Source: an uncultured Gemmatimonadota bacterium (lineage in GTDB: Bacteria > JAAXHH01). Taken from it: a DNA stretch of 64,000 nt. The position numbers and the translations under genes were made by a program. Positions 1 through 64,000 of the stretch are shown here, in pieces (positions within the stretch are counted from its first letter, which is position 1; each line of letters starts with the position of its first letter). The notes below the pieces were generated by a model, which saw only the letters and a list, made by a program, of their open reading frames with translations, searched no databases and had not been told where the DNA came from. The stretch is from NCBI GenBank assembly GCA_951812955.1, contig OX638340.1, positions 1,600,001-1,664,000 of the forward strand, read 5' to 3'.

Positions 1-731
1 CCACCGCGGACGATGGACACGACGAAGAGGCGGATGCGGCCACCGCGGACGATGGGCACGACGAAGAGACGGATACGGCCACTGCGGACGACGAACACGT
101 CCACGATGAGGCGGATGAGGCCACCGCGGACGATGGGCACGACGAGGCGGTGGATTTTTCGATCGAGGATGTCGAAGTCAGGCAGGTGACGTCGTTCTTC
201 GTGGGGATGACCAGCCGCCGGGACGTGCTACAACTGCAGCGCCAGATCAACGATTTCGAGAACGAGCCCATGATGGCCGTGATCCCCGGAGTCGCCCTGA
301 ACGAGATGTGGCAGGGCCTGGGTTACGCCGAGACCGGCCTCCGGCTGGTGACCATCTTCGTCGTGTTGGTAGGGTTACTGGGCATGCTGGTCTCACTCTA
401 CACGTCGCTTAACGAGCGCCGACGGGAAATGGCGATCCTGCGCGCCGTCGGGGCGGGACCCAACCGAATCGTCTCACTGCTGGTGCTCGAGTCGGTGTGC
501 CTGTCCGCGGCGGGAGCCATCGGCGGACTCGCCCTGGTTTACATGTTGCTCTCAGCCGGACAGTCGTTTGTCGAGGCGCAAGTCGGGCTCTACATTCCGA
601 TCCGGCCCCCCGGCTCAATCGAATTCCTCTACCTGGCCGCCGTGGTGACGGCCGGATTCGTGATGGGCTTCGTGCCCGCACTCAAGGCCTACCGCACGGC
701 ACTCCATGACGGACTGTCGGTACGGGTGTAA
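1..731 (+). CDS. ABC transporter permease, FtsX/MacB-like C-terminal region (5' partial; reading frame is open to the left window edge)
   Basis: Frame 3 is open from nt 3 with no stop. Nt 1-144 are an in-frame 36-bp tandem repeat encoding (ATADDGHDEEAD)n. The downstream sequence has FtsX-type TM helices (LVTIFVVLVGLLGMLVSLYTSLNERRREMAILRAVGA...). The track ORF 150..731 starts at an internal Met. Confidence 0.7.
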   Translation, partial: TADDGHDEEADAATADDGHDEETDTATADDEHVHDEADEATADDGHDEAVDFSIEDVEVRQVTSFFVGMTSRRDVLQLQRQINDFENEPMMAVIPGVALNEMWQGLGYAETGLRLVTIFVVLVGLLGMLVSLYTSLNERRREMAILRAVGAGPNRIVSLLVLESVCLSAAGAIGGLALVYMLLSAGQSFVEAQVGLYIPIRPPGSIEFLYLAAVVTAGFVMGFVPALKAYRTALHDGLSVRV

Positions 732-1173
732 TGGGTTCTTCGCTCGACTTCCACCGAGCGACGGGATCTTGGGGCTCCTGGCAGGCTCCGGCCGAACCAC
801 GGATTCCTGGCGTCCGTGTAAGATTATTCTTTTTAAGCAGTTACCTCAGATTTGCCCTGCGCGTCAATTCTTCCTCGATTACCGGAACCAGTCTGTCTGA
901 ATTCGTAACCACACCGGAGATCATGCGAGTTTGCAAGTTTTTTCACTTTACGCTCGGCTCCGGCGACAGTCACCTGGCTACTTATAAAAAACAACGTCCT
1001 GAATAACTTGTTATTGTATACTTCCATCCATTCCCCGTCCTAATCCAGAAAACGCGAGCTCCAGGGGGAGGACTGCAGACGTTGAATCTTGGCCGGGACA
1101 GCTTATAACTTGATACCCGGCAGCAGGTCGTGTCCTGGAGGCAAGGTAAGGCATTACGGACAGCCATTTTACG

Positions 1174-1203
1174 TTGACACCCGCCGATCCGTGAGCCTAT
1201 ATT
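1174..1203 (+). promoter_or_regulatory. Candidate sigma70-like promoter (TTGACA-18nt-TATATT) about 13 nt upstream of tRNA-Ser
   Basis: TTGACA at 1174-1179 and TATATT at 1198-1203, read directly. The host appears to have a Bacteroidota-type SigA, so this E. coli-style consensus is uncertain. Confidence 0.35.
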
Positions 1204-1216
1204 GCCTGCCTGCCAG

Positions 1217-1303
1217 GGTGGGGTGTCTGAGTGGCCGAAAGAGACGGTCTTGAAAACCGTTGTACCTTTGCGGGTACCGTGGGTTCGAATCCCACCCCCA
1301 CCG
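1217..1303 (+). tRNA. tRNA-Ser (anticodon TGA)
   Basis: Hand-folded cloverleaf: acceptor GGTGGGG/CCCCACC, anticodon stem ACGGT/ACCGT with loop CTTGAAA, long variable arm, T-arm GTGGG-TTCGAAT-CCCAC, discriminator G. No CCA is encoded. Confidence 0.9.
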
Positions 1304-1327
1304 TCCAACGGCTCTGGAGATCATTCC

Positions 1328-1416
1328 GGAGAGGTGCGAGAGTGGCTGAATCGGATCGACTGCTAATCGATTGTGGGTCAAAAAACCTACCGAGGGTTCG
1401 AATCCCTCCCTCTCCG
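1328..1416 (+). tRNA. tRNA-Ser (anticodon GCT)
   Basis: Acceptor GGAGAGG/CCTCTCC, anticodon stem ATCGA/TCGAT with loop CTGCTAA, long variable arm, T-arm GAGGG-TTCGAAT-CCCTC, discriminator G. Confidence 0.9.
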
Positions 1417-1488
1417 TCAGAAGTATCAAAGCCGGTCCTGGTCGGCCGAATATCAGAAGTATCAAAGCCGCTCCTGGTCGGCCGAATA
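1417..1488 (+). repeat. 2 x 36-bp direct tandem repeat (TCAGAAGTATCAAAGCCG[G/C]TCCTGGTCGGCCGAATA) immediately 3' of tRNA-Ser(GCT)
   Basis: Read directly; the two copies differ at one position. Confidence 0.85.
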
Positions 1489-1608
1489 GCGGCATTCACC
1501 GGGCTCCGGCCCGCATCGGAAGCCCCATCCAGGAATACCATCGGGAGCCCTGTACTTTGAATTACCATCGGGAGCCCTATTCTTGAGATTCCATCAGGAG
1601 CGCCATTC

Positions 1609-2037
1609 ATGCAGTACCAGTTGAAGCGAATCGACCCGTGGTCCGCGTGCAAGATTACTTTTCTCATCGCCGGCGTTGTGGGGTTCGTTGTTGGGGCGCT
1701 TTACGCCGTGCTGATCACGATGATGGCGAGTTTCATGGGCATGGTGGGGATGTCCGAAGGCATGCCCGATGAGATGGGCTATATCGTAGGGGCCACAGGC
1801 TTCATCGCGGTCGTAGCCTGGATCGTAATCACCATCCTGTACGCCGTGGTCGGTGCCCTGGTGGTCTCGCTGGCTACCTGGCTGTACAACCTGTTGGCGG
1901 GCGCGATCGGCGGCGTGCAACTGACCTTCGAAGCCTTACCGTCAGTTGTGCCCGCTCCGACTGAAGCGACGACACCCGGTTCCGACACTTCGACCGCGAC
2001 GGGAGACGCCGGCGGTTCAGAACCCCAGGCAACGTAA
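1609..2037 (+). CDS. Small polytopic membrane protein with a Thr/Ser/Gly-rich C-terminal tail (resembles DUF3566-type TM domain); 6 nt upstream of gltX
   Basis: Four predicted TM helices and a low-complexity tail. AGGAG RBS. Probably co-transcribed with gltX. Confidence 0.6.
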   Translation: MQYQLKRIDPWSACKITFLIAGVVGFVVGALYAVLITMMASFMGMVGMSEGMPDEMGYIVGATGFIAVVAWIVITILYAVVGALVVSLATWLYNLLAGAIGGVQLTFEALPSVVPAPTEATTPGSDTSTATGDAGGSEPQAT

Positions 2038-2043
2038 CGATCT

Positions 2044-3618
2044 ATGTCCCGGTCCGTACGCGTCCGCTTTGCCCCCAGCCCCACCGGACTGCTGCACATC
2101 GGCAGCGCCCACACGGGCCTGTTCAACTGGCTCTTTGCCCGCAAGGAAAAGGGCCGTTTTCTCCTGCGCATCGAAGATACCGACACCGCCCGATCCCGTC
2201 AGGAATGGGTCGATGCCATTTACGAGGTGCTGGAGTGGATGGGCATGGACTGGGACGAGGATGTGGTCTACCAATCCCGCCGTATTGAACGGCACGTTGA
2301 CCGCGCCCGGCATCTGGTCGAAACCGGCAGGGCCTACCGGTGCTACTACCTCCCTGAAGAGCTGGAAGCGAAGAAAAAGGAAGCCCTGGCGGAGGGCCGG
2401 TCCTGGCGAAACGACCGCCGCTACGCGGACATCACCGCCGCGGAGGCGGAAGCGCTGGAGGCCGAAGGCCGCAAGCCGGTCATCCGGCTCAAGATTCCCG
2501 AAGGCAAAACCATATTCCGGGACCGGATACTTGGCGAGATCGAGGTGGGGAACGAGACCATCGACGATTTCGTTATCGTACGGTCCAACGGCACGCCCCT
2601 GTACCACCTGGCCGTAGTGGTCGACGACGTGGACATGGAGGTGTCCCACGTCATCCGGGGCATCGACCACGTCACCAATACGACCAAGCACATCCACCTG
2701 TTCCAGGCCCTGGGCGCCGAGTTGCCCGAATTCGCCCATTTACCCAGTATTTTGGGAGAAGACAAGAAGAAGCTGTCGAAGCGCCACGGCGCCGCGTCCG
2801 TCTCCGAATACCGCGACGCCGGCTACCTGTCCGACGCCGTGGTCAACTTCCTCTCGCTGCTCGGGTGGCAGACAGGCGACGACCAGGAGTTCTTCACCCG
2901 CGCCGAACTCATGGAGCGATTCTCCCTGGACCAGGTCCACAAGCGGGACACCGTCTTTGACCTGCGCAAATTCGAGTGGCTGAACGGCCAGCACATCATG
3001 GCACTGTCCAACGAGGAACTGTGGACCCTGGCGAAGCCATTCCTGAAGCGCGAAGGGCTCGTTGGCGATCGGCCCAGCGGCAGCGAGAAGACCGACTGTC
3101 ATTCCGAAAGACAGACCGTCGACGGCAATACCAGCGGACAGCCCGAAGGACAGACTGATGGGCGGCCCAAAGGAAAGACCGCAGGCCACGCTTACGCGAT
3201 GGAAGTCGTCGCTCTGCTCAGGGAGCGATGCCGCACGTTGGCCGACTTCGCGGTCCAGGGAAGGTTCTTCTTCACGGACGACTTCGACTACAATTCAAAG
3301 GCCGTACGAAAGCACTGGGCGAAAGAGCCGGATGCCGTGTCCGAACGGATCGTCTGGCTCCGAGACGAGTTCGCGGTCCTCGAAGTGTTCGACGTCGAAG
3401 CAGTGGAGGGCGTCATCAGGGATCTGTCGGAACGTCACGGGCTGAAGGCGGCCCAGTTCATCCATCCCTGCCGCGTGGCGCTGACCGGTGAAATGGCCGG
3501 CCCGTCCCTGTTCCACCTGGTTGCCGTGCTGGGAAAAGCGGTATGTGTCGAACGCCTGAACCGCGCACTAGATCGTCTGCCGGACGCCATCGAGCAGGCG
3601 GCGGTGAACCAGGGCTAA
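2044..3618 (+). CDS. gltX: Glutamate--tRNA ligase (class I aaRS)
   Basis: HIGH motif (PTGLLHIGSAHT) and KMSKS motif (KLSKRHG) are present, along with GltX-family blocks. There is a roughly 40-aa low-complexity insertion around residues 340-382. Confidence 0.95.
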   Translation: MSRSVRVRFAPSPTGLLHIGSAHTGLFNWLFARKEKGRFLLRIEDTDTARSRQEWVDAIYEVLEWMGMDWDEDVVYQSRRIERHVDRARHLVETGRAYRCYYLPEELEAKKKEALAEGRSWRNDRRYADITAAEAEALEAEGRKPVIRLKIPEGKTIFRDRILGEIEVGNETIDDFVIVRSNGTPLYHLAVVVDDVDMEVSHVIRGIDHVTNTTKHIHLFQALGAELPEFAHLPSILGEDKKKLSKRHGAASVSEYRDAGYLSDAVVNFLSLLGWQTGDDQEFFTRAELMERFSLDQVHKRDTVFDLRKFEWLNGQHIMALSNEELWTLAKPFLKREGLVGDRPSGSEKTDCHSERQTVDGNTSGQPEGQTDGRPKGKTAGHAYAMEVVALLRERCRTLADFAVQGRFFFTDDFDYNSKAVRKHWAKEPDAVSERIVWLRDEFAVLEVFDVEAVEGVIRDLSERHGLKAAQFIHPCRVALTGEMAGPSLFHLVAVLGKAVCVERLNRALDRLPDAIEQAAVNQG

Positions 3619-3705
3619 GATCGGTATTTTCCGAGTGTGACGATGCGTGATGAATCACGAAGAGGCACGACGAAGCACGACGAAACGTGATGAAAGGATA
3701 GCGCG

Positions 3706-4164
3706 ATGACCGATTCGAATGCCACAGAGAAACTCACCTTTTCGATTACCATCGACGCTTCTAGGGAACAGGTGTGGCACGCCCTGTTCGACGACGAACC
3801 GTTCCGGAAGTGGTCGCGCGAATTTGCCGAAGGATCCCACTTCGTTGGGGACTGGAGCGTGGGCAGCGAAATACGGTTCCTGGTCGAGGGCGATGACGGG
3901 ATGGTCAGCATGATCGACGAGAACCGCACGCACGAGTACATGTCCATCCGGCACATCGGGTACATCAGGAAGGGCGTGGAGGACAGGGAAAGCGACGAGG
4001 TGAAGTCGTGGTCACCGGCCTTCGAGAATTACACGCTGCGGGACGCCGACGGGAGCACCCATCTGACCGTGGTAACGGACACGTTCAATGACTTCGTGGA
4101 GTACTTCAACGAAACCTGGCCCAAGGCGCTGGAGGTTGTCAAACAGACCGCCGAGGCCGAATAA
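3706..4164 (+). CDS. SRPBCC-superfamily protein (AHSA1/START-like, polyketide-cyclase fold)
   Basis: 152 aa. Its pattern (EQVWHALFDDEPFRKWS ... THLTVVTDTF) is typical of Aha1/SRPBCC-domain proteins. Confidence 0.6.
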   Translation: MTDSNATEKLTFSITIDASREQVWHALFDDEPFRKWSREFAEGSHFVGDWSVGSEIRFLVEGDDGMVSMIDENRTHEYMSIRHIGYIRKGVEDRESDEVKSWSPAFENYTLRDADGSTHLTVVTDTFNDFVEYFNETWPKALEVVKQTAEAE

Positions 4165-4282
4165 GCCGGGTGGGTGGACGGCCTTCTACGCGGTACGGAC
4201 CGATGGGCGGAGTGACGATGGGCGGCATGCACGCGTGCTTTCGGTACCATCGGTACTCGACCAGCAACGCCGCGACCTTCAC

Positions 4283-5419
4283 TTACCCCCGCTTCCGGTA
4301 CCACCGGTACTCGACCAGCATGGCGATGACCAGCACACTGCAGCAGAGCACGTAAGGCATGCGCAGGCCGATGATCTGGGCCAGATATCCGCCGATCAGA
4401 GGCCCCGAAACCATGCCCAGCCCGATGAACATTTCGTTTCGGGCGCCCTTCTCTCCCTTTCTTTCTTCCTGGAAAAAAGAATAGAACTGGCTCGCCGAAA
4501 AGGCGGCGCCGACCAGCAACCCAACGGATCCGAAGGCAACGGCCAGTACCACGGGTGAATCCTGCGTCGCCACGACGATCATGCCGACCGCGGCGGTGAT
4601 CTGGGGGATGACAAGGGGCCTGAGCCGGAACTGCCACCAGGTGGTGTACTTCGCGACCAGGAAGATCAACATCTGTATGAACCTGGGAATGGCCAGGAGG
4701 ATGCCGAGCGTGTCGGGCCGGATGAGCAGCGAGGCGGCAAGTTTGGGAAACTGGTTGTTGAGCATGCCGATCATGAAGAAGGCCGTGAAACTGGCCGTCC
4801 AGGCGATCCAGCGGAAGCGCGCGATGTCCACGGGCGCGTGGGGTTCTTCCTCTGGCCCCTCTTCACGGACCGCGGTCGATCTGAACCACGGCAGGATGAT
4901 CGCCAGCGCGAGGAAGGCCATGCCGATGGTACCGGTCGCAAAGGGCACCCGGGGACCCACCAGGTAGAGGTAGCCTCCCGCCGCGGGTCCCAGCATGAAC
5001 CCCAGGGTCCAGAACATGTTGAACGTGCCAAGGGTCTTCACCATTTGCCCCCGACTGCGGTTCTCGGCCAGGATGGCCTGCAATGAAGGCCAGAAGAGGG
5101 CCAGCAATCCCCATCCCAGGGCGGCGCCGACTAGCAGCATCCAGTAGTTTACCGCGAAATAGAGCATGCAGAAAACCGCCGCGGTCAGGCCGGCGGCGAT
5201 GGCCAGGAGCCGGCGACGGTCGAACCGGTCCGCCAGTTTGCCTGTGAAGGTGCAGCCCACGGTGAAACTGAGCGAGCCAGCGGTGCCTATGAACCCCAGT
5301 TCCACCACCGACGCGCCCATGTCGAGGGCTCGCAGGGGCACGGCGAAGGAAACCAGGCCCGTGCAGAAGTCCATGGCGAAAGCTGTGATAAAGAGGAAGT
5401 AGTCGGAACGCTTGAGCAC
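4283..5419 (-). CDS. MFS transporter
   Basis: 378 aa with about 12 TM helices. MFS signature around GKLADRFDRRRLL. Confidence 0.85.
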   Translation of the reverse strand: MLKRSDYFLFITAFAMDFCTGLVSFAVPLRALDMGASVVELGFIGTAGSLSFTVGCTFTGKLADRFDRRRLLAIAAGLTAAVFCMLYFAVNYWMLLVGAALGWGLLALFWPSLQAILAENRSRGQMVKTLGTFNMFWTLGFMLGPAAGGYLYLVGPRVPFATGTIGMAFLALAIILPWFRSTAVREEGPEEEPHAPVDIARFRWIAWTASFTAFFMIGMLNNQFPKLAASLLIRPDTLGILLAIPRFIQMLIFLVAKYTTWWQFRLRPLVIPQITAAVGMIVVATQDSPVVLAVAFGSVGLLVGAAFSASQFYSFFQEERKGEKGARNEMFIGLGMVSGPLIGGYLAQIIGLRMPYVLCCSVLVIAMLVEYRWYRKRG

Positions 5420-5474
5420 GGGTCAGGTAAGACTCCGGATGTCATGGGTCATGGGACGTGTCTGCACGGCGGGC

Positions 5475-7199
5475 CTATGAGAGGCTTCGCTGGGCCGTGC
5501 CACGGGAGAAGTAGTTGGAACCCAGTAGCACGACGGACACGAGCAGCAGGAGCAGGACGGCGTAGGCCGCGGCGCTGCCGATGTTGAACTGGCGCAGGTG
5601 GGACAGAATCTCCATGGCGATTGGACGGTTGTCGTAGACGTACAGGAGGATGGACGCCACGAATTCGCCCAGGGCGGTGACAAAGGCAAGCAGTGTGCCG
5701 GCGAGCACGCCGGGTCCGATGAGCGGCAGGGTGACGCGGCGGAAGGCGTAGAACCACCCCGCGCCGAGGTTGCGCGCCGCTTCTTCCAGGGAGTCGTCCA
5801 GCTGTCTGAAGGCCGCCGCTGAAGCCCGGAACACGATGGGCAGGTGGCGGACGAAATAGGCGATGGGCAACAGCCAGAATGAGCCCACGAGCACCTGGCC
5901 GAAGCTGAAGGGCGTGCCCTGGCTGAAGGCGACGATCAGGTTGATGGCCACCACGGTGCCGGGCAGCGCCCAGGGCACCATCACGAGGGCGTCGAGCAGT
6001 TTGCGGCCCCGGAATGCGCCCTTCACCACCAGGTAGGCCGCGCTGACCCCTATGGCCACGTCGGCCGCCGTGGAAATCACCGCCATGTTCACACTGTTCC
6101 GGATCGGTTCCCAGAAGGTGGGATCCTGGAAAAGCCTGCCGTAGTTGTCCGATGTATATACCTGGGGCAGAATCTGGTGCGTCCACGTACCATCCTGTAC
6201 GAAGGAAAGCAGGAGGATGGTCAGATGGGGCAGCAGGAGCACGATCACCATGGCGATACCGGCACCACCCGCGAGCAGGCGCGCCCAGCGCCCGCGTATC
6301 TCGCGCCGAAGAACAGCCGTGCCCTTGGTGCTCATGGTGTATTGCCGGCGCCCCTCGTAGTGGCGCATCCAGAAGAGAAAGGCGATGGAGAAAGCGGAGA
6401 GGACCACGGTCTGCGTGACAGCCATGGCCATGTCGCCGTTCAGTTTGGACGTGTAGATGTTGAGGCTGAGAAAACGGAATCCCCCGGCGAAGATGAACGG
6501 CGCGCTGAAGGAGTTCATGGACGTCATGAAGACCAGGAGCGTGGCGCCCACCAGCGCCGGCGTCAGCAGGGGCAGGGTGACGGATCGGAAACTGAACCAG
6601 GACGACGCGCCCAGGTTGCGGGCCGCCTCCATGACCGCCGGATCGATGCCTCTCAGCGCGGCCGAAGTGAACAGGTAGAAGAAGACGTACATCGTATAAC
6701 CGTGCACGAGCAGCACGGCCCACACCCCGTTCAGCGAGAAGGGCGGCCGTTCCAGGCCAAGGGCCGCCTGGATGAGTCGCGGGACCATACCGCTTTCGCT
6801 GTAGAGAAAGAGGAATGCGAGCACACCCACCAGGGGCGGCAGGACGATAGGCAGCGTGGCCAGCGCCGAGAAGACGGACCGGCCCGGAAAGTCGTAGTGG
6901 GTGAAGATGAGGGCCAGGGGCACGCCGATCAGCGCCGAGAGCAGCACGCTCCCCACGGAGACCATGACACTGTTGAAGAGACCCTCCATGTAGGAGGGGT
7001 ATTCGGGATCGAAAAACTCGCCGTAATTGCCGAAGCCGAACTGTCCCTCGCGGAACAGGCTCTCCCAGAGCACAAGTGCGGCGGGATAGACGACGTAGCC
7101 GAGGAGGATGAATCCCAGCAGGATGAATACGAAGGTCCGGGGCTGGCGAAGGGCGGTGAGTAGGGCACCGGGCTGGCGGAGGGTGGCGGGCTGGGTCAT
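5475..7199 (-). CDS. ABC transporter permease, fused double-domain (Fe3+/thiamine FbpB/ThiP type)
   Basis: 574 aa with two tandem TMDs, each with an EAA-like loop (EAARNLGAS... twice). Confidence 0.85.
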   Translation of the reverse strand: MTQPATLRQPGALLTALRQPRTFVFILLGFILLGYVVYPAALVLWESLFREGQFGFGNYGEFFDPEYPSYMEGLFNSVMVSVGSVLLSALIGVPLALIFTHYDFPGRSVFSALATLPIVLPPLVGVLAFLFLYSESGMVPRLIQAALGLERPPFSLNGVWAVLLVHGYTMYVFFYLFTSAALRGIDPAVMEAARNLGASSWFSFRSVTLPLLTPALVGATLLVFMTSMNSFSAPFIFAGGFRFLSLNIYTSKLNGDMAMAVTQTVVLSAFSIAFLFWMRHYEGRRQYTMSTKGTAVLRREIRGRWARLLAGGAGIAMVIVLLLPHLTILLLSFVQDGTWTHQILPQVYTSDNYGRLFQDPTFWEPIRNSVNMAVISTAADVAIGVSAAYLVVKGAFRGRKLLDALVMVPWALPGTVVAINLIVAFSQGTPFSFGQVLVGSFWLLPIAYFVRHLPIVFRASAAAFRQLDDSLEEAARNLGAGWFYAFRRVTLPLIGPGVLAGTLLAFVTALGEFVASILLYVYDNRPIAMEILSHLRQFNIGSAAAYAVLLLLLVSVVLLGSNYFSRGTAQRSLS

Positions 7200-7207
7200 G
7201 ATCCGGT

Positions 7208-8329
7208 TCAGTCCCCCAGGATGACCGCCTGGTCACCAGGGATGTGGACGCGCACCGTATCGCCCGGCTGACTTGATGCCATTGGAACTACCGCATTCTC
7301 GACGACCTGGATGGGCACGCCCCCGGCATCGATGGTGAACTCGACAGTCGCGCCTTTGAAACGCCGAGTGGAAACGATACCAGCAATGGTGCTTTCCGCG
7401 TCATCGCCGGTCAACCGTGCGGCCTGGGGATGCAGAGCCAGGTGAACGGCGCCTTCGGCGTGTTTGGCGCTTTCTGCCGATTCGGCCTCTGCGGACGGCG
7501 AGGACGGCGCACCTTCATCGGCCGGCGTGGCCGGCGCGGGCAGCGGGACGGTCAGTCCGCTTTCATGTCGGAATACGGTACCGCCCCTTTCGGACGAGAC
7601 CACGCCCTCCCACAGGTTCATGTTGCCCATGAAGGCGGCCACGAAGCGGTTGGCCGGCCTGCGATAAATCACCTCCGGCCGGTCCAGCTGCCGGCACTCG
7701 CCCTCCTCCATCACCGCGATCCGATCGGAAACGGCCAGCGCTTCCTCCTGGTCGTGGGTGACGTAAACGGCCGTGATGCCCAGTTTCGTCTGCAGCTCCC
7801 GGATCTGGTCCCGCGTCTCCTCACGCAACTTGGTATCCAGGTTGGACAGGGGTTCGTCGAGCAGCAACAGGTCGGGTTCGATGACCACGGCCCGGGCAAG
7901 GGCCACCCGCTGCTGCTGTCCGCCCGACAACTGGGGTACGGGACGCCTTTCCAGCCCGGTCAGCCCCACCAGGTCGAGCGCCCGCGCCACACGGTCGGCT
8001 ATCTCGGGTCCGGCCACCTTCCGGGTGCGCAGACCAAAGGCCACGTTCTCGAAAACGGTCATATGGGGGAAGAGGGCGTAGTTCTGGAAGACCATCCCGG
8101 TGTTGCGCCGGTGGGCGGGTAGACTGGTGACGTCCTGGCCGTCGAAGTGTACCGCGCCGGACGTGGGGAAGATGAACCCGGCGATCATGCGGAGTATGGT
8201 GGTCTTCCCGCAGCCACTCGGTCCCAGCAGGCTGAAGAACTCACCGTCGGCGACGGTCAGGCTGATGCCCTTGACGACCGGGGTGTCGTCGAAATGCTTG
8301 GTGAGGCGATCGAGGGTGACCTGGGCCAT
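7208..8329 (-). CDS. ABC transporter ATP-binding protein (FbpC/PotA-like) with C-terminal regulatory/TOBE-like domain
   Basis: Walker [10 protein letters not shown], signature LSGGQQQRV, Walker B LLLLDEP. Confidence 0.9.
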   Translation of the reverse strand: MAQVTLDRLTKHFDDTPVVKGISLTVADGEFFSLLGPSGCGKTTILRMIAGFIFPTSGAVHFDGQDVTSLPAHRRNTGMVFQNYALFPHMTVFENVAFGLRTRKVAGPEIADRVARALDLVGLTGLERRPVPQLSGGQQQRVALARAVVIEPDLLLLDEPLSNLDTKLREETRDQIRELQTKLGITAVYVTHDQEEALAVSDRIAVMEEGECRQLDRPEVIYRRPANRFVAAFMGNMNLWEGVVSSERGGTVFRHESGLTVPLPAPATPADEGAPSSPSAEAESAESAKHAEGAVHLALHPQAARLTGDDAESTIAGIVSTRRFKGATVEFTIDAGGVPIQVVENAVVPMASSQPGDTVRVHIPGDQAVILGD

Positions 8330-8371
8330 GGGCGTATATCGTTAGGGAACCGTTGCGGAAGGCGAAAGGAC

Positions 8372-9403
8372 TTAACCCCGGTCCTTGATGTTGTCGTCCC
8401 AGTACTTCATCCAGGTCCTTGACTGTTCGGAGAATACCTTCCAGTCGATGTCGAAGGGAGCGACGGAAAGATCGGCCATCCACGAGGGGAGAAGTTCCCT
8501 GGGTATGTCGCCGCGGGTCGGGATCCGGTAATACTCGGTGGCCTGCACGACCGTGTGGTCGACATTGGTCACGAATTCGTAGAACAGCCGGGCGTCGTTC
8601 GGATTCTTGCTGTTGGCGATGAGCGCGATGCCGTCGGTCAGCACCGGCGCGCCGCTGGCCGGCACCACGAAATCGAAGGGATAGTCGTACCGGTCCACCT
8701 GCAGCATGATGTCGCTCATGAGCCAGATGGAAACCAGCCCTTCCTTCCGGGCGAGCTTCTGGAACATCATGTTCGGGTCGGCGGCGTAATCCTTCGTGTT
8801 GGCGTCGAGCCGCGTGAGCCATTCATACCCCGCGTCGGGCAGGCCGGAATCCCGGTACGTGCGCCAGATCATCCCCGAGTATACCGTCCGCATCGTGCCC
8901 GAAGCCAGGGGGTAACGGATCACGATCAGGTCCCGCCACTTCGGATCGAGGAGTTCGTCCCAGTCCCGGGGCGCCGTTTCACTGGTCAGCTCGAGATTGT
9001 TGAAGGCGATTACGGGAATCAGCTGCGCCGTGCCGTACCAGTGGTCTTCCTCGTCCCGGAACTCAGGGAGCACGGCTTCCGCCCAGGTAGGCCGGTAGGG
9101 ACTGAGCAGGCCCTCGTCGGCTGCCTGGATGAAGTTGGTCGCCGGCGCGCCCCACCAGACGTCTCCCTGGGGATTGGCCCGTTCGGAGCGTACCCGGTCG
9201 AGCACGTCCTGCGAACCCATGTCGAGCCAGCGGATGTCGACATCCGGATGCGCGGCCTCGAAGCGTTTTTCGAACTCGGGCAGGATCGGTTTTCCGTGGG
9301 GAGAATAGACCGTCACGATCCGTTTGTCGGGATCGCCGCCGGTGCAGCCCATCGCCAGGACGGCCACGCACAGTGCGATCGTTGACCATTTCAAGTGTGT
9401 CAT
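8372..9403 (-). CDS. ABC transporter periplasmic substrate-binding lipoprotein (Fe3+/thiamine-type SBP)
   Basis: Lipoprotein signal MTHLKWSTIALCVAVLAMGC. The track ORF extends to 9505, but the Met at 9403 gives a canonical signal peptide. SBP fold and position in the operon support the call. Confidence 0.8.
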   Translation of the reverse strand: MTHLKWSTIALCVAVLAMGCTGGDPDKRIVTVYSPHGKPILPEFEKRFEAAHPDVDIRWLDMGSQDVLDRVRSERANPQGDVWWGAPATNFIQAADEGLLSPYRPTWAEAVLPEFRDEEDHWYGTAQLIPVIAFNNLELTSETAPRDWDELLDPKWRDLIVIRYPLASGTMRTVYSGMIWRTYRDSGLPDAGYEWLTRLDANTKDYAADPNMMFQKLARKEGLVSIWLMSDIMLQVDRYDYPFDFVVPASGAPVLTDGIALIANSKNPNDARLFYEFVTNVDHTVVQATEYYRIPTRGDIPRELLPSWMADLSVAPFDIDWKVFSEQSRTWMKYWDDNIKDRG

Positions 9404-9595
9404 GAACCCATCCCGCGAACGTGCCAATACCGATTCAGGAGCCCAGCCACGGCGCCGCGTATTGACGTGCAAGCGCCAGCGCAAGGCGTGGCTAGATATT
9501 ACCACGAAGCGGAAAGGGTGTCAACGCGGATTTGACGACAGGTCCGGTGGAATCGTGCCACGAAACCACGGGGCGCCGGGATCCCGCCGTATGGA

Positions 9596-10378
9596 TCAGG
9601 CAAGCCGGACTACCTCGGCCTTCGACCGGAATAGTTCCCCGCAGTAGATCCCTTCAAATGCCGAACCGCGTACGGTCTCGACGATACGGCGGGCCAGCGC
9701 GCGGCCGTCCTCGTCACCGGCACAGGAAAGATACAGGGATAGGGGAACGGATTCCGGGAAGGCGCGCTGGTACGCGTCGGGGTGACTGACCACCCCTGCG
9801 ATCACTTCCGGCGTTACGGGTTCGCCCTGTGCCAACCCGGTCAACCTGGCTACGCGCTCCGGGCGGTGCACCTGCCGGTCGTTCAGGAGGATGCCAACGG
9901 ACTTCAGGCTGGCGACGACTACGCCGCGGGTCGTCCCCGCCGGCACCACGGGCTCGTGGTCTCCCGGCGCCTTAAACAACCTCGCTCGGGCGCCGTCGGC
10001 CTTCATCAGCAGCAGGTCGGGCGCGCAGATCTTCCGCAAAGTGTCCAGTTCCTCCGTTTCCAGGCCCTTGAGCTTATCGGGCCTGGGCCGGGATCGGAGG
10101 ACCGTCAAGTGCCGGCGCGTTTTCAGTTCGCGGGGAAGGATCTCGGGCCAGTCCGGCGTCTCGCCGGTCACGTAGAACCCGCGGGTCTGCTTCGACGTGG
10201 GGGGATGGAGATGGGTCGTGGACGTGGTGATCACGGCGTAACCCCGGTCGACGGCTTCGCCCGCCAGCCGGTACATCAGCGTGGCCTTGCCGCCGCTGCC
10301 CACGATGGCTACGGCCTCTCCCCGGCTGATACAGAACATGTCCAGATAAGGCGTTTCCGGCGAACGACCGCTCACCAT
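9596..10378 (-). CDS. YqeC-like P-loop protein (selenium-dependent molybdenum hydroxylase accessory protein family)
   Basis: Blocks AIVGSGGKATL, TTSTTHLHPP and KADGARARLFKAPGDHEPVVP match the YqeC (TIGR03172-type) pattern from memory. Overlaps the rhomboid gene by 7 nt. Confidence 0.5.
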   Translation of the reverse strand: MVSGRSPETPYLDMFCISRGEAVAIVGSGGKATLMYRLAGEAVDRGYAVITTSTTHLHPPTSKQTRGFYVTGETPDWPEILPRELKTRRHLTVLRSRPRPDKLKGLETEELDTLRKICAPDLLLMKADGARARLFKAPGDHEPVVPAGTTRGVVVASLKSVGILLNDRQVHRPERVARLTGLAQGEPVTPEVIAGVVSHPDAYQRAFPESVPLSLYLSCAGDEDGRALARRIVETVRGSAFEGIYCGELFRSKAEVVRLA

Positions 10379-11094
10379 TCACCCCGCGGATTGATGTGGA
10401 TCGTTCGGGGCAGGTTCTTCAGGAAGCGCCGCACGAGGGCCATGCCCACGAGGAATCCGCCGATGTGCGCGTACCAGGCCACGCCGTCGCTGCCGATGCC
10501 CAGAATCTGCCGCAGGAACCAGATCCCAAGGATGATGACTGCGGGCACGTGGATAATCTGGATGAAGATGAACAGCAGGATGAAGGTCTTGATGTAGGCC
10601 CGAGGGTACAGGATGAAATAGGCGCCCAGGACGCCCGCGATGGCGCCGCTGGCGCCGATCATGGGAATGGCGGAATCGGGCTCGGAGATCACGTGCACCA
10701 GGGTGGCGCAGAGGCCAGTCAGTATATAGAAGAGCAGGAAGCGGCCCGAACCCATGGCGCTTTCCACGCTGTTGCCGAAGATCCACAGGTATAGCATGTT
10801 GCCGGCGAGATGCATGAAACCCCCGTGAACGAACATGGCCGTGAACAGCGTCAGGGGGAAGGGCACCAGGGCGTCGGGGTAATGCAGGGAGGTACCCGGA
10901 ATGGGAATGACGTCCCGGTCGACGAAACGGGTCAGTTCAAAGGGTATGGCCGCCGTCTTGAAAATGAATATCTGCTCACCCACCGGTCCCAGGACAAACT
11001 GGAATAGAAAGACCGCCGCGTTGGCGGCGAGCAGCGCGTAGGTGATAACGGGCCGGGAGAATGACGGGCTTTCAGCCTGGAGCGGTAGGAGCAT
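10372..11094 (-). CDS. Rhomboid-family intramembrane serine protease
   Basis: Catalytic GASGAIAG (GxSG) and AHIGGF (His) motifs, with 6 TM helices. Confidence 0.9.
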   Translation of the reverse strand: MLLPLQAESPSFSRPVITYALLAANAAVFLFQFVLGPVGEQIFIFKTAAIPFELTRFVDRDVIPIPGTSLHYPDALVPFPLTLFTAMFVHGGFMHLAGNMLYLWIFGNSVESAMGSGRFLLFYILTGLCATLVHVISEPDSAIPMIGASGAIAGVLGAYFILYPRAYIKTFILLFIFIQIIHVPAVIILGIWFLRQILGIGSDGVAWYAHIGGFLVGMALVRRFLKNLPRTIHINPRGEW

Positions 11095-11156
11095 GGGAAG
11101 GAGGTCGGTTCGTTACCGGCGGGACGGGGATCCATCCGGCCGGAAAAGGTTCCGTC

Positions 11157-13139
<1,983 letters not shown>

Positions 13140-13241
13140 AGGAAAACCCGTCGAGAAGTTTGGCGTAATTTCGACTGGCTAAAGAGGTGCCGCGACCCGT
13201 ATAATATATGCCGAAACAGCCTTAAACGCAAAGGAGAGAAA

Positions 13242-14066
13242 ATGTCTCATCCATTGTTTGACCTGAGCGGACGCGTCGCCCTGGTCTCCGGCGCGGCCAG
13301 CGGCATGGGCCGGGCGGCGTCCATCGGATTCGCCGAAGCGGGGGCGGATCTCATGCTGGCCGATATAAACGAGGAAGGCCTGCAGGATACGGTAAAAGAG
13401 ATCACGCGCCTGGGCCGCCGTGCCGAACCGGTCGTGTGCGACGTCTCCAACGGCGCGCAGATCCGCGCGATGTTCGCAAAGCTGGACGAAACCTACGGAC
13501 GCATCGACGTACTCGCCAACATCGCCGGCGAGGGCGGCGCCCACCGGTCGCCCCTGGAGATCACCGAAGCGGGACTCATCCAGACCCTGAACAACCTGGT
13601 CGTCGGGCGGTATGTCTGCTGCCAGGAAGGCGCTAAGCGCATGATCGACGCCGGCCGGGGCAGCATCATCAACATCGTGTCCATCGCCGGGCTATCGGCC
13701 CTCGGCCGCGGCCACATGGCCTACAGCATCGCCATGGGCGGCGTGGCCCAGATGGTTCGGGAGATGAGCACCGAATGGAGCAGCAAGGGGGTGCGCGTCA
13801 ACGCCATCGTGTGCGCCCAGATCATGAACAGGGACCTGGAGCGCCGCATCGGCGCCGATGCCAAGCTGGGCGACACTTATCTGCGGGGTATCCCCATCGG
13901 CCGTCTGGGCAAATCGGAAGACATCCAGGGTCTCGCCATCTTCCTCGCCTCCGACGCTTCAAGCTGGGTCACCGGGGCGCTGATGCCGCTGGATGGCGGC
14001 AACACGGCCAAGAACGCGGGCGGGTCGCATCCAAGACAGCCGAATGCGCCGGACGAGCAGAAGTAG
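13242..14066 (+). CDS. SDR-family short-chain dehydrogenase/reductase
   Basis: GAASGMGRA Rossmann motif, NIAG, and a YSIAMGG (YxxxK-like) region. Confidence 0.9.
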   Translation: MSHPLFDLSGRVALVSGAASGMGRAASIGFAEAGADLMLADINEEGLQDTVKEITRLGRRAEPVVCDVSNGAQIRAMFAKLDETYGRIDVLANIAGEGGAHRSPLEITEAGLIQTLNNLVVGRYVCCQEGAKRMIDAGRGSIINIVSIAGLSALGRGHMAYSIAMGGVAQMVREMSTEWSSKGVRVNAIVCAQIMNRDLERRIGADAKLGDTYLRGIPIGRLGKSEDIQGLAIFLASDASSWVTGALMPLDGGNTAKNAGGSHPRQPNAPDEQK

Positions 14067-14139
14067 GGCCGATCACGATAAGGTCGCAATTCCAGTACAA
14101 TACTCAGGATCGGTTGAATAGGGCTCAGCACGCGGCGGA

Positions 14140-14643
14140 CTACAACCCAGCCCGCTCTTTAACGAAGTCTACGAAGTCATCCGGACTTTCCGGGGAGACT
14201 ATAGCCGTCTGATCCCGGAACTTCAGGACGACGGACCGCTTCGGGTCTGTCGCATAGGCGCGATAAGCACCCAGTTTCGTATTCCGGAATCGCCCGCAGA
14301 AACAGAAAAGCCCGCCGACTCCCAACGTCCGAAGAGAACGTGCCATCGCCTCTGGATCCGCCTCCACGGACACCAGTTCCTTGAGGTCCATTTTCGACTG
14401 CCAGCCCAGGCGTTGTACCAGTAGCATATCGTCCGTTACCACATAGCCCCGGATCATCCAGCATGCCGATACGACAAGCAGCAAGGCAGGCATTACGACA
14501 GCGGCCAGGAAAAACAGGATGCTGGACCCGGACCCCACATCCTCCAGCCGGGATATCCCGAAAATCACCAGGATAACCAGGAACGAGACCGTCAATCCAG
14601 TGATCCATTTCACGGAGGTACTCCAGGGCGCTCCGAATCTCAT
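14140..14643 (-). CDS. Membrane protein with bacterial PH (bPH_2, YdbS/YdbT-like) domain
   Basis: The Met at 14643 forms an ATGA overlap with the upstream gene's stop. Two TM helices followed by a PH-like domain. The track ORF 14140..14721 would overlap the upstream gene by 82 nt. Confidence 0.55.
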   Translation of the reverse strand: MRFGAPWSTSVKWITGLTVSFLVILVIFGISRLEDVGSGSSILFFLAAVVMPALLLVVSACWMIRGYVVTDDMLLVQRLGWQSKMDLKELVSVEADPEAMARSLRTLGVGGLFCFCGRFRNTKLGAYRAYATDPKRSVVLKFRDQTAIVSPESPDDFVDFVKERAGL

Positions 14644-15059
14644 TTTGAAATCCTCCCCGCCAGATCGGCCAGCAGTGCGATCAGGCCCGACGCGATGGCG
14701 AATGTCCCGATCCATATCCATCGGATCGGTGTATGACTCAGATTAAACTCCAGCACCTCCCAGAACACACCAATCATTCCCCCGTAGAAGAAGAAAAACA
14801 CGAAATTCATAGCAGCGGGGATGATGTCCCCTACCTGGTGAACCATGCGATGGAAAACAACGGCATCAGCGGCTATCAGCAGGACGGTGAACAAAACAAA
14901 CATGTCCCGCCCCAGCCACAGGTTTGGTTCATCATCCAAACTGAATTGAATGGCCATGTCAGCGGGCAGCTGGCTTCTGACTGCCAGACTATAGAGTAGC
15001 CAGCAGGCTGCGCAGGTCCAGGCCAGTACCACCAATATGCGTTGGGATGAGGTGGTCAT
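14640..15059 (-). CDS. DUF1648/SdpI-like membrane protein
   Basis: The N-terminal motif QLPADMAIQFSLDDEPNLWLGRD resembles DUF1648. Four TM helices. Confidence 0.5.
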   Translation of the reverse strand: MTTSSQRILVVLAWTCAACWLLYSLAVRSQLPADMAIQFSLDDEPNLWLGRDMFVLFTVLLIAADAVVFHRMVHQVGDIIPAAMNFVFFFFYGGMIGVFWEVLEFNLSHTPIRWIWIGTFAIASGLIALLADLAGRISK

Positions 15060-15129
15060 TTTCTACCTTGCAATCATGTACGGGAACAAAGTAAATGTGG
15101 TAGCGGACGCTCAGTAAAATGCCCGGGAA

Positions 15130-16251
15130 TTACCGATCGAGCATCAGGGATACCCCGGTCTGCCCATCAAACAGGTGGATCTTCTCAGAATCGAAAAAAA
15201 CATCCAGACCGTCCCCCCTGTCCATCCGACTGTCCGGCCGGGTGCGGACCTTGACGTTGCTGCCGCCTACATCCACGGTCAGGTAGAGGTCGCTGCCCAT
15301 GGGCTCGCGGACCACGACGGACGCCCGGGCCACCGGTGTGTTTCCGGGCTCCGGATTGGTCTCGCTTTCTATCCCGATATCCTCCGCGCGGGCGCCAAGG
15401 AAAACCTCCCGTCCTAGTGGATCTTCTATTCGCTCGACCATGGACTGCGAGACGTTGCACGCAAATCCATCGCCCACCACCCGCCAGGCGCCGGCGGCCG
15501 ATTCCTGCTGCTGCAGCACCCCTTTGAGCAGGTTAATGGGCGGACTCCCCACAAATCCGGCCACAAAGGTATTGGCGGGGTTGTCGTAGATGGACTCGGG
15601 CGTTCCGATCTGCTGGATTTCGCCATCCTTCATCACCACGATCCGGTCGGAGAGGATGAGCGACTCGGCCTGATCGTGGGTGACGTAGACGAAGGTCATT
15701 TCCAGGTCGCCGTGAAGCCGCTTCAACTCCGTGCGCATCACCACCCGCAGTTGCGCGTCCAGGTTGGACAGGGGTTCGTCGAGAAGGAACACGCCCGGAT
15801 CGCGGACGATGGCGCGCGCCAGGGCGACCCGCTGCCGCTGGCCTCCGCTCAGTGCACGGGGCTTGCGGTCCAGTAGAAGCTCGATCTCCATGGTCTTCGC
15901 CGCCTCCAGCACGAGCCGCTTCCGGTCCTCTGTCGGCACGCCGCGCATCTTCAGTCCAAAAGCAACATTGTCGAAGACGCTCATGTGGGGATACAGAGCG
16001 TAGGTCTGGAACACCATGGCGATGTCCCGCCGTTCGGGCGGCACGGCCGTTACGTTCCAGTCGTCGAACCACACCTCGCCCGCCGTAGGGGATTCCAAAC
16101 CGGCGATCATGTTGAGCAGGGTGGTCTTGCCACAGCCGGAAGGACCCAGGAGCGTCAGGAACTCGCGGTCGGCGATGTCGAGAGTAACGTTGTCGACCGC
16201 AACCACGTCTCCGAAGTGCTTCGTAAGGTTTTTCAAACGGACTCGTGCCAA
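15130..16251 (-). CDS. Sugar ABC transporter ATP-binding protein (MalK/UgpC type, C-terminal TOBE domain)
   Basis: Walker [30 protein letters not shown]. Confidence 0.9.
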
Positions 16252-16355
16252 TGAAATACCTCCAATGTTGCGCGATCAACCGACTTCCTGACCACCAGGT
16301 CTATCGGTTACCATTTCGTCCCGTTGCCAGTTCACCCGGCCAACGTGTAACCCGC

Positions 16356-17201
16356 CTAACCGGTCACCGAACCGCCGATGCCCTGGATGATGAGCCGCTG
16401 GAATAAGAAGGACAGGACCAGGGGCAGGAGGATGACCAGCACGCCGCCCGCGGCGATGACGGTGAAGGGCACCTGCAGTTCCTGGGCGAAATCCGACGCC
16501 AGCACCGTCACCGGCCTGGAGGCGATGGTGGTGGTGAAGAGCAGGGCGAAAAGGAACTCACCCCAGGACGCGATAAAAGCGAAGATGCCCACGGCCACCA
16601 ACCCCGGCGTGGTGACGGGCAGAAAGACCCTTACCAGAGCGCCCAGCGGCGTACAGCCGTCGACCCGCGCGGCCCGTTCCAGGTCCAGGGGCACGGTTTG
16701 GAAATATCCCTTCAGTATCCAGATGGTAAACGGCAGGGTAAATGTCGTGTGGGACAGGATCACCGACAGGTGCGTGTCCAGTAGTCCGTAACTCCGCATC
16801 AGCAGGTACATGGGAATCATGATTGCCACGCCGGGCACGCTCCTGGATCCGAGGTAGAAGAGCAGGAGCAGCAGGTTGCCCCGGAAGGGCAGGCGCGCCA
16901 GGGCATAGGCTGCCAGGGATCCGCAGGTCAGGTTGAGGAGCATCACCGCGGTGCCGATGATCAGGCTGTTGACGATGGCCCGGGGAAACTGGCGAGCGAT
17001 GGCGGCACCCACGTCCGCCGACCGGCCGTCCACCTGGAAATAGAGGTTGTAGTTCCCCATCGTGGGCTCCTCCGGCCACCAGCGCTGCTGCGTCACTTCC
17101 CGTTCGGGCATGAAACTGACTGCGGTCACCCAGGCGAAGGGCAGGGTCAGGTAGACCACGGCCACCAGGGCGTAGATGTAAAGCGAGGCGCGACGCCACA
17201 T
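16356..17201 (-). CDS. Carbohydrate ABC transporter permease (MalG/UgpE type)
   Basis: EAA loop (LERAARVDGCTPLGALVRVFLP). Confidence 0.9.
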   Translation of the reverse strand: MWRRASLYIYALVAVVYLTLPFAWVTAVSFMPEREVTQQRWWPEEPTMGNYNLYFQVDGRSADVGAAIARQFPRAIVNSLIIGTAVMLLNLTCGSLAAYALARLPFRGNLLLLLFYLGSRSVPGVAIMIPMYLLMRSYGLLDTHLSVILSHTTFTLPFTIWILKGYFQTVPLDLERAARVDGCTPLGALVRVFLPVTTPGLVAVGIFAFIASWGEFLFALLFTTTIASRPVTVLASDFAQELQVPFTVIAAGGVLVILLPLVLSFLFQRLIIQGIGGSVTG

Positions 17202-17210
17202 GGTTTTCTC

Positions 17211-18140
17211 CTATCCCTGTACGAGTCCGCGGCGGTAGAGCAGCCGGATGTAGATGACGGCCAGGGTCATGGTGATCACGGTTATCAAGTACGAATAGGC
17301 GTTGGCACCGCCGAAATCGAGGCGGGCGAAGGCTTCCTTGTAGGTCTGCCAGGCGATCACGTGGGTGGCGTCGCCGGGTCCGCCTCCGGTGAGCGCGTAG
17401 ATCAGGTCGAAGGCCCGGAAGCCGTTCATGGTCTCGAAGATGGCGACGACGAGTACGGCGTGGTAGAGCCAGGGCAGGGTGATGAAACGGAAGCGGTTCC
17501 ACGACGTGGCGCCGTCCACCCGGGCAGCCCGGTACTGCTCCGTCGGTATGGCCTGGATGGCCGCCAGGAAGATGATGCAGGCGAAGGGTACGCTGCGCCA
17601 CACGTGGGCACCGATGGCTGCGTTGAGCGCCACGAAAGGCGAGGCCATGCCAGTATATACAATGTCTAAACCGAACAGGTAGTTGACAACGGCAACGGAG
17701 TCCGCGAGCATGGCATTGAAAGCGCCGTAGTCACCGAGCAGGCCCACCCACATGAGCCCGTTGACCACGCCTGGTATGGCCCAGGGGATGAGCAGTAAGG
17801 CCCGGACCACGCCGCGGCCACGGAATGACTCGTGCAGCAGCAAGGCGATGGCCATAGCGATCACGATGACCAGCAGTACGGCCATGAAGGTGAAGTAAAG
17901 CGAGATCCAGAGGGCGTTCCAGAACTCGGAACTTGCGAGGATGGTCGCGTAGTTATCCAGGCCGTGGAAGTACACCTGGTCCGGCCGGCGCAGGTTGTAC
18001 CGGTGCAGGCTCATCCAGAAGGAGATGCCGATGGGATAGGCAATGAAGGCGAGAAGCAGGATAACCGCGGGCAGGTTCAGCAGCAGGGGCAGGGCGTCAC
18101 GCGTCCTCGACATGAGATGGGAGGGATTCAGTACGGTCAT
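17211..18140 (-). CDS. Carbohydrate ABC transporter permease (MalF/UgpA type)
   Basis: EAA loop (YRAARVDGATSWNRFRFITLP). Confidence 0.9.
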   Translation of the reverse strand: MTVLNPSHLMSRTRDALPLLLNLPAVILLLAFIAYPIGISFWMSLHRYNLRRPDQVYFHGLDNYATILASSEFWNALWISLYFTFMAVLLVIVIAMAIALLLHESFRGRGVVRALLLIPWAIPGVVNGLMWVGLLGDYGAFNAMLADSVAVVNYLFGLDIVYTGMASPFVALNAAIGAHVWRSVPFACIIFLAAIQAIPTEQYRAARVDGATSWNRFRFITLPWLYHAVLVVAIFETMNGFRAFDLIYALTGGGPGDATHVIAWQTYKEAFARLDFGGANAYSYLITVITMTLAVIYIRLLYRRGLVQG

Positions 18141-18150
18141 ATTCGCGACT

Positions 18151-19530
18151 TCAACTCCAATCCGCGATCAACTGGCGGCAGCGCTGCGCGATTTTGCCAA
18201 GTCCGTCGCGGGCGGACTGCTGCCCCAGGAGAACCTTCTGAATCTCCGGCTGGTAGTAGATCTTGAAGTCAGGGAACCACGGCGCCTTGATGTTCTCCCG
18301 CGGCCTGACGTACCGAGCCTGTTCCCGGACCTTTTCGATTTCGCCCCACTGTTCGGTCTGGTCGATCACCACAGGATCGTCCAGCAGCGACCGGTAGGCG
18401 AATCCGAGACCCCGCAGTCGGAACCAGCGGCGGGCCGTGTAGTATTCTCCTGCCGCGTCCTTCGCGCCCAGGAACTTCATCAATTCCCATGCGTCCTGCA
18501 TCCGGTCTTCCCGACACCGCGACGTGAGGCAGTACATCCGCGTCCAGCCCAGGGTACCGTTCTGTTCCGCCGAGATCGACGGAACCGGCGCCATCCGGTA
18601 CACCTTCGCGTGCTGAGCGTCGGACCCTCGCCGCTTGAGCTCATCGTCCGCGGCCGCCGAATTCCGCCGATTGTTCACGTATTCCAGGTCGTACTTGTTG
18701 AGGATGCCGTAGACCTGCCTGCCGCTGGCGACGTGATCGCGCATCTGCCCCGCGGTGAGCGACGAAGGAGAGATGATGCGGTGGCGTTGAATCCCGTCCG
18801 TGAGCCACTGCAGGATGGTTTCGGCCCGGCGATCCTCGTCGTCGGGAAACGTGGGATTGAGGTCATCGTCGAACAGCGTCGCTTCGCTGGCATAGTTCAG
18901 TGTCCACCAGTCGAGGAATCCGAGCACGCTTTGCCGGAAGTTCAGCATGATCGGATACTCGATTACGTCCCCTGCCGGCGTGCGGACCCGCGCCTCCCGG
19001 ACCTTGATGGCCTGCTCGGTCAGCTCGTCCAGTGTGCGGGCAGGGGCGTCGAAACCCGCCGCCTCGAGCATGGGCTCGTTGTAGATCCAGATGTTGAAGT
19101 CGGTGTAGTAGGGAAGCCCGTACCGCTCGCCGCCGTAGGTCATGGAAGAGAGGTTGTAGGAGAAGAGATCCGAGGTCGTCGCCGAAGTTTCCGGATCCGC
19201 GGCCAGGAGGTCGTCGCAGGGACGGAGCCAGCCCGCCTCGACCCACTCGGCGAAGTCGTCGTCGCGGACGTAGCAGCATTCCATGGGCGCCCCGCCCACG
19301 TGCAACGCCACCATCTTGTCGTGGTAGTTGCCCGACACCGCGTTGTAGTCCACGGTGATGCCAGTCTGCTGCTCGAAGTAGTCGAGGTTTTCCCGGACCA
19401 GGTCGGGTTCGTACACCCATCCCTTGAAGATGACGCCGGGCGAAGGCGCCGGACTGCATCTGGCCATCAGGCCCAGGCCCGCTGCGGTCGAAGACTGCAG
19501 GAACGTACGACGCGTCATCCGGGTTTTCAC
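18151..19530 (-). CDS. Extracellular solute-binding protein, family 1 (sugar ABC SBP) with Tat-type signal
   Basis: Twin-arginine motif MTRRTFLQSSTAAGLGL. 459 aa, first gene of the SBP-MalF-MalG-MalK operon. Confidence 0.85.
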   Translation of the reverse strand: MKTRMTRRTFLQSSTAAGLGLMARCSPAPSPGVIFKGWVYEPDLVRENLDYFEQQTGITVDYNAVSGNYHDKMVALHVGGAPMECCYVRDDDFAEWVEAGWLRPCDDLLAADPETSATTSDLFSYNLSSMTYGGERYGLPYYTDFNIWIYNEPMLEAAGFDAPARTLDELTEQAIKVREARVRTPAGDVIEYPIMLNFRQSVLGFLDWWTLNYASEATLFDDDLNPTFPDDEDRRAETILQWLTDGIQRHRIISPSSLTAGQMRDHVASGRQVYGILNKYDLEYVNNRRNSAAADDELKRRGSDAQHAKVYRMAPVPSISAEQNGTLGWTRMYCLTSRCREDRMQDAWELMKFLGAKDAAGEYYTARRWFRLRGLGFAYRSLLDDPVVIDQTEQWGEIEKVREQARYVRPRENIKAPWFPDFKIYYQPEIQKVLLGQQSARDGLGKIAQRCRQLIADWS

Positions 19531-19624
19531 GGGAAAGCGGTCCCTTCAGTAGGAAATCGTCCTGATGTGGCGGAACAGAAAGGTGCCATTGACCGGTGGC
19601 GATCGGGCACCAGCGAACCCGGGC

Positions 19625-20074
19625 TCAGCGCGCGCACGCCGGACACCGGTCCGTGTCCGGATCGTGGATGGGCTGTCCACACTCTGAGCACGGGCCAAGT
19701 GGATATTCGTCGGGTTGCGTGCGCGAACCGTGTTTATAGTTGATGGTCCGCCATACGGTCTCGCCGTCTTTCTCCGAGTAGCACAGCCAGCGGCCCTCTT
19801 TCTTACCGTCGTAGGATTTGCCCACGTGGGGACCGTAGTCACCTTCCCACTTCCTGGTTCCGTTCTCGTGGTAACAGACGTACCATCCTTCGTTCAGTCC
19901 GTTTTTGAAGAGACCTTCGCTCTGCTTGTTGCCGTTGCTGAAATACTGGATCCAATTACCGTCCTTTACACCCATCCGGTAATTGCCCTCGCTGCGTTTG
20001 TTGCCGTTGGCGAAATAAGAGACCCAGTAGCCGTCTTTCTTGCCGTTTACGGTATTGCCTTCGGAAAGGGCCAT
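19625..20074 (-). CDS. MORN-repeat protein with C-terminal CxxC...CxxC zinc ribbon
   Basis: Repeated G(N/K)W.xY..NG.K..EG MORN-variant units, ending CSECGQPIHDPDTDRCPAC. Confidence 0.65.
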   Translation of the reverse strand: MALSEGNTVNGKKDGYWVSYFANGNKRSEGNYRMGVKDGNWIQYFSNGNKQSEGLFKNGLNEGWYVCYHENGTRKWEGDYGPHVGKSYDGKKEGRWLCYSEKDGETVWRTINYKHGSRTQPDEYPLGPCSECGQPIHDPDTDRCPACAR

Positions 20075-20253
20075 GGCCGATTCATCCTGTAATTAGATAT
20101 CTGAAGTACAGTCTATCGATTTCAGGATTAGCCTTGCGGTGCACAATGTACCCATGTTATTAAGGATACGACGTTTATTCAAGACCTTCTTGCGACATCG
20201 CGCCTGCGACATCGCACGACCGCTTTGAACCGCCACACGACAGGGATCCCGCC

Positions 20254-21042
20254 ATGCTGACGGAAGACCAGATTCATCATTTTCGGGTGTTTGGGTTTCT
20301 CGCGCTTAGACAGGTCTTCGACACCGAAGAGATCGAGCGGCTTGGCCGCCTCGCGGACGAGATATGGTCCGGCGAACTGGGCCACACGCCCTCAGAGGAG
20401 GAGCATGTTTCGATGGCGCCGTTCCTCGAACTGCATGACTCGACGGCCGAGTTGATCGAAGATGCCCGCCTCTATACGCCCATGACGCAGCTACTGGGAA
20501 AAGATATGATTTGGATGGGTTCGGAAGGTGTGCAGGGCACCATGACCCGGCGGCCCTATCACCACTGGCACGCAGACCGGCCCGGACCGCTGGAACTCGG
20601 CTACCTGCGCATAAAGATCATGATGTACCTGGACCCGATGCGTAAAGACGCGGGAGCCTTTCGCGTCATACCCGGGTCGCACCGGTCGCCTCTGCACGAG
20701 GAACTGACGCCGTTCCAGCAGCGGCACGGGCTTGAGGACCCTGCGTTTTTCGGCAACCGGGGAAGCGAAGTGCCGTGTCACGCCGTGGAGACGGACCCGG
20801 GCGACGCGGTGATCTTCAACCAGAGCCTCTATCACGCCGTGTACGGTAAAGCCGGACGCAGGCGTTACATCGCCCTCAAATACGCGACCCGTCCCACCAC
20901 CGACGCCCACCTTGCGTCCATCATGCAGTACAGTCCCGACGCGCTGAAACCCCACGAGCGGGCCGTTCAGTCGGAGAGTCCGCGCCTGCGGGCCATGATC
21001 AATGGGATCGACGAACTTAAGAGGCGGGCGGAAACCCTTTAG
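20254..21042 (+). CDS. Phytanoyl-CoA dioxygenase (PhyH) family Fe(II)/2-oxoglutarate dioxygenase, paralog 1
   Basis: N-terminal LTEDQIHHFRVFGFL, an HxD (HWHAD) motif and a distal His, consistent with the PhyH fold. Confidence 0.7.
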   Translation: MLTEDQIHHFRVFGFLALRQVFDTEEIERLGRLADEIWSGELGHTPSEEEHVSMAPFLELHDSTAELIEDARLYTPMTQLLGKDMIWMGSEGVQGTMTRRPYHHWHADRPGPLELGYLRIKIMMYLDPMRKDAGAFRVIPGSHRSPLHEELTPFQQRHGLEDPAFFGNRGSEVPCHAVETDPGDAVIFNQSLYHAVYGKAGRRRYIALKYATRPTTDAHLASIMQYSPDALKPHERAVQSESPRLRAMINGIDELKRRAETL

Positions 21043-21246
21043 GTCACTTTGCGTGATGGTAGTGAATGGGTTTTCCAAGACATAACCGACCGCTCCGCAA
21101 CAGACAGTTCAACAGTGAACAATTACTGATTTAAGTTCGAGCTTCCTGAGACTTTTTCTCGAGAAAAACAACATATAGTACCCGTATCTCAGATACCCGC
21201 CCGGTGTATCATGTAACATTCCTAAACAATTAAAAGTCTGAATATT

Positions 21247-22170
21247 ATGATGACAACCAATAACCTTGTCATAGAAACCGAGCTACTCACCAAGCGATTC
21301 GGCGATATTGTGGCCGTGGACGGCCTGTCGCTGGAAATCCCGCGCGGTCATGTATTCGGGCTTCTGGGTCCGAACGGTTCAGGCAAGACGACGACCATGG
21401 GTATGCTTCTCGGACTCGTGAGGCCGTCCGCAGGACGTTTCAGCCTGTTCGGAGGACGCATAACGCATAGGGAATCACTCACCCGGACCGGTGCCGTCGT
21501 GGAGTTCCCCTCCTTCTATCCGCACCTTTCGGGTCGTGACAATCTCGCCTACTTCCAGGAAGTATCTGGCAAGAGCGATGCGGTCGAACTGGATATGTTG
21601 CTGGATAAAGTAGGACTCGCCGAACGTGGAAAAGATCGTTTTCGTACTTACTCTCTCGGTATGAAGCAGCGGCTGGGACTGGCCTATGTCCTCCTGGGCA
21701 ATCCCGAACTCCTAATCCTGGACGAACCGACCAACGGAATGGACCCGGACGGCATGGCCGAAGTACGTGAACTTATTCGCAGCCTTGGCGACGGGGAACG
21801 CACCGTGCTGCTCTCCAGCCATCTGCTGCACGAGGTCGAACAGGTGTGCGACAGCGTGGCCATTCTTTCGCATGGCAGGCTCGTAGTCCAGGGTAGAGTC
21901 GACGACCTGGTTCACTCTCTGGCCGGGGAGAAGATCCTGCTTCGTACCACCGACAACGCGAAGGCGATCGAAGTGATCTCGAAGCTGGACTGGGTGACTG
22001 ACGTGACGTCGAAAGAGAAATCGATCCTGGTGTCGGCACCGCCGAAGAGGTCGACGGAGATTTCCGAGGTCCTCAGCAAGTCGGCCGTGTACATCGCGGA
22101 GATGACTTCCAGTCAGATGTCGCTGGAGGAATACTACTTCAATATTACGAGCGGTGCAAACGGGGACTGA
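21247..22170 (+). CDS. ABC transporter ATP-binding protein (ABC-2 exporter type)
   Basis: Walker A GPNGSGKTT, LSLGMKQRLGLA, ILDEPTNGMD. Confidence 0.9.
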   Translation: MMTTNNLVIETELLTKRFGDIVAVDGLSLEIPRGHVFGLLGPNGSGKTTTMGMLLGLVRPSAGRFSLFGGRITHRESLTRTGAVVEFPSFYPHLSGRDNLAYFQEVSGKSDAVELDMLLDKVGLAERGKDRFRTYSLGMKQRLGLAYVLLGNPELLILDEPTNGMDPDGMAEVRELIRSLGDGERTVLLSSHLLHEVEQVCDSVAILSHGRLVVQGRVDDLVHSLAGEKILLRTTDNAKAIEVISKLDWVTDVTSKEKSILVSAPPKRSTEISEVLSKSAVYIAEMTSSQMSLEEYYFNITSGANGD

Positions 22171-22172
22171 AC

Positions 22173-23219
22173 ATGATCCGGCAAATCCTGAACCTGGCGC
22201 GTTGGGATGTGATCAAGCTCCGGCGACGATGGATGCCATGGGTGTTTCTGGTGTTCATCGTATTGTCCTCGCAGCTAAGGCTATTGACTGAATACCAAAA
22301 GTTTAGCAACGCAGACCCTGGACGGATAGAAGTTCAGGCGGGACCTGGTGACGAGGAGGGCGAATATACCACCATCGGCATTTCCTGCCTGGACATCCAG
22401 GACGGCGCGGTTGAATCCAGGCTGACGGGGATGCAGAATGAATACCGGAATAAGGCACTACAAGAGATAGAATCGCTCAGGGAGCGATGCCCGGGTACTC
22501 TTGCCATGTACGATACGGCTCGTAAGATCTTCCTCAATAATGCGGCGCTGCCAGGCAGCCTGTCTTTCGGCTTTGGTATGTTCGGGACTATGGGGTATGT
22601 GTTCGTCATGATCCTGGCAGCCATGGCAATGGGGGTCGAATACACCTGGGGGACGGCACGGCAGGTCTTGGCAAAGGGGTGTAGCCGCGGACGGTTTCTG
22701 GCGGCGAAAATCCTTGCTCTAATGGCCGTGGTCGGCATTGGACACCTGGTTGTAATGCTGTTTATGGGTATCAGCGGCCTGGTTATTTCGTACACTTTGG
22801 CGGATAATGGTATCACGACCGATGTAGTTCAGTGGTTAAGAGCGGGAGCGGACGCGATTAAATCAATGTACATGATGCTGCCTTACATCATCCTGGGGAT
22901 GTTCTTCGCGATACTGACCTCCTCGGCGTCATCGGGTATTGTAATCTCAGTGGTTTTTTTCATAGGCGAGTCGATTCTCAGGTGGATTATTGGCTCATAT
23001 CTGGGACCGGACGCGGCCCGGATTCTGATCTCCGTCAATACCCCGCTGTGGATGACGAGCCTGGAATTTCCGGCATTGGATGATCCCCCGGCGATTTACA
23101 ATTACATGAGAGACTTCCTGTCTACTTTCCTGCCCATCCTGGCTTACATCATTGTGTTTGGCAGCACCTCGTTTTGGCTATTCCATCGCAGGGACCTGCG
23201 TCCGTCCGCGGGAGGTTAA
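22173..23219 (+). CDS. ABC-2 family transporter permease
   Basis: 348 aa polytopic membrane protein, 2 nt downstream of the ATPase. Confidence 0.7.
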   Translation: MIRQILNLARWDVIKLRRRWMPWVFLVFIVLSSQLRLLTEYQKFSNADPGRIEVQAGPGDEEGEYTTIGISCLDIQDGAVESRLTGMQNEYRNKALQEIESLRERCPGTLAMYDTARKIFLNNAALPGSLSFGFGMFGTMGYVFVMILAAMAMGVEYTWGTARQVLAKGCSRGRFLAAKILALMAVVGIGHLVVMLFMGISGLVISYTLADNGITTDVVQWLRAGADAIKSMYMMLPYIILGMFFAILTSSASSGIVISVVFFIGESILRWIIGSYLGPDAARILISVNTPLWMTSLEFPALDDPPAIYNYMRDFLSTFLPILAYIIVFGSTSFWLFHRRDLRPSAGG

Positions 23220-23325
23220 TCAGTCTTCGAAAGCGATTCAATATACCGGGCGCTGCAGATCGCATACTGTGCTAACCTTGACCTTTTGCTAAACAACTAC
23301 ATGCAATCATACGGAGGTAGTATCC

Positions 23326-23889
23326 ATGCCTGGATTCCTGAAAAAAAGAAGAATGATCGACGTGCTTTGCGTCCTCGCGATTATAGCCATCGGGGCATAC
23401 TGGTTCACATCCCCCTATTTCGCAGTCCGGAGTTTAAAAGCGGCGGTCGTTGATGCCGATGAGCAGGCTCTGGGTGAGATGATAGACTTCCCTGTCTTGC
23501 GAGAGAATCTGAAGGATCAGCTCAAGTCGGCGACAGATAGATGGGCCTTTGAACAAGGTGAACCGGAAGCTATCGCAGGTATGGCTTTGACGTGGCCCAT
23601 TGTAGATAGACTGATTGATGTCTACGTTACACCGGCCGGTTTTGCCCAACTAGGTACCAAAGTGGATGTTCCCGACGATGCCAATATCCCGTTCGCCGCT
23701 TTGTCTGGTTCATTCGGGGCAGGTATATTGAATCAAGAAGACTTCGTGATTGACAGGGGGCTTAGATCCTTCTCGCTTCATATACAGACCAAGAACGAGA
23801 AAGGTGATGAGATTGAAGTGGTATTCGAAGGCAATGGACTGAATTGGACCCTGGTAAATGTCATCTTACCATTAAACAGCCAGGGATAA
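23326..23889 (+). CDS. DUF2939-like protein with N-terminal TM anchor
   Basis: YWFTSPYFAVRSLKAAVVDADEQALGEMIDFPVLRENLKDQL resembles the DUF2939 N-terminus. Confidence 0.45.
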   Translation: MPGFLKKRRMIDVLCVLAIIAIGAYWFTSPYFAVRSLKAAVVDADEQALGEMIDFPVLRENLKDQLKSATDRWAFEQGEPEAIAGMALTWPIVDRLIDVYVTPAGFAQLGTKVDVPDDANIPFAALSGSFGAGILNQEDFVIDRGLRSFSLHIQTKNEKGDEIEVVFEGNGLNWTLVNVILPLNSQG

Positions 23890-24020
23890 TTACCGGCAAA
23901 ACGACCGGAAGACTGCCAGCCACTATTAGGAAACCGCCGGCCCGATGAAGCCACCGGACCGGCGGTCTTGATACATACTTCCCTACACCTCTCCACTACA
24001 CGTGCCCAGCATCACGCGCC

Positions 24021-24365
24021 TTACACAGCGTCCTCGTCTCTTTCCCCGCTGCTGATGCGAACAGTCTCTTCGACGGGGACAACGAAAATCTTACCGTCTC
24101 CCGTTCTGTCGCCTTCCGACTGGGCAGCCTTCCAAATCACGTCGACGATCTCGTCTTTCTGATCGTTGGTTACCGCAATTTCCATGCGGATCTTGGCCGC
24201 CAGGGGAATATCGACCTCCTGTCCCCGGTACAGGCCTGTGCGATGGGCGGTACGGCCATGCCCGGACACCCTGGACAGGGTCATGCCGGGGATGCCTTTC
24301 TCGACGAGCGCATTGCGGACGTCGTCGAGCTTTTCAGGTCTTATGATGGCTACGATTAGTTTCAT
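24021..24365 (-). CDS. glnK: Nitrogen regulatory protein P-II (GlnK type, adjacent to amtB)
   Basis: MKLIVAIIRPEKLDDVRNAL... T-loop GLYRGQE with the conserved Tyr, and C-terminal DGKIFVVPV. Confidence 0.9.
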   Translation of the reverse strand: MKLIVAIIRPEKLDDVRNALVEKGIPGMTLSRVSGHGRTAHRTGLYRGQEVDIPLAAKIRMEIAVTNDQKDEIVDVIWKAAQSEGDRTGDGKIFVVPVEETVRISSGERDEDAV

Positions 24366-24453
24366 GCGTCTGACGTCTCCTGAAGTAATGGTCCTTGGGG
24401 TAGAATCGGGCAGCTATCTTTCTGCCCGTGAACCGCGCTGATTCCTTGGTCGA

Positions 24454-25755
24454 CTACAGGTGCGTCAGACCATAACCGTCCTCTCCGTGCTGGGAGTGGT
24501 CCAGGCCGACCTGCTGCTCATCTTCCGTAGCGCGGAGCCCGATCGTACGATCGATAAGCCACACAAGCACGCCTGTTCCAACGGCCGATAGCGCGACGGC
24601 GATGACCACGCCCTTGATCTGGATCAGGAACTGGGACCAACCACCGACGTCTGTGGCGACCAGCCCGACCAGCAGGGCGCCGAACATACCGCCGACGCCG
24701 TGAATGGCGAAGACGTCGAGCGTATCGTCATATCCCAGCTTGCCCTTGAGCTGAACCATCAGAAAACACACCACTGCCGCGCCGAACCCGAATACCAGGG
24801 CCCAGGCCGGGGTTACGCTGCCCGCGGCCGGCGTGATGGCGACCAGGCCGGCCAGAATACCGGAAACAATACCCAAGCTCGAGGCCTTGCCGTGATGAAT
24901 AAGCTCCGTAACGATCCAGCCCACGGCGCCGGCCGACGCGGAGATTTGGGTCACCGTCAATGCTTGCACGGCTGTTTCACCGGCGGACACGGCGGAACCG
25001 GCGTTGAAGCCGAACCAGCCGATCCAGAGCAGGCCAGCGCCGATGAGCGTCATCGTCAGGTTGTTTGGCTTCATGGCCCGGGAGGGATAACCGATCCGGG
25101 GACCAAGCACCATCGCGGCCACCAGGCCGGCCACGCCCGATGAAATATGTACCACCGTACCGCCCGCAAAGTCAATGGCGCCATCCTTGAAGAGCATGCC
25201 ATCCGCGTTCCAGACCATGTAGCACAGGGGTTCGTACACGACGAAACCCCAGAGCAGGATCAGCAGGCAGTAGGCGCCGAACTTCACGCGTTCGGCGATG
25301 GCTCCCGCGATCAGTGCAGGGGTGATGATGGCGAACATGCCCTGGAACATGGCGAACAGGTACGTGGGGACATTCGTCCCGTCCCAGATGGTCCCGGGAT
25401 CGACGCCTCCCAGCAGAAAGTAGTCGGAGCTCCAGCCGAGTACGCCCGGTATGATCGAGCTCGCGCCGAAGGCCAGGGCAAATCCGATTACCGTCCACTG
25501 CACGCCCATGATGCCCATGGCCGCGAAGCTGTGCATCATGGTGCCCAGCACGTTCCGGGTGCGCGTGAGCCCTCCGTAGAACATGGCCAGGCCGGGCAGC
25601 ATGAGCAGGACCAGGGCGCAACTGACGAGCATCCAGGCGGTATCCCCGGTGTTCAGCACGGCCGCCGGAGCCGCCGCCTCTTCCTGCGCGAGGACCACGC
25701 CGGGAACGCAAAGCGCCAGCGACGCGGAAATACGTAATATGCCACTAAGGGACAT
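24454..25755 (-). CDS. amtB: Ammonium transporter
   Basis: 433 aa with signal peptide and 11 TM helices. Amt signatures (DFAGGTVVHISSG, twin His region). Confidence 0.95.
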   Translation of the reverse strand: MSLSGILRISASLALCVPGVVLAQEEAAAPAAVLNTGDTAWMLVSCALVLLMLPGLAMFYGGLTRTRNVLGTMMHSFAAMGIMGVQWTVIGFALAFGASSIIPGVLGWSSDYFLLGGVDPGTIWDGTNVPTYLFAMFQGMFAIITPALIAGAIAERVKFGAYCLLILLWGFVVYEPLCYMVWNADGMLFKDGAIDFAGGTVVHISSGVAGLVAAMVLGPRIGYPSRAMKPNNLTMTLIGAGLLWIGWFGFNAGSAVSAGETAVQALTVTQISASAGAVGWIVTELIHHGKASSLGIVSGILAGLVAITPAAGSVTPAWALVFGFGAAVVCFLMVQLKGKLGYDDTLDVFAIHGVGGMFGALLVGLVATDVGGWSQFLIQIKGVVIAVALSAVGTGVLVWLIDRTIGLRATEDEQQVGLDHSQHGEDGYGLTHL

Positions 25756-25954
25756 ACGGAAAACCTCCCTGTTGTGATGGAATAGACACGACCATTCGAA
25801 AATGAGATAGTAATATAGCGCCCGACTGTTACAGGGATATTTCCCGGAGGTTAAATCCGTGTAAACTGAGGGAAATTACTAAAAACGTGTGGGTTTTTTG
25901 TGGATATGGGCGGTGCTGGAAGGGACAATCACCCGTCGGGGCCCGGGTCGCGGA

Positions 25955-27706
25955 CTAGTACGGCAAATCGCCCGTCGGGTCATTGGCGTAGCGCGAGGTG
26001 CCCAGCGTGAGACTTGCGCCGGCCCCGGGCGCTAGATCCACCGTCAGGGTCCGGCCGTGCACAGGGTGTTCCTCACCGCCGCCGACCCGGGCGGTCGTCC
26101 ACTGGTGTTCTCCGTACGTTCCACCCTGGACCACGACAGTCCGAGGTTCGAGCTGGTTGAGGTTGACGAGGATGACGCTCGTCTCCTCCGCGGTCAATCC
26201 CTCCACCAGGGCTCCTACGTCGGCAGGCAGTCCCGGCCTGCCCCTGAGCGGGTCGTAGTAGCGCAGGCGGGTGTGTAACGGCTTTCCCACCCGCGGGACC
26301 GTTCCGCCCATGGTCAGTTCGACCAGTGCGTCGACCGTGGCAGGACGAAAGGCGTTCGGGTTGTCCGACAGCCGCGTATCGGGCGTGGTGGGATCGTCGT
26401 ACATGTCCTGCACTTTCCGGCGTACCACGCCGATGTCCCGTTGCAGCGCTTCGACGGGGTAGCCGGGGTTGTTTCCTTCGAGGAAATCAATCCAGGGACA
26501 GGTCACGCGGCCGCGGTCCGCCTCGTCCATGGACCAGTAGTAGATGTCGAGGGCCCCGTCGTCGTAGGGTTCGTTCTCCCACTCGTACCATCCGTCATCG
26601 TTGTGCATGCGGGGATACATCTTCACGCCATCGACCATCCGGCTGTTCGCGTTCACCCCGTCAAGGGTCGTCCGCCAGGGTTCCAGGTAACGCCGGTCGC
26701 CCGTGAGAATGAGCGCGTTGCCGAATCCGTCCAGGCACCGGGCGATCCCGAGGCGGCTCTTGGGTTCACCGGAGTGGGGCGTGATCGTTGTGTGGGCCCA
26801 GCCGTACACGCCGCCCCACCAGCGTCCGCCTGCGGTGCCTCCGATCGTGCCGTCCAGGCCGATGTTCGACGGGATGATCCCGCCGTTCGCCCGGGTCCGC
26901 TCCACCCAGGCGTCGGTGTACTCGAGCAGCCAGTCCTTGTACTTCTTATCCTTTGTATGCACGTAAGCGTTGAAAGCCATGCAGGTGGCGGCCAGGTTAA
27001 GCGGGTGATCCCCGGCCACGTCTTCGTAGCCTATGTAGTGGTCCAGCATGTCCTGGTAGTGCCGCTCCCCGTGAGCCAGAATGAAGCGGCCGTCCTCGAT
27101 GCGGTCGCCGGCCCAGTCGAGGGGCGTGGTCTTGCGCAGGAGCGATCCCCGGCTGCCGTTGAACATGCTGCGGATGAGCCTGTGCTCCGGATCCCAGTTG
27201 GGTACTTCGATCTGACCGGGCAGTTCGTCGCCTTCCATGAAGAATCCCGCGAACCGGCGGAGCCGCTGGATATGGCGGTCGTCACCGGGGTCGCACAACC
27301 CGATGGTCCCCGTCACCGCGTTGCCTTCCTGGTGGTGGGCCCAGTCGAACATCACGGGAAACTCCCGGTAGTACATGCCCTCGCGGGCGAATTCCACCTC
27401 CTCCGTCTTGGCCTCGGTATACTGGCGCAGATGACCTTCCTGGGCCTTCTGGCACATGGCGACCAAGTCGTCCGATCCCCCGATCAGGTAGAGAGCGGGC
27501 ACGTTGGTGAGGTTCTCGATGGCGTCGTCGGGGCCGTCCAGCGCGCCCCAGCGCTCGACGCACAGCAGGTAGCCCCGTTCGTCGAAATACCGGTCGTAGA
27601 ACGCCCGCGTGTGTTCATTGTTGGCCCGGATCAACTCGCGTTCGAGCAGGGCCCATGGCGGCGGCGGCATGGGCGTGGTGATCGATAGGACGGCATGCTG
27701 AGGCAT
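25955..27706 (-). CDS. Hypothetical conserved cytoplasmic protein (583 aa, Trp/Gly/Asp-rich, no signal peptide)
   Basis: Long ORF with good coding character. No family recognised from sequence alone. Confidence 0.5.
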   Translation of the reverse strand: MPQHAVLSITTPMPPPPWALLERELIRANNEHTRAFYDRYFDERGYLLCVERWGALDGPDDAIENLTNVPALYLIGGSDDLVAMCQKAQEGHLRQYTEAKTEEVEFAREGMYYREFPVMFDWAHHQEGNAVTGTIGLCDPGDDRHIQRLRRFAGFFMEGDELPGQIEVPNWDPEHRLIRSMFNGSRGSLLRKTTPLDWAGDRIEDGRFILAHGERHYQDMLDHYIGYEDVAGDHPLNLAATCMAFNAYVHTKDKKYKDWLLEYTDAWVERTRANGGIIPSNIGLDGTIGGTAGGRWWGGVYGWAHTTITPHSGEPKSRLGIARCLDGFGNALILTGDRRYLEPWRTTLDGVNANSRMVDGVKMYPRMHNDDGWYEWENEPYDDGALDIYYWSMDEADRGRVTCPWIDFLEGNNPGYPVEALQRDIGVVRRKVQDMYDDPTTPDTRLSDNPNAFRPATVDALVELTMGGTVPRVGKPLHTRLRYYDPLRGRPGLPADVGALVEGLTAEETSVILVNLNQLEPRTVVVQGGTYGEHQWTTARVGGGEEHPVHGRTLTVDLAPGAGASLTLGTSRYANDPTGDLPY

Positions 27707-27921
27707 GGGGACTCCTGGTTCTTCGGGCGTATTCGCAGGAAGGACGTTTCATCCGGAGGTTTGGAAAACAGGCAACAACATATAACTGGAAGCCGCGGGT
27801 GTCAACCACGCCGGTCCGCGTGTTACCGCCGTCATTGACGGGCCCGTTCGGTATATCTATATTCGCGGTACGTTTCGACACGCGATTTACCTTTACGAAC
27901 CCTGATTCAGCCAGGCAGAAA

Positions 27922-28749
27922 ATGGACTTCACACCCCTTGCTCCGGCGCAGCGGGAACACTTCCGGGAGAACGGATTCCTGATCGTCAAGGACGCCCTCG
28001 ACGACGATCTCCGCAACCGGGTGACGGCGGTCGGCGACCGGTTCATGGAGACCGCAGGACCGATCCACAACTATTACGCCAACCGGTACATCGACCTCAC
28101 CCTGGACGACGCCCTGGTCGAACTCACCACCAACAGCCGCACGGTATCCCTGGTGGTGCAGCTCCTTTCCTACAACATCCACCTCATGCGGGGACACCTC
28201 ATCTACAAGTATCCCCAGCCGGCTTCTGACGAGCCGCTCTATCCTGACGGCGACGGCCGGTCCTTCCGCAATTGGCACCGCGACTTGAACAACTTTACGC
28301 CCGACCACCCGATCCGGGGGACGGTGGCTATTCGCGTCGGGTACTGTTTGACGGACTTCCCATCTCCCGACGCCGGGGTGACCATGCTCGTGCCCGGAAG
28401 CCACAAGCTGAACGAAGCCTTGCGGTTCAAGGAGGGCGCCCTCGACCCGCCGGGGTTCATCGAACCCGCGCTCGAGGCGGGCGATGCTTACATCTTCAGC
28501 ACCAGCACCTATCACACGCCAGCTGTCAACTTCACCAGCGACACCACCAAGGTCCTGCTTATCAGCTACACCTACCGCTGGTGGGCCCAGCAGCATCCGA
28601 CACCGCCGGACGAAGTGCTCGATAGCATGGATCCCATCACGGCGCAACTGTTCTGCAAACCCTGGGAAGGCGACGACGTGCCCCTTCGGGCATGGGCGGC
28701 GGAACAAGGGCTGCCGGTGGAAGATCCCCCCATGCGGGTATTCGAGTAG
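27922..28749 (+). CDS. PhyH-family Fe(II)/2OG dioxygenase, paralog 2
   Basis: The Met at 27922 gives MDFTPLAPAQREHFRENGFLIVKDAL. NWHRD (HxD) is present, plus a distal His in GSHKLNE. Confidence 0.75.
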   Translation: MDFTPLAPAQREHFRENGFLIVKDALDDDLRNRVTAVGDRFMETAGPIHNYYANRYIDLTLDDALVELTTNSRTVSLVVQLLSYNIHLMRGHLIYKYPQPASDEPLYPDGDGRSFRNWHRDLNNFTPDHPIRGTVAIRVGYCLTDFPSPDAGVTMLVPGSHKLNEALRFKEGALDPPGFIEPALEAGDAYIFSTSTYHTPAVNFTSDTTKVLLISYTYRWWAQQHPTPPDEVLDSMDPITAQLFCKPWEGDDVPLRAWAAEQGLPVEDPPMRVFE

Positions 28750-28807
28750 CGGGACTTTTTCCACTGACCAGATTGTTAGTCGTGTTCAATAAGATGATGG
28801 TCCCTGC

Positions 28808-29683
28808 ATGCACCAGGCTTGTCGGGGATTGTACAAAGGAGCAGTCATGCCCAAATCAGACTGGCCGGAACTTGCCGGCGCGGCCCAGCAGCGATGGAAC
28901 CAGAATGCGGCCTTCTGGGACGATTACATGGGCGAGCAAAGCAACACGTTCCACAATTTGCTGGTGCGTCCGGCCATGGAACGACTGCTGGCCGTGCAGC
29001 CCGGTGACAGCGTGCTGGATATCGGGTGTGGGAACGGAAACTTCTCGCGGCATCTCGCGGGGTTGGGCACCCGGGTCACGGCGATCGACGGCAGCGCGGA
29101 GATGATCGATCGTGCTCGAAAGCGCACGGAGGGACGTGCGAAAGGAGGTCCGGAAAACGGTAACGCGGGCAGTTTAGATTACCGGGTGATCGATGTGACG
29201 GATTCCGAGCGGCTGGTTGAACTGGGTAGGAATACCTTCGACGCGGCCGTGTCGAACATGGCCATCATGGACATGGCCGTAATCGGTCCGATGTTCGAGG
29301 CTGTCCACGGTCTCCTCAAGCCTGGCGGCGTCTTCGTCTGCAGTCTGACGCACCCGTGCTTCCAGGCGCCATACGCGGTACGCTATGCAGAACAGGAAGA
29401 CCGTGACGGGGAAATGATCAAAAGGTTCGGGATCAAGATCGAGCGTTATCTTACGCCGCGGCCCTTCGAGGGCCTGGGTATCGTGAGACAACCCGTGCCG
29501 CAATACTATTTCCACCGCCCCTTGTCCGTGCTGCTGACCACGTGCTTTGAGGCGGGATTCGTCCTGGACGGAATCGAGGAAAGGGCATTCGACGATAGCG
29601 TTAAGGCCGATCGCGAACTGTCCTGGGCGAACTTCCGGGAAACCCCGCCCATGATGGCCGTGCGTCTCAGGAGACTGGATTAG
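28808..29683 (+). CDS. Class I SAM-dependent methyltransferase
   Basis: Motif I VLDIGCGNG. An alternative start at 28847 (MPKSDWPEL) is possible. Confidence 0.85.
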   Translation: MHQACRGLYKGAVMPKSDWPELAGAAQQRWNQNAAFWDDYMGEQSNTFHNLLVRPAMERLLAVQPGDSVLDIGCGNGNFSRHLAGLGTRVTAIDGSAEMIDRARKRTEGRAKGGPENGNAGSLDYRVIDVTDSERLVELGRNTFDAAVSNMAIMDMAVIGPMFEAVHGLLKPGGVFVCSLTHPCFQAPYAVRYAEQEDRDGEMIKRFGIKIERYLTPRPFEGLGIVRQPVPQYYFHRPLSVLLTTCFEAGFVLDGIEERAFDDSVKADRELSWANFRETPPMMAVRLRRLD

Positions 29684-29801
29684 TTTCCAATCTGGCGGCC
29701 AGGGGGTATACGTCCGCCAGGCGCTGACTGTACGACAACTTACCTGAATTTCGCGCTCAGGTTCCGATCGCGCGGCAACCTGCAAGAACCACGCGCGCGG
29801 A

Positions 29802-30488
29802 CTACAAACTAACCGATTCCCCCGGCTTCAGCACGACGCAGCGTGCCAGGTCGCCCACCTTTTTGACGAACTCGGCGGGATCCTGCTCGATCACCGGAAA
29901 AGTGTTGTAGTGGACCGGGATCACGGTTCCCGCGCCGATCATCCGGACGGCCTCCACCGCGTCGTCGATTCCCATGGTGTAGTTGTCCCCGATGGGCAGG
30001 ATCACCACGTCCGGTTTCTCCATCCGTCCGATCAGGGCCATGTCGCCGAAGAGTCCCGTGTCCCCCGTATTGTAGATCGTCTTCCCGTCGAAATCGACGA
30101 TAATGCCGGCCGGATTGCCCAGGTAAACGATGGTCCCGTCGTCCGATGTCACCGACGAACTGTGCGTCGCCTGCGTCAACTTTACCCTTCCGAAGGGGAA
30201 GGTGTGCGATCCGCCGATCCCCAGATCGTGGGTATCGGCGCCCTGGGCCTCGCAGTAGTTGGCGAGTTCGAAGGAGGCGATGATCTTCGCTCCGCTTCGT
30301 AGGGCAACGGGCACGGCGTCGCCGATATGGTCGGAGTGACCATGAGTCAGCAGTATGTAATCGGGGTTCAGATCGTCCGCTGAAATCGTCGCCAACGGAT
30401 TGCCTGTGATGAAGGGATCGAACAGCAGATCATGGTTGCCGTCGGTCAGCGAATAACTGGCGTGTGCGTGATAGGTGAGTTCGGCCAT
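29802..30488 (-). CDS. Metal-dependent hydrolase, MBL fold (UPF0173/YtkL-like)
   Basis: HGHSDHIGD motif, 228 aa. Confidence 0.85.
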   Translation of the reverse strand: MAELTYHAHASYSLTDGNHDLLFDPFITGNPLATISADDLNPDYILLTHGHSDHIGDAVPVALRSGAKIIASFELANYCEAQGADTHDLGIGGSHTFPFGRVKLTQATHSSSVTSDDGTIVYLGNPAGIIVDFDGKTIYNTGDTGLFGDMALIGRMEKPDVVILPIGDNYTMGIDDAVEAVRMIGAGTVIPVHYNTFPVIEQDPAEFVKKVGDLARCVVLKPGESVSL

Positions 30489-30660
30489 GATTTCGTTCCT
30501 CGATTGTAATTGTGGAACAAGAAAAGCGGCCGGGGTGGCGTGTCGCCCCGGCCGCTTCTCAGGAATGGATCGCAGATACCGATCGATCTGGTTGGCCTGA
30601 TCGACCTGGTCGGACCGGTAGGACTGGCTGTTTCGTCCGCGCTTACTGTTCCGTCCGCGC

Positions 30661-31179
30661 TCAGACGGCGGATCGGGCAGCCGCCAGGGCGGCGTCGTAA
30701 TCCGGTTCCTCGGTGATTTCCGTCACGTACTCCGCGTGCCGCACGGTGTTTGAGGCGTCGACCACGAAGACGGCCCGCGCCAACAAGCGCAGTTCCTTGA
30801 TCACGGCGCCGTAGGCCACGCCCAGTGAAGTGTCGCGGTGGTCGGATAGCGCCGTCACGTTTTCGGCACCCGCATCGCCGCACCAGCGCTTCTGGGCGAA
30901 GGGCAGGTCCGTGCTGACCGCCAACACCTCGATGTTGTCACCCAGACCCGCGGCCTCCTGGTTGAATCGCCGGATTTCGGTATCGCAGACCGGCGTGTCG
31001 AGGGAAGGCACGAGGCAGATGACCTTTACTTTTCCCTCGTAATTCGCCAGCGTAACGGCGGAAAGGTCATCGCCCAGCACGGAAAAGTCCGGCGCAGCGT
31101 CTCCCACCTTCACTTCGTCACCGACCAGCGTTAAGCCATTTCCTTGAAAGGTTGCCGCACCGGCTCTTTCAGTCGCCAT
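30661..31179 (-). CDS. tpx: Thiol peroxidase (Tpx, atypical 2-Cys peroxiredoxin)
   Basis: The Met at 31179 gives a 172-aa protein. Peroxidatic Cys in SLDTPVCDTE, and the APDF motif. Confidence 0.85.
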   Translation of the reverse strand: MATERAGAATFQGNGLTLVGDEVKVGDAAPDFSVLGDDLSAVTLANYEGKVKVICLVPSLDTPVCDTEIRRFNQEAAGLGDNIEVLAVSTDLPFAQKRWCGDAGAENVTALSDHRDTSLGVAYGAVIKELRLLARAVFVVDASNTVRHAEYVTEITEEPDYDAALAAARSAV

Positions 31180-31366
31180 GATGTATGCTCTCCTTGCTGT
31201 GAAACGATTGTTGGAATCGGATTCTGGAAACTGATAGCAGATTCGAATACAGGCCACGTGATCTACGCGCGCACCTCGCGCACAACACGAATGTGCACTA
31301 CAGGGGTTTGCCGTAGGAAATGTCGCCGTCAACTCCGGCGCAACCTACGCGCGGGCCCCGCCGCTG

Positions 31367-32680
31367 TCAAGCGATTATGCCGTCCCGCTTGAGCATCGAA
31401 ACCGCCCCGTCAAAAGCCTCCACCGTACGTTCCACGTCCCCGGTGGTATGGACCGCCGAGGTCAATCCGTCGACCCCCATGCAATCTACGCCGTTCAGGA
31501 GCAACGCCTGCCGTATGGCGTGCAGCATATCCGCGTCGCCCCGGCGGTCCGCGGAGGCCGTTCCCGCCGAAAGGATCTTGAATCCGGAGAAGGAACCGTA
31601 GACCCGCCAGTTGTCCATGCCATTGGCTGCCAGCACCTCCGACATCCGGGCGCGAAGCTCCGCTGCCCGTTCGTTGGCGACGGCGATGTCGCGGCCGTCG
31701 GCGATGTGCTTGAGCATGGCGATACCCGCGGCCGCAGAGAGCGGGTTCGCGTTGAAGGTCCCGTAGTGCAGCATCTTCTGGTCCGTCTGCCACTCAGGGT
31801 CGTCCCGAAGCTCCAGGAGTTCCATGATGTCCGCGCGTCCGACCAGGGCCCCGCCGTTTAATCCGGCCGCCACGATCTTGGCCAGCGTGCTCAGGTCCGG
31901 CCTGACCCCATAGTGTTCCTGTGCGCCACCCGGCGCGCACCGAAATCCCGTCACGACTTCGTCCATGATGAAAATGACGCCGTACCGTTCGGTGAGATCC
32001 CGGAGCCCCGGTACGATGTCATCGGACAATTCGACACCGCCGAACATGGCGCCGGTCGGTTCCAGGATGAGGCAGGCGACGTCGTTATCCCGCTTCAGGA
32101 TGTCCGCCACGCGGTCCAGGTTTACCTCCGGCAGGCTGATGACGGTATCGAACACCTCCCGCAATACGCCGGGCATGGGCTTGTCGCGGCCCGGCCCCAC
32201 GCCGTCCAGGACCTGGTCGTGCCAGCCGTGGTAATGCCCCCGGAACTTGATGACCTTGCGCCGGCCCGTGAACGTACGCGCCAGCCGGATGGCCATGAGC
32301 GTGGCCTCGGTACCGGACGAAACGAAACGGACCGTCTCCGCGGAGGGCATCAGTTGTGTGATCATGTCCGCCCATTCGATCTCGAGTTCGTGGCAGGCGC
32401 CGTAGTGAGTGCCCTTAGCCGCCTGCTCGGCGATCGCCTGAACGATCACGGGATGGCTGTGGCCCAGGATCAGGGATCCGTGCCCCATCCAGTAGTCAAT
32501 GATCTCCCGGCCCTCTACCGACCACTTGCGCGATCCCTGCGCCCGGTCGATGTACACCGGGAAGGGGCGCATGAACCGTCCGTCGTGGGTCACCCCGTTG
32601 GGGAATCGTTTGAGCGCACGCTCGTACAGCGTGGCCGATTGGTTAAAGGTCTGCCTGTAGGTTGATTCAAGCATCGTCAT
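31367..32680 (-). CDS. Class III aminotransferase, glutamate-1-semialdehyde 2,1-aminomutase (HemL)-like
   Basis: DEVVTGFR PLP-lysine region, GHSHP, YHG. The start was chosen at the MTML Met (32680) rather than the track start at 32797. Confidence 0.8.
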   Translation of the reverse strand: MTMLESTYRQTFNQSATLYERALKRFPNGVTHDGRFMRPFPVYIDRAQGSRKWSVEGREIIDYWMGHGSLILGHSHPVIVQAIAEQAAKGTHYGACHELEIEWADMITQLMPSAETVRFVSSGTEATLMAIRLARTFTGRRKVIKFRGHYHGWHDQVLDGVGPGRDKPMPGVLREVFDTVISLPEVNLDRVADILKRDNDVACLILEPTGAMFGGVELSDDIVPGLRDLTERYGVIFIMDEVVTGFRCAPGGAQEHYGVRPDLSTLAKIVAAGLNGGALVGRADIMELLELRDDPEWQTDQKMLHYGTFNANPLSAAAGIAMLKHIADGRDIAVANERAAELRARMSEVLAANGMDNWRVYGSFSGFKILSAGTASADRRGDADMLHAIRQALLLNGVDCMGVDGLTSAVHTTGDVERTVEAFDGAVSMLKRDGIIA

Positions 32681-33017
32681 GGATGACGCTCCGCATAACC
32701 CGAATCGCGCCTGGAAATGCCGGATTCCAGAAGCGATGCCGTAGAGGTGGTATCGTTGTTGAATCCCTATAATACGGGGAGTATGGGGGGATGACAAGGC
32801 CTATCTATTAGGTCCGAAGGAGGGGTTTCGGCTTGACATTCGGCCTGAAAATGGTAGGTTAATCCGAACAGCAAAGCAGCACGTTGTATCTACACGCGAT
32901 CGAGCGGAACACACGGTCGAGCAAAGCGCGCGTTTGAGCAGAGCACACTGTCGAGCAGAATACGTAATCGGTTAAAGTGAGACCGATCAGCCGGCCAGTC
33001 CCCCGGGGATTCCGTTC

Positions 33018-33620
33018 ATGCCGTACATTGAAGCAAAATACAATGAATTCGTGGTTTCGAAACGCCCCACAGACCGACGACCGAGCGGCACGCTCAAGGT
33101 CTTCCTCGCGGCAGTCAGCTGCCTGGCGATCGCGGTCAGCGCGACGATTAGCGTTCCGAACGCCACTGCCGGGGATGGCAGCGAGAAAAGAGCGTCAGAA
33201 CCCGACTGGCAACGGCTCGATAAGGCCCTGACAATGGCCAAAGACTCCGGCAAGCTCATTATCGTCAACTTTTACACCGACTGGTGCCCTAATTGCAGAA
33301 GGATGAATGAGAAGACCTATCGTGACGATGGCGTCCTGAAGCAACTGAGCAAGTCCTTCATCCCGGTGAAGCTGAACGCGGAGTCCTCCCAAACGCTGAT
33401 TATTGAAGGCCAGGCCGTAACGGAATACCAGGTGGCCCTGGTTTTCCAGGTCAACAGCTATCCCACCACGTGGTTCCTGTCATCGGACGGCCGACCTCTC
33501 ATACCCGTCAGAGGTTACTACGGCCCCGATCTCTTCGCTCCCATGCTGCGTTTTGTCGAAGGCGGATGGTACGAGAAGATGGATTTCGACATGTACATGG
33601 AGCGGGAAAAGAAGAAATAA
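33018..33620 (+). CDS. Thioredoxin-fold protein (WCPNC active site) with N-terminal signal anchor
   Basis: The FYTDWCPNCRRM CxxC motif in a thioredoxin-like context, with a hydrophobic N-terminus. Confidence 0.7.
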   Translation: MPYIEAKYNEFVVSKRPTDRRPSGTLKVFLAAVSCLAIAVSATISVPNATAGDGSEKRASEPDWQRLDKALTMAKDSGKLIIVNFYTDWCPNCRRMNEKTYRDDGVLKQLSKSFIPVKLNAESSQTLIIEGQAVTEYQVALVFQVNSYPTTWFLSSDGRPLIPVRGYYGPDLFAPMLRFVEGGWYEKMDFDMYMEREKKK

Positions 33621-33778
33621 AAAGACGGCGCCGGTAAACTCCCGCCGGGGCAATGGCAGACGGATTTGTTCAGTCCGTTCAAGAGTTCACGCGACGCCGC
33701 TTTTACTTGTCGTACGGCCGCTATGTCGCCGGCCGGTTTATCCCTCGCGGCCAGCCGATTTACACACCTCTCACTCCT

Positions 33779-34639
33779 TCAATCCGCGTAGGCGGCCAAG
33801 CGCCTGCCGTGGCGGGTGTGGCGCAGCTTGTTGATGGCCTTCTGCTTGATCTGGCGGATTCGTTCCCGCGTCAGGCCGAATCGAACCCCGATCTCTTCCA
33901 ACGTGTAGGACCGGTCCGAATTCAGGCCGAAGTAGAGATTCAACACTTCGCTCTCCCGATCGGTCAGGGTCGAAACCGCACGCCGGACCTCGCTCCGCAT
34001 GAGCTCTTCCTGCAATTCTTCGTCCGGCATCTTGCTGTCCTGATCCCGGAGCCGGTCCATCAGCGTGTAGGCATCCTGGTCGCCGATCGGCGCATCCAGG
34101 GATAGCGGCGTGCTCGCCCATTCCGGCAGGGCGGGATGCCGGCCCTTGCCGTAACTCCGCTCCGCGTCTAAACCGGCGCCGGAATCGTCTCCGGCCTGGG
34201 CGCTTTCAGCTTCCCGCTTCTTGATGGTGCGCTCGATCCGGCGCAGTTCCTCTATCTTGTTGACGGGCAATCGGATCAACCGGGCCTGTTCGGCCAGAGC
34301 ATGGAGAATAGCCTGCCGAATCCACCACACGGCGTAGGAGATAAACTTGAATCCCTTCGTCTCATCGAAACGGCGCGCGGCTTTCATCAGGCCGATATTC
34401 CCCTCGCTGATCAGATCGGAAAGGGAGAGACCCTGGTTCTGGTATTGCTTGGCGACCACAACGACGAATCGCAGGTTGGCGTGTACCATGGCCTCGAGGG
34501 CATTCTCGTCGCCATCACGGATTCGGCGGGCCAGTTCCTCCTCATCCGCTGGTGTCAGCAGTTCCGTATCGCCGATCTCTTTCAGGTATACGTCGAGCGA
34601 CTGGTCGTCTCTGATTTGGATCCTCGTGTTCAACTTCAT
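33779..34639 (-). CDS. rpoD: RNA polymerase primary sigma factor, short Bacteroidota-type SigA/RpoD
   Basis: 286 aa. Regions 2-4 are conserved (ANLRFVVVVAKQYQNQGLSLSDLISEGNIGLMKAARRFDETKGFKFISYAVWWIRQ... LTDRESEVLNLYFGL). Length and sequence closely resemble Bacteroides SigA. Confidence 0.8.
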   Translation of the reverse strand: MKLNTRIQIRDDQSLDVYLKEIGDTELLTPADEEELARRIRDGDENALEAMVHANLRFVVVVAKQYQNQGLSLSDLISEGNIGLMKAARRFDETKGFKFISYAVWWIRQAILHALAEQARLIRLPVNKIEELRRIERTIKKREAESAQAGDDSGAGLDAERSYGKGRHPALPEWASTPLSLDAPIGDQDAYTLMDRLRDQDSKMPDEELQEELMRSEVRRAVSTLTDRESEVLNLYFGLNSDRSYTLEEIGVRFGLTRERIRQIKQKAINKLRHTRHGRRLAAYAD

Positions 34640-34694
34640 TCCGAATCACCTCCCTGCCAGTACAGTTGCGTGTGTATTGTTGGCAGCCACATTA

Positions 34695-34725
34695 TGCCAA
34701 TTTGGCATAATGTGCCAATTTGGCA
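34695..34725. promoter_or_regulatory. Tandem palindromic motif TGCCAATTTGGCA-taatg-TGCCAATTTGGCA in the divergent sigA/hsp20 intergenic region (candidate operator)
   Basis: Read directly. Two 13-bp near-perfect palindromes sit 18 bp apart, and the joining segment TTGGCA-N5-TGCCAA is also palindromic. Confidence 0.4.
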
Positions 34726-35010
34726 TATCCTAAATGGTCTTACTAATGTAGTCGGATTATTCAATTTTTTCTCGAGTCTTTTCTAATAATCTAACCGTTT
34801 TGCAATCAATGACTTACACTTCTCGTTTAACATTCTTTCGGATGCACACACTCAAACTGGCACGGTCTTTGCAATTACTATGTTGCGGATACCGATTCTG
34901 CCGCTTCGTCCGCGATTCTTAACTAGTGTACGCCGGCGAAGGCCATTCGGTTCCGAAAGACGGCGAAGAGTTTTCGAAGTGTTGCAGTATACACCTAAAG
35001 GAGGAGCATC

Positions 35011-35433
35011 ATGAGAGCGACAACCATTTTCCCGCTGCCGAACCTGCATAGCCTGCAGACCGAATTGGACGGCATGTTCCGTCAATTCCCGTTCAGGTCC
35101 GATCTCTCGAACCGCCTGTCGCCTCGCGTGGACACCCATGAGACCGAGGACGCCTTCCTGGTCGCGGTGGACCTTCCGGGCGTGGCATCGGACGACGTGG
35201 CGATCAACCTCGACAAGGGTGTGCTGACCGTGAGCGGCGAGCGCAAGAGTCCGTTCGGTCTCAATGGCGACGCAGAGCGGCAATCAGACGGCAAGTTCGA
35301 GCACGCTTTTCCCGTGCCGGACTCGGTAGATACCGATTCGATCGACGCGACGTACAAGGACGGCGTCATGACGATCACGCTGCGGAAGTCGAAGTCATCG
35401 CAGCCCAGGCAGATTCCGATCACCGTCGCCTAG
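35011..35433 (+). CDS. Hsp20/alpha-crystallin family small heat-shock protein
   Basis: ACD domain (AFLVAVDLPGV...VLTVSGER...GVMTITLRK). AAAGGAGG RBS. Confidence 0.9.
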   Translation: MRATTIFPLPNLHSLQTELDGMFRQFPFRSDLSNRLSPRVDTHETEDAFLVAVDLPGVASDDVAINLDKGVLTVSGERKSPFGLNGDAERQSDGKFEHAFPVPDSVDTDSIDATYKDGVMTITLRKSKSSQPRQIPITVA

Positions 35434-35614
35434 TCTTTCGCTGAATCACGGGCGGGACGAACCCGCTCATCCAGGAATCGGACATGGCCCGCCTCTTTGC
35501 AGGGACGGGCGTGTCCGTTTTCCATGGGGCAAACCGGGTCTGGTCATTTTTGGGATCGGACAAGGCTCGCCTCATCATGTTTAAAGAGGTATAACCTTCT
35601 GGGAGCAACAACAC

Positions 35615-37597
<1,983 letters not shown>

Positions 37598-37608
37598 GGG
37601 GAGCAAAA

Positions 37609-37647
37609 GAAACGCGGGGCTCGATGTGAGTCCCGCGTTTTCTGTTT
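37609..37647 (+). terminator. Rho-independent terminator after dnaK
   Basis: AAACGCGGGGCTC-gatgt-GAGTCCCGCGTTT hairpin followed by TTTCTGTTT. Confidence 0.8.
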
Positions 37648-37680
37648 GGTGGTCTATTTCTCAAGAATTCCAGCGGCCAA

Positions 37681-38229
37681 TCACCCTCCGAGACGAAACG
37701 AAACGCCCAGGTTCGCATACCTCCACAGATCGTTGCTCACGCCAAATGATGCGACAACGCCAAATCGATGCGTGACCCATATCCCACCCCCGATAGACCC
37801 AACAGGGTCAATAGCGGTTGTTTCGTCCTCTAAGTCGAAGACGTCGATATCTCCCCGCTTGATTTCCACACCGAGCAGCCCCTCGACATAGTACTTCCTG
37901 GACTCGCCATAATAAAAACGGACGCCTCCGGATATCGGGATGCCCTGATACGCCGAGTCAATAGGGATCAAATTACCGTCCACATCGAAGACATCTTCCA
38001 CTTTGGAGCCATAGTGATTGAATCCGGCTCTTGCAACCAGATCGAGAGATTCCAAGTTTTCGAGCGAATAGGTAACGGCCACGGAACCACCAAATCCCGT
38101 CCCGTCAGCTAAAATGTCCAATTCTTCCAGGGCGACTGATCTATGTCCTTCAATTTCCAGTGAAACCTGGGCGTGTGTCTTCCCGGCCATAATACAGGGA
38201 ATAAGTAGCAGGAAGAGTAATCGTCGCAT
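37681..38229 (-). CDS. Outer-membrane beta-barrel protein (small OMP, PF13505-like)
   Basis: Signal peptide MRRLLFLLLIPCIMAGKTHA, alternating amphipathic beta-strands, and a C-terminal aromatic-rich strand. Confidence 0.55.
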   Translation of the reverse strand: MRRLLFLLLIPCIMAGKTHAQVSLEIEGHRSVALEELDILADGTGFGGSVAVTYSLENLESLDLVARAGFNHYGSKVEDVFDVDGNLIPIDSAYQGIPISGGVRFYYGESRKYYVEGLLGVEIKRGDIDVFDLEDETTAIDPVGSIGGGIWVTHRFGVVASFGVSNDLWRYANLGVSFRLGG

Positions 38230-38274
38230 GGTTGATTCCTTTATTGGGTGTGCTTCACGTCAATCGGGACCATT

Positions 38275-38727
38275 TCACGCCCCTTCAAGCATCTCCAGGT
38301 CCGCCAGATCTCTCTGCCTGCCTGTCGCCCGTTTGTTCTTGATGAATTGATCGCGTCCGATGTAATGAACTTGGATATCCCCGTATGTACCGCGCACTCG
38401 CCCTTTGTTCGCTTCGCTCCACGAAACGCCCGTCAGTGAGTTTAAGATATCCAGTCGTACTGGAGGCACACCTAATTGTAGTACCGATTCGGCTGTTAAG
38501 AAATCTTCCGCGGTCAGCCCCAGATCACCAAACCCGAATTCATCAAGAACGATGGCCATGCGCTTGGCATTCACAGCGTCCGATTTGATATAGACATCAA
38601 GATCCCCTGTGTATCGAGGCGCCCCGTGAAAGGCCAGGGCATGTCCTCCGACGATCATGTACTCAACGTGATGAGCGTTTAATAACGCGAGCAACGCACT
38701 GAAGTCGGGGTCTGCCTTTATGTCCAT
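38275..38727 (-). CDS. Minimal nucleotidyltransferase (Pol-beta superfamily NTase, possible TA-module component)
   Basis: hGG...x9..DLDV motif (MIVGGHALAFHGAPRYTGDLDVYI). Confidence 0.5.
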   Translation of the reverse strand: MDIKADPDFSALLALLNAHHVEYMIVGGHALAFHGAPRYTGDLDVYIKSDAVNAKRMAIVLDEFGFGDLGLTAEDFLTAESVLQLGVPPVRLDILNSLTGVSWSEANKGRVRGTYGDIQVHYIGRDQFIKNKRATGRQRDLADLEMLEGA

Positions 38728-38954
38728 AGAGCTGGTTTCGGAGGTATTCGACCGCGGCGATCCGTTCTTCCGGCGTTTTGCTCAACCAGTAGGCAAGATC
38801 GTCCGTCGTGGCGGATTTATCGTCCAGGGGTCGTTTTCCTACTTTCTTCTCAATCATGAATCGACCTCCCATTACCGGTGGGTTTACTCAAATTAGCTCA
38901 TGAATCATGAAGTGTCAACCTGATAGAGCGTACGACCAGTGTAGGAGACTTTCG

Positions 38955-38983
38955 TTGACATGCTCAAGAATCCGATGTATTTT
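38955..38983 (+). promoter_or_regulatory. sigma70-like promoter TTGACA-17-TATTTT in the AT-rich region upstream of the RHH/RelE cassette
   Basis: Read directly. A second TTGACA-17-TAATCA lies at 39001-39029. Confidence 0.4.
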
Positions 38984-39039
38984 GATACCTATGCAATCAA
39001 TTGACATTAAACTACTTCTCTTGTAATCAAGGTGCTGCC

Positions 39040-39261
39040 ATGAGTCAAATCACAGCAAGGGTTCCGGACAGCCTCGTCGAAGCACTTGATGCGGCGGCGG
39101 CAGAACTGAAAAGAAGTCGTGCCGCGCTTGTACGTCAAGCGCTTGAGCGATATCTTGAGGACTACGACGACCTCAGCGTAGCAATCGAACGTCTACGCGA
39201 TCCTTCTGATCCCGTGCTCGACTGGGACAAGGTCAGGAATGAGTTACTCGATTCACATTAA
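39040..39261 (+). CDS. Ribbon-helix-helix antitoxin (CopG/RelB-like)
   Basis: MSQITARVPDSLVEALD...RSRAALVRQALERYLEDYDD. The start was chosen at 39040 because the track's TTG start at 39001 coincides with a TTGACA promoter hexamer. Confidence 0.75.
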   Translation: MSQITARVPDSLVEALDAAAAELKRSRAALVRQALERYLEDYDDLSVAIERLRDPSDPVLDWDKVRNELLDSH

Positions 39262-39499
39262 GAAAAGTGCGGCCAAAGAACTGGCGCGTATTGCTTCGAA
39301 CGACCGTGGCCGCGTCATTCGTGCGATCGATCAACTAAAAGACCACCCTTACTCAGGCAGTCCTTTGAAAGGTGAGTTACGCGGCATCCGGCGAATTCGA
39401 GTGGGCGATTACCGTGTGTTGTACGAAGTCGGTGTAGAAGAACTCACCATACTCATAGTACGGGTAGCCACTCGAGAGGAAGTACACCGTCGTGGATGA
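39239..39499 (+). CDS. RelE/ParE-family toxin (type II TA)
   Basis: 86 aa; ...GDYRVLYEVGVEELTILIVRVATREEVHR is the typical RelE/ParE C-terminus. Overlaps the antitoxin by 23 nt. Confidence 0.75.
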   Translation: MSYSIHIKKSAAKELARIASNDRGRVIRAIDQLKDHPYSGSPLKGELRGIRRIRVGDYRVLYEVGVEELTILIVRVATREEVHRRG

Positions 39500-39592
39500 T
39501 CTAACCAGTATCGGTTTAAGAGCCAAAAGATACGCGTTGATTCTGCCGTGGTGGCCATGTAAAATCTTCCTGAATCCAACCCGGGAGGCACC

Positions 39593-40762
39593 ATGGCAAT
39601 AGACAGCACCGCAGACCCTCTCGCAATTACCCTCGGCGTCGAGGAAGAATTCTTCCTCATCGATCCGGAAACGCGCGATCTGCTGCCGGATCCGGACCCG
39701 CATATATTCCAGGAATGTGAGAAGAACCGCGGGGACCACAAGGTCGTGGCCGAGTTCCTCCGCTCCCAGATCGAGACTACAACTCGGGTCTGCTCCTCCG
39801 TGACGGAAATCCATACTTCCCTGCTAGAGACCCGCCGCCTTGTCATCGCCGCGGCGGCAAAACATGGCGCCGCGGTACTGGCCGCTTCCACCCACCCCTT
39901 CGCGGCCTGGCACCAGCAGGTTCCAACGGCCGATCAGCGCTACGAACAGTTTGCCATGACTTACCAGCAGGCCGTAAGGGAACTGCTCGTGGGCGGCATG
40001 CACATCCACGCGGGTTTCGGCGACCCCGACAGCCGCGTGCGGGTCATGACGGCGATGCGTCGTTATATGCCGCTGCTCCACGCGTTATCCGCTTCCTCTC
40101 CCTTCAACAGCGGACGGGAGACCGGCTTCAAGTCGTATCGGCTGACCCTCTTCGGCAGCTTGCCGCGCACGGGTCTGCCGGGGCCGCTTCACTCCTGGGC
40201 GGAATTCGAGAAACTGGTCGAAGAATACCAAAGGTTGGAGTTCATCCAGGACAGCAGCGAGCTGTGGTGGGATATCCGTCCTTCCCGGGCCTTCCCTACC
40301 CTGGAACTGCGCATCTGCGACATCTGCCAGACCGTGGACGACGCCATGTGCGTCGTGGCGCTCTATGCGTGTCTCGTGCGATACCTGCTTCGGCTGGACA
40401 TGGAAGGGCGGCTTCCGACGGAACCGCCGACGGAACTGATCAAGGAAAACTGCTGGCTCGCCCAGCGTTACGGCGTGGTTGCTTTCCTGGGCGACACAGA
40501 GGGATCGGGCCGTCAGGATATCGATGAGTACGCCGAAGCCCTGGTCGAGAATCTGTCCGAAGACGCCAAGGCCCTCGGATGCGAAAACGAACTGCGCCAC
40601 ATTCTGGACCTCATCCGGTACGGCACTGGATCGGACCGGCAGATCGACCACTACAGACTTCGACGACTGGAAGGGGATTCGGAGGAGGAGGCCCTGCGGG
40701 CGGTCGTGGATCTCGTGGTCGCAGAGACCGGAAACGGCCTGGATGCGCCGGACGGGGCGTGA
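39593..40762 (+). CDS. ybdK: Carboxylate-amine ligase, YbdK family (GCS2, gamma-glutamyl-cysteine ligase-like)
   Basis: N-terminal TLGVEEEFFLIDPETRDL and overall GCS2 pattern. 389 aa. Confidence 0.85.
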   Translation: MAIDSTADPLAITLGVEEEFFLIDPETRDLLPDPDPHIFQECEKNRGDHKVVAEFLRSQIETTTRVCSSVTEIHTSLLETRRLVIAAAAKHGAAVLAASTHPFAAWHQQVPTADQRYEQFAMTYQQAVRELLVGGMHIHAGFGDPDSRVRVMTAMRRYMPLLHALSASSPFNSGRETGFKSYRLTLFGSLPRTGLPGPLHSWAEFEKLVEEYQRLEFIQDSSELWWDIRPSRAFPTLELRICDICQTVDDAMCVVALYACLVRYLLRLDMEGRLPTEPPTELIKENCWLAQRYGVVAFLGDTEGSGRQDIDEYAEALVENLSEDAKALGCENELRHILDLIRYGTGSDRQIDHYRLRRLEGDSEEEALRAVVDLVVAETGNGLDAPDGA

Positions 40763-40893
40763 CGATCAGCGTCGGCATGCCGCCTGCGGCGTGGTGTTGG
40801 CATCTTCCATTCTTAGTGACCGAACAGAAGAGCAACTCTTAAGAGCACCTTTTAAAACAGGGTGCCTCTGCCGAATTGAAAGGAGACCAGCTC

Positions 40894-41790
40894 ATGAAAC
40901 ATCGACCTGGGCTACTCATCCTGTGCCTGGCTATGATAACCATCCCTGGACTGGCAGCCGCCCAGGACGGCTGGTACCTGCGGTCCAACCTGGGCATCGC
41001 GGTGGCGCCGGGGTTAACCCTTGATGCCCGGGACAACGATTGGAGCACCCGATGCGATAAGCTCTCCAATCCGGGACTTGGCGAGACGAGTGCGGATGAA
41101 TGTGCGAGCGTTCCGCCGATCACGGGATGGACCCACGAAGTCGGCCGGGGCAGCGGGGTGCAGAGCGTACTTGCCCTGGGTTACGTATGGAACAATCTGC
41201 GGTTTGAGGGGGAGTATCTCTACCGAACCACGACCTACGAACCTGGAGAAGGTGAGTCACAGGTAATCGACGTGGTGACCCAGCAAAAACAACAGCAGGA
41301 ACTCGAGACCATCGACGGCGGGTTGGAAGACCTGCTATCGCACAGCATCTTCGCCAACGTGTACTACGAGTTTCAGACGAACTCGCGCTACACGCCCTAC
41401 TTCGGGATTGGCGTGGGGTTTTCCAGCACGTCGCTGGATTACTACGGCCGCTTCAAGCGAAATGACGATCCGGATGCGATCTCAACCTTCGAGGATCCGG
41501 TGAGGAAGGCGCGGCTCGCCGGCACCACGACGATCGGCAGGCACAAGCTCAATGATCTCCTGACCGCCTACCAGGCTGTCTTAGGTGTGGATTACGCGCT
41601 AAGCGACAAAGTGGGGATTGGGGCCAAGGTCCGGTGGGCCAAGTTCAGCGAATTCGACGACGGGGAACCGTGGACGCAGCTCCGCAGCCATGAATCTTCG
41701 GTCGGACGGGGATTCGATGTCATATACTACGTCTCGACGGACAAGCTCATGATGTTCGGGGCCAGTCTGAACATGATGTACAGTTTTTGA
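40894..41790 (+). CDS. Outer-membrane beta-barrel protein
   Basis: Signal peptide MKHRPGLLILCLAMITIPGLAAAQ with an AAGGAGA RBS 8 nt upstream. C-terminal ...NMMYSF ends in Phe. The track start at 40876 overlaps that RBS. Confidence 0.6.
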   Translation: MKHRPGLLILCLAMITIPGLAAAQDGWYLRSNLGIAVAPGLTLDARDNDWSTRCDKLSNPGLGETSADECASVPPITGWTHEVGRGSGVQSVLALGYVWNNLRFEGEYLYRTTTYEPGEGESQVIDVVTQQKQQQELETIDGGLEDLLSHSIFANVYYEFQTNSRYTPYFGIGVGFSSTSLDYYGRFKRNDDPDAISTFEDPVRKARLAGTTTIGRHKLNDLLTAYQAVLGVDYALSDKVGIGAKVRWAKFSEFDDGEPWTQLRSHESSVGRGFDVIYYVSTDKLMMFGASLNMMYSF

Positions 41791-41802
41791 TCCGGAATCT
41801 GC

Positions 41803-42699
41803 ATGGAAAACGGGTACTTCAAGGGTCATGGACTGGGCAACGAATACATCGTGCTGGACCCGGCGGAACTGACCTTCACGTTGACGCCCGGCCGCATCGC
41901 CAGGATATGTGATCGCAAAAAGGGCATCGGAAGCGACGGCGTCCTGACCCTCGAAGAATCCGGTTCGGCAGACTTCGGCGTGCGGATCTGGAATCCGGAC
42001 GGCAGTGAGGCGGAAACTTCAGGTAATGGCCTACGTATTTTCGCCTGCTACCTGCATGCCACTGGTCGGACGCGAAAGAAGTCGTTCACGGTGGAAACGC
42101 CTGGAGGTATCGTCCGCGTCGAGACGCAGCTTGATTCGGCCGGAGCGGTGTGTGCAGCGACTGTGCACATGGGCAGGGCGACCTTCAAGCCTGAAGCGCT
42201 GCCCTGCACACTCGAAGTCGACGAACTGATCGAGCAACCGATCAGTGTCGCCGGCGAAGCGCTGACTTTCACCGGGGTAAGCGTTGGTAATCCCCACTGC
42301 GTCGTGTTCCATTCCAGGGGCCAGCAGTGGAGCAGCGACGATTTACTGCGTCTGGGTCCCGTACTTGAAACCCACCAGATCTTCCCGCAAAGAACCAACG
42401 TCCAGTTGGCCGAACCCACTGGTCCCCACTCGATCCGCATCCTGATCTGGGAACGCGGCGCCGGCGAAACGCCTTCATCCGGATCATCGGCCTGCGCGGC
42501 CGCAAGTGCGGCGGTGCGTATGGGAATTGTTACCTCTCCGGTGACCGTCGAGTCAGCCGGCGGAACATTGCTTGTAGACATGGATGAGAAGTTCTATCTG
42601 AGACTGGCAGGACCTGTTGCGGAGATGGCTCGGAGAACGTTCAATAAGGCGATGCTACGCGCGATTCTGGACACGGATCATGAGCCACAAACAACTTGA
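41803..42699 (+). CDS. dapF: Diaminopimelate epimerase
   Basis: GHGLGNEYIVLD, SGNGLRIFACYL, SVGNPHCVVF, ERGAGETPSSGSSACAAA (the catalytic Cys pair context). Confidence 0.88.
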   Translation: MENGYFKGHGLGNEYIVLDPAELTFTLTPGRIARICDRKKGIGSDGVLTLEESGSADFGVRIWNPDGSEAETSGNGLRIFACYLHATGRTRKKSFTVETPGGIVRVETQLDSAGAVCAATVHMGRATFKPEALPCTLEVDELIEQPISVAGEALTFTGVSVGNPHCVVFHSRGQQWSSDDLLRLGPVLETHQIFPQRTNVQLAEPTGPHSIRILIWERGAGETPSSGSSACAAASAAVRMGIVTSPVTVESAGGTLLVDMDEKFYLRLAGPVAEMARRTFNKAMLRAILDTDHEPQTT

Positions 42700-42747
42700 C
42701 ACGTAGGCGTCTGCGCTCTATATTTTGTTGCTGTTGTAATCGCCATT

Positions 42748-42819
42748 TTCCTCGGTAGCTCAATGGCAGAGCGGGTGGCTGTTAACCACTAGGTTGTTGG
42801 TTCGAATCCAACCCGAGGA
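42748..42819 (+). tRNA. tRNA-Asn (anticodon GTT)
   Basis: Acceptor TCCTCGG/CCGAGGA, D-arm GCTC/GAGC, anticodon stem GGTGG/CCACT with loop CTGTTAA, T-arm GTTGG-TTCGAAT-CCAAC, discriminator G. Confidence 0.88.
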
Positions 42820-42863
42820 GTAAATCATTCTCCGCAAGTTGTAGAGTCTCAGACGATCAGGAA

Positions 42864-42890
42864 ATACCCTGATCTTCTTACCAAGCCCCA
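42864..42890 (+). terminator. Possible hairpin terminator after tRNA-Asn (GATCAGG-aaatac-CCTGATC followed by TTCTT)
   Basis: 7-bp perfect stem read directly; the T-tract is weak. Confidence 0.35.
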
Positions 42891-42938
42891 CTCACTCTAT
42901 AACTGTTCCCACGATGCTCGCCGCTTCTTAACGCGACC

Positions 42939-45725
42939 TCACTCCTTGTACTGATTCACCACAGGCACCACCGGCACGGTCCTCCTTGCCGCTACCCGCA
43001 CCAACGACGCCAGCCCCGTCGGAGCGTCTTCGCCGACGCTGAACTGATCGACGTCCTCATCTGCACTCCCCACCGGCGATGCAATCCCAGTCTCCGCGTT
43101 CAGTGTGTACAATTTAGCGGTCCATCCGCCGGTCATGTACAACACGCCTCTGTGTGAGGTCAGCCCGGTCGGCAGGTCTTCTCCGACACCGAAGTCAGTC
43201 ACGTCGCCAACGGGTGAGGCGGCTCCCGTGGCAGGATTCAATACGTATAGTCGGGCCGAGTTGTAACCGACCATGAACAGATCGCCCCCGTGGGACGCAA
43301 GACCGAAGGGATGGTTTTCGCCGGCCCCGAACTCCACGGCATTACCGACCGGGGCAGCTTTCCCTGTCACGGTATCCAGCGCGTAAAGTCTGGTATTCGT
43401 CCCGCCGGCCATGTACAGCGTTCCGTTGTGGGACGCCAGACCCATGGGCTGCGATTCGCCGACTCCGAATTCCACGGCGTCCCCGACCTGCGTGGCCACG
43501 CCCGTTTCCGGATCCAGCGTATACAGCGCCGCGTTCCATCCTCCCGTCATGTACAAAACGCCGTGATGCGCGGCCAGTCCGTACGGCTGGTACTCGTCGG
43601 CGTCGAATCGAACGGCCTCTCCCACAGGTTTGGCTTCCCCGGTATTCGGATTCAGTCTATACAACTGGTCGTTGCCTTCACCCACCATGAGTAGACCTTC
43701 GACGAAGCCGGCTTCGTCGCACCGCGATCCCATCCATTCATCCAGGCCATCGACCCAGGCTAGCAAAGCTGGGGTGCTCGGTAAGCACAGGCCGTCGTTC
43801 TCGTGAAAGAGAAAATCGGTGACATCGCTTAGACCCGAGAAAGTCTCGGGTACAGTACCTGTGAACTGATTGTCATGGAGATACATCACCTCCAGGTCGT
43901 CGAGTATTCCCAGTTCAGGTGGAACGGGACCGGATAATTCGTTATCGAAAAGGTACAGCGCTTCGAGATCCTGGAGCCGTCCGAATTCGGCAGGAATAGA
44001 CCCGGACAACTGGTTGTTATGGAGATAAAGAAACTCGAGATTGGCGAGTTGACTCAGTTCTACAGGTATCGGTCCTGTTAGCTGGTTTCCATAGAGACTC
44101 AGCAGGCGCAGCTTGGGTTGATCACCAAAGACTGCCGGGATCTCGCCAGAAAGATTGTTGGAGTTGAGGTACAGAATCTCGAGATTGTGGAACTGACCCA
44201 GTTCGGCAGGAATCGGTCCGGACAGCTGATTCTCATCAAGATCCATACGTTCCAGGTTTTCCAGTTGACCCAATTCAACCGGGATCCCTCCTGACAGTTG
44301 GTTCTGCCACAGGTTCAGAAATTCAAGGCTTTCCAGGTTACCCATCTCCGGCGGGATTGAACCGGTCAGCTTGTTCGTATACAGGTGCATTATTTCCAGA
44401 TTATACAACTGCCCCAGTTCGGCGGGTATCGATCCGGTAAGTTCGTTTCGTTGCAGGCTCATGAACTCGAGATTGGCGAGTTGACCCAGTTCCGGCGGGA
44501 TCGAACCGGTCAGATCATTGCCAGCCAGGTCCAGCCGCTTCAGGCTGGTCAATTGCCCAAGGTCTCCGGGGATCGATTCCGACAGGCTGTTGTTACCGAG
44601 ATTCAACACCTCCAGGTAGGCAAGCGAAGCGAGTTCATCTGGAACGGTTCCGGAGATTTCGTTGGCGCCAAGATCAATGATCCTGAGCTCGTCGAGCTGG
44701 GAAAGTGCGACTGGGATGGCGCCCGATACCTGGTTGTGCGCCAAATCCAGTTCCCTCAGCAGGGACAGATTGACGAGGTTTCCGGGCAACCCGCCCGACA
44801 GGTTGTTCGTCCGCAGTTCAAGCCGTATCACCCGTCCGTTGGCGTCGGTCGTCACGCCGTGCCATTCGGTCAGGGGTTCTTCACTCAGCCAGTTCTCGCT
44901 TTCATTCCAGTTCGAACCATCCAACGCATGGTAGAAATCGACCAGCGTGGTACGTTCGCTTTTATCGATGGCCACCGTTACGGGCACGGTGACCGAAACC
45001 TCGCCGGAGGAAACGGTAACGACCGCGGTACCGCTCCCCAGGGCCGTAATCGTGCCGTCGTTGCTCACGGTTGCCACCGACTCGTCGCTGATTACCCATT
45101 TCACCGCCGTGCCATCGATGACCTGGCCGTTTTCGTCGAGAACGGAGGCCTTAAGACTTACTGACTCGCCGGTCGCGGTCAGCGTTACCGACGGAGGTTC
45201 AACCAATATCGTCCGTGCCGACTGGGATACGGAAACCGTAGACTTTCCCTGTTTCTGTCCCACGGTAGCGGTAATATCAGCCGTACCGTTACTGAGCGCG
45301 GTGACGAGTCCTCCACTGGTCACGGATGCAACCGAAGGATTCCGGCTCGACCAGACTACCTCGTGTCCCGAAATCGTCGCGCCGGTCTCGTCCTGCACCT
45401 GTACGGCAAGTTGCAGGGACTGGCCGATCGCAGTCAGCGTAACCGTGTCAGGAGTCACGACAACGGCAGCCGGACCGGATGACCTGGTGGGACCGTCCTT
45501 GCCGCAGGAGGCCAGCGCAAACAGTGCGAGGAAGCAGAAGAGACGGATCCCATTCCTACGGGTGGAATTCCATCGACCGGTGTTCTTTTTGACCCGTAAC
45601 CTGCTGGCAGATGGAGATGACAGCGATTTGCGACCGCAATGACGGTGAAAATGCATATGAGAATACCTTTTAAAGTTTGGTCTATGATTGGCTGCGCGGG
45701 CGAATCGGGCGCTCGATGTGGACAC
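42939..45725 (-). CDS. Large secreted lipoprotein: 3 x Ig-like (Big_2) domains, about 12 plant-type leucine-rich repeats (LxxLxxLxLxxNxLSGxIP), and a C-terminal array of about 46-aa repeats (YxLNPxTGxAxPVGxAVxFGVGExxPxGLASHxGxLYMxGG)
   Basis: Lipobox ...LFALASCGKDG. The start codon is uncertain (Met at aa 1 or 24 of the track ORF, with a long basic N-region). Repeat architecture read directly from the translation. Confidence 0.75.
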   Translation of the reverse strand: MSTSSARFARAANHRPNFKRYSHMHFHRHCGRKSLSSPSASRLRVKKNTGRWNSTRRNGIRLFCFLALFALASCGKDGPTRSSGPAAVVVTPDTVTLTAIGQSLQLAVQVQDETGATISGHEVVWSSRNPSVASVTSGGLVTALSNGTADITATVGQKQGKSTVSVSQSARTILVEPPSVTLTATGESVSLKASVLDENGQVIDGTAVKWVISDESVATVSNDGTITALGSGTAVVTVSSGEVSVTVPVTVAIDKSERTTLVDFYHALDGSNWNESENWLSEEPLTEWHGVTTDANGRVIRLELRTNNLSGGLPGNLVNLSLLRELDLAHNQVSGAIPVALSQLDELRIIDLGANEISGTVPDELASLAYLEVLNLGNNSLSESIPGDLGQLTSLKRLDLAGNDLTGSIPPELGQLANLEFMSLQRNELTGSIPAELGQLYNLEIMHLYTNKLTGSIPPEMGNLESLEFLNLWQNQLSGGIPVELGQLENLERMDLDENQLSGPIPAELGQFHNLEILYLNSNNLSGEIPAVFGDQPKLRLLSLYGNQLTGPIPVELSQLANLEFLYLHNNQLSGSIPAEFGRLQDLEALYLFDNELSGPVPPELGILDDLEVMYLHDNQFTGTVPETFSGLSDVTDFLFHENDGLCLPSTPALLAWVDGLDEWMGSRCDEAGFVEGLLMVGEGNDQLYRLNPNTGEAKPVGEAVRFDADEYQPYGLAAHHGVLYMTGGWNAALYTLDPETGVATQVGDAVEFGVGESQPMGLASHNGTLYMAGGTNTRLYALDTVTGKAAPVGNAVEFGAGENHPFGLASHGGDLFMVGYNSARLYVLNPATGAASPVGDVTDFGVGEDLPTGLTSHRGVLYMTGGWTAKLYTLNAETGIASPVGSADEDVDQFSVGEDAPTGLASLVRVAARRTVPVVPVVNQYKE

Positions 45726-45894
45726 GATTCCGCCTTTAAATAGGCGGTGTGACCATCGCTAAGCCGACCTGACTAGAAAAAGCGATGCAGACCGTCAGAA
45801 TATAGCACGGATTGTTGTGATTTAAAACTGTTTTAAAATGATTTTTTTGTGACCTATGGCCGGATCCGGATCGCCATATGCCGCCTAAAGTCCA

Positions 45895-47505
45895 TTACGT
45901 GTCCGCGTTCGACGGCGACTGTGCCGCCACGTGCGCGGCAAACCCCGAGCCGGCCTCTGCGAACAGGTTGTACACGCTCGACGCGCCGGCCTTTTTGAGT
46001 ACCTCGATCTCATCGGGAAACCTTGCCGTGGCGGCGACCCGGCCGTAGAAGGAGGAAGCCTTGAGCTGGTCGAGGACGGCGAGGTTGGCGGCCAGACTGG
46101 GTAATGCCAGCATCACCAGTTCGAGGGTATGGGCGGCCTGAACGCGGTTCCAGAAGTCCGTGTCGGTGGGATCACCGAGCAGTACGTGGCGGTCCATCGA
46201 ATGCTGCCTCTCCACCCTTACCGGATCGATATCCACGCCGACGACGGTATCGCCGTACAATTGATGCATATTGTCGTATGCCGCGCTGCCCACGCGGCCC
46301 ATGCCTATGATGGCGATCGTCGCTCCACCTGTATCGAGAGGCTGGTCATCGGCAAGACGCTCTGCTTTCTGAAAACGGTCCCATACAGCCCGGTGTCGAG
46401 CGTAGATCCTGTGTGCGGCGACGTTGAGACCCGCCGAGATGACACAGGACAGCGCCAGGGCGATCGCGGTGACGATCAACCAGAGGCCGTCGATCCAGCC
46501 ATTGGCCACGCCGACGGTCGCGACGATGAGTCCGAATTCGCTGAAGTTGGTCAGGTTCAGCGTCGCGAGCAACGAGGTTCGGGCACGAAGCTTAAACGCT
46601 GCCAATAGTCCGAAGAACAACGCCGACTTCAGAAATACCAGCGGCGTGACTGCCGCGCCGATGAGTACGGCTTCCAGTGTCAGCGGGCCGGAGAGCCCGA
46701 TGGACAGAAAGAAGGCAAGCAGGAACAGGTCCTTGAACCCGAGCATGGTCTTTGCCATTTCGTTGGACTTTGCACTGTTGGCGATCAGTGCGCCCAGGGC
46801 GAGTGCGCCCAGGTCGCCCTTCAGTCCGACCAGCTCGAAGATTTCCGCGCCGCCCAGTGCGAAGAGCAGTCCGCAAAGCACCAGGAGCTCACCATGGCCG
46901 GCTTTCTGAAGAACAAAGAGCAGCAACGGCCGCGCAGGAATTAGGAGCAGGACCAGCAACGCCCATAGGGACGGCCACATGCCCCCCGAGATTGTAAGAA
47001 AAGCCACGGCGGCCAGGTCCTGCACGATGAGAATACCGACCGCGATACGGCCATGCAGCGAGGCGGTCTCCCCCTTGTCCTCCAGGACCTTCACGACGAA
47101 GACCGTACTCGAAAAACTGAGTGCAAAGGCGATCAGCAAAGACTGGTAGAGTCCATTGCCCGAAAAGGAAGGGGCGTTCAGGAGGGCGAGGATAACGAGG
47201 GCCGTGCCGAGGGCTAGCACGACAAGCGTCATGTGCAGGCCGGTGACGGCCCAGACCTGCGGCCGCGCGAAGGTCCTCAGATTGAGCTTGAGGCCGACGA
47301 TGAAAAGCAGCAGCGTGATCCCGAGGTCCGACAGCTTCTGGAGCATATCCCCGCTGGCGATGCCGATCAGGTTGAGCACGAAACCGGCGGCGAGGAATCC
47401 CACAAGGGGTGGCAACCCGGCGGACCTGGACAGCAGACCCAGCACGAACGCCACGGCAAGCCATGCGAGGTCACCCATCGCAATGACGATCCACCCGAAA
47501 TCCAT
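45895..47505 (-). CDS. Cation:proton antiporter, CPA2 family (KefB/KefC-like) with C-terminal RCK/TrkA-N domain
   Basis: About 12 TM helices, then Rossmann IIGMGRVGSA. Confidence 0.88.
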   Translation of the reverse strand: MDFGWIVIAMGDLAWLAVAFVLGLLSRSAGLPPLVGFLAAGFVLNLIGIASGDMLQKLSDLGITLLLFIVGLKLNLRTFARPQVWAVTGLHMTLVVLALGTALVILALLNAPSFSGNGLYQSLLIAFALSFSSTVFVVKVLEDKGETASLHGRIAVGILIVQDLAAVAFLTISGGMWPSLWALLVLLLIPARPLLLFVLQKAGHGELLVLCGLLFALGGAEIFELVGLKGDLGALALGALIANSAKSNEMAKTMLGFKDLFLLAFFLSIGLSGPLTLEAVLIGAAVTPLVFLKSALFFGLLAAFKLRARTSLLATLNLTNFSEFGLIVATVGVANGWIDGLWLIVTAIALALSCVISAGLNVAAHRIYARHRAVWDRFQKAERLADDQPLDTGGATIAIIGMGRVGSAAYDNMHQLYGDTVVGVDIDPVRVERQHSMDRHVLLGDPTDTDFWNRVQAAHTLELVMLALPSLAANLAVLDQLKASSFYGRVAATARFPDEIEVLKKAGASSVYNLFAEAGSGFAAHVAAQSPSNADT

Positions 47506-47908
47506 TATGCCGCCTTTCCTGTCAATGGCCGTGTGTCTTTAGATATCATGTCGTCTTTTCATGTTAGCCTATGTCAGCCCATGTCAGCCCACGTCCGTTC
47601 AAGCTCGTCCACCGCGCCCACGCTTTTTCAAGCCAGTCTACGTTAGTCTCATGTTCGCCCATGCAATTTCCCACCCGTTACTTACGGTGTCAACGCAAAA
47701 CCACAGCCAGTCGGATTCCGACCTGTCACGCAGCCATGTCGGCGGCCGGGAAGTCCGCTTGACGCAGCTGATTTCTCTGGTTTCCTTGACGGAACTTGAT
47801 CCGCTGTCGACGCAAAAAAGATTGGAGCGGAAATGGGCGCAATGAAAAAGGCCGGCTCGAAACCGGTTCTGCTCTCAGGCGGAAACCCTCAGATCGCGTA
47901 CAGGAAAA

Positions 47909-48859
47909 GTGGATTTCATGACCAGATCCCAAGAGTTTAATTCCGCTACACAAGAGACCGTCCTCCTGACCGGAGCCACGGGATACATTGGGAGCCGGTT
48001 GCTTCGTCGCCTGGAACACGGGCCTCAAAAGGTTCGATGTCTCGTTCGGCGCCCCGAAGCGCTTTCATCCGTTGCCGCGCTGGAAACCGAGATCGTGGGT
48101 GTAGATCTCCTCCAGCCTGAAACGCTACCGTACGCCATGCGAGGGGTTTCGACGGCCTACTATCTGGTTCATTCGATGGCGTCTGGCGGCGACTTCGCCC
48201 TGGAAGATCGAAAGGCCGCAACGAACTTTGCGCAGGCCGCGTTAGAGGCCGGCGTGCAACGCATCGTCTACCTTGGCGGCCTGGGCGCCGGACGTTACCT
48301 TTCCGGCCACCTGGCAAGCAGGCGGGAAGTCGGGGAAATCCTTCGAAACTCCGGCGTGCCTACGATCGAATTCAGGGCGTCCATCATCATCGGTTCCGGT
48401 AGTCTATCGTTTGAAATGATCCGGTCCCTGGTCGAGAAACTGCCGGTCATGTTGACGCCGAAATGGGTACACACCAAGTGCCAGCCCATCGCCATCGATG
48501 ACGTACTCGACTACCTGGTCGCCGTTCTCGACGTTGCCCACACCGCCTCCAGCCGTAGCCAGGTATTCGAGATCGGTGGACCGGATCGGGCCTCCTACCG
48601 CGATCTCATGGCGGAATTCGCCCGGCAGCGCGGCTTGAAGCGCCTGCTGATCTCTGTGCCCGTCCTATCTCCACAATTGTCCAGCCTGTGGCTCGGACTG
48701 TTCACACCCGTCTATGCACGGATCGGCCGTAAGCTCGTCGAAAGCCTGCGGAACGAGACCGTTGTGGTCGACAAATCGGCTATGGAAGCATTTCCAATTC
48801 GGCCCAGGGGTATGGCCGATGCGGTACAGAGGGCGTTGGACAACGAGGATCGGGTGTAG
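47909..48859 (+). CDS. NAD(P)H-binding protein, NmrA/atypical-SDR family
   Basis: LLTGATGYIGSRLLRRL Rossmann motif and C-terminal NmrA-like region. Confidence 0.8.
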   Translation: MDFMTRSQEFNSATQETVLLTGATGYIGSRLLRRLEHGPQKVRCLVRRPEALSSVAALETEIVGVDLLQPETLPYAMRGVSTAYYLVHSMASGGDFALEDRKAATNFAQAALEAGVQRIVYLGGLGAGRYLSGHLASRREVGEILRNSGVPTIEFRASIIIGSGSLSFEMIRSLVEKLPVMLTPKWVHTKCQPIAIDDVLDYLVAVLDVAHTASSRSQVFEIGGPDRASYRDLMAEFARQRGLKRLLISVPVLSPQLSSLWLGLFTPVYARIGRKLVESLRNETVVVDKSAMEAFPIRPRGMADAVQRALDNEDRV

Positions 48860-48953
48860 TCGGAGACACCCTCAAGTAGAGACGAGGAATCCGATCGAAG
48901 CGGGGAATGAGCGAGTTTCCGGAACGAGGCGGAGTTCAACCCGGAGTTCGATC

Positions 48954-49295
48954 CTAAGGCCAGGGGATCATCGGACACGGACAGGGCCTCTCAGTCAACA
49001 AGCTAAACTGCTCGTCCAGGCTGTCGATCAAGATATCCTGCTCCGTCAGACCATTGACAAGTGAATCATCCAGCGGTGAGTTGTGCCTGTATCCGCGCCG
49101 GTGCATTTCCGCGACCAGCGCTTCGTGTCGGTTGTACAACGCCGCGAGACGGCCGACCCATCGCTTCGTCTCCGGGTGCTCACGGTATCCGGACTTTCCC
49201 AGCGTCAGTACGTTCCATAGCCCGTGCAGCTCGCGATGTTCGCCCAGGAGGTGCTGGCGGCAGAGGACTTCAGGGGGAAGGTCCCAGATACGCAT
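48954..49295 (-). CDS. Pyrimidine dimer DNA glycosylase / endonuclease V (T4 DenV family)
   Basis: N-terminal RIWDLPPEVLCRQHLLGEHRELHGLW parallels T4 endoV [26 protein letters not shown], including the catalytic Glu position. 113 aa. Confidence 0.6.
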   Translation of the reverse strand: MRIWDLPPEVLCRQHLLGEHRELHGLWNVLTLGKSGYREHPETKRWVGRLAALYNRHEALVAEMHRRGYRHNSPLDDSLVNGLTEQDILIDSLDEQFSLLTERPCPCPMIPWP

Positions 49296-49420
49296 GGTTA
49301 TCTTTTAATATCGTGCGGCCAATGGGTTTATTCAGTTCTCGAATGGGTTCGACGAGCTTGTGCGCCTGTGATCATCTGGTCCTCAAATTTGTAAAAAAGA
49401 CGTCAGCGTCCGGGAAGAAA

Positions 49421-49645
49421 TTAGCGCTCATTCATTTCGCTCCGGGTAAACTTACGACCGCCAGTGGTTATACTGCCTTGTAACTCCCGAATGTCACGCA
49501 TGGCTTCTGCGGTCCGTTGTTCGCGACGAACGTAGTTCTCCAACCATAGTCGGAATTGTTGGTTCAATGTCGTATGTTCCGAATCAGCTTGCCGACGCGC
49601 GGCTTCAATCAGGTTCTCGTCCGCACTGAACGTGATATTTTCCAT
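49421..49645 (-). CDS. Small antitoxin-like protein (orphan, no adjacent toxin)
   Basis: 74 aa. MENITFSADENLIEAARRQA... with C-terminal GGRKFTRSEMNER, resembling VapB/RHH-type antitoxins. Confidence 0.4.
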   Translation of the reverse strand: MENITFSADENLIEAARRQADSEHTTLNQQFRLWLENYVRREQRTAEAMRDIRELQGSITTGGRKFTRSEMNER

Positions 49646-49816
49646 GTCGACCTCCTACCAATCTAAAACACGATAAAACTGTATACTATTTACGTGTCAA
49701 AGTCCAAAAAGTTGCTGGATCACCTCGAAGCAACATTCACCGTCACCAACACCGTCAAGGTTTTGGCTACGGGAGACCCAGTACAGGACGCTCAGCCCAC
49801 TCACCATTACCATCGC

Positions 49817-51466
49817 CTACCGACAAAAGCAGGAGGTTTCAATGGGGATGTCGGCGCGGGCCTTCGCGAACTCAAGCCTCTGTCGCACCAAGCGAAGCTC
49901 GTTGGCCTCTCCGGCGTGTTCGACGCATTCGACCAACCCCTGGAGCGCCCACACGTTGTCGGGATGCTGGCAGCAGCGCGGCAGGCTTCCGTCGTAGCCG
50001 AGGTCAGAGCGGAACACGGCTTCGGCCTCTTCGAACATGCCCTGCTCGGCGAGGAGGGCGCCCAGGGCGTGGCGGGGGGGATGCATCCAGGCCCAGGGCT
50101 CGGTGTAGTTTAGCGCGTCGTCACGCGAAACGGCAAGGCGCAGGCTGGCGAATGCGCGATCATAGTTCCCTTTTCGGTATTCGAGCTCGCCGTCGAGCAT
50201 GGCCGCGCCGATTCGGAGCATGTCGCGCACCGTGTTGCTGAGGAAGATCGCGTCCTCGGGAATGGCGGCCGCGGCTTTGTCGAACACGTCGCGTGCGGCT
50301 TCCGCCTCTTCGATATGGCCAAGGGCCGCGTGCGCCACACCCTGTCCGTAAGCATGCATGGCGGTTTCGATCGGACGAAGAGATGACTCGCGCGGCCTGG
50401 GCGATGCGATCAGATCATGCCAGCGGCCGAAGCGAACCAGGACGTGTGTGCTCATGGCGCTGTAGCCGTCGAGGATGGAGGCCATGAAAGGCGCGCTCCT
50501 GGCGATCAACTCGGGCGTAGCCATCGCGCGGATCCGGTCGGCGGCATGGGTGGCCTTGCCGAGTTGACCGAGAAACATGGCCGTGTACATATAGAGATGG
50601 AGATCATGACACCGCATAGTGGTGTAGAAGTTCTGGTCTCCGGCATAGGCGAGGTACCTGTCGTCGGCGTAGATCGCCCGTTCGCTCTGAACCACCGATT
50701 GCGCCCAGTCGCCGCAGAGCACGTATATGTGCGCCGACATGTGTTCCAGGTGGCCGGCGTCGGGCAGTAGGCCGCGCAACAGGTCGGCCGCTTTGAGCCC
50801 GCGTTCCGGCATAGGCGACATTTCCAGCATATGGATGTACAGGTGGCAGATGCCCGGATGGATCGGGCCGTTTCGCTCGATCCGCTCCATCCAGGCGTCC
50901 ATCACCGGCAACACCTCGCTCGTGTGGCCGCGCGGGTTGGGCTGTCCGGTCTGCAGGTTCCAAAGCTGGCGCGGCGTGCAGTTCATCGCCGCATCGAAAT
51001 AGAGAGCGACGATATCTGCGTCATCCTCAAACGCCTGGGACGTGTCGCGCATCGCATCTGCATAGTCCCAGTGCCAGGTGTCCAGCACTTCCGTGTCGCG
51101 CTCATCGCCATTCCGGTACCGCGTCGCCAGCGCTTGGATGAGGGCCTGCTCGGCCAGCGTCCCATCGCTGGCCAGCGACATCGCTTTCGTCACCGCTTCA
51201 TGGCAAACCGGCAGGGTCTGGGCGATTTCGGCTTCGGTGTACCTGATCCAAGCGCGGTTGTAGTGGGGTCCGTTCGCATAGGCGATCCCCCACCAGGCCA
51301 TGGCGCAGGAGGGGTCCGCGTCCGTCGCGCATCGGAAGCAGGAAACGGCTTCTTCGTGATTGAAGCCGTAGGTCCAGTTCAGGCCGCGATCGAACCAAAG
51401 CTGAGCGGCGTCCGACTCCGTCGAGATTCTGCGGGACCAGCTTCCGAGATCGAAATCATAGCTCAT
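49817..51466 (-). CDS. Tetratricopeptide-repeat protein (549 aa)
   Basis: Repeated helical TPR-like units (AWWGIAYANGPHY..., ALGALLAEQGMFEEAEAVFR). Confidence 0.5.
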   Translation of the reverse strand: MSYDFDLGSWSRRISTESDAAQLWFDRGLNWTYGFNHEEAVSCFRCATDADPSCAMAWWGIAYANGPHYNRAWIRYTEAEIAQTLPVCHEAVTKAMSLASDGTLAEQALIQALATRYRNGDERDTEVLDTWHWDYADAMRDTSQAFEDDADIVALYFDAAMNCTPRQLWNLQTGQPNPRGHTSEVLPVMDAWMERIERNGPIHPGICHLYIHMLEMSPMPERGLKAADLLRGLLPDAGHLEHMSAHIYVLCGDWAQSVVQSERAIYADDRYLAYAGDQNFYTTMRCHDLHLYMYTAMFLGQLGKATHAADRIRAMATPELIARSAPFMASILDGYSAMSTHVLVRFGRWHDLIASPRPRESSLRPIETAMHAYGQGVAHAALGHIEEAEAARDVFDKAAAAIPEDAIFLSNTVRDMLRIGAAMLDGELEYRKGNYDRAFASLRLAVSRDDALNYTEPWAWMHPPRHALGALLAEQGMFEEAEAVFRSDLGYDGSLPRCCQHPDNVWALQGLVECVEHAGEANELRLVRQRLEFAKARADIPIETSCFCR

Positions 51467-51577
51467 GGTGGGACGCTCGTGGTTGATCGGCGGCTAGGCT
51501 CAACAAGTTGATCGGTGGCCGGGATCGGAAAGTAGGTAGATCATCCACCGTACATGGGCGGCCTTCGGTCGGTGGCT

Positions 51578-52390
51578 TCACGCAGGCTCAAGGTAACCCA
51601 CCGCCTCGGCGGCCTGCGCCCATTCCAAAGTACGATGAAACGTCTCGCGCGTCACCTTCTCAAATCCCTCGATCAGGAGCGACATCCTGAATGGGGAGAA
51701 CCAGGGCCGCGTGTGGGCTACCGCGAAGGCTTCGCGCAGACGATCGACTGTGTGCCGGGGCACCGCGGGCGCCGCGACGAATGCCGGCATCGGCACGGTC
51801 CCGGTTGATTCAAGCACGCGGACTCTCTCCGTCAGTCGTGGCATGTACTTCCTGACAAGCATGTGCCAGTAGGCGTCCAACGGCCCGACGTCGATGCTTC
51901 CGTCCACCACGCTATCGAGAACGCGCCTCGCGGTGACGAGATTGCCCACGGAACGGCCGTAGAGATGCGGACGGTCCTCGCTGCGGTAGGCCAGAAGATG
52001 ATGGCGCAATGCATTGAAGCCCGACTGCGAGTGGGCGACAGTCCAGCCCACGGTACCCCCAAAGGTGTCGGATAGGCTGCGATAAGGCGCGTCGTCGCGC
52101 ACGATCAGGTCGGTTCGGGAACGAGCCTCGCCTCCTGCCCAGGACGCGGCCGGGATCGGCGATGCCAGCGGCACGACGTCGGCAAGGTTGAGTGCGATCG
52201 GGTATCCGCACATTTGCACGCAACCGAGGTCGCTGCGGCGCCAGAGGTCCTCAAGCGGCTGCGGGGCCGGATACGTGACGTAGTCGAACGACGTCCCGGC
52301 GTCCTCCGCGACATGGGCTATGAGTTCTTTCCATGATGCCTCGGCTTCGGGGCTCACGGCGTACATCCGGGCGTTGGAAACGTATGGCAT
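51578..52390 (-). CDS. PhnD/SsuA/transferrin-family substrate-binding-like protein without signal peptide
   Basis: ARMYAVSPEAEASWKELIAHV resembles the phosphonate-binding (PF12974-like) N-terminus. No signal peptide and no adjacent ABC genes. Confidence 0.5.
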   Translation of the reverse strand: MPYVSNARMYAVSPEAEASWKELIAHVAEDAGTSFDYVTYPAPQPLEDLWRRSDLGCVQMCGYPIALNLADVVPLASPIPAASWAGGEARSRTDLIVRDDAPYRSLSDTFGGTVGWTVAHSQSGFNALRHHLLAYRSEDRPHLYGRSVGNLVTARRVLDSVVDGSIDVGPLDAYWHMLVRKYMPRLTERVRVLESTGTVPMPAFVAAPAVPRHTVDRLREAFAVAHTRPWFSPFRMSLLIEGFEKVTRETFHRTLEWAQAAEAVGYLEPA

Positions 52391-52744
52391 CGGGGGAAGG
52401 CCTTTAGGATATCAGACTGACCGCGGTACGCACCGCTCTACCTCGATCAGGTCGGGACGAATGAGGATGGGGTCGTCACGCTCGTAGTAACGCTTTTAAC
52501 CACGATGTCGGAAGTTCCGTATCATACTGAATGTAAAGTGTCTATTGCCACATGTCGAGACCGTATCGGCTGCCCCGAATTCTCTCTTAATGGTCTCCGG
52601 TAATCGTTCAAGAACGCAGCGACAACGGTTTCGCTGAGTAACTCAATGACCGTTCCTATCTTCCCTTATGCAGAGAAAGGAAGCAACGGTCATCAATCTT
52701 CGACCCTGGTGCTTCAGCGAGCGAATCAAAACGCTTGATGTTGT

Positions 52745-52767
52745 GATGAGTATGATATATCATCATA
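52745..52767 (+). promoter_or_regulatory. Palindrome ATGATATATCAT (within GATGAGTATGATATATCATCATAC) 20 nt upstream of the RHH/MazF cassette; candidate autoregulatory operator overlapping a -10-like TATGAT/TATATC
   Basis: Read directly. Confidence 0.4.
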
Positions 52768-52782
52768 CCCAGGAGGGTCGAT

Positions 52783-53022
52783 ATGAAATCCAAGATTGCT
52801 ATTACACTAGACGAGGAATTTGTCAAGCAACTCGACTATTTGGTTATGCAACATTCTTACAAGAACAGAAGCCAGGTCATTGAGGAAGCAGTTGAGGAAA
52901 AGCTGGATCGACTCAAGCGGGGACGACTGGCACGAGAGTGTACGAAACTGGATCCTGTCATGGAAAAGGAGTTGGCCGAAGAAGGACTCGTGGAGGATGT
53001 GGATAATTGGCCCGAATACTAA
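52783..53022 (+). CDS. Ribbon-helix-helix antitoxin (CopG family)
   Basis: MKSKIAITLDEEFVKQLDYLVMQHSYKNRSQVIEEAVEEKL, with AGGAGGG RBS. Confidence 0.75.
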   Translation: MKSKIAITLDEEFVKQLDYLVMQHSYKNRSQVIEEAVEEKLDRLKRGRLARECTKLDPVMEKELAEEGLVEDVDNWPEY

Positions 53023-53345
53023 GGGGTGATATTCGCTGGGCCGACCTGGGGCCCACTCGCGGCCAGGAACAGGCGGGGCGGCGTCCCATGCTCATATTGA
53101 GTCATGAGGTCTTTAATCATCGATCCGGTACGGTGATTGCCATGGCGATAACGAGTCAGCCGCAAAGAGCGGGTTTCCCTCTGACACTTTCTCTGAGTTC
53201 GAAAGATCTACCGAAGCAATCGTGGGTCAAAATCGGCCAGGTCCGAACTCTTTCAGCGGACAGGATTGGCCGTAGGCTGGGCCTTGCGGCCCCGGAGGAA
53301 CTGGATCGGATCGTAGAAGGACTCTGTGAGATTATTGGTCCTTGA
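53007..53345 (+). CDS. mazF: MazF/PemK-family endoribonuclease toxin
   Basis: RGDIRWADLGPTRGQEQAGRRPMLILS matches the PemK/MazF N-terminal consensus. Overlaps the antitoxin by 16 nt. Confidence 0.85.
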   Translation: MARILRGDIRWADLGPTRGQEQAGRRPMLILSHEVFNHRSGTVIAMAITSQPQRAGFPLTLSLSSKDLPKQSWVKIGQVRTLSADRIGRRLGLAAPEELDRIVEGLCEIIGP

Positions 53346-53818
53346 CAGCCAAAACGCACGCAGGTCAGACCGTAAGCCTAAGTCCGCATTTACGGCATTG
53401 AGCAAAATTGGTCAATAACGTAATTACCGTTATGCTCGAAGTGGTTACGAAATCCGCCCGATGACCAGAATCGGAAATTGATTGGCCTGTTGGCGGAATG
53501 AGTCATCCCTGACGCAATTTTACTTTACTATTAGACATCGAGTAAAGCAATCGCTATAGTACCATAATCAGCAGGCAAAGCGCATTGGGGTCGATGACGC
53601 CCAAAATCAGCGCTTAGCACCAACGCGCGATTCCAGTCAATCAGTGCCACAATCGCGATGCTCAATCGCGATCCTCACGGCCATCGTGATCGGGTCTCTG
53701 GCCTGGGCGACGATCTGGACGGCCTCCTTCCGGCGATCACTCCGAGTAGGAAACACCTTCCATCCGCCGCCGGTCGGTCCCCAATCATGAACTTACCCCA
53801 ACGGGAGACCGTATACTG

Positions 53819-55168
53819 ATGACTGCCAACAATAAAAAGAAAACGGTCAACCGCCGGAACTTTCTCGTGCGAGGTGTCGGCGCCCTGGTCGCTCTAATCC
53901 TGGGCACCGGCTGCTCGGACAAAGGCACGGGTCCGGTCGACCCTGTCCCTCCCGAGCCGACGCCGCCCGAGCCGACGCCGCCCGAGCCGACGCCACCTGA
54001 AGATCCGGTCGACGTGATCGTGGTGGGCGCAGGTCTGTCCGGGCTGGTCGCCGCATACGAGTTGGTCCGGGCGGGGCACGATGTCCGGGTTGTGGAAGCA
54101 AGTAACAAAATCGGGGGCCGGGCACAAACGCTGCGCGAGCCCTTCGACGACGGGCTCATCGCCGAAGCCGGTCCGGCACGTATCCCGCCCGACCACGATC
54201 TAACGCTTGGCTACATCGACCACTTCGGCATCGAGACTTCTCCCTTCTATACGCAGGAGGGTGAGTACCTCATCGTCTCCGATCAGGAAAACCGCCGCCG
54301 GGAGACGCCGGAGAGTTTCCTCCGTGGGGGCCGGGACGCGTGGCTCAAGATTCCGGTTGGAACCGATGCCTTGCCTATAGCCTTCGCCGATGCGCTCGGA
54401 GACCGTGTGCGGACCGGCTCGCCGGTGTCAAGGGTGGTCCGGGATGAGACCGGCGTGGTGGCCACCTACGGAATCGGCGACGCGCAGAAACTGAGGGGCA
54501 AACACCTCATCTGCACGGTTCCCCTTCCCGTCATCGACAAGATCGTGTTCGACCCCGTCCTCTCTGAAGCGAAACGAGCGGCCTTCGAAGCCACCTCCTA
54601 CGTGGATGTCACTCGGGTTTATGTCCAGTATGCGCAACGAAGCTGGGAGAGCGGCGGCTTGAACGGATGGGGAGTGGTATTTGAGGAGGGGTACGAGTTC
54701 TGGCATCCCACCTGGAACCAGGGGGGACCTCGGGGTATTCTGATGTCCTACTTGTTCGGAGGCCTGGCGAACGCGGTCGCGGCGATGGATCCCGGCGCCA
54801 TCGTGTCCGACTTCATCAATCGCTTTGATGGCCTGTTCCCCGGCTCGCGCGAGGTTGCGGAACACGGAACCCACTTCGCATGGGAGCACCAGCCCTGGAT
54901 CGGGTCGGCCTTCGCAAGTGGCCGTCCCCTGTTCTCGGAGCACCCTGAATTGGCATCACCCGAGGGGCCCATTCATTTCGCTGGCGAGCACGCATCGGAT
55001 TATCGGGGGTGGATGCAGGGAGCCTTCCAGTCGGGCCTGCGGGCTGCCAAGGAGATCGATGCGACTGTAACAGAGGAGCGCCGCGCAGCCGTGGCAATGT
55101 CGCGGCGGCAGATGGTGCGCCGTATTGCGGGCATCCCGGATGTGCCGGAATGGTTGTTGTTGCCCTGA
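53819..55168 (+). CDS. Flavin-dependent amine oxidase family protein, Tat-secreted lipoprotein with (PEPTPP)3 linker
   Basis: Tat motif NRRNFLVRG and lipobox LGTGCSD. FAD-binding [18 protein letters not shown]-terminal amine-oxidase region. Confidence 0.85.
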
Positions 55169-55416
55169 TCGTCAAAGGGTGAGTGCGAGCCGGCCCACGC
55201 CCGAAGCGCTGGCGCCAGGAAGCGTGGTGGTATGGACATTGATCAGGCGCCGCTATCGCGCAAGGACCCCTTTCTGGGACGTTCAGCCCCGGAATATTGG
55301 TACGGCGATCGAGGGACTGAACGTGATTATTGGGCCTTGACGCACCGTACCTGTCCGCCTACTTTCCTCACTATAACTGACCAGTCAGGACACTTCGAAA
55401 CGCCCCGGAGACCCCT

Positions 55417-56268
55417 ATGTTCACCCCGGAACAAATCGATCATTACAACCGCGAAGGATACGTCGTCTACCCCGATTTCATTTCCGGGGATGACCTGTCC
55501 AGGCTGCAGGCGGAAATAGATCGGGTATCGAAAGGAAACACGAAGGCAAGCCACGACGCCTCGCGCATGGAAATGGAGCCGAATCAGTCACCGGACGGCT
55601 CGCTTGTGCGCCGCATCTACGAACCGTGTACTTTCTATCAACCCTACAGGGACTTCTCCGAGTCTACTGCGTTGCTGGACTGCGTCGAACAGCTTTTTGG
55701 ACCGAACCTGCTCTTCCACTACAGCAAGATCAACATGAAGCCGCAGAACATCGGGTCCGTCGTGGAGTGGCACCAGGACCTGTCCTACTACCCGCTGACC
55801 AACCGCGATTCGGTGTCCATTCTATTCTACCTCGACGACACGAACGAGGAAAACGGCTGCCTGAAGGTCATTCCTCGGCGCCACACCGCTCCCCTGATGA
55901 GCCACAGTACGGAGGGGTTCTTTCGGGGCAAGGTCACGGAGGAAGTGGACGATGCCGATGCCGATGCCGTGCTGCTGGAGGGCTCCGGGGGCACGGCGAT
56001 TTTCATGAGCGCCATGACGCCTCACGCGTCGGCCATCAACTCGTCGGACCGGCCGCGTAAGACGCTCATCCTCAGCTATCGCGCGGCCGACGCCTTCCCC
56101 ATCCACTGCGGGGTCATGTCGGACAAGGTCGAAGCGCACAGCCGGCTGGTCCGCGGCGAACGGGCGTCACAGGCCCGTTTTACCATGACCGATTTCCCCA
56201 TACCGCGTTATGAAGACGAGGTCGCGTCGCTGTACGATTTGCAGGAGCGGTCGCGGAAGTCGGCGTAG
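55417..56268 (+). CDS. PhyH-family Fe(II)/2OG dioxygenase, paralog 3
   Basis: MFTPEQIDHYNREGYVVYPDF, EWHQD (HxD), and a distal His in MTPHAS. Confidence 0.8.
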   Translation: MFTPEQIDHYNREGYVVYPDFISGDDLSRLQAEIDRVSKGNTKASHDASRMEMEPNQSPDGSLVRRIYEPCTFYQPYRDFSESTALLDCVEQLFGPNLLFHYSKINMKPQNIGSVVEWHQDLSYYPLTNRDSVSILFYLDDTNEENGCLKVIPRRHTAPLMSHSTEGFFRGKVTEEVDDADADAVLLEGSGGTAIFMSAMTPHASAINSSDRPRKTLILSYRAADAFPIHCGVMSDKVEAHSRLVRGERASQARFTMTDFPIPRYEDEVASLYDLQERSRKSA

Positions 56269-56418
56269 AGGTGGAGGCGGCGCAGCATAACAACAAACTC
56301 GCAGTTATTACCCTCGCAGATCATACCCAGCGTATTTAGCCCAGCCAGAAAATGAAAACGCCTCGGAGACTTTCGTAGTCACCGGGGCGTCTTTCATATT
56401 CGGATTTTCAGTACTGAT

Positions 56419-56787
56419 TTACTGCTTCATGCCAGACGGTGAACTATCTTCCGTTTTTACATCGGATTCGTACTTAAAATATCCACTTATCACATCAATC
56501 TTAGTCTCTAACCTATCCATCTTCGTCTCTACCCGGTCAATCTTGTCTTCCAACTTAGTCTCTACCCGGTCAATTTTAGTCTCTACCCGGGCGATCTTGT
56601 CTACCAACTTCGTCTCTACCCGGTCAATCTTGTCTTCCAACTTAATCTCTACCCGGTCAATCTTGTCTTCCAATCTCGACAGTTGATCCCGTGTGCCGGA
56701 CTCTACGAATACATACACAGCAACACAGCCCGTTATCACGGCGGCTTTCATGACTACGTTCATCCAGGATTTCCTGGCCAATTTCAA
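56419..56787 (-). CDS. Small membrane-anchored protein made of 11-residue repeats (KLEDKIDRVET)n
   Basis: N-terminal TM segment (VVMKAAVITGCVAVYVFV) followed by about 6 hendecad repeats. The DNA carries matching 33-bp tandem repeats at 56495-56680. The locus GC is locally low. Confidence 0.6.
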   Translation of the reverse strand: MKLARKSWMNVVMKAAVITGCVAVYVFVESGTRDQLSRLEDKIDRVEIKLEDKIDRVETKLVDKIARVETKIDRVETKLEDKIDRVETKMDRLETKIDVISGYFKYESDVKTEDSSPSGMKQ

Positions 56788-56891
56788 CCTCCCTCGAAAT
56801 CAACCTGTGGTGGATGTCATCAGTACCTGTAGTCATTAGTCAACGTTAGTCTACAAATATCGTATTTAACTTTGATTATTCGCCCGCAGTC

Positions 56892-58388
56892 TCAGGGCAA
56901 ATCCGTGCTCCCCATGAGGTAGCGGTCCACCTCACGGGCGGCGCCCCGGCCTTCGTAGATGGCCCAGACCACCAGGCTCTGACCGCGACGGGCGTCGCCG
57001 GCCGCGAAAACGTTCTCGACGTCGGTGGCATACTTCCCAAACTCGGCCTGGGCGTTTGACCGGCCGTCCCGCGCTACTTCGAGCTGCTCGATCACCGTAT
57101 CCTCGGGACCCGAGAATCCCATAGCCAGCAGAACCAGGTCGGCGGGCCATTCCTGCTCCGTGCCCTTCTTGGGGCTGAAGGGCGCCCCGTTGCTGGGTGC
57201 CGACCAGTCCAGATCGATGGTGCGCAGGGCCTTGATTTTGCCATGCCCGTCGTCGATGAATTCAACGGTGCTGGTGTCGTAACGCCGCGGGTCGTCGCCG
57301 AAGAGGACCTTGCCTTCTTCCTGGCCGTAGTCGAGCTTGTAGACTACCGGCCACTCGGGCCAGGGGTTGCCCGGTGCGCGCTCGGGTGGCGGTTTAGGGA
57401 TGACGTCGAACTGGCTGATCGTCTTGCATCCGTGGCGGATGGCCGTGCCCACGCAGTCGGTCCCCGTATCGCCGCCGCCGAGGACGATCGTGTGCTTGTC
57501 CTTCGCCGAGATGTAATTGCCGTCCGCATGTCCGGAATCCAGCAGGCTTTTCGTGTTGGCGTGGAGGAACTCCATGGCGAAATGGACGCCGTCCAGTCCG
57601 CGTCCCGGCGCGTTCCGCACGAAATCGTTGGGCTTGGTGGCCCCGGTGCAGATGACCACCGCGTCATTTTCGTTCTTCAGGTCTTCGGCGGGGATGTCCT
57701 TGCCGATCTCCACGCCCGTTACGAACTCGACGCCCTCGGCCGTCATCTGGTCGAGGCGGCGCTGGACGACCTTCTCCTTATCGAGTTTCATGTTCGGGAT
57801 GCCATACATCAGCAGGCCGCCGGGCCGGTCGGACCGTTCGTAGACTTTCACGCTGTGTCCAGCGCGGTTGAGCTGTGCGGCACAGGCCAGGCCCGATGGA
57901 CCTGAACCTATGACGGCGACCTTCCTGCCGGTCCGTTCCGGGGGCGGCTCTGGCTGGATCCAGCCTTCTTCGAAACCCCGGTCCACGATGGCGCACTCGA
58001 TGGTCTTGATGGTCACCGGGTCGGCGTTGATACCCAGGACGCAGGATCCCTCGCAGGGCGCGGGGCAGACGCGTCCGGTGAACTCGGGGAAATTGTTGGT
58101 CTTGTGGAGCTGCTGGAGGGCTTCTTTCCAGTGGTTCCGGTATACCAGGTCGTTCCAGTCGGGGATGAGGTTGTGCAGAGGGCAGCCCGATGCGCCAGGG
58201 CCCTTGCCCATAGGCGCCCCGGTGTGGCAGAAGGGGATGCCGCAATCCATGCAGCGCGCGCCCTGCTCCCGCAGCGAATCATCCGCCATGGGCAGGACGA
58301 ATTCTTCCCAGTCTCCTACGCGTTCTACGGGGTCCCTGTAACCTGCCGTACCCCGTGCAAACTCCATGAAACCTGTGGTTTTACCCAT
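56892..58388 (-). CDS. gltD: Glutamate synthase (NADPH) small subunit
   Basis: Fe-S Cys cluster (CMDCGIPFC...CPLHN), FAD/NAD(P) Rossmann VAVIGSGPSGLACAAQL. Confidence 0.95.
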   Translation of the reverse strand: MGKTTGFMEFARGTAGYRDPVERVGDWEEFVLPMADDSLREQGARCMDCGIPFCHTGAPMGKGPGASGCPLHNLIPDWNDLVYRNHWKEALQQLHKTNNFPEFTGRVCPAPCEGSCVLGINADPVTIKTIECAIVDRGFEEGWIQPEPPPERTGRKVAVIGSGPSGLACAAQLNRAGHSVKVYERSDRPGGLLMYGIPNMKLDKEKVVQRRLDQMTAEGVEFVTGVEIGKDIPAEDLKNENDAVVICTGATKPNDFVRNAPGRGLDGVHFAMEFLHANTKSLLDSGHADGNYISAKDKHTIVLGGGDTGTDCVGTAIRHGCKTISQFDVIPKPPPERAPGNPWPEWPVVYKLDYGQEEGKVLFGDDPRRYDTSTVEFIDDGHGKIKALRTIDLDWSAPSNGAPFSPKKGTEQEWPADLVLLAMGFSGPEDTVIEQLEVARDGRSNAQAEFGKYATDVENVFAAGDARRGQSLVVWAIYEGRGAAREVDRYLMGSTDLP

Positions 58389-58453
58389 AACTATCTTAGC
58401 TACTCTCTGATTCGCGATCGAGTTCCTGCGAGAATCCGTTTACGCTTCGCGCG

Positions 58454-61400
58454 CTATCCCTTGCCGCCATTCACGCCCACGGGAACCGCATCGCGTGCGG
58501 CTTCCACGGGATGGCCATTGGTCTTCGCTTCTTCCTTCGCCCTGGTGGCCATCTCCTCCAGTGCGCGGCGATAGTCGACAGGCATGACCTTGACGAAAGC
58601 ACCCTGGAGTTCGGACCAGCGGGCCAGCACGTCCTCGCCGCGGTCGCTTCCGGTATGCCGAACATGGGTTTCGATCAACCCGCGTACCTCGGCGATGTCC
58701 TCGCCATCCACGAGGGGTTCGAGGTCCACCATCTCATGGTTGCACAGTCCGGGGAAGACGCCCTTCTCGTCGAGTACGTAGGCGACGCCGCCGCTCATGC
58801 CCGCGGCGAAGTTGCGCCCCACCGGTCCGATGACGACCACGCGTCCGCCGGTCATGTACTCGCAACCGTGGTCGCCGATGCCTTCTACAACGGTCTCGGC
58901 GCCGCTGTTCCGCACGGCGAAGCGCTCGCCGGCGCGTCCGCGGAAAAAAGCCTGGCCGCCGGTGGCGCCGTAGAGGGCCACATTTCCGATTATCACGTTC
59001 TCGGTGGGCACGAACCCCGCGTTCTCCGGGGGGAAGATCGCCAGGAGTCCGCCGGACAGTCCCTTGCCCGTGTAGTCGTTCGATTCGCCTTCCAGCAGGA
59101 AGGAGATGCCGGGGGCCAGGAAGGCGCCGAAACTCTGTCCTGCCGATCCGTGCAGTCTGACGCGTATCGTATTCTCCGGCAGGCCCTCTTCGCCGTGCCG
59201 GCGCGACACTTCGGCGCTGAGCATGGCGCCCGTAGTACGGTCGATGTTGTTGATCGCGTGCCGCAGCACCACGCGCTGGCGGTCCTCGAGGGCTTCCGTC
59301 GACAATTCGATGAGCCGCTGATCGAGCTTCTTTTCCAGGCCGTGGTCCTGACTTTCACAGCAGTAGCGCGCGACGCGGTCCGGGGCGTCGACGGGTTCGA
59401 GCATCCGGGTGAAATCCAGTCCTTTCGCCTTCCAGTGGTCGATGGCTATGCGTGTATCAAGACAGTCGGTGCGCCCCACCATCTCGTTCACCGTCCGGAA
59501 ACCCAGCTGGGCCATCTGCTCCCGCATCTGCTCGGCGATGAACATCATGAAGTTGATGACATGCTCCGGCTGGCCCGTGAAGCGCTTGCGCAGCTCCTCG
59601 TCCTGCGTGGCCACGCCGACTGAGCAGGTGTTCAGATGGCACTTGCGAAGCATGATGCATCCGCTGACCACCAGGGCGGCCGTGGCGAAACCGAACTCCT
59701 CGGCGCCCAGCATGCAGGCGATGATCACGTCGCGGCCCGTCTTCAACTGGCCGTCGGTCTGCACCACGATGCGGCCCCGCAGGTCGTTCTGGACCAGCAC
59801 CTGCTGCGTCTCGGCCACGCCCAGTTCCCAGGGCACGCCCGCGTGCTTCATGGACGATTCGGGCGAGGCGCCCGTGCCGCCGTCATACCCGCTGATGAGG
59901 ACCACGTCGGCCTTGCCCTTGGATACGCCGGCCGCGACCGTGCCCACGCCCACTTCGGCTACGAGCTTGACATGGATGCGGGCCCGGTCGTTGGCGCTCT
60001 TCAGGTCGTGGATCAGCTGCGCCAGGTCCTCGATGGAATAGATGTCGTGATGGGGCGGCGGCGAGATGAGGCCCACGCCCGGGGTCGACTTGCGCACGCG
60101 CGCGATCTCTTCGAAGACCTTGTGGCCCGGCAGCTGTCCGCCTTCGCCGGGCTTGGCGCCCTGGGCCATCTTGATTTGAAGGTCCGTTGCGTTGACCAGG
60201 TAGTTGCTCGTCACGCCGAACCGGCCCGAGGCCACCTGCTTGATGGCGCTGTTCCGCCAGTCGCCGTTCTCGTCCGGGTAATAACGGTCCGGGTCCTCGC
60301 CCCCCTCGCCCGAGTTGCTTCGTCCGCCGATGCGGTTCATGGCAATGGCCAGGGTCTCGTGGGCTTCCTTGCTGATGGAGCCGTAGGACATGGCCCCGGT
60401 GGAGAACCGCTTGACGATCTCCGAGGCCGGTTCCACCTCTTCGATCGGCACCGGGGGTTGGACCTGTTTGTACTCGAAAAGGCCCCTTAACGTGCCCAGC
60501 AGCTTCGTTTGCTCGTCGATCTGGTCCGTGTACTGCCGGAAGAGTTCGTAATCGCCCGTGCGCGTCGAAGACTGCAGCAGCGCGATGGTATGGGGGTTGA
60601 AGAGGTGGTGCTCGCCGTCGCTTCGCCACTGGTAGTAGCCGCCCACGTCGAGTGTCTGACTGTCCGCCACCGGGCGGTCCGGATATCCGTAATGATGGTG
60701 TTCCCGGTACTCCGCTTCGATTTCCGGCAGGCCGATGCCTTCGATGCGGGACGCGGTCCAGGTGAAGTACTTGTCGATCACCGACTGCTTCAGGCCGATG
60801 GCCTCGAATATCTGCGCGCCGTGATAGGACTTGATCGTCGAAATGCCCATCTTGGACATGGTCTTCAACACGCCCTTGCAAAGGGCCTTGAGCAGGTTCT
60901 CCTGCGCCTCTTTGCCGTCGATCGGCGCGTCGATCAGGCCGTCGATGTTCATCCACTCCACCGTTTCGAGGGTCAGGTAGGGGTTGATCGCGTTGGCCCC
61001 GTAGCCAATGAGCAGGCAGAAGTGCATGACCTCCCGCGGTTCGCCCGATTCCACGACGATGGCCGCGCTGGTCCGCAGTCCTTCGCGGATGAGGTAGTGG
61101 TGGACGGCTGCAGTGGCCATAAGACTCGGTATCTGGACCTGGTCCGGACCCACGCCCCGATCCGAGAGGATGAGCAGGGTCGCGCCCCGGTCCCGGATGG
61201 CCCGGCCCGCCTCGCGGCATAACTCGTCTACGGCCGTTTCCAGGGCGCCGGGCGCGTCGGACCGCTTGAACAGGGCCGGCAGGATCTCTGTTTTCAGGCC
61301 GGGTCTGTCAAGACCGCGTATGCGCGCGAGTTCGCCGTTGGACAACACCGGCCGCGCGATGCGTAGCTGGCGGCAGTGTTCGGGCGTTTCGGCAAAAAGG

Positions 61401-63046
61401 TCCTGTTCCGGACCGATGGATGTATCCACGGACGTGACCAGTTCCTCACGGATGGCGTCCAAGGGCGGGTTGGTCACCTGGGCGAAAAGCTGCTTGAAAT
61501 AGTGGAAGAGCAGTTGCGGCTTGTTGGACAGGACGGCCAGTGGAGCATCGTTGCCCATGGATCCGATCGGCTCCGCGCCCGTGGCGGCCATGGGGCCGAT
61601 GAGGATCTTCAGTTCCTCGCTGGTGTAACCAAAGGCGCGCTGCTGTTCCTCCAGCGTTGCCAGGTTCAACTGCGGCACGTCATCGGGTTCCGGCAAGTCG
61701 TCCAGATTCTCCATGTGCTCCGACAGCCATGCGCCGTAGGGCCTGTGCGTACTGATCTCGTGCTTGATTTCCTCGTCGGTGATGATGCGTCCACGGATCG
61801 TGTCGATCAGGAACAGGCGTCCGGGCTGCAGCCGGCCGCGGGTAAGGATGCGTTCAGGCGGGATCTCCAGCACACCGGCTTCCGAGGCACCCACGACGAA
61901 ACCATCCTTCGTCACCACGTACCGGAAAGGCCGCAGTCCGTTGCGGTCGAGCGTGGTGCAGATCCGGTCGCCGTCGCACGCCGCGATCAGCGCCGGACCG
62001 TCCCACGGTTCCATGAGGCAGGCGTGGTAGGCATAGAAAGCCTTCTTCTCCTCCGACATGGACTCGTGGTTCTCCCAGGCCTCGGGAATCATCATCATCA
62101 ATGCGTGGGGCAGAGACCGACCCGTGGCGACCAGCAGTTCCGCCGCGTTGTCGAACCCGGCCGTGTCGCTGGCGCCTTCCCGGATAATCGGGCTCAGCTT
62201 TTTCATGTCGTCGCCGAACAGCGGGGACGCAAAGAGCGCTTCCCGTGCGCGCATCCAGTTCTGATTGCCGCGGATCGTGTTGATCTCGCCGTTGTGGCAT
62301 AACAGACGGTAGGGATGGGCCAGCCGCCAGGAGCCCAGTGTATTCGTGCTGTACCTGGAATGAACCAGCGCCAGGGAGGTAACGATCGATTCGTCGGAGA
62401 GGTCGCGGTAGAAAGAATCCAGTTGGTCCGCCCGCAACAGGCCCTTGTAGACGATGGTCTTGCTCGACAGGCTGGCGATGTAGAAGTCGTCGCGGTTGTC
62501 CTCGGGGAGCTTCGCGTCCACGGCGTTTTCGATGACTTTCCGGACCACGTAGAGCTTGCGCTCGAACTGGTCCTGGTCCGCCGCCAGGTCGCCCCGGCCG
62601 ATGAAGAACTGCCGGATAAGCGGCGATACCTGCGTGGCCAGTTCACCGGCCTGAGTGAAATCCACCGGCACGTCGCGCCAGCCCAGGAAAACCTGATCTT
62701 CCTCCCAGACCGTCTTTTCGATCGCCCGCTCGCACCAGCGACGGTGCTCGGCTTTACGCGGAAGGAAAACCATGCCGACGGCATAGTCGCCTGCATCGGG
62801 AAGGGACATGCCGCCCAGCCTGCACTGCCTTTTGAAAAAGGTGTGGGGAAGCTGGAACAACAGGCCCGCGCCGTCACCCGTATGGGGATCGCATCCGCAG
62901 GCCCCGCGATGCTCTAAATTGACCAGGACCCGGATGGCGTTGCGAATGATGGCGTAGGACTTCTCGCCGTTCAGATTCGCGACGATACCCACGCCGCACG
63001 CATCGTGCTCGTAGGCCGGATCGTACAACCCCTGGGGCTTTTTCAT
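58454..63046 (-). CDS. gltB: Glutamate synthase large subunit
   Basis: The N-terminal Ntn amidotransferase domain begins ...[12 protein letters not shown] (catalytic Cys). FMN and 3Fe-4S regions and a GXGXG C-terminal domain are present. The ATG at 63046 (MKKPQ...) is preferred over the track's TTG start at about 63091. Confidence 0.95.
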
Positions 63047-63535
63047 ATAAAAATGGCCCTTGAATCGCACCCTTTCGGTTGCGAAAATCAAATACGGGAA
63101 CGCGATTTCCAGTTTCTCAATTCAAACCGGAGTACTGGAATAACGTTGATTCGCAATAACAGACACGGTTACTTGAAGGAGGAAAAGAGAGGAAGTCCGT
63201 TATCCGTACTTGCACCAAAATTCCGGTTGAAACCCTGTATATAACCCGTGCGATCAAGTAAGTAAAGTAGAAAATCGACCACTTGGCCTCATTTGAGCCT
63301 TCAGACGACCCGTTAAGACTTTCATGCGATTCAGAATAGCTATAAACGCAACCCGGGTTCATGTTTGCGTTCAATTTCTGGATTGGAACGGTTGTTTTCG
63401 TAGTTTTTGCGCGAAGGATGCAACAAAAACCAGGCACATTCACGGCACGTTTGCTGGACAGAAGTTTCTGGAATGAATCCGCTAATAAAAAATGCCCGGG
63501 AAAAAGAAACGCTTGAACGGTAACTAATCCAAGCC

Positions 63536-64000
63536 ATGAGCATCCTCTCCCTTAGCGACCTTGAACTGCGCGGCCGGCGCGTCCTCGTCCGGGTGGACTT
63601 CAACGTGCCACTCGATGAAGACGGTGAAATCACCGACGACACGCGCATCCGTGCGTCGCTGCCCACGCTGCAGCACATCCTGGACAACGGCGGCAGGGCT
63701 GTCCTGATGACCCATCTCGGCCGGCCAAAGGGAGTCACAGAGAACCTGCGGTTGGGGTCTGTGGCAGAAAGGCTATCCAGACACCTGGGACGCCCAGTCG
63801 GCTACGTGGGGGAGACGGTCGGGCCAGCGGCCGGGAATGCGTCGGAAGCGCTTAAGGACGGAGAATGTCTACTACTGGAGAATGTCCGGTTTAACGACGG
63901 GGAGACCCGGAACGATCCGGATTTTGCGCGAGAACTGGCTGCCCTGGGCGACGTCTATGTCAATGACGCCTTCGGCACGGCCCACCGCGCCCACGCGTCC
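63536..64000 (+). CDS. pgk: Phosphoglycerate kinase (3' partial, runs off the right window edge)
   Basis: MSILSLSDLELRGRRVLVRVDFNVPLD...LMTHLGRPKG...AFGTAHRAHAS are Pgk N-terminal signatures. 155 codons in frame with no stop, which is why it is absent from the ORF track. Confidence 0.9.
   Translation, partial: MSILSLSDLELRGRRVLVRVDFNVPLDEDGEITDDTRIRASLPTLQHILDNGGRAVLMTHLGRPKGVTENLRLGSVAERLSRHLGRPVGYVGETVGPAAGNASEALKDGECLLLENVRFNDGETRNDPDFARELAALGDVYVNDAFGTAHRAHAS

Follow-up and report, generated by a model that had tools for sequence, protein, structure and literature searches.

Textbook heat-shock control in bacteria comprises sigma-32, HrcA/CIRCE, HspR/HAIR, and CtsR. In the CIRCE/HrcA and HAIR/HspR systems, as in the locus described here, palindromes lie upstream of heat-shock operons (there dnaK and groE) and control the heat-shock response. 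Those palindromes are repressor operators overlapping sigma-70-type promoters, whereas the geometry of the present locus is that of an activator site. Classical sigma-54 promoters cannot fire without an AAA+ activator. The enhancers to which such activators bind, for example the NtrC sites at glnAp2, the PspF sites at pspA (with IHF), and the NifA UAS, are inverted-repeat sites approximately 80–200 bp upstream of the -24/-12 element, often paired and with an IHF-dependent or AT-rich bend in between. The present locus shares this layout, with an IHF-like site in an AT-rich spacer as the candidate bend. It differs from the classical cases in that the regulon consists of cytoplasmic chaperones, the activator is putative, and the centres of the two sites are separated by only 18 bp. 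We know of no enhancer motif that matches the consensus C-TGYCA-N3-TGRCA-G obtained in this study, nor of any relation between these palindromes and the binding site of the HsfB/HsfA pair mentioned below. In Planctomycetota and a large part of the FCB group, reports are limited, to our knowledge, to the presence of sigma-54-type promoters before chaperone genes, with no activator or enhancer.

In Flavobacterium psychrophilum, sigma-54-type "SM4" promoters with mapped transcription start sites precede groESL, dnaK, grpE-dnaJ, htpG, lon, and clpB, and three candidates for the activator were left (PMC9723704). A comparative study from 2025 predicted that sigma-54 promoters are enriched in front of GroEL, GroES, IbpA, GrpE, DnaJ, and DnaK in Planctomycetota and Bacteroidota (PMC12316311). 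In both systems, as in our locus, mapped or predicted -24/-12 promoters of the sigma-54 type immediately precede groESL, dnaK, clpB, or small heat-shock protein genes; both reports give the promoter only, with no enhancer sequence or cognate activator, and do not cover the present lineage. In the heat-shock transcriptome of Rhodopirellula baltica, rpoN itself was not regulated (PMC2754498). In Myxococcus xanthus, the heat-shock gene lonD is activated by HsfB/HsfA, a two-component pair of the NtrC type (Ueki & Inouye, J Biol Chem 277:6170, cited in PMC3892784). This pair resembles our model in that a heat-shock gene is activated by a sigma-54-type enhancer-binding response regulator, and differs from it in having a single known target. 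Our literature search, which left subscription papers mostly outside, returned no description of the enhancer motif or of an activator, and an earlier description is possible. Sigma-54 control of chaperone genes has been published for Flavobacterium and predicted for Planctomycetota, and the cross-phylum enhancer motif is apparently undescribed.

The locus was studied within a 64-kb stretch of DNA, referred to as the window. Its divergent intergenic region, between a sigma factor gene and hsp20-dnaK, contains tandem palindromes which, judged from their sequence context, are likely to serve as the enhancer, or upstream activator sequence, from which a sigma-54-dependent promoter of hsp20-dnaK is activated.

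Architecture of the intergenic region

The features of the region are as follows, in the order of their coordinates.

33779..34639, minus strand: gene for an RpoD-family sigma factor (286 aa); regions 1.2, 2, and 4 found, without region 1.1
34654..34686, minus strand: inverted repeat CTGCCA-N21-TGGCAG, adjoining the Shine-Dalgarno sequence of the sigma gene
34688..34714, no strand assigned: putative distal enhancer site, core TGCCAATTTGGCA at 34695-34707; centre at about -183 relative to the predicted start, 157 bp before TGGCAC
34691..34718, minus strand: sigma-70-type promoter candidate for the sigma gene; -35 TTGGCA, 16 nt, TG-extended -10 CATAAT, 10 of 12 matches
34713..34725, no strand assigned: putative proximal enhancer site TGCCAATTTGGCA; centre at about -165 relative to the predicted start, 139 bp before TGGCAC
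34804..34816, plus strand: IHF-like bending site AATCAATGACTTA, full match to WATCAA-N4-TTR, at about -74
34840..34846, plus strand: GGATGCA block, 12 nt upstream of the -24 element
34858..34873, plus strand: sigma-54 promoter TGGCACGGTCTTTGCA, GG at -25/-24 and GC at -13/-12; predicted start at about 34884
34884..35010, plus strand: predicted hsp20 leader (127 nt) with a conserved 5' stem-loop at about 34886-34955 and the motif TAACGCC...GGTTCCG
35011..35433, plus strand: hsp20, small heat-shock protein (140 aa; Pfam HSP20, 1.6e-19), gene 1 of the regulated unit
35615..37597, plus strand: dnaK (660 aa; NCBIfam DnaK, 1051.7 bits, above the cutoff), gene 2 of the regulated unit

The palindrome TGCCAATTTGGCA was present twice, at 34695-34707 and 34713-34725, with 18 bp from start to start and a 5-bp spacer. 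No exact match was expected in the window (0.00 in 100 dinucleotide shuffles), compared to the two found. The segment joining both copies, TTGGCA-TAATG-TGCCAA, is an inverted repeat as well, and the first copy lies at the centre of a longer, perfect palindrome of 27 bp, CACATTATGCCAA-T-TTGGCATAATGTG (34688-34714). The palindromes are 56–86 bp away from the ATG of the sigma gene and 286–316 bp from that of hsp20 (35011), within an intergenic region of 39% G+C as against 60% for the window. A preliminary description of this DNA had reported the tandem palindromes, their palindromic junction, the low G+C content, and the distances to the flanking genes, and all of these were confirmed in the sequence. 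Its statement that the motif is neither CIRCE nor HAIR was likewise borne out, as CIRCE (TTAGCACTC-N9-GAGTGCTAA) and HAIR (CTTGAGT-N7-ACTCAAG) each had 0 matches in the whole 64-kb window with up to 3 mismatches. It had also noted that the motif does not fit sigma-54 spacing. This holds for the palindromes themselves, which were rejected as a sigma-54 promoter because their spacing is wrong, but a perfect sigma-54 promoter 132 nt downstream had been overlooked.

This promoter, TGGCACGGTCTTTGCA, is the sole zero-mismatch occurrence of TGGCAC-N5-TTGCW in the 64 kb. It is directed at hsp20-dnaK, on the same strand as these genes, and ends 137 nt ahead of the hsp20 ATG. Both its -24/-12 spacing and its orientation to the gene are those of sigma-54 promoters, and the inverted-repeat sites, 139 and 157 bp upstream, fall within the range of approximately 80–200 bp typical of their enhancers. 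The transcription start was predicted from the -12 GC at 34871-34872 and the usual sigma-54 geometry. The combination of palindrome and sigma-54 box 81–141 nt apart occurred once in the window and 0.00 times in shuffles. The spacer between the palindromes and the box, in which the IHF-like site is situated, has a G+C content of 33%.

The hsp20 leader was additionally considered as an RNA thermometer (ROSE, fourU, or similar), and this candidate was rejected. The leader had no relevant Rfam match at E <= 1, its folding stability equalled that of shuffles (z = 0.02), and an alignment fold contained only 2 compensatory pairs. Furthermore, the conserved stem is located about 50 nt upstream of the hsp20 Shine-Dalgarno sequence and does not sequester it.

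Conservation among orthologous loci

Close homologs of the sigma factor were numerous and were found in MAGs labelled Gemmatimonadetes or Zixibacteria. Orthologous loci were fetched at 100, 91, 86, 80, 69–70, and 67% sigma identity. The divergent arrangement of the sigma gene and hsp20-dnaK(-dnaJ) was retained in all of them, down to 67% sigma identity, and the gene order hsp20-dnaK(-dnaJ) was common to every one. Comparative footprinting in relatives had been proposed in the preliminary description; the palindrome was indeed present in the orthologous intergenic regions down to 67% sigma identity. Specifically, all 10 regions compared (100–67%) contained a sigma-54 box with a palindrome 100–135 nt upstream.

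The sigma-54 box was invariant in the close clade and almost unchanged in distant relatives, which have TGGCACGGTGTTTGCG, TGGCACAGGGTTTGCA, TGGCACAGCACTTGCA, and TGGCACGTCGTTTGCA. The core of the IHF-like site, CAA-N4-TT, was invariant in the alignment (A1). GGATGCA was kept in all hsp20 orthologs except L240, and the leader motif TAACGCC...GGTTCCG was shared with L239, L240, and L242.

The proximal site was the best conserved copy of the palindrome. It was identical in L001-L007; L008 has TGCCAAAATGGCA, the L012 clade TGCCGATATGGCA, L240 TGTCAATATGACA, and L242 CTGCCGTTTTGACAG. The palindrome as a whole reads CTCCTGCCGATATGGCAGGAG in the L012 clade and CTGTCGTTTTGACAG in L239. The distal site occurred in relatives as TGCCAATTTGTCA, TGCCATTTTGTCA, or TGCCAAATTGTCA, all within TGYCA-N3-TGRCA, the family consensus that follows from the palindrome variants across the orthologs. 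The half-sites differed as pairs between clades (TGCCA/TGGCA, TGCCG/TGACA, and TGTCA/TGACA). Such symmetric change of the half-sites would be the constraint expected from a dimeric DNA-binding protein.

Recurrence at chaperone promoters in other phyla

One genome per species (185,579 species) was scanned for the pattern TGCCA-N3-TGGCA, 81–141 nt, TGGCAC-N5-TTGC. At least 120 loci were obtained, where a uniform-composition estimate puts the chance yield for the whole collection at approximately 66. Genes within 2.5 kb downstream on the promoter strand were assigned by similarity search, and the other side of the palindrome served as the control. The first recognisable downstream gene encoded a chaperone in 82 of the 120 loci listed, compared to 1 of 120 on the control side. 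The genome-wide search for the motif at chaperone genes that had been suggested earlier, carried out here with a pattern including the sigma-54 box, thus yielded at least 82 chaperone-linked loci. Among the matches listed, these genes were dnaK (27), groEL (24), hsp20 (15), groES (8), a receiver-groES-groEL arrangement (6), and clpB (2). As the sigma-54 box was built into the pattern, it is the chaperone enrichment alone, and not the co-occurrence of palindrome and box, that constitutes independent evidence. The chance of a random 10-base palindrome in a 61-nt window was estimated at approximately 6e-5 per promoter, so random decoration of existing sigma-54 chaperone promoters cannot yield dozens of such loci.

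Approximately 70 of the 82 chaperone loci listed are labelled as Planctomycetota. Stieleria sedimenti and a Kuenenia MAG are among them, as are Blastopirellula marina DSM 3645 and Stieleria marina K23_9, in both of which the enhancer is that of groEL. The remaining ones listed were from Latescibacterota, Poribacteria, Hydrogenedentota, Ignavibacteria, Puniceicoccales, unlabelled MAGs, and a sponge MAG labelled "Gemmatimonadetes". None of the 120 palindrome-plus-box matches listed came from Bacteroidia or Flavobacteriia, in which the enhancer motif may therefore differ.

In the 82 listed promoters, the chaperone-linked sites were mostly 81–120 nt upstream of the box. They extend to a 15-bp palindrome, C-TGCCA-N3-TGGCA-G, with C before TGCCA in 73% and G or C after TGGCA. 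The listed planctomycete promoters mostly carry one site; pairs, where present, usually have a spacing of about 40 bp. The sites in the window, with gaps of 132 and 150 nt, are farther from the box than most matches listed (median 101) and form a tandem at 18 bp.

The full IHF consensus was found in 3 of the 82 cross-phylum chaperone promoters listed, as against 0.35 in shuffles, so the IHF-like element of the window is suggestive and not general to the regulon. Two further sequences were rejected as general features of the regulon: GGATGCA occurred, among these 82 promoters, in L152 alone, which is a relative of the lineage, and the leader motif GGTTCC is lineage-specific.

JGI metagenomes were additionally scanned for the tandem layout alone (TGCCANNTTGNCA, 4–5 nt, TGCCAANNTGGCA), with no sigma-54 box required. 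Three of the 20 stretches found were from the lineage, two preceding hsp20-dnaK (L220, L228) and one preceding clpB (L225), and all three have a sigma-54 box 87–134 nt downstream. The ClpB of L225 is 88% identical to that of L157, where CTGCCATTTTGGCATATCTGCCAATTTGGCAG is followed by TGGCACACGTTTTGCG and then clpB, in the same tandem layout as in the window. The site thus recurs at sigma-54 promoters of a coherent regulon, at clpB within the lineage as well as at the chaperone-linked loci of other phyla. The other tandem-only stretches were long arrays of 18-bp repeats or tandem palindromes in unrelated contigs, and no sigma-54 box was found in them even at one mismatch. Phage contigs are rich in such tandem palindromes. 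As tandem palindromes also occur in phage and unrelated contigs, the palindrome by itself is not diagnostic.

A candidate for the activator was sought by gene neighbourhood. The six frames of the 64-kb window contained no GAFTGA and no RpoN-box motif, and its larger ORFs are housekeeping genes. Among the 82 chaperone loci listed, only two have a gene with GAFTGA nearby. In L181, a gene for an NtrC-type response regulator (REC-AAA+-HTH_8) ends 46 bp before the enhancer; the activator of L164 appears RtcR-like from its sequence. As the two share no more than about 35% identity over the AAA+ core, no consistent candidate emerged. Six of the planctomycete genomes listed, mostly labelled Phycisphaerae, have a stand-alone receiver-domain gene as the first gene of the groES-groEL operon with the sigma-54 box. 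It may be speculated that this gene hints at phosphorelay feedback.

Regulatory model and alternatives

In the proposed mechanism, dimers of a bacterial enhancer-binding protein (AAA+, with a Fis-type helix-turn-helix) would occupy both sites and oligomerise into the active form. Through bending of the IHF-like, AT-rich spacer, this activator would be looped onto the closed RNA polymerase-sigma-54 complex at 34858-34873, and ATP hydrolysis would open the promoter for transcription from about 34884. Given a regulon that contains hsp20, dnaK, groES/EL, and clpB, we infer that the activator would be switched on by heat or protein-folding stress. The sites are read as an enhancer and not as a repressor operator because they are located 139 and 157 bp upstream of a conserved -24/-12 element, with an IHF-like site in between, and because the motif recurs at chaperone genes. 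The preliminary description had regarded the palindromes as an operator for a dimeric regulator. Sites of a dimeric regulator tied to heat-shock genes are indeed very probable; the term operator did not stand, as the geometry is that of an activator site.

A repressor would also bind palindromes as a dimer. A protein similar to HrcA or HspR could repress the sigma gene and/or hsp20-dnaK from these sites, and perfect palindromes in a divergent promoter region beside heat-shock genes, overlapping the sigma-70-like promoter candidate of the window, would suit it. This explanation is nevertheless very improbable. Only one promoter element is conserved, and the sites lie outside it, 139–157 bp away on the upstream side; among the matches listed, the cross-phylum peak at 81–120 nt upstream of sigma-54 boxes corresponds to enhancer geometry, and CIRCE and HAIR are unmatched in the window. 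We assign a small chance to the palindrome being occupied by another factor, with the true sigma-54 enhancer elsewhere. Such a factor might be an architectural protein, or it might activate a second, overlapping promoter of the sigma-70 type. The presence of a sigma-54 activator at the sites is itself deduced, and similar palindromes lacking sigma-54 boxes exist in phage and other contigs. Against this, alignment A1 contains no second conserved inverted repeat between the genes, and position, symmetry, and regulon coherence fit known enhancers. That the copies arose by chance, or are a relic duplication devoid of function, has next to no probability. The distal copy does vary among close relatives, but with zero exact matches expected, symmetric conservation down to 67% sigma identity, and at least 82 chaperone-linked occurrences, this explanation is effectively refuted by conservation and chaperone-linked recurrence.

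A dual use of the palindromes appears unlikely, albeit less remote. The enhancer of hsp20-dnaK would in this case extend into the sigma gene's core promoter, and activator binding would lower or raise sigma transcription and couple both units, as the preliminary description had suggested. The best sigma-70-type candidate on the sigma strand of the window is built from the palindromes (10 of 12 matches), and the divergent layout is kept down to 67% sigma identity. In addition, the spacing between the proximal site and the sigma ATG is kept at about 73–101 bp, as against a variation between 100 and 135 nt in the distance to the sigma-54 box. However, a candidate made of the palindromes was found only in the window, L001, and L002, and no canonical sigma-70-type candidate was detected in L003, L006, L008, L012, L239, L240, and L242, that is, in every ortholog of 91% sigma identity or below, where the promoter consensus may differ from the canonical one. 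The overlap was therefore rejected as a conserved feature and, being confined to the window and near-identical relatives, gives the coupling no comparative support. Moreover, the enhancer is present at clpB (L157, L225) with no recognisable sigma gene beside it, and the same applies to the planctomycete chaperone loci, judging by the gene content seen.

Returning to the enhancer of a sigma-54-dependent hsp20-dnaK promoter, we regard a wider reading as a serious possibility, somewhat short of probable. Under it, C-TGYCA-N3-TGRCA-G would be the enhancer signature of a single, hitherto undescribed family of sigma-54 activators that spans phyla and acts as a master heat-shock regulator. Sigma-54 and this activator, rather than sigma-32, HrcA, or HspR, would then be the main chaperone control in Planctomycetota and in a number of FCB and candidate phyla (this lineage, Latescibacterota, Poribacteria, Hydrogenedentota, and Ignavibacteria), and in this lineage the enhancer might also gate the divergent RpoD-type sigma gene. 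A short motif conserved across phyla makes identification of the activator straightforward and enables the regulon to be delimited computationally. For the window, a speculative operator is replaced by a defined promoter architecture.

The sigma protein scored below all NCBIfam equivalog cutoffs for RpoD, RpoS, and RpoH. Its best PDB matches were to primary SigA (approximately 230 bits), ahead of RpoS (approximately 175 bits) and RpoH (96 bits). Short primary sigma factors occur in Bacteroidetes, and a role of the 286-aa protein as a primary (group 1) sigma factor is plausible from its sequence. The inverted repeat CTGCCA-N21-TGGCAG next to its gene has counterparts in L242 (CTGTCAG-N13-CTGACAG) and, in flipped form, in L239 (TGGCAG-N7-CTGCCA). 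The stem is preserved despite base changes, and the loop differs in length; the repeat is probably a 5' stem-loop of the sigma mRNA.

Conserved elements in the sigma-gene and hsp20 leaders

Inspection of the two leaders and of the region upstream of the sigma-54 box revealed the following conserved elements:

34654-34686, minus strand: inverted repeat CTGCCA-N21-TGGCAG in the sigma-gene leader, directly 5' of the Shine-Dalgarno sequence
34840-34846: GGATGCA, a short block located 12 nt 5' of the -24 element
34886-34955 and 34926-34960: conserved 5' stem CGGAUGCCGG...CUGGUUCCG and motif TAACGCC...GGTTCCG in the hsp20 leader

The pentamer of the sigma-leader repeat is identical to that of the enhancer. 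In relatives the stem is kept, while the loop varies in length and the arms are changed or flipped. Specifically, the counterpart in the distant locus L242 reads CTGTCAG-N13-CTGACAG, and that in L239, likewise from a distant clade, has flipped arms (TGGCAG-N7-CTGCCA). Judged from the sequences, the repeat looks like a conserved 5' stem-loop in the sigma mRNA; alternatively, it possibly provides additional half-sites for the putative activator.

Both the hsp20-leader stem and the TAACGCC...GGTTCCG motif are retained even in the clades with 67-70% sigma identity. The stability of this leader was not unusual, covariation was scant, and a comparison with Rfam gave no match. The conserved structure leaves the Shine-Dalgarno sequence uncovered.

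In the window's lineage, nearly every hsp20 ortholog retains the block GGATGCA. It was found in a single one of the 82 cross-phylum chaperone promoters, L152, which belongs to a relative of that lineage. GGATGCA may be a lineage-specific site for a second factor.

Genes accompanying chaperone operons

In six planctomycete loci (L125, L139, L143, L155, L158, and L172; MAGs labelled Phycisphaerales, Phycisphaerae, Sedimentisphaerales, Pirellulales or Planctomycetota), the groES-groEL operon driven by sigma-54 and the enhancer is led by a gene for a stand-alone receiver (CheY-like) protein of 136-154 aa. The receiver may act as a feedback element in the signalling pathway of the putative activator.

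In the related loci L011-L014, a short ORF (MRRVTYQPFRSLQYEVNPIFEDVFGR*) similar to the Hsp20 N-terminus lies between the sigma-54 box and the full hsp20; it is a leftover of an hsp20 copy that arose by duplication or was frameshifted. A tandem pair of complete hsp20 genes is present in L242 and L243.

Similar palindromes in other settings

In three Desulfobacterales MAGs (L142, L147, and L161), a 291-aa gene, MetF-like in appearance as judged by eye, lies downstream of the same palindrome as in the enhancer, followed by a sigma-54 box. An NtrC-type activator gene, truncated at the contig end, is located on the opposite strand ~1.2 kb upstream in L142. These loci may represent a separate regulon with a similar enhancer.

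In IMG/VR, 84 stretches with tandem TGCCAA-N-TTGNCA palindromes were found, far more than our chance estimate; the viral contigs include L016, L017, L043, L062, and L070. Some of the phage contigs carry a 42-bp unit in 4-6 copies, and the phage palindromes look like a repeated, unrelated operator-like element. In the metagenome contigs L226, L227, L231, and L236, 18-bp units (for example, CATTGCCAAGTTGGCACC) form long arrays, which are unrelated to the enhancer and may be coding hexapeptide repeats.

Other genes of the window and of close relatives

In close relatives, the sigma gene is separated from the thioredoxin-like gene by a gene of 350 aa (L001, 3819-4871; L003, 7087-8139), for which no Pfam match was obtained. 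Compared with these two loci, window positions 33621-33778 are devoid of the gene, and its presence in close relatives and absence here thus constitute an indel polymorphism adjoining the sigma/hsp20-dnaK locus. One further gene is listed:

42939-45725, minus strand: protein of 928 aa that contains leucine-rich repeats as well as bacterial Ig-like (Big_2) domains

This protein, taken with the labelling of relatives as sponge MAGs, fits a host-associated lifestyle.

Follow-up and report, generated by a model that had tools for sequence, protein, structure and literature searches.

The minus-strand gene at 42939-45725 of the 64-kb stretch of DNA analysed here (the window) encodes a predicted lipoprotein in which two Ig-like domains of the Big_2 type, an array of leucine-rich repeats (LRRs) of the plant-specific type and a C-terminal beta-propeller are joined in one chain. 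The parts are known, and their combination is probably confined to close relatives, as judged from sequence comparisons; what is unusual is the fusion of LRRs to the propeller, which is restricted to the JAAXHH01-related lineage. Taken alone, the finding amounts to known modules joined in a new way and not to a new mechanism. With regard to function, we favor, with modest confidence, a non-enzymatic binding protein with two modules (an adhesin or receptor) that is anchored in the envelope of a JAAXHH01-related diderm and has its target outside the cell. In the arrangement that we propose, an N-terminal lipidated cysteine would be the membrane anchor, the two Big_2 domains would form a stalk carrying a doubly capped solenoid of 14 LRRs, and a five-bladed propeller of the DUF4394/DUF6923 type would sit at the tip. 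Two recognition surfaces would result: the concave face of the LRRs, which would accommodate a peptide or a protein, and the propeller face, on which five near-identical loops (FGVGE..P) could hold multiple copies of a recurring ligand, for instance a glycan. The target could belong to a host, to a different cell or to a particle, and the adhesin or host-interaction role suggested in the initial annotation is plausible.

The initial annotation had described the interval 42748-45725 as a 928-aa lipoprotein with Big_2 domains, LRRs and a C-terminal repeat array, and this was confirmed (the ORF, the lipobox, Big_2, the LRRs and the C-terminal repeats were all found, in the order described). The length given, however, applies only to the longest frame, a 928-aa minus-strand ORF with GTG as its first codon, whereas the likely start, judging from alignments, is the ATG at 45656 (M24). 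Two observations favor this ATG: the alignments with the two paralogs of the closest relative start at M24, and the frame contains no ATG, GTG or TTG from there to the lipobox. The product would then have 905 aa (42942..45656, minus strand), with the stop codon at 42939-42941. A promoter-like site on the minus strand (TTTAAA, 16 nt, TG-TATATT; 45799..45826) lies within the 169-bp gap that follows the Kef-type antiporter gene; it was recognized by its match to the consensus, the count of such sites found being not above that in shuffles. An exact-sequence look-up in a protein cluster collection showed that the window protein is absent from it.

The predicted signal peptide (50 aa; 45504..45656, minus strand), recognized by sequence inspection and conserved in the two tandem paralogs of one of the relatives (L002), consists of a long basic n-region with a conserved T-R-R-N, a hydrophobic stretch and the lipobox LAS|C. 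By inspection, the pattern [LVI][ASTVI][GAS]C is present after the hydrophobic stretch and the positive n-region (...RRNGIRLFCFLALFALAS|C), and the relatives keep the lipobox as LASC or VSSC, in agreement with the lipoprotein signal annotated earlier. The predicted lipidated residue, also from inspection, is Cys74 in the 928-aa numbering used here (codon 45504-45506), and the Pfam family TAT_signal did not match the signal peptide. We infer that the protein is lipidated and exposed at the surface, although a periplasmic orientation is possible too. The window contains an outer-membrane beta-barrel gene, and the envelope is therefore of the diderm type. Behind the anchor, Pfam reported Big_2 (PF02368) in two stretches at 70.7 bits against a gathering threshold of 22.8, which bears out the Ig-like domains of the initial annotation. 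The first domain (aa 88-164; 45234..45464, minus strand) is modelled as a beta-sandwich with a pLDDT of 86-93, and the second (about aa 172-252; 44970..45212, minus strand) is likewise a beta-sandwich in the model; Big_1, at aa 187-264, scored below its cutoff.

The LRR array (aa 298-633; 43827..44834, minus strand) comprises 14 units of exactly 24 residues in an unbroken register, and is modelled with a pLDDT above 95. Its consensus, xLExLxLxxNxLSGxIPxELGxLx, in which N10, G14 and P17 vary little or not at all, has the tandem 24-residue LxxLxLxxNxL plus (S/T)GxIPxxLGxL units that define the plant-specific LRR class. Sequence searches against solved structures returned plant receptor-kinase ectodomains as the top matches, GSO1 (1e-144) and FLS2 (1e-128) being followed by HAESA, PEPR1, ERL1 and BRI1, so that the plant receptor type named in the initial annotation was upheld. 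Its companion statement that such repeats are rare in bacteria was not, since more than 7600 bacterial proteins share this LRR type at E<=1e-30. The array is preceded by an N-terminal cap (aa 256-297, ERTTLVDFYHALDGSNWN...WHGVTTDANG; 44835..44960, minus strand), which forms a helix in the model and within whose counterparts the alignments to ERL1 and PSKR1 begin. This cap has a plant-cap-like sequence pattern without cysteines, and thus is not a cysteine-paired cap; LRRNT_2 (PF08263), the cap family proposed earlier, gave no Pfam match on it at E<=10, and LRR_10 reached just 17.6 bits. The C-terminal cap and linker (aa 634-676, FHENDGLCLP...GSRC; 43698..43826, minus strand) are conserved in relatives and modelled with low confidence, and Cys647 and Cys669 may form a disulfide in this cap. 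The plant LRR receptor kinases resemble the window protein in LRR class, in the pattern of the N-terminal cap and in the 'N.GLC.P' motif common to both C-terminal caps. In contrast to them, the window protein is bacterial, has no transmembrane helix, no kinase and no N-cap cysteine pair, has a predicted lipid anchor and carries a propeller.

Plant LRR receptor ectodomains bind peptides and proteins on their concave face, and because these ectodomains are the closest to the LRRs of the window protein, we regard the concave face as the candidate ligand site. Among three sequences (the window protein and the two L002 tandem paralogs), the highest variability (0.57-0.60) was at LRR positions 8 and 9, which belong to the LxLxxN strand. 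Over the same three sequences, the five concave-face positions varied more than all others pooled (odds ratio 2.5, p=1e-7), while their excess over the other non-scaffold positions alone was not significant (p=0.06). We also considered an LRR effector that is secreted or injected in the way of XopAC, XopL or XopAE of Xanthomonas, as the LRR region drew NCBIfam scores of 112 bits for XopAC, 102 bits for XopAE and 54 bits for XopL. This reading is extremely improbable, given the predicted lipoprotein signal, the Ig-like stalk and the lack of a match to a Fic, E3-ligase or other effector domain. Membership of the three families themselves was rejected, the NCBIfam cutoffs being 450 (XopAC), 600 (XopAE) and 500 (XopL) bits and the matches covering the LRRs alone.

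The C-terminal region (aa 677-907; 43005..43697, minus strand) forms a five-bladed beta-propeller of 46-aa DUF4394/DUF6923-type blades, as indicated by the repeats, Pfam and the model. The repeat period is exactly 46 aa with copies beginning at residues 688, 734, 780, 826 and 872, and the fifth copy is without its last strand; of the five to six repeats counted in the initial annotation, five therefore stand and a sixth does not. The four full repeats share 50-59% pairwise identity, compared to 8% (maximum 14%) in 2000 shuffles. The propeller that had been suspected was obtained with AlphaFold, which folded the repeats into five blades (pLDDT 86, pTM 0.84), with the N-terminal strand LLMVG completing the last blade as a velcro closure. 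The array, described earlier as matching no nameable class, passes the gathering scores of three Pfam families: DUF4394 (PF14339; threshold 29.6 bits, score 47.8 for aa 656-928 alone and 31.0 for the full protein), DUF6923 (PF21959; 31.0 bits against 27 for the C-terminal part alone, a marginal pass) and Kelch_6 (38.2 bits against 25.3). Kelch propellers, however, usually have six (or seven) blades, as opposed to the five of the model, and Kelch structures rank below five-bladed and NHL/YWTD ones in the fold comparison. Neither of the well-known propeller families named in the initial annotation matched by HMM: NHL, with six blades against five here, gave no Pfam match on the array at E<=10, and YVTN and other named propeller repeats likewise gave no HMM match. 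The propeller ends in a tail of 21 aa (LVRVAARRTVPVVPVVNQYKE; 42942..43004, minus strand) that is conserved in relatives and predicted with low confidence.

The C-terminal repeat is matched by 1505 cluster representatives, and a consensus over 1264 family blades reads LYTLD..TG.ATRVG....FGV.E..P.GLASH.GTLYMVG; the loop motif, FGVGE..P in the window protein, is kept across these 1264 blades, and the window array fits the blade consensus. Glycine, proline and hydrophobic residues make up most of the conserved blade positions, and they may be structural rather than ligand-binding. The propeller is the best-conserved part (83-93%), and among the relatives scanned all match DUF6923 with the exception of P0072, which matches DUF4394 only. 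A literature search found no papers on DUF4394 or DUF6923 in the library that it covered, and no solved structure of a member of either family was detected by sequence search. The blades resemble those of NHL/YWTD propellers in Foldseek comparisons, a similarity that is distant and at the level of the blade; TRIM2, TRIM71, the PknD sensor domain and LRP4/LRP6 have six blades versus five here and align with a TM of only about 0.5.

Five blades are also found in bacterial glutaminyl cyclases (3nok, 3mbr), in the calcium-dependent SCAN nucleotidase (2h2n) and in the YjiK C-terminal domain (3qqz), which raises the question of whether the propeller is an enzyme akin to the cyclases or nucleotidases, with the LRRs targeting the substrate. 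We consider this very unlikely. Identity to these proteins is 10-19% with no family HMM match, Glu_cyclase_2 (PF05096) being without a match even at E<=10. Moreover, the blades of the five-bladed enzymes are unlike one another whereas those of the window protein are near-identical, and one consensus in all five blades is unexpected for a single asymmetric active site. The local blade similarity to the non-enzymatic NHL/YWTD binding domains further argues against catalysis. No catalytic family was matched in the domain scans of the protein, and a non-enzymatic role is likely on this basis.

The fusion was evident from both of its halves. Among the more than 7600 LRR relatives, none of the best 120 carries DUF4394/DUF6923 blades; among 166 propeller relatives, LRRs were found only in the window protein and in a fragment of its ortholog. 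The best LRR relatives are Big_2+LRR proteins of 1100-1580 aa, and those with names come from Gemmatimonadota metagenome-assembled genomes (MAGs). As in the window protein, N-terminal Big_2 domains are followed by long 24-residue LSGxIP arrays, with 35-50% identity over 40-70% of the query, but these proteins are longer, and the best 120 are without the propeller. Their names are generic ('leucine-rich repeat domain-containing', 'Ig-like domain-containing'; from Gemmatimonadota and other MAGs), and, judging by the names supplied, none is functionally characterised. Other DUF4394/DUF6923 members stand alone, form multi-propeller giants, or are fused to ankyrin, fibronectin-III (fn3), collagen or RHS modules. 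In the full-length model (pTM 0.60) the placement of the domains relative to one another is uncertain.

The closest full-length relative (77% identity) is encoded by the MAG from which the GTDB placeholder phylum JAAXHH01 takes its name. Part of the JAAXHH01 genomes come from sponge tissue (PMC11382960, PMC13200403), and the phylum has free-living marine and freshwater members too (PMC11382960, 10.64898/2026.01.13.699260). Sponge symbionts are rich in LRR proteins and in further repeat proteins of the eukaryote-like kind, and the LRR-bearing ones, enriched in sponge-associated MAGs, are regarded as mediators of host association (PMC8163846, PMC12993501). The window protein has its LRRs in common with members of this group from symbionts of sponges and corals, but the group is a category set by enrichment, not a family. 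The same architecture would also serve a substrate-capture lipoprotein, which would hold nutrient polymers (glycoproteins, or polysaccharides from algae or a host) at the surface for degradation instead of attaching to a host. A glycan with repeating units would be a good fit for five equivalent loops on the propeller, and in sponges polysaccharide-degrading enzymes are expressed mainly by Latescibacterota, the phylum to which NCBI assigns the MAG of the closest relative (PMC13200403, PMC8163846). However, GTDB places this relative outside Latescibacterota (PMC11382960). In addition, the gene is adjoined by the Kef-type antiporter, tRNA-Asn and DapF genes and not by a glycoside hydrolase, lyase, TonB-dependent transporter or SusD-like gene, and no carbohydrate-binding module was matched in the domain scans. 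Substrate capture thus appears rather unlikely, and attachment or reception through the LRRs and the propeller is the reading that we retain.

The propeller family may extend to phages. One homolog closes a prophage structural module, a place in which tail fibres are commonly encoded, as judged from gene position alone at this one locus. The prophage homolog P0013 had no relatives in the viral contig scans, a viral fold search (BFVD) with the propeller gave generic propeller matches (top TM 0.62, mostly 0.4-0.55), and PHROGs gave a weak match to a family of unknown function. We tentatively raise the possibility that the DUF4394/DUF6923 propeller is a widely exchanged receptor-binding module, perhaps lectin-like with five equivalent sites, and that tail fibres of prophages, giant surface proteins with many propellers and eukaryote-like repeat proteins all employ it. 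In the JAAXHH01 lineage, this module would have been fused to plant-type LRRs as a two-headed recognition protein. Tandem duplication and diversification of the LRR face would have followed, as at a locus for recognizing a host or partner. Should the reading hold, the protein would be a candidate for a role in cell-surface recognition in a candidate phylum for which metagenomes are the only source, and the DUF4394/DUF6923 family, with about 1500 cluster representatives, would gain a testable ligand-binding role. With its compact single propeller (231 residues, confidently modelled), the window protein would be a convenient member for structural work and for glycan- and protein-binding work.

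In all three genomes compared (the window and both relatives found, L001 and L002) the Kef-type antiporter gene immediately precedes the lipoprotein gene, which in both relatives is duplicated in tandem. The window neighbors encode DapF, an OMP, GCS2, the Kef-type antiporter, an NmrA-like protein, a pyrimidine-dimer glycosylase and a TPR protein. The initial annotation had placed the gene immediately downstream of tRNA-Asn(GTT) (42748-42821, plus strand) and had taken the tRNA as a site of island integration. The gene does follow the tRNA, with the stop codon of the ORF 117 bp from the 3' end of the tRNA, but it does so only in plus-strand coordinates; the two are convergent genes that had been joined in one interval, and the tRNA is a neighbor rather than part of the gene. 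A recent horizontal transfer into this site, possibly from a eukaryote, would fit this proximity, the plant-like LRRs and the GC3 of the gene (0.66), at the low end of the window genes (0.66-0.85). The stretch between gene and tRNA also differs among the relatives, with three extra genes in L001 and a helicase gene in L002, while the Kef-type neighbor is kept in both. Island cargo is nevertheless largely refuted. No integrase or recombinase was found near the gene among the window ORFs, and no second copy of the tRNA-Asn 3' end (up to 3 mismatches) was present in the 64-kb window or in L001, the tRNA itself being the sole match. The neighbors are housekeeping genes, and the GC content (0.575 versus 0.60 for the window) and the synonymous-usage distance (0.158, window range 0.086-0.192) do not clearly deviate from the range of such genes, DapF having the same GC3. 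The wide bacterial distribution of the LRR type speaks against this reading too, as do the internal repeats, which are old and diverged (54-64% identity in DNA, with no DNA tandem repeat detected within the gene). Near the tRNA-Asn gene, a promoter-like site at 42696-42724 matches at 11 of 12 positions.

We found that the precursor encoded by a minus-strand gene in the window has a lipobox, a pair of Ig-like domains, a plant-type LRR solenoid with caps, and a propeller of five blades that belongs to a widespread family. The ORF called at 42939..45725 (928 codons, GTG start; residue numbers refer to it) is convergent with a tRNA-Asn(GTT) gene on the plus strand (42748-42821), with 117 bp between the ORF stop codon and the tRNA 3' end. 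The ORF call and Pfam confirmed the initial annotation of a 928-aa ORF with Big_2 domains, plant-type LRRs and 46-aa repeats. Since no further in-frame ATG, GTG or TTG occurs before the lipobox and both paralogs from the closest relative align from Met24, the ATG at 45656 is the likely start, which would give a protein of 905 aa. A sigma-70-like site, a consensus match only, lies at 45826-45799 on the minus strand in the 169-bp upstream gap. The N-terminus, MHFHRHCGRKSLSSPSASRLRVKKNTGRWNSTRRNGIRLFCFLALFALAS followed by CGKD, consists of a long basic n-region, a hydrophobic stretch and the lipobox LASC, which is kept in relatives as LASC or VSSC. The signal peptide is unusually long (50 aa), and a twin-arginine motif (S/T-T-R-R-N; 45546-45557, minus strand) directly before its hydrophobic stretch is kept in 3 of 3 full-length proteins. 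This motif could direct Tat-dependent lipoprotein export; the TAT_signal HMM did not match the signal peptide.

Pfam matched Big_2 in two stretches (70.7 bits) and LRR_1, LRR_8 and LRR_4 with E-values down to 2e-45. The LRR region (aa 298-633) contains 14 units of exactly 24 residues in unbroken register. Asn10 is invariant across all 14 units of the window protein, Gly14 is present in 13 and Pro17 in all 14, and no unit differs at Gly14 or Pro17 among the three sequences compared. The best sequence matches among solved structures were the ectodomains of plant LRR receptor kinases, GSO1 (1e-144) and FLS2 (1e-128), followed by HAESA, RGFR, MIK2, PEPR1, ERL1 and BRI1, with Leptospira LRR proteins ranking below them. 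The LRRs of the window protein are thus of the plant-specific class, one of the eight into which LRRs are divided (PMC5976695). The N-terminal cap follows a plant-like pattern (…NW…W.GV.….GRV..L.L), yet it lacks cysteines, and Pfam gave no LRRNT_2 match to it; the C-terminal cap (FHENDGLCLP…GSRC) has two conserved cysteines, C647 and C669. The full-length AlphaFold model (pLDDT 82, pTM 0.60) bears out the two beta-sandwiches, the cap helix and the LRR solenoid (solenoid pLDDT above 95), and leaves the relative domain positions unfixed. More than 7600 proteins matched the full-length query at E<=1e-30. The best of them are Big_2+LRR proteins of 1100-1580 aa, and those with names come from Gemmatimonadota MAGs; plant-type LRRs combined with Big_2 are therefore common in bacteria, contrary to the rarity first supposed for this LRR type.

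The C-terminal repeat copies begin at aa 688, 734, 780, 826 and 872, exactly 46 residues apart, so that the "5-6 repeats" originally counted are five, with no sixth. Pairwise identity among the four full copies was 50-59%, compared with 8% (maximum 14%) for shuffled sequence. The coding DNA of the copies has diverged to 54-64% identity, and Tandem Repeats Finder reported nothing for the array, indicating that the array is old. When aa 656-928 were scanned alone, the gathering scores of DUF4394 (47.8 vs 29.6), Kelch_6 (38.2 vs 25.3) and DUF6923 (31.0 vs 27) were passed. Judged by these profile scores, the repeat, which had been taken as unclassified, is a classified one, within families of no known function; the literature search found no paper mentioning DUF4394 or DUF6923. 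AlphaFold2, run on aa 640-928 with an alignment of 28 sequences, predicted 20 strands forming five four-stranded blades (pLDDT 86, pTM 0.84), bearing out the earlier suggestion of a beta-propeller. In the model, the strand LLMVG (aa 678-682), ahead of the first repeat, fills the fourth-strand gap of the truncated fifth repeat and thus completes the fifth blade as a predicted velcro closure. Foldseek, whose ranking gives weight to local similarity, placed NHL domains (TRIM2 and TRIM71), the PknD-derived Pizza designs and the LRP4 YWTD domain at the top, with E-values of ~1e-10 and TM of only ~0.5. The family profile searched against solved structures gave only weak NHL and Kelch sequence matches, the best being SOQ1 at 7e-8. 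We read the modelled blades as NHL/YWTD-type, set in a five-bladed ring.

An exhaustive phmmer search of 1.84 billion cluster representatives with the propeller as query gave 1505 matches at E<=1e-3, 546 at E<=1e-10 and 199 at E<=1e-30, and this DUF4394/DUF6923 family is the most useful lead from the analysis. Many of the matches are to giant proteins (2000-7800 aa), in which the query matched as many as 18 stretches, and in sampled matches DUF4394 and/or DUF6923 lie beside ankyrin, fibronectin-III, collagen or RHS repeats. A blade HMM run over the retrieved proteins found 1264 blades (consensus LYTLD..TG.ATRVG....FGV.E..P.GLASH.GTLYMVG); 10, 15 and 30 blades per protein were recurrent, and other counts were also common. 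The retrieved giants P0030-P0064 (2000-7800 aa) hold many propeller copies, with blade counts often multiples of five; about 17-33 blades were detected in P0030-P0032, P0034, P0035, P0037 and P0039, and 10 in P0055 (7842 aa). A smaller protein with the same blades, P0013 (426 aa), is encoded by the last gene of the structural module of a prophage (L003 1815-14116, within a 1.38-Mb metagenome contig), where a tail fibre is usually encoded. Upstream of it are a major head protein (phrog_1357, 2.8e-57) and then a weakly tail-like He_PIG protein, and downstream is a CI-like repressor. The N-terminal domain of P0013 is common to three other retrieved proteins, P0009, P0017 and P0018. Blades were absent from all of the 120 best LRR relatives, and among the 166 proteins that have two or more blades, LRRs were found only in the window protein and in P0005, a fragment of its ortholog. 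By these sequence comparisons, the LRR-propeller fusion is lineage-specific. The protein brings three known types of module together in a combination that is new and restricted to one lineage; one of the three, DUF4394/DUF6923, has no known function.

Full-length relatives were found at two places, L002 (JAAXHH010000147.1, 'Candidatus Latescibacterota bacterium isolate Plut_88884') and L001, an ENA metagenome contig with ~80% nucleotide identity. The window has one gene copy and each of these contigs has two in tandem. Those in L002 (7326-12703; copies A and B) are intact paralogs of 887 and 905 aa with 73% and 77% identity, the first having one LRR fewer; those in L001 (about 5624-11083) are broken by frameshifts over several frames (5624-11107) in an 8x assembly, for which assembly errors are more likely than pseudogenes. 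Compared with the L002 copies, the window protein is mosaic: it is nearer to B over most of the LRRs and nearer to A in the propeller and where the LRRs end. The A-B identity is similar to that of the window protein with either copy. This pattern fits gene conversion, or deletion between tandem copies. Among these three proteins, conservation is highest in the propeller (83-93%) and lowest in the second Ig domain and the LRRs. The most variable positions of the LRR unit are 8 and 9, the x residues of LxLxxN (0.57-0.60, three sequences). The five concave positions were more variable than all others pooled (odds ratio 2.5, p=1e-7), and their difference from other non-scaffold positions was not significant (p=0.06); from three sequences, this is no more than a hint of excess variability on the concave face.

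The position of the gene beside tRNA-Asn had been pointed out as typical of island integration. The window is ordinary chromosome, with genes for GluRS, UvrB, an ammonium transporter, DnaK, GCS2, an outer-membrane barrel, DapF, a Kef-type antiporter, GltB and GltD, and it contains no integrase. A search for the tRNA-Asn 3' end (22 bases, up to 3 mismatches allowed) found it once in the window and once in L001, with no second copy. The GC3 of the gene (0.66) is at the low end of the window range (0.66-0.85) and the same as that of DapF, and its synonymous-usage distance (0.158) is inside the window range (0.086-0.192). The Kef-type gene is the immediate upstream neighbour of the gene, with both on one strand, in all three genomes (window, L001 and L002). 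On these grounds, the reading of the gene as island cargo is unsupported. Only the stretch between gene and tRNA varies among the genomes, and no att-like repeat was found. The stretch is empty in the window (42822-42938); in L001 (11179-13715, before tRNA-Asn and DapF) it holds genes for a hypothetical protein, a zinc-type dehydrogenase fragment (ADH_zinc_N) and an HTH_3 protein, and in L002 (12749-15676, before the contig end) a UvrD/helicase-IV-like gene with a topoisomerase zinc ribbon.

After lipidation, the protein would be held on a membrane of a diderm envelope, which the outer-membrane protein gene in the window points to. The Ig domains may act as a spacer, and ligands would bind to the concave side of the LRR solenoid and to the propeller face. 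The near-identical blades, each with a conserved FGVxE..P loop, suggest five equivalent propeller sites, by analogy with multivalent lectin propellers, whose sites are equivalent. A binding role of the propeller fits with its fusion to other adhesive or eukaryote-like modules, its presence in giant surface-type proteins and its prophage tail-fibre position. We also considered an enzymatic propeller; profile scans of the protein matched no catalytic families. Nutrient capture by the protein and its delivery as an injected effector were considered as further rival readings. Sponge symbionts are enriched in eukaryote-like repeat proteins, LRRs included (PMC8163846, PMC12993501), which makes a host target of the lipoprotein plausible.

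JAAXHH01 is a GTDB placeholder phylum of 27 genomes with a GC of 51-63%, obtained from freshwater, marine water, sponge tissue and hypoxic seawater (PMC11382960), and the window GC (0.60) is inside this range. One JAAXHH01 MAG came from a deep-sea sponge (PMC13200403) and another from deep-sea water (10.64898/2026.01.13.699260). NCBI labels JAAXHH01 as Candidatus Latescibacterota, and in GTDB it is the type of a separate placeholder phylum with the proposed name 'Candidatus Ifutiota'; the organism of the window probably belongs to this lineage. Elsewhere in the window, a low-GC stretch (37500-39500; 0.50-0.52 vs 0.60 for the window) directly after DnaK contains small minus-strand ORFs at 37681-38229 and 38275-38727. 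Two large ORFs (5449-7236 and 25955-27706, minus strand; 595 and 583 aa) had no Pfam match at E<=1e-5. Two tRNA-Ser genes (TGA and GCT; 1217-1418), 23 bp apart, lie directly upstream of the glutamyl-tRNA synthetase gene.

Follow-up and report, generated by a model that had tools for sequence, protein, structure and literature searches.

The Bdr proteins of Borrelia are built on 11-residue KID repeats interspersed with 7-residue units, and combine these with a conserved N-terminal domain of ~47 aa (NCBIfam Bdr_N, NF040500 and relatives) and a hydrophobic segment at the C-terminal end of their translations; their genes reside on spirochete cp32 prophages and linear plasmids. Bdr repeat number differs between strains (PMC3303823) and the proteins are associated with the inner membrane (PMC10016077), while their function is unknown (PMC10016077, PMC3303823). 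A second point of reference is Lpp, a short outer-membrane lipoprotein made up almost entirely of a parallel trimeric coiled coil; changing the length of that coil alters both the size of the periplasm and signaling across the envelope (PMC5736177, PMC8824477). Here we describe a gene in a 64,000-nucleotide stretch of contig OX638340.1 (hereafter the window), from an uncultured Gemmatimonadota bacterium, whose product appears to join a repeat much like that of Bdr to an N-terminal membrane anchor.

Judged by its relatives, the reading frame on the minus strand (Table 1) is a genuine gene, since 60 homologs share its conserved ends and its start position and ribosome-binding site are kept. The open reading frame as given in the program-made list, 56419..56787, begins at a TTG that abuts GGAGG with zero spacer, and a second TTG (56781) follows 6 nt downstream of the same GGAGG; given this spacing, and the ATG that ortholog L011 has at the equivalent codon, the second TTG is the likely start of translation. 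The 120 residues so defined, consisting of MARKSWMNVVMKAAVITGCVAVYVFVESGTRDQLS, the repeats, and YFKYESDVKTEDSSPSGMKQ, are also those of the public record P0001. An upstream block of ~85 nt (about 56782..56866), including the ribosome-binding site and the promoter-like motif, is conserved in an alignment of orthologs, and paralogs at several other loci are preceded by the motif CGA[GT]A-N16-18-GACT[AC], which occurs 48 times in 672 kb compared with ~10 times in shuffled sequence. A scan for consensus promoters and terminators returned no match, missing a terminator-like hairpin that was later found by folding, with energies of -21.3 kcal/mol on the minus strand and -30.7 on the plus strand (ViennaRNA) and a U-run following it downstream. 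A similar hairpin lies downstream of L011, with a partial one at L002, and an Rfam search over 56200..57000 gave no match. Substitutions among orthologs number 83, 25 and 106 at codon positions 1, 2 and 3, which supports coding without by itself discriminating between the sense frame and an antisense frame aligned on the same codons; the sense frame alone yields the conserved transmembrane helix, the heptad/hendecad periodicity, the ribosome-binding site and the conserved ends.

Table 1. Features of the gene and its product, in window coordinates.
Feature	Position	Strand	Basis and remarks
Protein-coding gene (120 aa)	56419..56781	-	TTG start 56779..56781, TAA stop 56419..56421; ORF list, RBS, ortholog start
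Shine-Dalgarno GGAGG	56788..56792	-	6 nt ahead of TTG; mostly kept in orthologs
Promoter-like bipartite motif ACGATA-N16-GACTA	56837..56863	-	Ortholog alignment; promoter function inferred
Terminator-like hairpin, then UUUUCAUUUUC	56348..56394	-	Common tail-to-tail with convergent PhyH gene; ViennaRNA
Basic N-terminus MARKS	Five residues preceding transmembrane helix	-	Sequence
Predicted transmembrane helix WMNVVMKAAVITGCVAVYVFV	56704..56766, residues about 6-26	-	Kyte-Doolittle; conservation; AlphaFold2
Repeat array / putative coiled-coil stalk	56482..56676, residues 36-100	-	Seven units, four of 33 bp (11 aa) and three of 21 bp (7 aa); TRF, codon layout
C-terminal family signature DRLETKIDVISGYFKY	56470..56517	-	Overlaps last two units; consensus DRVETK[IV]DE[VI]xGY[LF]K[YF]
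Variable, partly disordered tail ESDVKTEDSSPSGMKQ	56422..56469	-	Ser/Pro/acidic-rich; low pLDDT

A preliminary description of this locus had proposed a small, membrane-anchored protein of amphipathic repeats, and both a hydrophobic N-terminal helix and tandem units are indeed present. Residues 6-26 are the sole hydrophobic segment, with a Kyte-Doolittle 19-residue mean of 1.93 (residues 8-26) that falls in the transmembrane range, and they rank with the best-conserved stretches of the family: A14 and Y23 are invariant and K12 and L15 nearly so, as is the juxtamembrane R31 in family alignments. AlphaFold2, run on the monomer with the family alignment, predicts a single helix from residue 3 to 111 that includes the transmembrane part, with pLDDT above 90 for residues 50-90, falling in the tail to 62 (residues 101-110) and 46 (111-120), and below 50 at 112-114 and 116-120.

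The array had been read as about six hendecads (KLEDKIDRVET) encoded by perfect 33-bp repeats at 56495-56680. The hendecad type and the tandem arrangement stand, but codon-by-codon layout resolves four 11-residue and three 7-residue units in the order 11, 11, 11, 7, 11, 7, 7, and the underlying 33- and 21-bp DNA copies are 80-90% alike, not perfect. The longer units are RLEDKIDRVEI, KLEDKIDRVET, KLVDKIARVET and KLEDKIDRVET, and the shorter ones KIDRVET (unit 4), KMDRLET (unit 6) and KIDVISG (unit 7). TRF reports periods of 33, 21 and 54 with scores of 64-181, far from chance. In the protein, apolar residues recur with a period of 3.6, as strongly in 0/1000 shuffles, and residue identity peaks at lags of 11, 18 (7+11) and 29. 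Over half of the stalk is charged (54%, net charge ~0), and only three of every 11 positions in a hendecad are apolar (L, I and V, spaced 4-3-4). In heptad register this places I at a, V at d, E at e and K at g, so that K and E flank an I/V core; such an arrangement is the textbook pattern of a parallel homo-oligomer.

Beyond the array, residues D89, R90, T93, D96 and Y101 of the C-terminal signature are invariant or nearly so (alignments A1 and A2), and the signature recurs in paralogs at other loci; the corresponding peptide, referred to below as the tip motif, is DRVETKVDEVRGYLKF in the window protein. The tails that follow vary across the family and often end in ..P[PS]xx[DG]xxK[EQ]. Many, not all, end in ..K, ..KE or ..KQ, and Lpp has a C-terminal Lys linked to peptidoglycan. 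A lipoprotein reading of ITGC at the other end of the protein was rejected, there being no lipobox: homologs have G, S or V in place of the Cys.

A word-indexed search of 5.8 billion proteins recovered the 60 homologs at E<=1e-3, ranging from 68 to 176 aa. Common to them are a basic N-terminus followed by Trp, a hydrophobic helix, the juxtamembrane motif E(S/T)GTRDxLSR(L/M)EDKIDRVE, and a C-terminal DRVETK(I/V)DE(V/I)xGY(L/F)K(Y/F) preceding a variable Ser/Pro/acidic tail. In a profile search of 1.84 billion representatives, ~12 clusters were full-length members of the family, the remaining matches being unrelated proteins with runs of KxDRxE heptads. A scan of one genome per species located 41 loci in ~15 MAGs labeled Candidatus Latescibacterota or Gemmatimonadetes, some of which, going by their bin names, appear to derive from sponge or coral metagenomes. 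Genomes carry 3-5 paralogs (OZ252103.1 holds L009, L023, L027 and L034), and the 64-kb window holds no second copy. Each paralog group keeps a neighborhood of its own, which, with X denoting the family member, may be gltBD-X-PhyH, AcrB-PhyH-X-NAGLU, RidA-X-CxxCxxCC-SelA-SelD, or an FAD-oxidoreductase gene upstream of X; across these neighborhoods no conserved partner gene adjoins the family. PhyH adjoins X in two of the groups, probably through coincidence or an old duplication. Profile scans against Pfam, NCBIfam and PHROG brought no model to threshold, yielding only sub-threshold coiled-coil noise (YwqH, DUF7310, XhlA, Csm3), and a sequence search of solved structures found no homolog, matching coiled-coil adaptors alone. 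By these searches the protein family is uncharacterized and lineage-restricted.

Homologs with variable repeat counts, anticipated from the window allele, are the rule. Among 52 members the stalk, measured from GTRD to DEVxGY, spans 16-78 residues and always exceeds its shortest form by an amount of the form 7a+11b, and orthologs at one single locus already span 34-78 residues. The flavor of the unit changes with lineage, from KLEDKIDRVET in the window to KLTARIDRVET, RLEARILAVED or DRIERVE elsewhere, and two members (P0033 and P0038) consist of heptads throughout. Units within a gene are closer to one another than to the units of orthologs, a sign of concerted evolution. Units 2 and 3 are fused by a precise in-frame loss of 33 bp in a close strain, seen in two independent assemblies that match the window at 92-98% identity in the flanks. 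Because this allele differs by exactly one 33-bp unit, recent turnover of the repeat is directly demonstrated, in agreement with the recent expansion that had been suspected.

The low-GC pocket beside gltD that the preliminary description had noted is equally real: GC dips locally to 0.42-0.48, compared with 0.62-0.67 in the flanks, and gltD (56892..58388, minus strand) lies immediately upstream on the same strand. The gene itself has a GC of 0.46 and a GC3 of 0.58, against ~0.62-0.64 and ~0.8 for most long ORFs of the window. Its amino-acid composition combined with the codon usage of the window predicts a GC of 0.536, so that about half of the deficit is due to composition; the remainder comes from a preference for GTA, ATT and TTG among codons, the codon usage of the gene being atypical. 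The foreign origin proposed on these grounds finds no support, and a recent foreign insertion was rejected. Relatives with 82-89% DNA identity to the window retain gltB-gltD-X-PhyH-amine oxidase in this order, their orthologs are equally GC-poor (0.46-0.54 vs 0.62-0.67 in flanks), and searches of 2.9 million viral contigs and 50,697 phage records turned up no true member of the family. The gene was thus not recently imported, and the comparison with relatives shows low GC to be a property of the gene itself, and its residence at this locus to be old.

The closest known relatives of the window protein are the Bdr proteins. When it was compared by tblastn with 72,556 plasmids, 352 of the 381 records matched were Borrelia or Borreliella, and among the matches listed nearly all fell under genes annotated 'Bdr family repetitive protein'. 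A BLASTP alignment with the Bdr of B31 cp32-3 keeps hendecads and heptads matched in register across 77 residues, at 47% identity. Both families mix 11- and 7-residue units, KIDNVEKNLNx and KIDNLDS in Bdr and [RK]IDRVETKL[EST][DA] and [RK][IL]DR[VL]E[TD] in the window family, and the hendecad consensuses are identical at 6/11 positions, including all three core residues. Like Bdr, the window proteins form a small, membrane-associated, multi-copy paralogous family whose repeat number varies between strains (here the 16-78 residue stalk and the 33-bp polymorphism). The differences are of several kinds. The anchor is C-terminal in Bdr and N-terminal in the window family. The Bdr N-terminal domain (91.3 bits in a Bdr control) is absent among the best 25 NCBIfam matches of the window protein, in which only 5 residues precede the transmembrane helix. 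The Pfam KID model PF02524 (cut-off 20.8 bits; Bdr control 83.9 bits) is absent both among the best 25 matches of the window protein (E up to 0.034) and among the 25 families most widely matched over 25 members. The window family is chromosomal, occupying conserved loci in an unrelated phylum, unlike the plasmid- and prophage-borne Bdr genes, and the C-terminal signature GY(L/F)K(Y/F) is its own. Membership in the Bdr family was accordingly rejected on the KID model, the N-terminal domain, the position of the anchor and the plasmid location. The shared repeat may reflect descent or convergence, and the most fitting description of the window family is that of a chromosomal look-alike of Bdr/KID-repeat proteins with its topology inverted.

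We tentatively favor, while holding it somewhat short of an even prospect, the hypothesis that the product is an inner-membrane-anchored, probably periplasmic, parallel coiled-coil stalk of evolvable length that acts as a spacer or tether; of the options raised at the outset, a coiled-coil spacer best fits the data. The structural and evolutionary part of this explanation we regard with high confidence. The five residues of the basic N-terminus would lie in the cytoplasm and residues 6-26 would cross the inner membrane as the single span of a bitopic protein. The remainder would form one uninterrupted α-helix of ~85 residues made of [KR]IDRVETKLxx (11 aa) and [KR]IDRVET (7 aa) units, ending in the conserved tip motif and then a floppy Ser/Pro/acidic tail. 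A narrow I/V/L seam flanked by K (g) and E (e) would zip copies together in parallel as a coiled coil, with a trimer the likeliest state, and the stalk would most likely project into the periplasm, by ~11 nm in the window allele (~76 residues beyond the membrane at 1.5 Å each; about 4.5 to 14 nm across the family). On an ideal helix the apolar seam drifts +20 degrees per hendecad and -20 degrees per heptad, and the 4:3 mix of the two would therefore give an almost straight bundle. Unequal recombination or slippage would add or drop whole 33- or 21-bp units, shifting the length of the stalk while leaving its helical register intact, and a cell would thereby carry a set of anchored stalks of differing lengths with the same tip motif. 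Their action may be that of a spacer or tether like Lpp, TolA or the i-spanins, as opposed to that of an enzyme or a lipid-coating protein. Lpp offers a parallel in working principle only, being likewise short and anchored at its N-terminus; it is an outer-membrane lipoprotein and shares no sequence similarity with the window protein.

The proposed N-in/C-out topology follows from charge: the N side of the helix carries the more positive net charge in 52/60 members, the average over all 60 being +1.3 there and -0.6 on the C side. The density of K+R is equal on the two sides (0.19 vs 0.21), and the topology, with the charge-difference rule as its sole basis, is accordingly put forward with moderate assurance. 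Genes for Omp85 and LptD occur in related loci, so the host is diderm and a periplasm exists for the stalk to enter. The oligomer would probably be a trimer. Beta-branched residues at both core positions favor trimers (Harbury rules), and the solved structures that the family profile matches best, with weak E-values, are trimeric GCN4-pII adaptors and trimeric autotransporter stalks. Three further points weigh against the favored explanation as a whole. The closest sequence relatives of the protein, the Bdr proteins, bear the repeat on the opposite side of the anchor; no neighboring gene is conserved, and hence there is no candidate ligand for the tip motif; and conservation in the transmembrane and juxtamembrane segments equals or exceeds that of the tip, so the business end could be intramembrane, with the coil serving only to oligomerize.

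A less probable alternative, to which we give a minor though appreciable weight, places the N-terminus outside, with the repeat helix running along or near the cytoplasmic face of the membrane, a placement that is plausible for the tail-anchored Bdr proteins; there it would act as an oligomeric scaffold or regulatory platform. The likeness of the unit (47% identity over 77 aa, 6/11 consensus positions), the preponderance of Borrelia and Borreliella among plasmid matches (352/381), the K+R density that fails to separate the two sides, and the inner-membrane association of Bdr (PMC10016077) are all consistent with such a scaffold. However, nearly all members have two adjacent basic residues immediately ahead of the helix, the net-charge rule favors an internal N-terminus in 52/60, and the protein lacks the Bdr N-terminal domain and bears its anchor at the other end. 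The topology and function of the Bdr proteins are themselves unsettled, which further weakens the analogy.

The third point leads to a small membrane modulator, which we consider unlikely, whose KAALITG..YVFVE(S/T)GTRD segment tunes a larger membrane protein while the coil merely oligomerizes and its length is near-neutral. The invariance of A14 and Y23 and near-invariance of K12, L15 and R31 are what such a protein would be expected to display, and a stalk that ranges over 34-78 residues among orthologs at one locus is as weak constraint predicts. Yet the tip motif is equally conserved over paralog groups with differing transmembrane segments, the 7/11 register is always kept when length changes, and no gene for a membrane protein adjoins the family in a conserved manner.

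The preliminary description had itself taken the 11-residue repeat as a hallmark of lipid-surface binding. An anchored amphipathic 11-mer lying on a lipid surface and serving in osmotic or desiccation protection, as in apolipoproteins, alpha-synuclein and LEA group 3 proteins, with which the stalk does share the 11-residue periodicity of an amphipathic helix, now seems improbable. There are sub-threshold matches to the Apolipoprotein Pfam model in 23/25 members (best E 1.2e-9), some Bdr genes are auto-annotated 'apolipoprotein A1/A4/E family', and the hydrophobic moment is high (mean 0.47). The apolar positions are nonetheless just 3/11, all bulky beta-branched residues or Leu, forming a narrow seam that lacks an Ala/Gly/Thr-rich face; the stalk is highly charged with a net charge of ~0, with the K/E pairing at g/e that is typical of coiled coils; and its interspersed heptads, like the all-heptad P0033 and P0038, break the 11/3 phase. 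For PF01442 the cut-off is 90 bits, of which the window protein attains 17.8. A HeliQuest-type lipid-binding discriminant averages 0.29, a value to be read beside the alpha-synuclein control, which is also low (0.44) and from which the discriminant does not set the stalk apart.

Descent from a phage lysis or exclusion protein (XhlA-, holin- or i-spanin-like) that has since been domesticated is very improbable. XhlA (PF10779) and phage i-spanins do resemble the window protein in having a single transmembrane helix and a coiled coil of similar composition, and i-spanins are N-in/C-out with a periplasmic coil. XhlA is also the most consistent sub-threshold Pfam match (25/25 members, best E 6e-7), pairings of coil and transmembrane helix occur in a Mannheimia phage, on a Campylobacter plasmid and on an IMG/VR contig, and the codon usage of the gene is, as noted, atypical. 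Against this, the window protein reaches 22.3 bits where the XhlA cut-off is 34.7, aligning through its coil alone (profile positions 2-44), and the transmembrane helix of XhlA is C-terminal rather than N-terminal. Nor is there a lysis cassette, an o-spanin or other adjoining lipoprotein partner, an endolysin, or any phage gene nearby, the neighbors being gltD/PhyH, RidA/SelA or NAGLU in chromosomal synteny that is old, and the viral and phage collections searched contained no true member.

That the reading frame is not a gene at all, being either an assembly artefact or the shadow of a real opposite-strand ORF (56429..56686), is scarcely credible: much of the repeat does stay open when read in antisense, but it does so by default because the sense codons TTA, CTA and TCA (antisense stops) are rare, the open antisense stretches differ in extent among orthologs, indels comprise only whole 21- or 33-bp units, the 60 homologs keep their ends, start and ribosome-binding site, and related alleles, among them the one-unit-shorter allele with flanks 92-98% identical, are found in independent assemblies, making an artefact unlikely.

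A membrane anchor joined to an adjustable coiled coil would amount to a natural molecular ruler, and Lpp shows that such length matters for the architecture of the envelope and for signaling. The present family, captured by no current Pfam, NCBIfam or PHROG model, displays length quanta of 7 and 11 residues over a five-fold range with both ends constant, and one length change has been caught between two near-identical strains. It also provides the first clear look-alike of the Bdr/KID repeat outside spirochetes, in what is predicted to be a different membrane orientation, and for this reason the role of the repeat may be self-association rather than something specific to Borrelia. It is tempting to speculate, as a conjecture we think rather unlikely, that the paralogs are a co-regulated set of inner-membrane trimeric 'rulers' that set or sense distances in the envelope, with a common promoter type (CGAGA-N16-18-CCGACTA), a common tip motif and KID-type 7/11 repeats tuned in number by recombination. 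To our knowledge the function of Bdr has gone unexplained since the 1990s; if the 'rulers' were real, they would constitute a chromosomal, inverted counterpart of Bdr, and with it a cross-phylum route to Bdr function.

The 120-aa window gene, which encodes an N-terminal transmembrane helix and a coiled-coil stalk, is preceded by a bipartite promoter-like motif of the pattern CGA[GT]A-N16-18-GACT[AC], or in its fuller form TACGAGA-N16-18-CCGACTAA. The motif is similarly placed 5' of the start in close orthologs, and it also occurs 5' of paralogs from several distinct syntenic groups; among the many related loci that carry it are L004, L008, L014, L018-20, L028, L031, L036-39, L042-44, L047 and L048. 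Across 672 kb of related DNA there are 48 sites, against about 10 in shuffles. The motif looks like a promoter common to these genes. The second window copy lies about 110 nt 5' of the ATG of a sigma-70 factor gene, whose top NCBIfam matches are RpoD C-terminal regions.

Features of the window and of other loci (L-numbers)
Feature	Locus	Coordinates	Strand	Remark
Bipartite motif, window gene copy	window	56837..56863	-	~50 nt 5' of start codon
Bipartite motif, second copy	window	34749..34774	-	5' of sigma-70 factor gene
RpoD/RpoS-like sigma-70 factor gene	window	33779..34639	-	286 aa, short; NCBIfam
PhyH (phytanoyl-CoA dioxygenase family) gene	window	55417..56268	+	adjoins small gene
PhyH gene, second paralog group	L008	6081..6875		adjoins small gene
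Amine-oxidase-like gene	window	53819..55168	+	tandem repeat at 53951..53994
Tandem repeats near window start	window	1..145, 1417..1488, 1514..1619
Additional small repeat proteins	L005	11121..11498
Additional small repeat proteins	L004	10462..10740, 11003..11236
Hypothetical protein, Campylobacter coli plasmid pCC001	L054	2531..2938
Hypothetical protein, Mannheimia phage vB_MhS_535AP2	L055	2288..2773		3' of cI
Hypothetical protein, IMG/VR contig	L056	3450..3755
Motif-preceded small coil/transmembrane ORFs	L013	~5434
	L012	~6561
	L005	~3706
	L025, L032			71 aa
	L046	~5328		50 aa

In two different paralog groups PhyH lies directly beside the small gene; the two genes converge in one group and diverge in the second. 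At one ortholog locus a Transposase_mut insertion sequence in three ORF fragments (L001 8488..10881) separates the two, showing that insertions are tolerated at this intergenic spot. In the window, the amine-oxidase-like gene starts with RRNFL, a twin-arginine-like signal, and LGTGC, which resembles a lipobox; next comes a linker of three PEPTP units from a perfect 15-bp tandem repeat. The repeats near the window start comprise 3.6 copies of 39 bp, two copies of 36 bp (97% match) and 2.5-4 copies of 26-27 bp.

Among the additional repeat proteins of related genomes, one carries an N-terminal transmembrane helix and then about eight QRFNSID-type heptads in series, and another KMDRRLxYLEN-type units; in one family member (L012 6001..6444) the C-terminal signature is itself tandemly duplicated (KVDEVRGYLKINTDVA twice). 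Three proteins of mobile elements (L054-L056) combine a single transmembrane helix, which lies at either end depending on the protein, with 7/11 coils of KID-like type (AKIDKVEAKIDKVEASLNAKIDKVD; DRIDRVETKIDE).

Apparently unrelated small ORFs with a coiled coil and a single transmembrane helix are also preceded by the bipartite motif, some with a C-terminal anchor as in XhlA. The common motif hints that small membrane coiled-coil proteins form a co-regulated set.
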